A DNA stretch of 48,518 nt from Stegostoma tigrinum (taxonomy: Eukaryota), in NCBI RefSeq assembly GCF_030684315.1, contig NC_081388.1, positions 3,830,481 through 3,878,998 on the forward strand. The letters are read 5' to 3'. Of this stretch, positions 1 through 48,518 are shown piece after piece. The translations under genes and the position numbers were made by a program. Within the stretch, counting starts at the first letter, position 1. Every line of letters starts with the position of its first letter. Under the pieces are notes generated by a model, which saw only the letters and a list, made by a program, of their open reading frames with translations, ran no database searches and was not told the origin of the DNA.

Positions 1-2250
1 GTCAAATCTTAAGCAGTTATGGCCAAGAGGGCCAGGGTTGGCAGGAGTAGGGAATCCTGGATAACAAGAGATATTGAGGCTCTGACCAGAATGAAGAAGG
101 AGGGATTGCTCAGGTACAGACAGCTGTGGTCAAGGGAATTCCTGGAGGTAGAGCGGGAATATAGGAATTTACTCAAGAAGGAAATCAGGAGGGTGAAAAG
201 GGGGAACAAGACAGCTTTCGCTAGGAAGATTATGGTGAATCTGAAAAGATGCTTACAGTATATTGAAGCACAAAAAATAACTCGAGAAAGAATACGACCT
301 GTGAAGGACCAAAGTGGACATGTATGCGTGGAACTGCAGAAGATGGATGAGGTTCTCAATGAATAGTTCCCCTCTGTGTTAACTGTTTAGGAAGGCATTG
401 AGACTTGGCACCTTGGGGAAGTTAGTGGCGAGATCTCGGTGACAGTCCATATCACAGTTGAGGAGGCGTTGGGAGTATTAGAAGGGCTGCAATGAGAAAC
501 CCGGAAATTTTAGAGTTGTAAGCTCAACATGTGTGGTAGGTACGTTGCTTGAGAAGGTTCTGAGGGATAAGACACACATGCATTTGTAAAGACAGGGTTT
601 GTTTGGGAGTCGTCAGCATGGCTTCATGCATGAGAGATGATGCATCACACATTCGTTAGATTTCTTTGATGAAGTGACCAGGAAGTTCGATGAGAGTAGA
701 GCAGTAGACGTAGTCTATATGGATTTCAGTAATGCCTTTGATAAGTTTCCACATTGTGGGTTGCTCTGGAAGTTTCGTTTGAATGGAATCGTGCAAATTG
801 GATACACAATTCACTTGAGGGTAGGAAGCAGAGAGTAATAGTGCAGGATGTTTGTCGGATTGGAGGCCTGTGACTAGTGGTGTCACTGAGGGGTCGGTGC
901 TCGGCCCATCGCTGTTTGTAATCTTTCCCAATGGTTCAGATGGGAATGTAGGAGGCGTGATTAGTAATTTTCCAAATGACACTAATATAGGTGGTATCCT
1001 GGATAGTGAGGAAAGTTAACAGAATTTGCAGCATGATGTTGATCAGCTGGGGAAGTGGGCTGGTAAATGGCAAATGGATCTGATTCAAGATAATTTTGAG
1101 CAGTTGCATTTTGTAAAGTGAAATCAATGTAGGAAATTCATGGTGAATGTTAGGGCTGTAAGGAGTGTAGTGGAACAGAGGGAGCTTGGAGTTCAGGTGC
1201 ACTGTTCTCTGAAAGTGGAGTGACAGGTAGACAGGGCAGTGAAGATGGCGTTTGGCACAGTGGCTGTCATCAATCAGGGAATTGGGTATCGAAGGTGGGA
1301 AGTTATGTTGCAGATGTACAGGATGCAGTTGGAGTATTCTCATAACACAGTGTGGAGCTGGCGGAACACAGCAGGCCATGCAGCATGAGAGGAGCAGGAA
1401 AGTTGACATTTCTGTTTGGAGCCCTAATTCAGAAATGGGGAGGGGGAAGGGAGTTCAGAAATAAATAGAGAGAGGAAGTGTGAGGCTGGGAAGGGTCAAC
1501 GAGATGACGATAGGTGAGTGCAGATAGGGATTGGCTTGGATTGATCAGTGAGATGGGAGTGGCGAACAGGTGGGAGAGAAGATGGGCTGGCTTTGTCAGG
1601 TCGAGGAGGCAGGGACAAGAGGGAAGGTTGGTCATGGGATGACGTCGGGGTTGGGGAAATCTTGAACCTTCTAAAATCCATGTTTCGACCATGAAGCTGT
1701 AGTCTCCTGAGGCGGAATGTGAGGTGCTGCTCCTCCGGATTGCGGCGAGGTGTTTGTCATGTACAGATCGCCGATGCTGTACAAAACAGTCTCCGAGTCT
1801 CTGCTTGGAGTATTGTGTTCAGTTTTGTTCACCTCGCCATAGGAATGATGTTATTAAATTTGGAAAGGTGTGGAAGAGGGCCTGAATTAGAGGTAGAGGT
1901 TGGATAAACTCAGACAAATTTCTTTAAAGCGAGAAGATTGAGGAGGAATCTCCTCGAAGTGTATAAGATCATGAGAGTCATGCCAATACATCAGAACCAT
2001 TTGGTGGAACAGGCTCGAAGGGCCGAATGGCCTCCTCCTGCTCCTACTTCCTATGTTCACCCTGAGGGTGGTTCTCGTATGTGTTAAGCTGCCAGCAGGT
2101 GTGCTTGAGGCTTGTACATTGTCAGCATTTAATCGGCATTTGGACAAATACACGTACAGGAAAGGTAGAGAAGGATGGAGGTCAAGTCGAGGGAAAAGAG
2201 CCGAGCATACACCAAAGGGCCTATGTCCATTTCAGAAGACTCTATGTCTC
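1..2250 (+). mobile_element. Degenerate CR1-clade LINE ORF2 (RT and 3' part), with a nested Penelope-like fragment at ~1340-1800
   Basis: Broken RT motifs (QHGF, YMDFS.AFDK, VTSG...GSVLGP-like); colinear with 14620-16680 on the opposite strand. Confidence 0.8.
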
Positions 2251-2282
2251 TGTTGTTCTCAGGGAGACTGCACCATGAGAAC

Positions 2283-2518
2283 GTTTTTTCATTTGAAAAA
2301 ATATACTTTATTCACAGAGTGTACAAAAAGTAAAACATTTAAACACCTACACAGTCACGCGAGCCGCTCTGCTTACCCATGGGGTACGTACGCCAACTAA
2401 AGGGAAAAACAAACAAAGAACAACAACAAAACAAAGAAAAATACCCCAGCAGTCATCTCCCTGCACAGTCCCCGTTGGCCCCCTCACCAGTTGGGGCAGG
2501 CGCCAGCTGGGCCCAGTT
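2283..2518 (-). mobile_element. 5'-truncated non-LTR retrotransposon 3' end (L1/Tx1-like) with a 17-bp TSD
   Basis: Flanked by GACTGCACCATGAGAAC at 2266-2282 and 2519-2535; minus strand ends GAATAAAGTATATTTTTTCAAATGAAAAAAC; copy C has the empty site. Clade assignment is from recall of similar 3' ends. Confidence 0.75.
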
Positions 2519-2535
2519 GACTGCACCATGAGAAC

Positions 2536-2781
2536 TTGTGGAGCTGAATGCAGTCAGGTGACAGCACAGCAACTCCCAGCCATTCCTATTGGTCCAAATG
2601 GAGCAGGCCCTCCTGGTAAGAAATGCAGGAGCTCAGTCATTGGTGGAAATTGCAGAGACTGGGGCTGGTTCATTGGTTCAATGTTGCTGCCTCTGGTCTG
2701 ATTGGTGTCAGGTGAGTGCAGGTTGTGTGTATAAAAGGAGCTGGGTGGGGGCTGGAAGGGATACTTGTGTTGTTTGGGATC
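2536..2781 (+). promoter_or_regulatory. ZP3 copy A proximal promoter
   Basis: TATAAAA 2730-2736; E-boxes CAGGTG 2555-2560 and 2709-2714; four reverse CCAAT (ATTGG) boxes between 2588 and 2705; conserved in copies B and C. Confidence 0.75.
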
Positions 2782-5765
2782 ATGGGGGATTTTGTAGTGA
2801 GGGGTTTGTTCCCTGTGCTGGTGTTAGTTGGTGCTGTTTGTTGCTCTGAAACTTGGCAACAGTTTCTGAGCCAGAGGTGTCCATGGAGAATAGTGAGAGC
2901 CACCCCTGTACCTGAGAGAGTCCCTCCTCATGGGGGTCCCATTGGTTCCAGTTTCAAAATGTCTGAGGGTGGGAGTGTGTCTCCACTGCAGACTGTGATG
3001 GTGCAGTGTGGAGAGCACACTCTGCTGGTCAGAGTCCAGTTGGATTTATTTGGCACCAAGCACCTGATTAAAGCTGCTGACCTGAGCCTGGGGACAGCAG
3101 GTTGTCAGCCAACAAAGATCTTCCCTGAGAACTGCACTGTCCTGTTTGACTATGGGCTGCATAAGTGTGGCAGCAGACTGCAGATAATGAGTCCTGTGTA
3201 TGTGCTAGAATCTTGCATGATATGTGGTTCCTTACTGTGTAACCCTGGTGCTCTCTCTTTGCTGTTGCTTTTTGGGTGGGGTAGGGGAACCTCTCTCTGT
3301 ATCTGTCACCAGGGATCTGCTCTTTCTGGATTAGACTGCTTTGGTTGCTCTCTGTCCCAATTGTTAAGCTCTTGTCACTTTCATCTACTAGAAGTGTCTA
3401 AGGCTCCTCCTGATATTTACTTTTCCTCTCCAACTTTGTTCATGTTCATCAACCACTGCACCCCCCCGCCCTCAACTTCTGCCTAACCCCACCCATGCCC
3501 CCAACTTTCAAGTCAGAGCACTTGACTCCTTTCCCAACTACTGGCCTGACCCCATTTTTCTCCCATTGGGGTGACCATTCTAAACAAAATGAGGTTCATG
3601 TTTACTGACCTTGCTCTTGTGGAGCTCTACTCTTTCTCCTTTGCTTGCCACTGGAATAACTGGACTTGTGGGATAAAACTGTTCTGTTTCCATCCTGAAC
3701 TGACTACTTGTTCTGCTCATTGAACCTGTGCTTTTGCTTTTCCCTGAGTTATCCCGCAACTGATCAGATCAGGTCCAGCACTCTCAATATGCTCTTAAAC
3801 ATCTTGCAGATTTCCCTCTGCATGAGGGCTCATTTTGAGTGCAAGATCATGTTTGAAGTCTGTCCATGTTCCTGTTCCCTCAGTGATTCTGCTGCATTTT
3901 CCAAACACGTCCACCTGATTCAACAGCTAAATGTTCAAGATCTAAATAAACTTGTTGTCTGATACCTGACCTGTGGACTGAGTCAATGTCTGGTTAAATT
4001 GACCCAAAATAACTAACCCTGAGCTGAGACCTATTGCTCCTCATAGTGCGTTTTCCAGCTCTAGGAGGAATCGTATATTTGCACAGCCTGTCAGCTCCCT
4101 TATGAGCATTCGTCAACAGGGTGATGTCTTTGTCAATGCATGAAGAATAGTCTTACTTCAGACCAATTCTTGATTCCTTAGCCTGGTATCTTTCAGATGA
4201 CTGGAGATTTCCTGATCTACACCACCCACCTGACCCACATCCCAAACTATCCTGGGTCTGTCATTGTGAGAACCAATGGGGCTGTCATTCCCATTGAGTG
4301 TCGTTATTTCAGGTGAGAGTCTTTACTGGATTGAGAATCATTCCCCAATTGTTGTTGTGATCTGACATTGTCCTGAAATGGTTGCCCTGTCTCTCGCCAG
4401 GAAGGGCAATGTGAGCAGTAACCCCATCAAGCCCACCTGGATCCCATTCAGCTCCACCAGGTCTGGAGAAGGGCATCTGTCATTCTCCCTGCGTCTAATG
4501 AATGGTATGTGATGGCTGGCTGGGGAGGGATCTCCTGGTGTCACTCACTGGGGGTTGCACCCACTGTCTCTCCAACCCTTGTCCTCTTGTACTTCAGGTG
4601 ACTGGCTTACAGAGCGCACTTCCACTGTCTACTCTCTGGGAGAACTCATTCACATTGAGGCGTCTGTTTCAATGGACAACCACATGCCCCTGAAGCTGTA
4701 CATTGACCGCTGTGTCGCTACACTGAGCCCAGGCAAGGACTCCAGCCCCAGATACAGCATCATTGACTACAATGGATAAGGAGCTCTCTGCTTTCTCCAG
4801 CTGCTGCCATCTCAATGGCTTCACTCCATTCACTTCGTGTACCTTTGTTCACCTGCAGTTGCCTCGTGGACAGCAAAGCTGAGGACTCCTTTTCGACCTT
4901 TGTGTTGCGGAGAAACCAGCGGGAGCCGGACAAGCTCAGGTTTGACCTGGATGCCTTCCGCTTCTATGGAGATGAGCGTTCCTTGGTAAGAGGAAGCTGC
5001 TGACTGGCTTTTCCCCACAGGGTGGGAGTGACTAAACACTGACTTGTGCTGAATGTGTCCCTCAGATTTTCATCACCTGTCACCTGAAAGTTGCTGCAGT
5101 GGATCAGGGAGATTCCAGGAACAAAGCTTGTTCTTTCCAGAAGCTGCACAAGATGTGTGTCCCCCACTCCCTGTCCCTTAGTGGTGTTGCTGAGGAGAGG
5201 TGATGCACCATGTGGTTGATGGGCTGTTTCTCCTGTTTAGCTGGACCCCACTAGAGGAATCAACCAGTGACATTTGTGCATGTTGCCATGTGGGGAACTG
5301 TGGCAGCACAAGGGAGATCATCCTTCCAGAGGAAGGAGAGATCTTGGGCCAGAAGCTGGTAGGTCACTGACCCACTCTCGTGGGACTATACCCTTTCCTC
5401 CCTGACCCTGACGGCAATGTTCCCTCCTGCAGGGAGTAAAGCTGGATTGAAGTGGGAGGGTGAGGCCTCAGTTGGCCCCCTGCTCATTCTGGATCCTGAG
5501 CTGAACAGCCTGGCAACTGAGCCCCTGACTGAGGTTGAGCAAAGGATGCAGGAGATGTCTCCAGGCGGTGAGTTGCCTGACTGCTAGTTTCCCTCTTTGT
5601 CCCAGTTTCCCTCAGTAACCATTGGTTTCTCCTTGTTGTGTAGGTGTGCAGTCTGAGCTGGTCCTGATGGTGTCACTGACAGTGACAGCTGTCTCCCTGG
5701 TCTCTGCTTCATTGATGGCCTTGTTCCTGTACAGGAAACACAAGCAAACAGACATCAACTTGTGA
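2782..5765 (+). pseudogene. zp3: ZP3 (ZPC)-like zona pellucida gene, copy A, probably disabled
   Basis: Exons 2782-3183, 4197-4312, 4401-4504, 4598-4775, 4859-4985, 5066-5154, 5241-5358, 5433-5567, 5644-5765 encode a signal peptide and ZP3 motifs ([66 protein letters not shown]). Lesions versus copies B/C: intron 1 and 4 donors are AT (3184, 4776), intron 6 donor GTGTGT, and exon 7 is 118 rather than 122 nt (frameshift, stop at 5448-5450). Confidence 0.88.
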
Positions 5766-5776
5766 TGGGATAATTG

Positions 5777-5782
5777 AATAAA
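5777..5782 (+). terminator. Polyadenylation signal, copy A
   Basis: AATAAA 11 nt after the ancestral TGA stop. Confidence 0.7.
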
Positions 5783-7249
5783 GCAGTGATGCCTTGTTTG
5801 AGAACTTTTTTCTCTGTCCTCCATATCAGTTCGACATAAACACCACTACTCCCTAAACCTTGAACTCTCTGAGGGAATTGACTTGTTACTGAAGGTGTTG
5901 TTTCTCTCACTACTTCTCCAGTGAGTACTGGGGCTTGTAGTCTGGAAATCCATTCCCAATTTTCCATGCAATGAAGTCAGTTAGCATCACTCCCTGTGTA
6001 ATGAACAGTCCTGACTTGATCTTGAAATACCTGGATGGGGGTCTGTGAATGCTGCCATCTTTTTCATGACCAGGCTGACTGCTCCATTGAGACATGGATT
6101 AGCATGGAGGGCCAGTCAATATCCCTGCCTCTTCCCCCAGCCTCTCCACATCAAGTCCAGTGGAACAATAGCCATCAACCCCCTCAATCTGCTGAGGAAA
6201 CTTGGACCTTCCTGCAGTGGAGGGAGAGAGTTGCTGTTTTCAGGTCTGTGCCAATTCTGTTCACACACATCACCTTGTGATGCTGACAGTCTTGTCCCCT
6301 GAGGTCCTGACAGAATCTGCTCATCTCTCACCTGTCCCCTGGTCAATGTGACCATCTCCTCTGCTGTACTCAACTGTCATGATCCCACCTACCTTCCCTT
6401 CCCCTGTCCCACCCTGGCTATTTCCCAGATTTCCTTTTTTGTCTGTCTTCTCAAACTCTCCACTGTACTCCTGTCAGCAACACCAACCACCATCTTCCTT
6501 CCTTCTTTTCTTCCCCATCAAACTAACAAAATTTCTGAAGAAGCTTCTTGATCTGAGAAGTCAACTTTCCTCCTTCTCTGCTGCCTGGCCTGCTCTGTTT
6601 CTTTTAGCATCACACTGTGCCTGACTCCAGCATCTTCAGTATTTGCTCTGTCACAGTGCAAGAGGAGGTGCTTTTCCTTAGGTTTACAATGAGCCCCATC
6701 ACAGCAGGATGCTATAGCCCTTGCTCCTGTCCTCATCAACCATCGCACAGGATGGTACAGAGCAGGCTCACGTACATAGCAGGACCCTCTCTAGACACCT
6801 TTGAAAATGAACCTAAGACTCCTCTGTATGTTATCCCTATCAAACACTCCCAGAATTGGTGCAGTCGGGGGTTAGATACTGCAGAAAGATTCCCTGGTGT
6901 CTCTAAAATTATGTGGGAAGCTCTGTCAATGCTGTTCATGTTAAACCCTTCCCAGGATAGGGATAGCACATATTGGGATATGGCCAAAGCTCCCTTTATC
7001 CATTTCCTGTCAGAAGTGAGATGACACCTGAAGAATGTAGTCACATAAAAGATAAAGCTCATTTTTTCTTGGAGACTGATGTCGTCTGTGCTGTTTCAAA
7101 CCAAAGTAATGTGCTCCTCAGGCAGGCCAAACACAGGTCCAGCCTCTTCTCCTTGTTTAAACTCAGGTAATCATTTTCTACTCATTTAAATTCCATTTAA
7201 GGCTGCATCTGCAATTTTACCTCCGATGGAAACTTGCCCAAATAGAAGC

Positions 7250-7590
7250 AGGGCTGAATGCTATCATCACTGGGCTGTGAATCCAATGGGATCCCAGGTA
7301 TTATGAAGGGGATCCCAGATTAAATCCTGTTGTGGCAGATAGTAGGATTTGCATTCGATGAATATCTGGAATGAATCGTCTACTGATGACCATGAATCCA
7401 CCACTTATTGTTGGGTACCATCACAATGGTTCACTCATGACCTTTAGGCAATGAATCTGCCATCATTACCTGGCGTGGCTGATGTGTGCCTACAGACTCT
7501 CAGCGATGTGATTCACTCCAAACTGCCCTCTTGGCAATAAGCAATGGGCAATAGATACTGCTTAGCCAGTGACACCCTCATCCCTCATCT
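7250..7590 (+). mobile_element. Old Deu-domain (SacSINE/AmnSINE-like) SINE
   Basis: Resembles the Deu-SINE core (GGTTCACTCATGACCTTTAGG...CTGCCATCATTACCTGG...CAGCGATGTG); inverted paralog at ~19070-19400. Confidence 0.55.
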
Positions 7591-7899
7591 TCTATATGAA
7601 TTTTAAAAAGCACATTGTTCTCAGGAAATACTCAGAACTCAAGAAGCCACAGAGTTACAAATAAAGGATACTGGACTGAAATTCTCCTATAAATTAAAAA
7701 TGGAAGGAAAGCTCCTTTTTCACTGTTTCTGCCTTGGACATTCCCTGGAACAGGTGACACATGAGGAACACTCCCTTTGTTCTGACCAAACCCCATCCTC
7801 AGACGGTATTTCTGTGTTTCTCACTATCAGACTGCCAGAGTCAGGGAGGGCTGTGCCCACCAGTCCCCTCCTGTGTCCGTGAGCCACGTTTGTTCATTG

Positions 7900-9310
7900 T
7901 CATGCGCCTGGTATCAGGGATCGCTTACACCGCAAATATCACATCACTGTAGTGTTTACCTCCTTCCCTCCTCCTCTAAACAAACAACAGGGGGAGAGAG
8001 AGATGCGCTATTGAAAGTTTGTAGGGAGCAGAGTTGGAAGTGAGGTATTGGCTCAAGAAGCTTCGGTGAGCAGCGGCTCAGCAAATAGTACAGGCAAACT
8101 CAGGGAAAGTTCCTTGAACTTTACTCTTCAGTGTTAGATCATTTGAGATGGTAGTTCGGGCAGTGGCATGGTCTTACTGCAGGATGTGAGAGCTCAGGGA
8201 GATTCCCATCGTCCCTGATGACTGCACGTCTGGGAATTGCATCCAACTGCAGCTCTTGGGAGACTGTGGTATGGAGCTGGAGCTGGATAGGCTCAGGATC
8301 AGGTGAGATGCCGCGCACATCACAGACCAGAATTTCAGTGCGATGGTGACACCTAAGGTGCAGGCAGACAGTGGCTCGGTAACTGCCAGGAAAGGCAAAG
8401 GGAGTCGGCAGGGAGAGCAGGAATCCACCGTGGCCATTCCCCTCGAAAACAGGTATACCGTTTTGGATGCTGCTGGGGGCGATGACTAATCAGGAGGAAG
8501 TAGCCGTAGGCAGTTCATTGGCACAATGACTGGCTCTGGGGCACAGCAGGAATGGGTGCAGATAAACAGGACCCTCGTCATAGGAGACTCAATAGTTATG
8601 GGAACAGACAGGAAATTCTGTGTCTGCAGATGTAAATCCAGGATGGTGCGCTACTTCCCTGGTCCCATGGCTCAGGATGTCTATGAGCGGCTGCAGAATA
8701 TTCTGAAGGTGGAGGGAGCAGCCAGAAGTCATTGTGCACGTTGGCACAAATGACATCGATAGAATTAGGGATGGTGGTCCTCCTGCGTGGTTATAGAGAA
8801 AATGGAACGTGTTTCACAACCTGCACCTCGACGGTGGTAATCTGTGCAATACTTCAGGGGGCACCTGCCAGTGAGGGTTAGAACAGGAGGAGAGATGAAT
8901 GCCTGGCTAAGGAATTGTTGTGGGGCTGCAGGGATTTAGGTTTCTGGATCATTGGGAACTTTTCTTGGTCAGAAATGACCTGTTCAAGAGGGACGGGTTA
9001 CACTGGAACTTGAGGGGGGCCGATATCCTGGCAGGACAGTTTGTGAGTGCTACAAGGGAGGGTTTAAGCTAGATCAGCAGGCATGTGGGATCGTCATCAA
9101 CAGGGAGGCAAGTGTGAGGCTGGAAGGAGATACAGTAATCAGAAACTGTACGTTGAAGAGAGAGTTCAGGCTGGAATAGGACAGAGAGCGAGGATGTCTC
9201 TTGGATTAAATTGTATCTGTTTCAATATAAAAGCGCTGACAGGTAAGGCAGGATGGCTCAGGGCATGAACGGGTATGTGGGATAGGAATATTATAGACGT
9301 TACCATACTG
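7900..9310 (+). mobile_element. CR1-clade LINE 5' part: degenerate ORF1 (zinc-finger-like plus GDSL/SGNH esterase) and start of ORF2
   Basis: MVVRAVAW...PDDCTSGNCIQLQLL, NRYTVL, VIGDSIV motifs, then the endonuclease start (LNCICFN); truncated abruptly at ~9310. Confidence 0.75.
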
Positions 9311-9753
9311 ACATCAATCATATCTCTTTGATCCAGGAGGATGACTGGTGGGCACGGCCCTCCCTGATGCTGGGAGTCTGACAGTGAGAAACGTGGTGAT
9401 ACCGTCTGAGGATGGGGTTTGGGCAGAAAAAAGGAAGTGTTCCCCATATTTACCTCAAGCTTCACCTGCCCCTGGGGGTGCTAGATGGGGAACAGTATAG
9501 AGAGAGTTTTCCTACATGTTGTAAAGAATAGGGGATCTTTACTTTCAGTTGTAAACAATAGAATCTTTTGTTCCAACTCAGAGTGTCCCTGGATTGAATG
9601 TGGACAATGTGTATTTTTTATTCATTCATGGAAGAAGATTCTTGCTGGCTAAGCAGCATTTATTGTCCAGAGGGCAGTTAGGAGTCAACCACATTGCTGT
9701 GGGTCTGGGGTCACTGCGATGGGATAAGAACCTGAGTCCCCAGAATGTTATCA

Positions 9754-9973
9754 GAAATAATGGGAACTGCAGATGCTGGAGAATCCATGATAATAAAGCG
9801 TGAAGCTGGATGAAGACAGCAGGCCAAGCAACATCTCAGGAGCACAAAAGGTGACGTTTCAGGCCTAGACCATTCATCAGAGTCTGATGAAGGGTCTAAG
9901 CCTGAAATGTCAGCTTTTGTGCTCCTGAGATGCTGCTTGGCCTGCTTTGTTCATCCAGCTCCACACTTTATTA
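9754..9973. mobile_element. Penelope-like terminal-repeat insertion forming a palindrome, 17-bp TSD
   Basis: 93-bp arms 9789-9881 / 9883-9975 around one base; TCCCCAG(A/T)ATGTTATCA at 9737-9753 and 9974-9990. Confidence 0.7.
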
Positions 9974-10789
9974 TCCCCAGTATGTTATCACAGTCTCAAG
10001 ATGAACACTCCGCTAATACTACCACTCGGCATTCATCTCTCCCAGGAAGTGTGTATTTCAGGTGAAATGTTATTGGCAGCTTTATATTCAATTTAATTGA
10101 GTAGAAAGAGATTAACTCTCAGTTTCAATGAGGAGAGGAGGCTGTACTCTGTATCGAATCCCATGCTGTACCGGTGTTTGTTTGATGAGCACAGTGTCGA
10201 GGGCACGTTACTTTCAGCTTAAACAGCAGAGACAACGTTACTCTCAGTTTTAAAGAGTAGAAAGAGCTTGTGCTGGATCGACCTTGTTTCTTGACCTGTT
10301 TTTGCAGAGCTGATGGGGACAGTGTTAACAGAGCATTTCCCTGTATCTCACCCCATGCTATCCCTACCCTGGGAGAATTGCTGTGTGCTAGGATGGAGCT
10401 CAGTCTAAAATTGAGGAAAAGCACCTCCTCTTTCACCTTCCAGCTTTTCACACTCAACACTGAGCTCAACAATTCCAGGACAGCTCCCTGGGCCCATTCT
10501 CTTTAAAATCTCTGTCAATTCTGGATCAAACATATTTTCCTTTGCTTTTTGATTTTGGACAGCAAGTGCTCATTGTCCATCCATTCACAAGTAAGATCCA
10601 AAACTGAGTTACAGCACGAGGCAGTGGGTGGAGGGAGAATGCTGTTTGTGTGGTTGGAGCTCGGTGTGCAGTGGTTTACCACAGAGATCAGGGCTGGGCA
10701 CTGCGCTGTTTGTAAGCAATGATGTAAATGAGAATGTGGCAGAGTGTGGGAGATTGGCCAGGTAGCTGACAGTGAGGATAGAGGAGTTA

Positions 10790-11400
10790 GGTTACAGGGA
10801 GATACAAACACATTGGTCAGATCGGTGAGAGATGGAATTTAATCCTGATAAATGTGAGGTGATACACTTTGGAAGCAGGAAGTAGACCAGGGAGCACTTA
10901 AATGAATGGCAGGAAACAAAGATGGTCAGAAACCCAACGATCTTATGGAGCATGTCTACAGATCCCTGAAGGTGGCAGGACAGGTTAAAAGGCAGACATG
11001 ATGCTTCATTTTCCAGTCATGGCACTGGAGACAGTGAAGCAGAAATTCATCAGGATGTTGCCTTGCGATAGGGCATTTCAACAACAGAGAGAGGCTGTTA
11101 AGGAGAAGTTGTTGCCTTTGGAATAGAGAAACCTGGTAGAGGTGTGTAAGGCTGAGGGGCATGGACAGGGGCAATAGCTGTTCCTGTTTGTTGTCAAGTC
11201 AATAACGAGGGGCATAATATTGAGGTAAACGCAGGAGGTTTAGGACAAAAAAAAAGTTCTCTGGATGTGGTGGGGGAAAAGGGAGTGCACTGCCTGGGAA
11301 GCTGTTACAGATGGGATACCACACCCTTCGTAAAATACTTGAACAATTACCAAGTGTCAGAACAATGACTGTCATTGGCCTGTTACAGGAAAGTGGAAAT
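10790..11400 (+). mobile_element. Degenerate CR1/L2-type LINE 3' fragment
   Basis: MEFNPDKCEVIHFG-like motif and downstream CR1 3' features. Confidence 0.6.
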
Positions 11401-11895
11401 GGAAGTGTGTTTTCATTGGTACTGACACAATCAGCTTTGTGTTTATGCTAACTCCACACAAGCATCTGCCTGAAAGTGACATTGAACCAGGGTTCCTGGC
11501 ACTCTACGGCAGCAGAGATCACCACTGAGCCACCCATGCCAGGAGGCAGGGAGACAACATGAAGGGTCAGTCTGATCAACAGAGTCACATTCATCTTGAA
11601 CACCAGTATTTGTTGTTTACAAACTCATGTAATTGGGGGAACAAACTCAGGAAAGTTTACTAATTGTTCACATGAGACAGGGAATTACAGTGATTTCAGT
11701 GCAAAGAAAGACTTCCCATTTTTAGTGTGACCTGCAAGCTCCTGTAATCATCCAAGAGGCAAACCCCAAAAAGCATTACCTTGACCACCACAAGTTGTTT
11801 TGGGGAAGGTGTTCAGAATGGAACACCTGCAATATCTTAGAACTAGTACAGAGAACAGAGACAAAACCAGACACAAGGTACAATGAAATCACTGC

Positions 11896-11901
11896 TTTAT
11901 T
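11896..11901 (-). terminator. Polyadenylation signal, copy B
   Basis: AATAAA 3 nt after the ancestral TAA of exon 9. Confidence 0.7.
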
Positions 11902-11904
11902 CAA

Positions 11905-14361
11905 TTATTCCAACACAAGTTGGTGAGTTTGCTTGTGTTTCCTGTAAATGAACAAGGCCATCAATGAGGCAGAGATCAGGGAGACAGCCGTCACTGTCAG
12001 GGACAACATCACAACCAGCTCAGACTGCACACCTACACAACAAGGAGAAACCAATGGTTACTGAGGGAAACTGGGACAAAGAGGGAAACTAGCAGTCAGG
12101 CAACTCACCGCCTGGAGACATCTCCTGCATCCTTTGCTCAACCTCAGCCCAGGGGCTCAGTTGCCAGGCTGGTCAGCTCAGGATCCAGAATGAGCAGGGG
12201 GCCAACTGAGGCCTCACCCTCCCACTTCAATCCAGCTTCACTCTCTGCAGGAAGAAACATTGTGGTCAAGGTAAGGGAGAGAGGGTATAGTCCCAGGAAA
12301 GTGGGTCATTGACCTACCAGCTTCAGGCCCAAGGTCTCTCCTTCCTCTGGAGGCATAGATGATCTCCCTTGTGCTACCACAGTTCCCCACATGGCAACAG
12401 GCACAAATGTCACTGGTTGATTCCTCCAGTGGGGTCCAGCTAAACAGGAGAAAAAGCCCATCAACCACATGGTGCATCACCTCTCCCCAGCACCACTAAG
12501 GGACAGGGAGTGGGGGACACTCACATCTTGTGCTGCTTCTGGAAAGTACAAGCTTTGTTCCTGGAATCTCCCTGATCCACTGCAGCAACTTTCAGGTGAC
12601 AGGTGATGAAAATCTGAGGGACACATTCAGCACAAGTCAGTGTTTAGCCACTCCCACCCTGTGGGGAGAAGCCAGTCAGCAGCTTCCTCTTACCAAGGAA
12701 CGCTCATCTCCATAGAAGCGGAAGGCATCCAGGTCAAACCTGATCTTGTCCGGCTCCCGCTGGTCTCCCGGCAACACAAAGGTCGAAAAGGAGTCCTCAA
12801 CTTTGCTGTCAACAAGGCAACTGCAGGTGAACAAAGGTACATGAAGTGAATGGAGTGAAGTCATCGAGATGGAAGCAGCTGGAGAAAGCAGAGAGCTCCT
12901 TACCCATTGTAGTCAATGATGCTGTATCTGGGGCTGGAGTCCTTGCCTGGGCTCAGTGTAGCTACACAGCGGTCAATGTACAGCTTCAGGGGCATGTGAT
13001 TGTCCATTGAAACAGACGCCTCAACGTGAATGAGGTCTCCCAGGGAGTAGACAGTGGAAGTGCGCTCTGTAAGCCAGTCACCTGAAGTACAAGAGGACAA
13101 GGGTTAGAGACAGTGGGTGCAACCCCCAGTGAGTGACACCAGGAGATCCCTCCCCAGCCAGCCATCACATACCATTCATTAGACGCAGGGAGAATGACAG
13201 ATGCCCTTCTCCAGACCTGGTGGAGCTGAATGGGATCCAAGTGGGCTTGATGGGGTTACTGCTCACATTGCCCTTCCTGGGGAGAAAGCAAGCACTGCCA
13301 TTTTAGGACAATGTCAGATCACAACAACAATTGGGGAATGATTGTCAATCCAGTAAAGATTCTCACCTGAAATAACGACACTCAATGGGAATGACAGCCC
13401 CATTGGTTCTCACAATGACAGACCCAGGATAGTTTGGGATGTGGGTCAGGTGGGTGGTGTATTTCAGGAAATCTCCAGACATCTGAAAGACACCAGGCCA
13501 AGGAATGAGGGTCTGATCTGAAATGTGAAGTTTCAGAGCAGCATTTACAACAACATCCTACAATTAACATTTCTTTTGAGAGATGGACAGGCTCAGTGTC
13601 AATATGTTGTTTCCTCCCAGAGCCTAACAGACCAGAAAGGGCATTTAAAGGTCACAGCTCAGGGTCATTGAGACAGGGCAATGCAGCATTCCACTGTTCA
13701 GGAATCTGAGGGAACAGGAACATGGAGATACTTGAAACATTGTCCCCACTTGTGACAAAAGCAGAGAGATTACAGCCATGTTTCTCGTTCCTCATTCAGC
13801 AGCAAACCACCAGTATTTCTCAGGGTATATTGGAGGATATGCAGCAAGGAGACTCAACATAACAGTTGAAGTGAGCAACATAATGAAGTAAGCCAATATG
13901 AAAACGGGATAATATTATCCCAGCAGCCCAGTTGTTGCAGGAAACATCCCCAACATTACCTCCAATCTGCTGCCACACTCATGCAGCCCATAGTCAAACA
14001 GAACAGTGTGGTTCTCAGGGTAGATCCTGGTCGGCCGACAACCTGCTGTCCCCAGGGTCAGGTCAGCAGCTTTAATCAGGTGCCTGGTTCCAAATAAATC
14101 CAACTGGGCTTTGACCAGCAGCTTGTGCTCTCCACACTGCACCATCACAGTCTGCAGTGGAGACACACTCCCACCCTCAGACATGCTGATACTGGAACCA
14201 GTGGGACCCCCATGAGGAGGGACTCTCTCAGGTACAGGAGTGGCTCTCACTATTCTCCATGGATACCTCTGGCTCAGAAACTGTTGCCAAGTTTCAGAGC
14301 AACAAACTGCTCCAACTAACACCAGCACAGGGAACAAACCCCTCACTACAAAATCCCCCAT
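11905..14361 (-). CDS. zp3: ZP3 (ZPC)-like zona pellucida gene, copy B; as assembled it stops at 12144-12146 (412 aa, no TM domain)
   Basis: Exons 14361-13960, 13482-13367, 13276-13173, 13081-12904, 12820-12694, 12613-12525, 12439-12318, 12244-12109, 12032-11905, all introns GT-AG. Furin site RGRR and EHP-like [10 protein letters not shown] are present. Exon 8 is 136 rather than 135 nt, giving ...EPLG*. The ancestral TM exon 9 is still recognisable, with its stop at 11905-11907. Confidence 0.88.
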
Positions 14362-14615
14362 GATCCCAAACAACTCAAGCATCCCTTCCAGCCCCCACCC
14401 AGCTCCTTTTATACACACAACCTGCACTCACCTGACACCAATCAGACCAGAAGCAGCATAATTGAACCAATGAACCAGCCCCAGTCTCTCTAATTTCCAC
14501 CAATAAATGAACTCCGGATTTCTTACCAGGAGGGCCTGTTCCAACTGGACCAATAGGAATGGCTGTGAGTTGCTGTGCTGTCACCTGACTGCATGCAGCT
14601 CCACAAGTTCTCATG
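14362..14615 (-). promoter_or_regulatory. ZP3 copy B proximal promoter
   Basis: TATAAAA 14407-14413, distal E-box 14582-14587, proximal E-box and several CCAAT boxes; near-identical to the copy A promoter. Confidence 0.75.
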
Positions 14616-17600
14616 CTGAAGCCTACATGTGCACAATAGCGACATGGAGTCTTCTGGCACAGATTGGCGTGTCTTGGTTTGTCTCTATGTCCATTTTCCT
14701 TTTGCCCAGACTGGTCCATGTTGATGAAAATGTCCATCCACGCTAACCCCATTTCCCTGCATTTGTCCCTGTTATATCTAAATCTTTCCTATCTATGCAT
14801 TTGTCCAAATGCATTCTACTATTGTTAATGTACCTGCCTCAAGCACCTCTGCTGGCAGCACATTCCGTATGTGTACCACGCTCTGTGTGAACAGGTTACC
14901 TCTCAGCTTTCCATATCCTCAAATTTCTAAAACATCCTCCCCTCAGTCTGCTCACGCTCTGAACATAAAAGTCTCAGCCTCTCCAACCTCTCCCTCAACC
15001 TCAGGCCCTCTTCCGCACCATTTCCAATTAAATAAAGTTTAATAAACTAAACAAAACACTCCAAGTGCAGCCTCACCAATGTCCTGTACATCTACAGCAG
15101 AACTTCCCAACTTCTACACTCAATGATTGATGAAAGCCAGTGTGCCAAATGTCTTCTTCACTTCTCTGTCTGCCTCTGAGTCCACTTTCAGTGAACCGTG
15201 CTCCAAAAACCCAACGTCCTTCTGTTCCACAACTCTCCTCACAGTCCTATAATTCACCATGAAATTCCCACCTTGATTTGACTGTCCAAAATGCAATACC
15301 TCACACTTATCTAGATTAAATTCTGTTCAAGTGTCTCGGCTCACTTCCCCAGCTGATCAAAATCATGCTGCAATTTCTGGGAACTTTCCTCACTATCCAC
15401 AATACCAACTATTTTAGTGTCATCCGCAAACTTATGAAACATGCCTTGTACATTCTCATCCAAATTATTGATATTTATCACAAACAGCCAGAGGCCCAGT
15501 GCTGAGGAACAACAACGGGGCGGCATGATGGCTCAGTGGTTAGCACTGCAGCCTCACAACGCCAGGGACCTGAGTTCGATTCCAGCCTCTGGTGACTGTC
15601 TGGGTAGAGTTTGCACATTCTCCCCATGTCTGCGTGGGTTTCCTCCGGGTGCTCCGGTTTCCTCCCACAGTCCAAAGATGTGCAGGCTAGGTGGATCGGC
15701 CATGCTAAATTGCCTGTAGTGTTCAGGGGTGTGTGGGTTATAGGGGGATGGGATGGGTCTGGGTGGGATGCTTTAATGGGTGGTGTGGACTTGTTGGGCC
15801 ACACTGTCGGGAATCTCATCTAATCTAATCTAAACACTAGTCACAGGCCTCCACTCTGATGAACATCCTTCCACTTTCCTTCTCTGCTTCCTACCCTCGA
15901 GCCAATTGTGCATCCAGGTTGCCAGCTCTCCCTGGATTCCATTCGAAATAACCATCCAGTGCAGCTACAAAGTGGAACCTATTCAAAGACCTGACTGGAA
16001 TCCACATAGACTACATCTACTGGCCTTCCCTCATCAAACGTCCTTGTCACTTCAAAGAAATCTAACAAATGTGCAAGGAATCATGTCCCATGGACAAAGC
16101 CATGCTGATGTTTCCTAATTGAACTCTGCGTTTCCAAATGCATGCACATCTTATCCCTCAGATTCTTGTCAGGTAACTTGCGTAACACCCATGTTATGCT
16201 CACAAGCCTATAATTCCCAGGTTTCTCTTTGCAGCCCTTCTAATACTCCCAACGCCTCCTCAACTGTGACAGGAATGTCACCGAGATCTCGCCACCAACT
16301 TCTCCAAGTTGCCGGGTCTCAGTGTCTTTCTCCACAGTTAACGCAGAGAGCAACTATTCATTTATGCCATCAACCATCTCCAGCATTTCCACTTTGGCGT
16401 TCAGAGGTCCTACTCAGTCTCTAGTTATTTTTTTCATGTTATATGCTGAAAGTATCTCCTCAGATTCACCCTAATCTTCTCAGCCAAAGCTGTCTCGTGC
16501 CACCCTTTTGCCAAACCAATTTCCTTCTTCAGTAAAAACCTCCAGGAATTCCCTTGATCACAGCTGCCTGTACCTGAGCAATCCCTCCTTCTTTATTCTG
16601 GTCAAAACTTCAATATCATTTCTCATCCAGCGTTCCCTACTCCTTCCGGCCTTGCCCTTCACCCTGACAGGAATATGTAGACCTTGAACTCTCACCATCA
16701 CACTATGTCCTCCCACTTGCTGGAGGTCACTTTTCCTGCACCAAACTACTTCAGTCAGCCCCTGCAGCTCCTGTCTAATTCCATCAAAATTCCCTTTCCC
16801 AAAATTAGAACTTGAATCTGTGGAACAGTTTGTCCATCTCCATAACTGCTCTCTGTTCCCAAAGAGCTCCTCCACTGTCATCTGAGTCGCCTGTGCTGCG
16901 CTATTTCCCAAGTATACATCAGGTTTTGCCCCCTCCTGACCTGGACCCTCTATGTACAGCTCGAGGAAACTTTCCTGAAGACGTTTGACAAATTCCATCC
17001 CACCAAAGCCCTAAACACAGTGACAGCCCCAGTCTATGATAGAACAATTGAAATCCCCAACTACTACAATCCTATTGTTCCCGCAAGTCACACCAAAGCT
17101 CTAATTCCTGAGGACTATTTGGGGGCCTGTAGTACAACTCCAGAACATCACCTTCCCCTTCTTATTTCTTAGCCCCACCGCAATGCCTCACTGAATGTTC
17201 CCTCAGACACTTCTTCTCTGACGACTGCTCTGATACTCCACTTAATCAAAAATGCACCTCCCACTCCCCTCTTTTCTTCATCTCTGTCCCACCTGAAACT
17301 CCTGGACAATGGCATGTTAAGATCCCAGTCTTGTCCTTCTCTTAGCCATGTTTCTGTAAAGTCTATAATATTCCTGTCCCACATACCCATTCACGCCCTG
17401 AGTTAATCCGACTGTGCCTATCAGCCCTCTTGCATGGAGATAGATGCAATTTAATCCAAGAGGTATTCTCGCTCCCTGTCATGTTCCAGCCAGAACTGTC
17501 TCTTCATCTTGCTACTTCTGATTACTGTATCTCTTTCCAGCCTCACACTTGTCTCCCTGCTGATGAGGGTCCCACATGCCTGACAATCCAGTTTAAACCC

Positions 17601-18720
17601 TCCCTTACAGAAGTCACAAACCTGCCTGCCGGGATATCGGTCCCCCTCCAGTTCAGTCCCTCTTGAACAGGTCACTTCTGCCCCAGTAAAGATCCAAAAG
17701 ACCCAGGAATCTGAATTCCTGCCCCCAGCACCAATTCCTTAGCCAGGCATTCCGCTGGTTCATCGTCCTGTTCCAACTCTCACTGGTCTGTTCCACTGGA
17801 AGTGTTCCAGAGATTACCAACCTTGAGGTCCTGGTTTTTAACCTTTCTCCAAGCTCTCTCTACAAACACTCAGCAGGACCTCATCCCTCTTTCTATCGAT
17901 CTCATTTATGCCAATGCACACAATGACTTCTGGCCGCTCAGACTCCCTCTTGGGAACATATCCTGTACCCTGACACCAGGGAAGTAACACAGAATCCTGG
18001 ATTTCCGTCTGTGGTCACAGAATTTCCTGTCTGTCCCCATAACTATTGAGTCTCCTATCACTAGGGACCTGTTTATTGGCACCCGTTCCCACTGTGCCCC
18101 AGAGCTAGTCATTGTGCCAACGACCTGCCTACGGCTACTTCCTCCTGATTAGTCATCGCCCCCAGCAGCATCCAAAACGGTATACCTGTTTGAGGGGAAC
18201 GGCCACAGGGGATTCCTGCTCTCCCTGCCGACTCCCTTTGCCTTTCCTGGCAGTTACCCAGCCACTGTCTGCCTGCACCTTAGGTGTCACCATCGCACTG
18301 AAACTCTGATCTGTGACGTGCGCGGCATCTCACCTGATCCTGAGTCTATCCAGCTCCAGCTCCATACCACAGTCTCCCAAGAGCTGCAGTTGGATGCAAT
18401 TCCCAGACGTGCAGTCATCAGGGACGATGGGAGTCTCCCTGAGCTCCCTCATCCTGCAGGAGGACCATGCCACTGCCCGAACTACCATCTCAAATTCTCT
18501 AACTCTGAAGAGCAAAGTTCAAAGGTCTTTCCCTGTGTTTACCTGCACTATTTGCTGAGCAGCTGCTCACCGAAGCTTCTTGAGCCAATACCTTATTTCT
18601 CACTCTGCTCCCTACAAACTTTCAATAGCGCATCTCTCTCCCCCTGTTGTTAGTTTAGAGGAGGAGGGAAGGAGGGAAACACTACAGTGATATGATGTTT
18701 GCGGTGAAAGCGATCTTTGA
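14616..18720 (-). mobile_element. Near-full-length degenerate CR1 LINE (ORF1 esterase, ORF2 endonuclease/RT) inserted upstream of the copy B promoter
   Basis: ORF1 motifs at 17900-18500; endonuclease TETWLREGQDW (17169-17390); RT FADDTKI (15341-15526). Sequences on either side are contiguous in copy C (24860-24900). Confidence 0.85.
15517..15832 (+). mobile_element. HE1-type V-SINE nested in the LINE
   Basis: tRNA-like head (TGGCTCAGTGG, GTTCGATTCC), V-domain GCGTGGGTTTCCTCCGGGTGCTCCGGTTTCCTCCCACAGTCCAAAGA, (ATCTA)n tail. Confidence 0.88.
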
Positions 18721-19069
18721 TACCAGGCGCATGCTAATGATCAAACATGGCTCATTGATCCAGGAGGGTGACTGGTGGGCACAGCCCTCCCTGACCCTGG
18801 GAGTCTGACAGTGAGAAACACGGAAATACCGTCTGAGGATGGGGTTTGGGCAGAACAAAGGGAGCGTTCCTCATATTTACCTCATTCTGCACCTCTCCCT
18901 GCTGATGTTCAAGGAGTACAGAGTTGAATTAGCTTTCCATTACTTTTTAATTTATAGTGGAACTTCATTTTCAGTTGAGAAGTGTAGAATCCTTTATTTC
19001 AATTCTTGAGTGTTCCCGTTTTCTAAGTGTTTCATGTGAAAACTGTGCTTTTTAAAATTAATGCACGGG

Positions 19070-19400
19070 CTGAGGCAGTCACTGGCTGGGCAGCATTTAT
19101 TGTCCAAGCCTTATTGTCAAGAGGGCAGTTAGGAGTGAATCACATTGCTGTGGGTCTGTAGGTACACATCAGCCACACCAGGCAAGGATGGCAGCTTCAT
19201 TCCCTAAAGGTCGTGAGTGAACTGTTGTGTTTTTACTCAAACAATTGATTGTCAATTCATGATCGTCATTAAACTCTTCATTCCAGATAGTCATTGAATT
19301 CAAATCCCATCATCTGCCGTAGCAGGATTTGATCCTGGATCCTCATGATAACACCTGGGTCTCTGGATTCACAGTCCAGTGCTAATACCACTCGGCCTTT
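19070..19400 (-). mobile_element. Old Deu-domain SINE, paralog of 7250-7590
   Basis: Reverse-complement similarity to 7250-7590. Confidence 0.55.
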
Positions 19401-20019
19401 GCTTCCATTTGGGGAGTTTCCATTTAGGTTAAAATTGAATTTAAATGAGTAGAATGTGATTAACTCTCAGTTTAAATGAGGAGACGAGGCTGTACTCTGT
19501 ATCTAATCCCACGCTGTACCTGTGTTTGGTTTGTTTGATGAGCACAGTGTCGAGGGCGTGTTACTTTCAGTTTACACAGTACAGGCAACGTTACTCAGTT
19601 TTAAAAAGAGTAGAAAGAGCTTTACGCTGGATCTAACTGCATTCTTGACCTGTCTTTGCAGTGATGGGTCAGCATGAAAAAAAGCTGTATCTCACCCTCT
19701 GTAGACCCTATCCTGGAATAATATGATGCAAACAATGTTGACAAAGCTGCAGTCACAGCAGTAAAGACATCAGGGACCTTTACAGAGTATCTAACCCCGT
19801 GCTGCACCAGTTCTGGGAGTGTTTGATGGGGACAGTGTACAGAGGGGTTTCAGGTTCACTTTAAAAGCATATAGAGAGTCTCACTCTGTCTGTGAGCCTG
19901 ATCTGTACCATCCCATGGCAGCATTGATATGGACATTAACAAGGGTTATGGCCTCCTGCTTTGTGCTGGGATGGAGCTCAGTGTAAACTCGAGTAAAGCA
20001 CCTCCTCTTTCACTGTGAG

Positions 20020-20430
20020 AGCAAATCCTGCAGATGCTGGAGTCAGGGACAACAGAGTGGAAGTGGAGGAACACAACAGGCCAGGCACATCAGAGGAGAA
20101 GGAATGTTCATGTTTCAGGTCAGGATCCATCTTCAGAAAGGGGGCGGGGGGTGGGGTGGTGGTTGGGAAAGGGAGGGAGGAGAAGGGAGCTAGGAAATAA
20201 CCAGAGATGCGGGAGGGGGTGCTGCTGGGGAAGGTAGGGCTGATGAGTGATTCGTCAGTAGCGGATAGGCGGGAGAGATGGACAGCTTGTGTCAGGTCAA
20301 GGAGGTGGGGATGAGAGGGAATGTTGATCATGACATGAGGCCCAGGGGTGGGGAAAGACTTTAAAGCAGATGCATTTTGTGTTTAGACCATTGTGTGTAG
20401 GCACCCAAGGCTGATTAGGTGTTGCAACTC
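20020..20430. mobile_element. Penelope-like terminal fragment
   Basis: CTGCAGATGCTGGAG...AACACAACAGGCCAGGCA motif followed by a purine-rich segment, as at 1340-1800 and 32604-32902. Confidence 0.5.
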
Positions 20431-21763
20431 CAGATTAGAGACACTGTCATTAGGGCAACACCACCCCCTATAGGGGAGGCCACACCTTCCTCCAGGCCTC
20501 ATTACCCTGGGGGTGATGGGGCTAGCCTCAGCTGCACCCCAGCCATAAACTGCCTGCTACAGCCTTTCCTCCCCGTGCTGCACCAGTCTCTGGTCTGCTC
20601 CACCCTTCACTGACACCACAGTCATCCTCACCATCTGACAGAAACCATCTCAAATCCCCTAATGCTTCCCACATGGGCCCTGACCATACAGCTCCCTGGC
20701 CCTCCCTCATGAATCAGGCTGTGTATCAGAGGCCAAAATCACTACTGGAGAGAACTACAGAGCTATTTTACTGCAGGAACAGAAATCAAATTCCCCAAAC
20801 AATACCTCAGTCTCTAAGGTCTGTGGCTTAGGCTTCAGCTATGCCCCAAGAAAACATGCCCCTGTTAGGCTGTGCTCACTCCCTCCCTAAGACGTTGACT
20901 TCAAGAATAGAACTCATGGTCATCAATATTCAGCATGGGACTGTTTGCTGTCAATGGATCAAATCCATTCAGGACTTGCATGACACACACTTGTGGTTTA
21001 GGACCATGAGACCATTCATCCACTTCCTTTGAAAACCCAGCGATGTTTGTTTCATGCATAGCAGGAACTGCAGGTGCTGGAGAATCTGAGAGAAGGTGTA
21101 GAGCTGGCCAAATACAGTAGGCCAAGCAGCAGAGGTGCAGGAAGGCTGATGTTTTGGACCTAGATGCTCCTTTATTGTTTACGACATTCCATATCAACAA
21201 TGGTCAAATGGAGCTGACCAGGACAGGCAGCAGATCAGGAGACTGGGCTGTCAATATTAGAAGGGGACACTTCTGAAGAGAATCAGGATGGACCCTGAAC
21301 ACCAGCTGTTTCTCTCTTCCTTTGCCCCCGCACCCCCCAGACAGTTGCCCAAGGGTGGAATTGAACAAGGAATCCTGGTGTTGTAAGGCAGCAACACCAA
21401 CACCAACTGAACCACTATGCTACCCATGTACAGAGGCAGGGATATAGCATGGAGGGTCAGTCTGGTCAACATCCCACACAGCCTGAACACCAAGGTGATC
21501 TTTTCACCAGCCATCATGATTTAACTGGACAGCAATTGTTCATATTATATTGGAAATGACCATGATTTCAGTGGAAAGAAATATTTCCCATTTTTAGTGT
21601 GGCCTACAAGCTCCTGTACTCATCCAAGAGGCAAACCCCAAACAATACCTTCAACACAAATTAGGGAAGGTGTGTTCAGGGTTTAGAATGGAACCACTGT
21701 AATATCTTCAACTAATACAGAGACAAAAACAGCTCCCAGACACAAGGTACAATGAAGCACCAC

Positions 21764-21769
21764 TTTAAT
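21764..21769 (-). terminator. Polyadenylation signal, copy C (ATTAAA overlapping the stop codon)
   Basis: Minus strand reads GGA TAA TTAAA; ATTAAA shares the last A of the TAA. Confidence 0.6.
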
Positions 21770-24610
21770 TATCCTGTCACAAGTTGGTGAGTTTGCTTGT
21801 GTTTCCTGTACAGGAACAAGGCCATCAACGAAGCAGAGATCAGGGAGACAGCCGTCACTGTCAGTGACACCATCACAACCAGCTCAGACTGCACACCTAC
21901 ACAACAAGGAGAAACCAATGGTTACTGAGGGAAACTGGGACAAAGAAACTAGCACAAAGAAACTAGCAGTCAGACAGCTCACCGCCTGGAGACATATCCT
22001 GCATCCTTTGCTCAACCTCAGTCAGGGGCTCAGTTGCCAGGCTGGTCAGCTCAGGATCCAGAATGAGCAGGGGGCCAACTGAGGCCTCACCCTCCCACTT
22101 CATTCCAGCTTCACTCTCTGCAGGAAGAAACATTGCAGTCAGGTGGAGAGGATATAGTCCCAACACCAAGTGGAACAGTGACTTACCAGCTTCAGGTCCA
22201 AGGTCTCTCCTTCCTCTGGAGGGAAACGCGATCTCCCTTGTGCTGCCACAGTTCCCCAAATAGCAACAGGCACAAATGTCACTGGTTGATTCCTCCAGTG
22301 GGGTCCAGCTAAACAGGAGAAAAAGCCCATCAACCACATGGTGCATCACCTCTCCCCAGCACCACTAAGGGACAGGGAGTGGGGGACACTCACATCTTGT
22401 GCTGCTTCTGGAAAGTACAAGCTTTGTTCCTGGAATCTCCCTGACCCACTGCAGCAACTCTCAGGTGACAGGTGATGAAAATCTGAGGGGCACATTCAGC
22501 ACAAGTCAGTGTTTAGCCACTCCCACCCTGTGGGGAGAAGCCAGTCAGCAGCTTCCTCTTACCAAGGAACGCTCATCTCCATAGAAGCGGAAGGCATCCA
22601 GGTCAAACCTGAGCTTGTCCGGCTCCCGCTGGTCTCTCAGCAACACAAAGGTCGAAAAGGAGTCTTCAGCTTTGCTGTCCACGAGGCAACTGCAGGTGAA
22701 CAAAGGTACATGAAGTGAATGGAGTAAAGTCATTGAGATGGGAGCAGCTGGAGAAAGCAGAGAGCTCCTTACCCATTGTAGTCAATGATGCTGTATCTGG
22801 GGCTGGAGTCCTTGCCTGGGCTCAGTGTAGCGACACAGCGGTCAATGTACAGCTTCAGGGCCATGTGATTGTCCATTGAAACAGACGCCTCAATGTGAAT
22901 GAGTTCTCCCAGGGAGTAGACAGTGGAAGTGCGCTCTGTAAGCCAGTCACCTGAAGTACAAGAGGACAAGGGTTGGAGACAGTGGGTGCAACCCCCAGTG
23001 AGTGACACCAGGAGATCCCTCCCCAGCCAGCCATCACATACCATTCATGAGATGCAGGGAGAATGACAGATGCCCTTCTCCAGACCTGGTGGAGCTGAAT
23101 GGGATCCAGGTGGGCTTGATGGGGTTACTGCTCACATTGCCCTTCCTGGCGAGAGACAGGGCAGCCATTTCAGGACAATGTCAGATCACAACAACAATTG
23201 GGGAATGATTCTCAATCCAGTAAAGACTCTCACCTGAAATAACGACACTCAATGGGAATGACAGCCCCATTGGTTCGCACAATGACAGACCCAGGATAGT
23301 TTGGGATGTGGGTCAGGTGGGTGGTGTAGATCAGGAAATCTCCAGACATCTGAAAGATACCAGGTTAACAAGTGAAGAACTGATCTGAAATGTGAAGTTT
23401 CTGAGCAGCATTCACAAGGACATCATACAATTAACTGATTTGTTAATGGAGCATGCCAGAGTCAGTACTAAGATGCTGTTTCTGCCCAGATCCAGCCAGT
23501 ATTTGGAGCAATAGGTCACAGCTCAGGGGTTAATCATTTGATCAATTTAGGATGCCACATCCTTGGAATCAGAACTCATTTGGACTGGGAGTGACACTTT
23601 GTTGACAGTGAAATGTGTTTGTGAAAGAGAGAACATAATTAGGGGAATAGGAACATAGACACTTGGAAACAGATCCTGATTCTCAGGATGAGGCACTGCA
23701 GACATTCTGTCGCTTCCTCATCTATCAGTAAACCTCCAACATTTGGACATACTAGGTCTACAGGACCAAAACTGATCAGCAGCAAGGGGATTCAAAATTA
23801 CTGTCTCAGTGGGCAGAACATGTAAGCTGGAAACATGGAATCTAGACTATTTTATCCTTGGAGCCCAGTTATTCTAGTGGCAAAGTGGCCAGGGCAGACC
23901 AAAAGAGCAAGTTACCTGAATGTTAATCTCACTAAGTAGGAGAGTCATCACCATGGGAGGAGACTTGCCCAAGGTAAAGGAACTAACTCTAGAAGAGGAA
24001 AAACTCTAAGCCACTGATTGCTCAACAAGTTGAGCAGAGCTAGAGAGAAGCTCCATGCAAACAAACCCCTTAATCAATAGAGGACAGAATCTCAGTTTGA
24101 GATCAGGAGAAAGGTTTCTTTCCATCCCCTAACATCAATGTCATCCAAGACAGGGTTAGAGAGAAAGTGTCAAGCACAAGCTCCCAGCAAGTATGCAGGA
24201 CTCATTACCTGCAGTCTGCTGCCACACTCATGCAGCCCATAGTCAAACAGGACAGTGTGGTTCTCAGGGAAGATCCTGGTTGGCCGACAACCTACTGTCC
24301 CCAGGGTCAGGTCAGCAGCTTTAATCAGGTGCCTTGTTCCAAATAAATCCAACTGGGCCCTGACCAGCAGCTTGTGCTCTCCACACTGCACCATCACAGT
24401 CTGCAGTGGAGACACACTCCCACCCTCAGACATTCTGAAACTGGAACCAGTGGGACCCCCATGAGGAGGGACTCTCTCAGGTACAGGAGTGGCTCTCACT
24501 ATTCTCCATGGATACCTCTGGCTCAGAAACTGTTGCCAAGTTTCAGAGCAACAAACAGCTCCAACTAACACCAGCACAGGAAACAAACCCCTCACTACAA
24601 AATCCCCCAT
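21769..24610 (-). CDS. zp3: ZP3 (ZPC)-like zona pellucida sperm-binding/egg-envelope protein, copy C, intact, 466 aa
   Basis: Exons 24610-24209, 23349-23234, 23145-23042, 22950-22773, 22689-22563, 22482-22394, 22308-22187, 22117-21983, 21896-21769 sum to 1401 nt in an open frame with GT-AG introns. Signal peptide, ZP-N/ZP-C cysteines, ZP3 Cys cluster, RGRR furin site, EHP, TM helix and short basic tail (YRKHKQ). Confidence 0.93.
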
Positions 24611-24880
24611 GATCCCAAACAACTCAAGCATCCCTTCCAGCCCCCATCCAGCTCCTTTTATACACACAACCTGACTCCAATCAGACCAGATGCAGCAACA
24701 TTGAACCAGTGAACCAGTGAACCAGCCCCAGTCTCTGCAATCTCCACCAATAACTGAACTCCTGGATTTCTTACCAGGAGGACCTGTTCCATTTGGACCA
24801 ATAGGAATGGCTGGGAGTTGCTGCGCTGTCACCTGACTGCATTCAGCTTCACAAGTTCTCATGGTGATGGCTCCCTGAGT
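24611..24880 (-). promoter_or_regulatory. ZP3 copy C proximal promoter
   Basis: TATAAAA 24656-24662, distal E-box 24830-24835, CCAAT boxes; the proximal E-box is deleted relative to A and B. Confidence 0.75.
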
Positions 24881-25417
24881 ACAATTATCAAATGAGGCTC
24901 ATTGATCCAGGAGGGTGACTGATAGGTCCTACCATCCCTGGCCTTTGGAGTCTGACCGTGAGAACCACAGAGACAATATTCTGAGGATGGGATTGGAAAC
25001 AGGGTTTGGGCAATACAAGGCTTACTTCCTCATATTAGCCTTATGTCGCACCTGTCCCTGGGAATGTCTGATGGACACAATGTAGGGGGTCCTGTTTATC
25101 AACGATGCCCAGGTCTTATGAGTGAATAATTAATAGAAACTGTAGATGTGGTTTGGAAATGGAGACCCTATTCAAAGAGAGTGACTGAGGCAGCTGCAAT
25201 TACAACATTTCAAACATGTTTGGACAGACACGTAATTAGAGAAGGCTGAGAGGGAGGTGGACCAAAGACAGATGGGACTAGTTTAAGTTTTGGAAACCTG
25301 GTAGGTACAGATGAGTCTGACTAAAGTATCTTTTTCTATGAATCTGTAACTCTATTTGCTGTATCTAACCTCCTGCTCTACCAGTCTTGGGAATCTTAGA
25401 TTGAGGCAGTGTACTTG

Positions 25418-25727
25418 ACTAGATTTCCCACAGTGTGGAAACAGGCCCTTCTGCCCAACAAGTCCACACTGCCCCTTGGAGCATCCCACCCAGACCCATC
25501 TCCCTATAACCCACACACCCCTGAACACCATGGGCAATTTAGCCTGGCCGATCCACCTAGCCTGCACATCTTTGGACTGTGGGAGGCAACTGGAGCACCC
25601 GGAGGAAACCCACGCAGACACAGGGAGAATGTGCAAGCTCTGCACAGTCACCTGAGGCTGGAATTGAACCTGAGTCCCTGGCACTGCGAGGCTGCAGTGC
25701 TAACCACTGAGCCACCGTGCCATCCCA
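25418..25727 (-). mobile_element. HE1-type V-SINE
   Basis: Reverse complement of the 15517-15832 element, with A/B boxes and V-domain. Confidence 0.88.
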
Positions 25728-25759
25728 GCCTACTTGCTGCTTCTAACCTACTTGCCATT

Positions 25760-26490
25760 GAAGAATGCATAGAGAGCTTTACTCTGTAGCTAACTCTATG
25801 CTGTAACAGTCCTGCAGATTTTGATAACAGTGTCGAGGTCAATTTTCTTTCAGTTTAAGTGTGGAGGTAACGTTACTGCCAGTTTAAAGGAGTAAATTAA
25901 GCTTTACTCTGATGCTAATAACTCGTGCTATAACTATCCTTTGAATGTTTGAAGGGTATGGTGTAAATGTAGCATGGCTTTCAGTTTATTAGGGTTGAGG
26001 AAGCTTTGGCTTCTATCTTAACACACTGCTGTCCCTCTCCTGGGAATGTTTGTGATGGGGGCAGTGTTGAGGGAGCATTACATTCAGTTTAAAAGGGTAG
26101 AGAGAGATTTACTCTGCATCAAACCCTGTGTTGCTGTTTTCCTGGGTGTGTTTGATCGGGACAGTGGAGAAGGTTTTATTTCTGTTTACTTCAGTTTGGA
26201 AGTATAGAGATAACTTTGCTTTCTATTTGGGAGAGGGGAGGGAGCTGCACCCTGTGCTTGGTCCTTGTTCTAAGCTTTTGATGAGGACCATGTGGAGAGA
26301 GCTTCACTTTCAGTTGAAACAAGTTGAGGAGGTTTTACTTCTGGTTTACATGTGTAGGTAGAACATTCCTTTCAGTTTAAAAGAGTTGAGGGAGCCTCGC
26401 TCTGTCTGTGAGTCTGATCAGTATCTTCCTGTGGCTGTGGTAATGGGGGAGTAACAAGGGCTATGGCCTCCTGTGTGCTGGGATGGAGCT
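25760..26490. repeat. Degenerate tandem repeat (CAGTGTAGAGGGAGCTTTACTCTG...GTGTTTGATGGGGA-like units)
   Basis: Recurrent GAGCTTTACTCTG / TGTTTGA..GGG.CAGTG motifs; also at ~6770-6990, 10130-10400 and 19490-19970. Confidence 0.55.
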
Positions 26491-26599
26491 CAGTGTAAAC
26501 TCGGGGCAAAGCACCTCCCCTTTCATTTTTCAGCTTTTCATGCTCAACACTGAGCTCAACAATTCCAAGACATCTCCTTGGGCCCATTTTTTAAATTTC

Positions 26600-27190
26600 T
26601 CTTTGTAAGTTTTGGTTTCTTCATGTCTTTTCTCTCGAACCCTTGATTCCCTGACTCATTAAAAATCTGTCTGTCTTTCTCAGGTTTGAATCTACTTAAC
26701 AACTCAGCCTGGGCAGCCCTCTGTGGGAAAGAATTCCACAGCGAGAAAGAAATCCTCCTCATCTCTTTCTTAAAAATATGACCTCTTATTTTGAGATGGT
26801 ATCCTCTGGTCCTACACTCTCTCACAACAACTTCTCCACATCTATCCTGTCAAGACCTCTAAGAATCTTGCATGTTTCAATAAGGTCACCTCTCATTCTT
26901 TGAAACAAGCCCAACCTACTCAACCTTCCCACTTAATAAACTCCATCAATAACAGGGATCAACTTCAAATTTAGTCAATCTTCTCTGGTTGGCTTCCACT
27001 GCAGTGTATCTTTCCTTTGATGAGAGGACCCAACCTGTCTCAATATTCCAGTTGTGGTCTGACTGGTGCCTTGTATAGTTTGAGCAATAATTCCCTATTT
27101 TTTAACCCAATTCCCTTTGAAATGAAGACCAACATTCCATTCCTTTCCCCATTACCCCTTAATTCTGGATAGAAGATTCTTGAGATTCCT
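26600..27190 (-). mobile_element. Degenerate CR1-type LINE 3' fragment
   Basis: RTRGYHLKIRG..FKKEMRR..FS..WNS motif (ORF 26556-26825). Confidence 0.7.
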
Positions 27191-27289
27191 GCATTCACTG
27201 CTCAGGCTCTAAAATTATTTAACTCATATGTTAGAGAATGAATGGTGAAGGGGGAAGAATTAAATAATAGGTTAAGACGGAGCCCAGAG

Positions 27290-27790
27290 TCAGCCCAACA
27301 TCTCTGTTCAGGCTTGCTCCAGTGCTCCAGCAAAGCTGAGCACAAGCTGGAAGAACAACATGTCATTTCCCACTACAGGTCCCTGCAGCCTTCTGGACTC
27401 AATACTGAGTTTAATCATTTTAGAGCCTGCGCTCCTTCTCCCATGACCTTACCCCAATCCCACACACAATGTCTTGTCATCACATGGGCTGCTACTTCCA
27501 ACCATCCATTGGCAGCTACTAATAGTCCCCATTAGTAGATATTCATTCTCCCAAGCTGACCTTTACCCATTCCTTCATCTGCTCAACTGCTTTTTCTTCA
27601 GCTCTACCTCTGGTTTACTCCATCTCCTTCCCCCAACCTCCCATTCTCTCCCCAGTTTAGAATATATACAAACCATCCGAGCTGTAAGCAGTTATGAAAA
27701 AGGATCACAAGATCTGAAACATTAACACTGATTTCTCTCCACTGATGCTGCCAGATCTGCTGTGTTTTTTCCAGCAATTTCATTGGGTCC
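27290..27790 (+). mobile_element. Degenerate Penelope-like fragment (GIY-YIG C-terminal region and terminal repeat)
   Basis: KLEEQHVI...SLQPSGLNTEF resembles Penelope endonuclease C-termini. Confidence 0.55.
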
Positions 27791-29159
27791 TACATCTATC
27801 CAGAACATGCTGTTCTAAGAATCTTTGAATTCTTCTTCTGGTCTACCTTTGCCCACCTGACACTTCCAGTTGATGTGTAGCTTTTCTGACAAGCTCTCAT
27901 TATTTCTTCCCTACATACTTCACCTTGCAATGGGAATACTAGTAGGGGGCCTGCACTCCACTCCCAGAAGTGACTCATGTCTTTATCGTTTCTCATCTCT
28001 ACTCCAACCTCATGCCTTGACTCTGTGCCAATTCTATCATTTACTAACAGGGCAACCCCCTCTTCATTTCTGAAATTTCTGTAACTTTCAAGATTCAGGC
28101 GGGTAGTGTCAATCAGATCATATTCATTTCTGCTTGTGCTTTCAGTTCACCTGTTTTGTTCTGAATGCTACATCCATTTCAATTTTATCCATTTTGTAAA
28201 TTCCAGTCACTTCTGTTTACCATGAAGTGGTATGTAGACCAGACCGGGTACAGATGGCAGTTTTCCTTCCCTAAAGGGAACAGGCAGGTTTTTACAATAA
28301 TTAAGGACAGTCACCACTACTGAGACTAGCTTCCACCTCCACATGTGTTAATTATACCAGTTTCCATGAATGGGGTTTGAATCAATATCCGCAGAGCACT
28401 AGTCTGGGTCTTTGGGTTACTAGTTCACCAATACGACCAAAGCAAAACTGTCTTCCTGATAATACAGGGGTGTCCCACCAATGGAATCAGTTTCTCTCTG
28501 TCTTATCCAATTTTTTTTCTCAACCTAATAATAAATCTTTAAAATAATAATTATGTATGAAAAATTTGTAAGTCATAATTCATAGGAAGTGCCGAAAGAT
28601 GGTTAAGCATGCTCAAGAATCCAAATAATTTTTCATCACGGGAATCAGTCCAATTTTTTTGAAAATAATTATTGCAACTGTGATTTGGAGTCTGGATCCT
28701 GGAAAAATTGTGCATTAAAAGACTAGAAAGTGATTCTGGATGGAGTGGGTCAGTTATCGAGCATGCAAGAGGAATAATGAGACGGATGACAGATTGCTGG
28801 CGAATATCATAAAGAAAAGGCAGCAAGTTTGGATTAGTGACATTCTCAGGCTGACGAGGGAGAAGGCCGATGGACGGTTAGAGGGATGTGAGCAAAGATG
28901 AGCAAAGAGAATGGTGACGTTAGACAACTTGACATTTGAAAACTCGAGCTGTGGGGCTGAGACAGGAAAGTGCAGTTGAGGATTATCTGATCAACCATGA
29001 CCTCAATGATGGATGGAGCACACTCAGTGGGCTGAATTGCCTACTTCTTCTGATCTTATGGAAAATGGGTAGTTTGACTGAGCCACTGCAGTGGAATTGA
29101 TCTGTGGAGAAGTGAGCTGAGAACTAAGGAAGGAAATCATGAGCAATATTGCTTTCCCG

Positions 29160-29493
29160 TGATCTCAGCCAGAAATATGGTCTGTCAATCAAATCCCAGC
29201 ACACCGCCTACCTCCACTCCGATTGGTTGTCATGGAAGTATGCCTTGTTTCTATTGCTTCAGACGCTGTCAATCGGGAGGGACTCTGCAACTCTATTGGC
29301 AGAGACTGATGCCCATCAGTGAAGCAGGCTGTGTGCTGATTGGTTGGGTCGTCTGTCAATCATTCGCGTTGACCGGGTGATGTTGTGACCTGCCCGGGGG
29401 TGGAGGTTGGGGAGAGACGGCAGCTCCAGAAATCCAGGCCGAGGCTGGAGTGGGCCCGTGTAGGCCGCGCGGAGCTGCAGCCGTCCGGAGGAG
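29160..29493 (+). promoter_or_regulatory. Candidate promoter and non-coding first exon of an unidentified gene
   Basis: Several ATTGG/TCAATC boxes at 29180-29365, a CpG-rich segment at 29365-29493, and a donor GAG|GTAATG at 29493/29494. Confidence 0.5.
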
Positions 29494-29857
29494 GTAATGG
29501 CTGGAGACGGAGGCAGTAGAATGTTCACACTCCCCATCGCACATTGCCTTCCCTTTCTTATTCCCAGCCCTTCCCCGTCCTCCAGCACACCCATCACCAC
29601 ACACCCCCGCCCTCCCTCTACCCCATCGCCCCTCCAGGTCACCACCTCCCAGTTTGTACCCGCCCCCCCAACCCGACCCCGCGTCTCTGTCTTGGCTTCA
29701 TTCCCCCCCAGCACCGGCCCCCCGCTCTTAGCCACCTCCTCCCCACTGTATTCTCCATCCAGCTCACCCCCAGACCGTATCCCCGTACTCCTTACAGCCA
29801 CCCACCCCCACCCCCTCACCATCCCACACCCCCACCCCCTCACCATCCCACACGTCA

Positions 29858-30990
29858 CCCCCCCCCCGTCCCTCCGCTCTCAGCACCCCCCCCGTCCCTC
29901 CGCTCTCAGCACCCTCCCACCCCCCCCGTCCCTCCGCTCTCAGCACCCTCCCACCCCCCCCGTCCCTCCGCTCTCAGCACCCTCCCACCCCCCCCGTCCC
30001 TCCGCTCTCAGCACCCTCCCACCCCCCCCGTCCCTCCGCTCTCAGCACCCTCCCACCCCCCCCGTCCCTCCGCTCTCAGCACCCTCCCACCCCCCCCGTC
30101 CCTCCGCTCTCAGCACCCTCCCACCCCCCCCCGTCCCTCCGCTCTCAGCACCCTCCCACCCCCCCCCGTCCCTCCGCTCTCAGCACCCTCCCACCCCCCC
30201 CCGTCCCTCCGCTCTCAGCACCCTCCCACCCCCCCCGTCCCTCCGCTCTCAGCACCCTCCCACCCCCCCCCGTCCCTCCGCTCTCAGCACCCTCCCACCC
30301 CCCCCCGTCCCTCCGCTCTCAGCACCCTCCCACCCCCCCCCGTCCCTCCGCTCTCAGCACCCTCCCACCCCCCCCCGTCCCTCCGCTCTCAGCACCCTCC
30401 CACCCCCCCCGTCCCTCCGCTCTCAGCACCCTCCCACCCCCCCCGTCCCTCCGCTCTCAGCACCCTCCCACCCCCCCGTCCCTCCGCTCTCAGCACCCTC
30501 CCACTCCCCCCGTCCCTCCGCTCTCAGCACCCTCCCACTCCCCCCGTCTCTCCATGCTCAGCATGCCACCCCCGTCCCACCGTCCTTCCAGTCTCAGCAA
30601 CCCCCTCCCATCCCACTGTCCCTCCACTCTCAGCAACCCCCCCCATTCCACTGTCCCTCCACTCAGCACCCCCTCCAACCCCCCGTCCCTCCACTCAGCA
30701 CCCCCCCATCCCACCGTCCCTCCAGTCTTAGCAACACCCTCCCAGCCCCCTGTCCTTCCACTCTCAGCACCCCCCATCCCGCTGTCCCTCCATGCTCAGC
30801 ATGCCACTCCGTCCCACCATCCTTCCAGTCTCAGCAACCCCCCCATCCCACCGACCCTCCAGTCTCAGCAACCCCTCCATCCCACCGTCCCTCCAAGTCT
30901 CAGCAACTCCCTCCCATACCGTCCCTCCAGTCTCAGCAACAACAGCCCCCCCCACCGTCCCTCCAGTCTCAACCCCCCCCCCCCCACACA
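29858..30990. repeat. 34-bp C-rich minisatellite (GTCCCTCCGCTCTCAGCACCCTCCCA + C7-9)
   Basis: About 20 near-perfect units to ~30545, then diverged units to ~30990. Confidence 0.95.
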
Positions 30991-31589
30991 CACACTGTCA
31001 TACCCGTTTACTCCCCTCCACCATCCCTGCCATTTCAACCCCCTGTCCCTCCTGTCTTGGCACACCCCACCATGCCTCTCATCTCACTCTCTCAATCCTT
31101 CCCATCTACCCCCCCACCTCACCCTCCCTTTGCCCCACTGCTTGCCTACCCCAGACCTCCTTGTCTTGATCACCATTCCCACCCCATCACTTGCAGCCGT
31201 GTGCAACCCCCTTCCTGCTTCGATCCCCTGTATCCCACACCCCTTCATTGTTTCCCCATCCCACTCCATTGTGTCCTGATGATAACTGCTGTGAAGGCCT
31301 CATGGTTTTTGTCTGAATTGTGCTGCAGTCTGGTAAATTCCAGTCAGGAGTTGCTGAGTCAGCCCTGCAGTTTTGAGCGGTTTTCAGGTGGAACGCTTCT
31401 GCTCATGAAGTGCATTCTGCTGCAGCAGCAGTGTTATATTTTCTTGGCGTATTGGCAGCTGGATGGATGTTTTCTTTTGAAATTCCCCATTCTCCTAATG
31501 CTATCCACGTTAATGTTATGGCATGCTGAACCAGGAGAGAGAGCTTTATTGTAATGGGGATGGGTAGGTGAGTTCAGATTTTGGGGAGG

Positions 31590-31690
31590 TGAGATAACAA
31601 AGTGTGGAGCTGGATGAACACAGCAGGCCAAGCAGCATCTCAGGAGCCCAAAAGCTGACGTTTCGGGCCTCGATCCTTCATCAGAGAGGG
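31590..31690. mobile_element. Penelope-like terminal repeat fragment
   Basis: Near-identical to 32640-32730 and 9789-9881. Confidence 0.65.
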
Positions 31691-31971
31691 TAGGTGAGAG
31701 CCTGAATATGGGCCTTTTGACATGCTGTCAATTAGAATGGTACAGTGCATTGATAGCAACAAAAGGAATGATTGTCAGCTTTTTCCTGTTTGCACAGATT
31801 GTTTTAACATTTCAATCTGTTCGGCCGACTCTAACTTTTTACTTTCTTCTGTCATGGACTGTGGGTGCTGCTGGGAAGATCAGCATCAGTACTCCAGCAA
31901 CACAAACCTGATCTGTCTGTTCCAGCCTCAAGGCTGACAGCAGGCTGCAGTCAGTAGTAAATCAGCCTTCA

Positions 31972-33790
31972 ATAGAACATAGAGCATAGAACAGTACAGC
32001 ACAGTACATGCCCTTCAGCCCATGATGTTGTGTCGAACTTTTACCCAAAATCTAAGGTCTATCTAACCTCCACTGCTACCTTATACTAACATCCATATGC
32101 CTATGTAATAGCCACTTAAAGGCCCCTAATGAAGCTGACTCTACCACCCTCTCCCGGCAATGCATTCCACACCCCTACCACTCTGAGTAAAGAATCTACC
32201 TTCTTTCACTTTAAAACTACGTCTCCTCGTAATAGCTACCCCCACCCTAGGAAAAAGCCTCTGGCTATCTACTCTATTTGTACCTCTGATCATTTGTTCA
32301 CCTCTATCAAGTCACCTCTCATCCTTCGTCGTTCTAAAGAGAAAAGCTCTAGTGCTCTCAACCTTTCCTTGTAAGGCCTCCCTCCGTTCCAGGCAACATC
32401 CTGGTAAATCTCCTCTGCATCTTTTCCAATGCTTCCACATCTTCCCTGTAATGAGGTGACCAGAACTAGACACAATACTGCAGATGTGGCCAAACCAGGC
32501 TTTTGTACAGCTGGAACATAACTTGACAGTTCTAGAACTCAATCCCACTATTACCGAAAGCTAACACACCATACGCCTTCTTAACATCTCTATCCACCTG
32601 GGTTCAGAGATAACGGGAACTGCAGATGCTGGAGAATCCGAGATAACAGTGTGGAGTGGATGAACACAGCAGGCCAAGCAGCATCCTCGGAGCACAAAAG
32701 CTGACGTTTCAGGCCTAGACCCTTCATCAGAAAAGGGGGACCGAAGATGGATAGAGGAGAAGATAGGTGGAGAGGAGAGTATGGGTGGGGAGGTAGGGAG
32801 GAGATAGGTCAGTCCGGGGAGGATGGACAGGCCGAAGGCGGGGGCGGGGGAAGAGGTTAGTAGGTAGGAAATGGAGGTGCGGCTTGAGGTGGGAGGAAGG
32901 GATATCCACCTGGGTGGCAGCTTTCAGGGAACTGTGAACATGAACCCCAAGATCCCTCTGCTCCTCCACGCTGCCAAGAAACTTTCCGTTAACCCTGTAT
33001 TCTGCTTTCAAATTTGTCCTTCCAAAATGAATCACCTCACACTTTTCACTGTTAAACTCCATCTACCACTTCTCAGCTCAGCTCTGCATCCTATCAATGT
33101 CCCTTTGTAACCTAGAACAACCCTCTGCACTGTCCACAACCCGACCCACCTTCGTATCATCCGCGAACTTACTAATCCACCCTTCCACACCTACATCCAA
33201 ATCATTTACAAAAATCACAAATACAAGAGGACCCAGAACAGCTCCTTGTGGTGTACCACTCGTAACTAAACACTATGTTGAATATTTTCCACCACTACCC
33301 TTTGTCTTCTCAAAGTCAGCCAATTCTGAATCCAATCTGCCACATTTTCCCCTATCTTGTGCCTCCTTACCTTCTGCACGAGCCTACCACGGGGAACCTT
33401 ATCAAGCGCCTTACTTAAATCCATGTTTACCGCATCCGCTGCTCTACCTTCGTCCACGCATTTGGTTGCCTCTGCAAAGAATTCAATAAGGTTTGTGAGG
33501 CATGACCTACCCCTCACAAATCCATGCTGACTATCATAAATCAAACTGTGCCTTTCCAACTGATCATAAATCCTGTCTGTCAGAGCCCTTTCCAATAATT
33601 TGCCCACCACTGATGTAACACTAACTGGCCTGCAATTTCCGGGGTTATCCCTATTCCCTTTTTTGTGAACAAGGGAATGACGTTTGCCTCTTTCCAATCT
33701 TCTGGAACTATACTCGTGGGTAGTGAGGACGAAAGATCATCACCAAAGGCCCTGCGATCTCTTCCCTTGCTTCCCATAGAATCCTTGGGT
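31972..33790 (-). mobile_element. CR1 LINE ORF2 (RT) fragment with 3' microsatellite tail
   Basis: GNCRPVSVTSVVGKLLE, QHGFVRGRSCLTNLIEFF, MDLSKALDKV, MEFNSEKCEVIHFG; (TTCTATG)-like tail at ~31972-31992. Confidence 0.9.
32604..32902. mobile_element. Penelope-like insertion nested in the CR1, 13-bp TSD
   Basis: TATCCACCTGGGT at 32591-32603 and 32903-32915. Confidence 0.75.
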
Positions 33791-36700
33791 AGATCTCACC
33801 CTGGGTCTCTCTCTATCTGTCTCTATGCCTTCTAGTCTCTCTGTCTCTCCCGTTTCCTGAATCTCTCACTATCTCTATCTTCTTTTTTCCCCTCTCTCTA
33901 TGTATCTCTTTCTCTGTCACACGCTTTCTCCCGGTAGACAACACTGTTCACTCAGTCACAGAATAGCCAAAATGCAGAAAGAGACTATTCAACCCATCAT
34001 GCCTGCATTAGTTGCCTGTATCAGTTGATACAGGAAATTCACAGGCATTGCCTTTCTGTCTATTGAGGGTGTTTCCATTGTTTGAATGAGGAAACAGGTT
34101 CCTTGGTGCAGAGCTGGAAGACTCACTAGTGTCAACCATGTTGCTGTTACTCTCAAGTCACTTGTTGCCCAAATGGAGTTTTTACAACAGTCATTGATAA
34201 TTTTGTGGTCAGCATCACTGACACTAGTTTTCAATTCCAGATGTATTAATTGAATTTAAATTCCACCAGCTCCTGTGGTGGGATTTGAACCCATGATCCC
34301 CAGCTCATTACTTTGGACCTCTGACCAGATTGTTTCTACCCCAGTGTTTAAGTAACGTAAGTGAGAAAATATTCTTCCAAGGTTGTCTTTATTTGAAATT
34401 TGTTCTTTTGGGCTGCCAGGTTAAGCATGTCACGATTATTTCAAAAAGTGAGAGAGGGAAACCAGGGAATTATAAAATCAGAGTGGGAGCAGGACTGTTG
34501 GTCAATTTGACCATGGTGTCATGGTGACAATTTTCAAGAGTAACTTCAGCTAGTTCCAATGCCATTGTAATATTCAACTTAACAAAGCTACCACCCTCAT
34601 CCTTTCCCAACTTCGACCAGAACACCCTTGTATCTCGAATGTTTAGTACCCAGTCCTGCCCTTTTTTTTTTGATGCTGGTGCCCATTATTGCTGCAGCAC
34701 ATGTTTGAGATGTGGTATTCTTGCGATTCTGTCATGATGAGTGCACATGAAAAAGTTTGGTAGCTCGCCTCTTTACAGCTGCGTCATGTTTTCACATGGC
34801 TACCTGTATCAGCAGCTCTTGAATCTTGTTTAGCACACTCAGTGCTTTCATGCACATAGACAATACCCAAATTTAGATCTTATTGCACTCCCTTTCTTCT
34901 GAATCATTTGGTACTGTACTATTTCTTGCTCTGATGTTATTGATTTTTTCAATTCTTTGAACTTTGATTTTTTTAATTAAATTTATTTGTTGTCACATCT
35001 ACCTTGTTACAAAATACAGTGAAAAGTGTTGTATAGTGTCACCATTTTCCAGCACAGTCTTAAAACACAGGAAGTGAAGCCAAAACATAGACTATAACAG
35101 CAGAAAAATGAGGAAATAAAGTAAGTGTGCAACTTTCCAGTCCTCCTTGGTTAACTCTGGTTCCCATTCTCCTATTAAGTTGTTTTAATCCCTCCCTTGT
35201 GATAACCTGGTAATGAAATTAGCCCTTGTTCAGTTCAGATTCAGACTATCTGCTTGTGCTCCCAGAAAATCAGTCTCAAAGTCCAGGAATCGGCGATCCC
35301 ACCCCCTCCTTCAAAAACATCTCTCCAACCATGCATTCCTCTTTCTGTATTCAAAAGTGCATAGCACTAAAAGTAATCTGGAATCTTTTGAGGTCCTGCA
35401 TCTTAGTTCCTTTTTTAACTTTCTCAAATCTGTAGGATGCCATTCTTCATTCTCACTAAGTTGTTTCTTCCCAGACATTTTCCCACTGTGACTCCATTTT
35501 GGGGCTCACAAATAGTCACAACTCCCCAAGTACAAACTGAGAGCATGGCGTCGGGGGCTGAGAGAGCAGGGACTAGTTGGAACAGAGTACAGCTGCTATA
35601 AATTGTTTAGTGAACTTATAACATTATCACCTCACAAATGGCAACCCCAATTTGTTTCTGGTCCCCCAATTTGCAAAGCTGAAAGCTAAGCCTTTGGTAG
35701 TGTCAAGGACCTTAGTCTCCGACTGTTCTCTTTCCTCCATGTAAGTGCTATGCAACCATCCAGCGACATCCGTGACCCTGGAGTTGCATCTTGCAGCTGC
35801 AGTACTGTAGCTCAAATGAAAATGCCCTGTCCTGCTGTGTGCTGCGGCTAAGTTTCCTGATGGCATTTGAGAATGCAGTATGTGCTGTCAGAAATGGGAA
35901 GCAGGCAGACTTCTACATTGGCACACAGTTACTTGGTGCAGCCTCTAAACTGATGTGTGTGGTGTTTGACAATGTTGCATTGGTGCACCGCGGATGCAAA
36001 AGAGCGCTGAGTCAGCAAAGTGCTTTAACTCAACATCGGCAGGAAGCTCATTCTAGTCGAGGCAGTCACCCTGATAACCGATCAGCAAATTGCATGCTCT
36101 GTGGGGTGAGTCTTTGCATTAATAACATGGGCGTGAGGGTGAATTACTGAACCGCACAGTTCTTGTCTGGTTCTTTCGAATTTGGACAGTTTAAATATAA
36201 ATAACAGGAATATAGCCAAGGTAAAGCCTTCCCTGTAGGGACTGTATCCCATAATGTAAACAACATTTATGTTTGTAAACAGACTCTTCACACGTATCTG
36301 GTACTTCGCGGAGTAGAGGTTATTGGAGATGTAAAGCAAATCTGCAGTACACAGGAGATTGATTAGTGATCAATTAGTTATGTAGCAGAAGCTTTGCTAA
36401 TGAAGGGACCTGGTTAATTTGTAGGTATGAGCTTTTTCAGGTTCTGAATGAGCAGCTTTGTGTGTTATTGTTCACTGGTGAGGTCAAGCTATGGGATGTG
36501 ATAGTCACTTCATATTCTAGAATATTTGTGCTCAGTGTAATAGCTCTGAATTTGCGAAATTTGCGCTAAGCTGCAGGACAAATTCTGCATTGGAAGTGTT
36601 GCGGCATGTTTCCTCACTTCATGCTTCACGTGCAGCTTAAACGCTATGCTTTGTTTCTTGTTTCATCAGGGAGTTCTGAACATTTCATGCACTGAGTGTG

Positions 36701-37634
36701 TTTAAAGAAAACTGTTTCAGCCTATTTTTAAGAGCTGAACATGCCTTGCTCCTTGGAGGGAAGGTTGTCTCGGGTAAGGATGGGCTCCCCAAAGAGTGTG
36801 CCTATGGTCTTTGTGATGTGATTGAATTGTTACTGAATAGCTGGTTGGAACACCTGAGTGGGTATTCAGCTCAGTCATTGTGAGACTGGAGTCACATGTA
36901 ATTCAGGCCAGACAGTAGCGATTGGATTTCGTTTCCTGCAGGAATATTGACAAACCAGTTGGATCTGTTGTGGCAACTTTGTATTAACAATCTTTCTGAA
37001 GCCAAACCCAAAATCTGTCAGATTCATATGTTGGGGCTGAAACGCAATCTCACAGGCAAGTGATCTTCAGTCAAAAATCAGGCTATTGTCGGTGCTGTGT
37101 GTTGCTATTGAAAATGTGCAGCCTGTAAAGTTGGATGACAGTATTCCTTTTCGAATGGTGAAGGTTTCCACCATAATAGGGACGTCTGTGTGAAGCATTG
37201 CCTGCTGTGGTTCAGGGACATTTTTTCATTTATTCATTTTGTGGGATGTGGGCATCGCTCGCTTGGCCAGCATTTAATTCCTGTCCCCAGTTGCCCCTTG
37301 AGAAGGTGATAGTAAGCTGCCGCCTTGAACTGCTACAATCCACCTGCTGTGGGTTGACCCACGATGCTATTATGGAGGGATTTTGACCCAGTGAAAATGA
37401 AGGAATGGTGATAAATTTCCAAGTCAGGACGGGGAGAGGTTTGGAGGGGAACTTGAAAGTGGTGGTGTTACCATATGTCTGCTGCCCTTGCCATTCTAGA
37501 TGGAAATGGTCGTGGGTTTGGAAAGTGCTGTCTGATGATCTACTCTGGCGTGACCATCTTTGCTACATTCATTTCAGAGGGAGTCAGTAACTGAGAAGGT
37601 GCATGATTTGCTGGCTTCTGTTCGCCCTACAGAG

Positions 37635-48518: not shown

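Follow-up and report, generated by a model that had tools for sequence, protein, structure and literature searches.

A putative young loss of the membrane anchor in one tandem ZP3 copy of the zebra shark

One of three ZP3 copies in a 48,518-nt stretch of the zebra shark (Stegostoma tigrinum) genome, hereafter the window, is a redundant copy that has probably undergone a young and real mutation removing its membrane anchor. Self-comparison of the window placed copy A on the plus strand and copies B and C on the minus strand, and the mutated gene is copy B (14361-11905), a ZP3 paralogue. We consider that the frameshift most likely marks a redundant copy beginning to decay, not a new secreted egg-coat protein. 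Copy B would be one of many tandem zebra shark ZP3 paralogues under duplication-and-loss turnover, and it would have been a normal membrane-anchored ZP3 until a recent small A-to-GG mutation cut off the exon that encodes its transmembrane (TM) helix. Its transcription in the ovary would continue, as for its paralogues, its mRNA would escape NMD, and the 412-aa precursor would fold and be secreted, with the EHP preventing intracellular polymerisation. Cleavage of this anchorless precursor at the oocyte surface and its incorporation into the egg coat would both be inefficient; thus copy B would be a null or weak allele in early pseudogenisation, possibly still polymorphic, and the animal would tolerate its loss since ZP3 is provided by other anchored copies. 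The initial annotation had interpreted the same lesion as the possible emergence of a soluble ZP3 isoform beside a membrane-anchored paralogue in a cartilaginous fish, an interpretation that, taken as a whole, is partly supported; its assignment to a cartilaginous fish is correct, since the sequence matches zebra shark.

The gene structure was obtained from a three-copy alignment in which nine exons were set on GT..AG sites for copies A, B, and C. On the minus strand, exons 1-4 of copy B lie at 14361-13960, 13482-13367, 13276-13173, and 13081-12904, exons 5-8 at 12820-12694, 12613-12525, 12439-12318, and 12244-12109, and exon 9 starts at 12032, all of them separated by GT..AG introns. Exons 1-7 (12318..14361), which encode a putative signal peptide, ZP-N, ZP-C, the cysteine cluster, and an RGRR furin site, are undamaged in frame and splice sites. 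Exon 8 (12109..12244) encodes the spacer and an EHP-like motif, followed by the frameshift and the premature stop. It is 136 nt long in copy B, compared with 135 nt in copies A and C, and where A and C read CCC CTG ACT GAG, copy B reads CCC CTG GGC TGA. The GGG at 12148..12150 stands opposite GA in the other two copies, a net gain of one nucleotide (A to GG), and the premature TGA at 12146-12144 closes a 412-aa product; the exon 8/9 junction follows 35 nt beyond the last base of this stop. In the old frame, exon 9 (11905..12032) retains a full TM helix and basic tail up to the normal TAA at 11907-11905, but given the premature TGA it is now 3' UTR, and the TM helix is readable only in the frame abandoned where translation stops at residue 413. 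About 166 nt of 3' UTR precede the poly(A) signal AATAAA at 11896..11901, and exon 9 is counted as the last exon on the strength of this AATAAA at 11901. The exon map thus confirms the initial annotation with respect to the codon reading, the position of the stop, the length of the product, its distance from the last junction, and the loss of TM helix and tail from a protein that retains the ZP module, RGRR, and EHP-like motif. The +1 frameshift that it described holds as a net gain of one base, but not as a bare insertion of G, since an A was replaced by GG.

Judged by its predicted domains, cysteines, and furin site, the product of copy B is a ZP3 that lacks the anchor. Pfam PF23344 identified ZP-N on exon 1 (27.9 bits against a cut-off of 24.7), while PF00100 identified ZP-C on exon 4 of copies A and C in a scan of 133 ORFs, a set outside which the B exon-4 frame lies; this exon of copy B shares 93% identity with its counterpart in copy C. 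Alignment to chicken ZP3 via the bamboo-shark homologue P0002 assigned the cysteines of copy B (C76, 108, 129, 169, 246, 268, 314, 331, 351, 353, 354, and 359) to the eight ZP cysteines and the four-cysteine ZP3 cluster, all of them identical in copy C. Copy B has in common with the intact copy C its RGRR site (residue 370), the 12 cysteines of the mature region, and both sequons for N-glycosylation. The two copies share 94% identity in the ZP module, and the N-terminus of copy B is hydrophobic (13-residue hydropathy 2.75). P0002 matched 3nk3_A at E 1.6e-99 and 8bqu_A at 3.4e-67, and copy B is like these chicken (PDB 3NK3) and medaka (PDB 8BQU) ZP3 proteins in its putative signal peptide, ZP-N, ZP-C, cysteine cluster, furin site, and EHP-like motif. 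The EHP label itself is putative and is based on motif and position. The E, G, P, and L of the motif are unchanged across 26 homologues, turtles among them, and an AlphaFold model of P0002 places a strand at 393-406 over it, but this model is poor (mean pLDDT 48.6, pTM 0.35; 26-sequence alignment); exon 8 alone had no sequence match in the PDB. Copy B is unlike vertebrate ZP3/ZPC in its missing TM helix and tail and in its large tandem array, and the shark gene has 9 exons, compared with 8 in human ZP3 (PMC7928326).

The extra base in copy B is very probably real, as far as can be told from the alignment of the three copies. There are about 360 runs of at least three identical bases across the 2281 aligned columns, and of the 14 indels three are of 1 nt and at most two can be read as run-length slips. 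In addition, the sole B-private substitution between 12263 and 12006 (about 257 nt) coincides with the indel, and a single A-to-GG event is simpler than a true substitution combined with an independent miscall, indicating that the extra base is likely real. The alternative is a consensus error, in which the true copy B would read CTG GCT GAG (T412A), the third G would be a run-length miscall, and the gene would encode an ordinary anchored ZP3. The extra base does lie inside a G run, dropping it gives back a complete TM helix and tail, Ala occupies the same position in the bamboo-shark model P0034, and near-identical paralogues are difficult to assemble; a weak further point is that the search returned no short protein with the C-terminus of copy B, although the lack of a candidate matching its exon-8 ORF is uninformative either way. 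However, run-length indels are not in excess over the aligned columns, the miscall would need to coincide with the only private substitution in its surroundings, and real-looking lesions are frequent at this locus, as copy A illustrates. We therefore regard a consensus error as unlikely.

If the mutation is real, it also appears to be young. In an unrooted three-way count, the B-private codon changes upstream of the lesion comprise 9 synonymous and 9 non-synonymous changes compared with a neutral ratio of 1:3.2, which argues that copy B has been under purifying selection and is at most a very young pseudogene; the private changes of copy A are 10 synonymous and 17 non-synonymous, in addition to four lesions. 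Behind the stop, the old frame of copy B is open to the normal stop, and its replacements V434L and L453I, which differ from copies A and C, are conservative and also present in the TM-bearing P0040. A TM exon that is open and undecayed suggests a young lesion. The absence of private replacements in about 118 sites behind the stop bounds its age at below 0.026 substitutions per site, but copy B's own branch, at 0.031, is about equal to this bound, so that the no-decay test is weak. Nor is the position of the lesion remarkable. Among simulated one-base frameshifts in copy C, 202 of 2790 (7.2%) keep the EHP, lose the TM helix, and meet the 55-nt rule; the same holds for 9 of 153 nonsense changes of one base (5.9%). 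With a chance outcome of about 7%, an array of some two dozen copies, and frequent lesions, one such case would be expected without selection. We also considered gene conversion: informative sites in exons 2-9 form 53 runs against 62 expected (P 0.028), with no clustering in the promoter and exon 1, and as this clustering is slight, we placed no weight on it.

The stop lies within 50-55 nt of the last junction, as the initial annotation had stated, although this position would matter only if copy B is transcribed. The 50-55-nt NMD rule is stated for human data (PMC12668785); assuming that it applies to sharks, the rule and the length of the 3' UTR predict a stable mRNA. Translation would then give a precursor that lacks the TM helix, retains CFCS and EHP, and can probably be secreted, which agrees with the initial reading. 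The EHP blocks intracellular polymerisation and is required for secretion when the TM helix is absent (PMC8391237), and uromodulin cut after the EHP is secreted without polymerising (PMC7737619). The latter construct, UMOD-EHP, is the nearest experimental analogue and is like copy B in combining a ZP module, a cleavage site, and an EHP with no anchor, but it is engineered, homopolymeric, and mammalian, whereas copy B is a natural gene whose product would encounter heteromeric partners. The incorporation of mammalian ZP proteins requires membrane anchoring (PMC7737619; PMC8391237), and removing the anchor prevents incorporation in those membrane-anchored ZP-module systems that have been tested (PMC7737619). 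In one patient, a ZP2 stop between the furin site and the TM helix was combined with a ZP3 truncated at the furin site, and the zona was very thin or absent (PMC8391237). By analogy with these cases, a precursor that is secreted and contributes little is the likeliest outcome. The anchor requirement derives from mammalian proteins and would extend to sharks by analogy. In stickleback, ZP3 has lost its TM helix and the coat is still formed (PMC8362008), which indicates that anchorless assembly is possible in fish and that sharks may tolerate anchor loss.

A functional soluble ZP3 is the alternative that follows the initial annotation. In this scenario, copy B would be cleaved at RGRR extracellularly, or would dimerise with an anchored paralogue, and be built into the egg coat, and we consider it decidedly unlikely; equally so is its stronger form, an independent anchorless, choriogenin-like origin in a shark, in which a stable mRNA would yield a secreted 412-aa precursor that, once cleaved at RGRR, would join filaments growing on anchored paralogues, while its TM exon is still readable. 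In its favour, copy B has every part that a TM-less precursor needs, with a stop placed so as to escape the 55-nt rule, and purifying selection is evident in the coding region ahead of the lesion. Moreover, ZP3 forms dimers as a precursor (PMC7737619), and the anchorless stickleback ZP3 provides a precedent. Nevertheless, a similar end is reached by 7% of random frameshifts, the TM exon is undecayed, the form is absent among the relatives compared, and the anchorless uromodulin construct fails to polymerise. The proximal promoter (14407..14587, minus strand), with TATAAAA at 14413-14407, ATTGG/CCAAT boxes, and an E-box CAGGTG at 14587-14582, has elements common to copy A and to the anchored copy C, and nothing in copy B suggests a liver route. 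No palindrome matching the estrogen-response consensus with up to 2 mismatches was found in the 5 kb upstream of copy B, where about 2 would be expected by chance. The functional, choriogenin-like part of the initial interpretation is thus not supported, given a lesion private to copy B and young in appearance, an array with a broken neighbour, and the missing estrogen element.

Medaka choriogenin L is TM-less, and copy B resembles it in outline only, with no TM helix after the EHP if the extra base is real. Like the TM-less ZP3 of stickleback (PMC8362008), copy B ends after CFCS and EHP without an anchor; unlike TM-less teleost ZP3, it nests among TM-bearing zebra shark paralogues, has an intact TM exon behind the stop, and lacks an estrogen element. 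Word searches in the available text of PMC10140178, PMC9330664, PMC6262864, and PMC13361971 gave no mention of transmembrane domains. Copy B does not appear to be an orthologue of the euteleost liver-type zp3, as judged from its place among TM-bearing zebra shark paralogues in our ZP-module tree, which contains no teleost rows. A mammalian precedent for a truncated duplicate is a polymorphic second human locus that encodes a ZP3 of 372 aa (PMC7928326), like copy B truncated at the C-terminus. The human case stems from an extra G in the last exon and from POMZP3, a partial, fused duplicate, whereas copy B is a full-length tandem paralogue.

The comparison with relatives was based on 81 fetched proteins, as a search with B exon 1 returned 78 and a search with C exons 7-8 returned 21, three of them new; 10 turtle proteins and 1 other were set aside, leaving 70 shark/ray-type models. 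According to a rough motif and hydropathy rule, 36 of these have both EHP and TM, 6 have an EHP without a TM, 6 have a TM without exon 8, 8 have neither EHP nor TM, and 14 end earlier. A counterpart of the lesion in related sequences, which the initial annotation had suggested as a check, was not found: none of the 70 models stops at the position of copy B, and none of the 81 proteins holds its new C-terminus. The lesion is thus private to copy B among the sequences compared, which are predicted models and cluster representatives, and such models can conceal frameshifts. Cluster P0071 (19 members, 91.8% to copy B), of which the representative alone was compared, probably includes copy B's own model. 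The six EHP-only models (P0004, P0027, P0053, P0055, P0066, and P0080) were set aside as TM-less precedents; all of them extend through the whole of exon 8 and differ from the other sequences beyond its junction with exon 9, as if exon 9 were missing from the model, and the end of P0027 resembles read-through of B intron 8. A real loss of exon 9 may nevertheless have occurred in them.

The same models bear on whether the lesion might be older. In principle, it could be shared by a small sub-family of zebra shark paralogues and be bypassed by splicing, through skipping of exon 8 or use of a cryptic donor at its nt 27, keeping the TM helix and dropping the EHP. Exon 8 has phase 1-1, and the cryptic donor AGG/GTGAGG (12217-12218, minus strand) is in frame with exon 9; homologous sites are found in copies A and C, and their use, like exon-8 skipping, would retain the TM and lose the EHP. 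Six of the 70 models are without exon 8, including P0040, a close S. tigrinum paralogue of copy B and the only one of the 81 proteins with its LFIYRK tail, and the P0040 locus may hide a lesion in the exon that its model omits. On the other hand, the exon-8-skipped models span four species and may be prediction artefacts, and since the EHP is required for regulated secretion and assembly (PMC8391237), an EHP-less spliced product is unlikely to work. We consider a splicing bypass quite improbable, marginally more so than the other alternatives, and retain the loss of the anchor in a redundant copy as the best explanation.

The neighbouring copies differ greatly in their state of preservation, with no lesions in copy C, one in copy B, and four in copy A. 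The initial annotation had placed copy B next to a membrane-anchored paralogue, and this is correct for copy C but not for copy A. Copy C (21769..24610, minus strand) is the only intact ZP3 of the three and encodes 466 aa with an EHP, a TM helix at about residues 430-452, and a tail. Copy A (2782..5765, plus strand) is a broken ZP3 paralogue and a probable pseudogene by its sequence. Its donors of introns 1 and 4 carry GT>AT changes at 3184 and 4776, its intron-6 donor has lost 2 nt at 5155, and a 4-nt deletion near 5320 throws exon 7 out of frame ahead of the furin site, which is thereby lost, with a stop at 5448-5450 after residue 383; the copy also has two extra cysteines. The dead donors and the exon-7 frameshift make it unusable as an anchored comparison. 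Copy A equals the public S. tigrinum model P0030, with 100% identity in exon 1 and in exon 6 together with the intron-6 read-through, and this 304-aa model works round two of the lesions, including a detour past the dead intron-1 donor. Intron 7 of copy C (69 nt; within 21963-22364, minus strand) is stop-free and in frame, and its retention would separate the furin site from the EHP by 23 additional residues. The three copies have different C-termini, owing to a 2-nt indel that distinguishes A from B/C in the final codons of the tail (11905-11926, 21769-21790, and 5745-5765), and the old-frame C-terminus of copy B is similar to the whale-shark models P0079 and P0081.

The array to which copy B belongs appears to be extensive. 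In a quick tree of ZP modules (78 rows, with 6 fetched proteins left out for being short or lacking a name), copies A, B, and C and six S. tigrinum models form one clade of 9 rows (SH-aLRT 85), or 10 rows with an added whale-shark model (SH-aLRT 95), and most other species likewise group by themselves. Altogether, 25 member sequences belong to the six S. tigrinum clusters, and the summed cluster sizes are 62 for Heptranchias, 36 for Scyliorhinus canicula, 34 for Chiloscyllium punctatum, 33 for Pristiophorus, 32 for Mustelus, and 27 for Heterodontus, numbers that count sequences, may include isoforms and other species, and serve only as a proxy for gene number. Several sharks thus appear to have tens of ZP3-like sequences, mostly in species-specific clades, while the representatives from rays stand for 1-4 sequences each (P0001-P0081). 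We suggest that shark ZP3 has evolved by repeated duplication and loss, as in catfish, for which arrays of 20 genes with 4 pseudogenes and 22 with 3 are described (PMC13704971); duplication and loss are likewise described for vertebrate ZP genes in general (PMC6262864). The zebra shark array is like those of catfish (PMC13704971), in which about 20 ZP3 genes lie in tandem, in both orientations, together with 3-4 dead ones, but the catfish arrays are a teleost expansion independent of the shark one. In the literature searched, which largely excludes subscription journals, the main outlet for fish ZP evolution, we found no description of large species-specific shark ZP3 arrays with broken members. 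One further protein, P0007, comes from a 1415-nt contig that carries the label Salmonella enterica, although it is a ZP3 of the shark type with both EHP and TM. Its place among the Cetorhinus models suggests that the label is probably due to contamination.

If copy B is simply decaying within a redundant array, it matters little, and the large species-specific ZP3 arrays of sharks, broken members included, are the more solid point. If its protein were present in the egg coat, copy B would show how the change from anchored to soluble forms begins, a change that was completed in teleosts, and it would do so beside a near-identical anchored control (copy C) in the same genome, and it would be a natural test of egg-coat assembly freed from membrane anchoring.

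The window contains no fourth ZP3 copy or fragment, and a Pfam scan of the 133 ORFs of at least 75 aa, with low-complexity stretches excluded, detected no other gene; apart from ZP domains, its matches were three fragments of reverse transcriptase and a single DUF below threshold. RVT_1 fragments at 33269-33736 and 38409-38932 (minus strand) belong to decayed LINE-type elements. Between the ZP3 copies lie inverted repeats of about 77% identity (6532-9303/17356-20139 and 27-879/15835-16660), which have no Pfam match and are probably old mobile elements. Further repeats are a minisatellite with 31 copies of a 34-nt unit at 29884-30938, a C/T-rich array at 45016-46740, and an array with 62 copies of a 22-nt unit at 47159-48518, and repeat arrays flank a gap of 418 N at 46741-47158.
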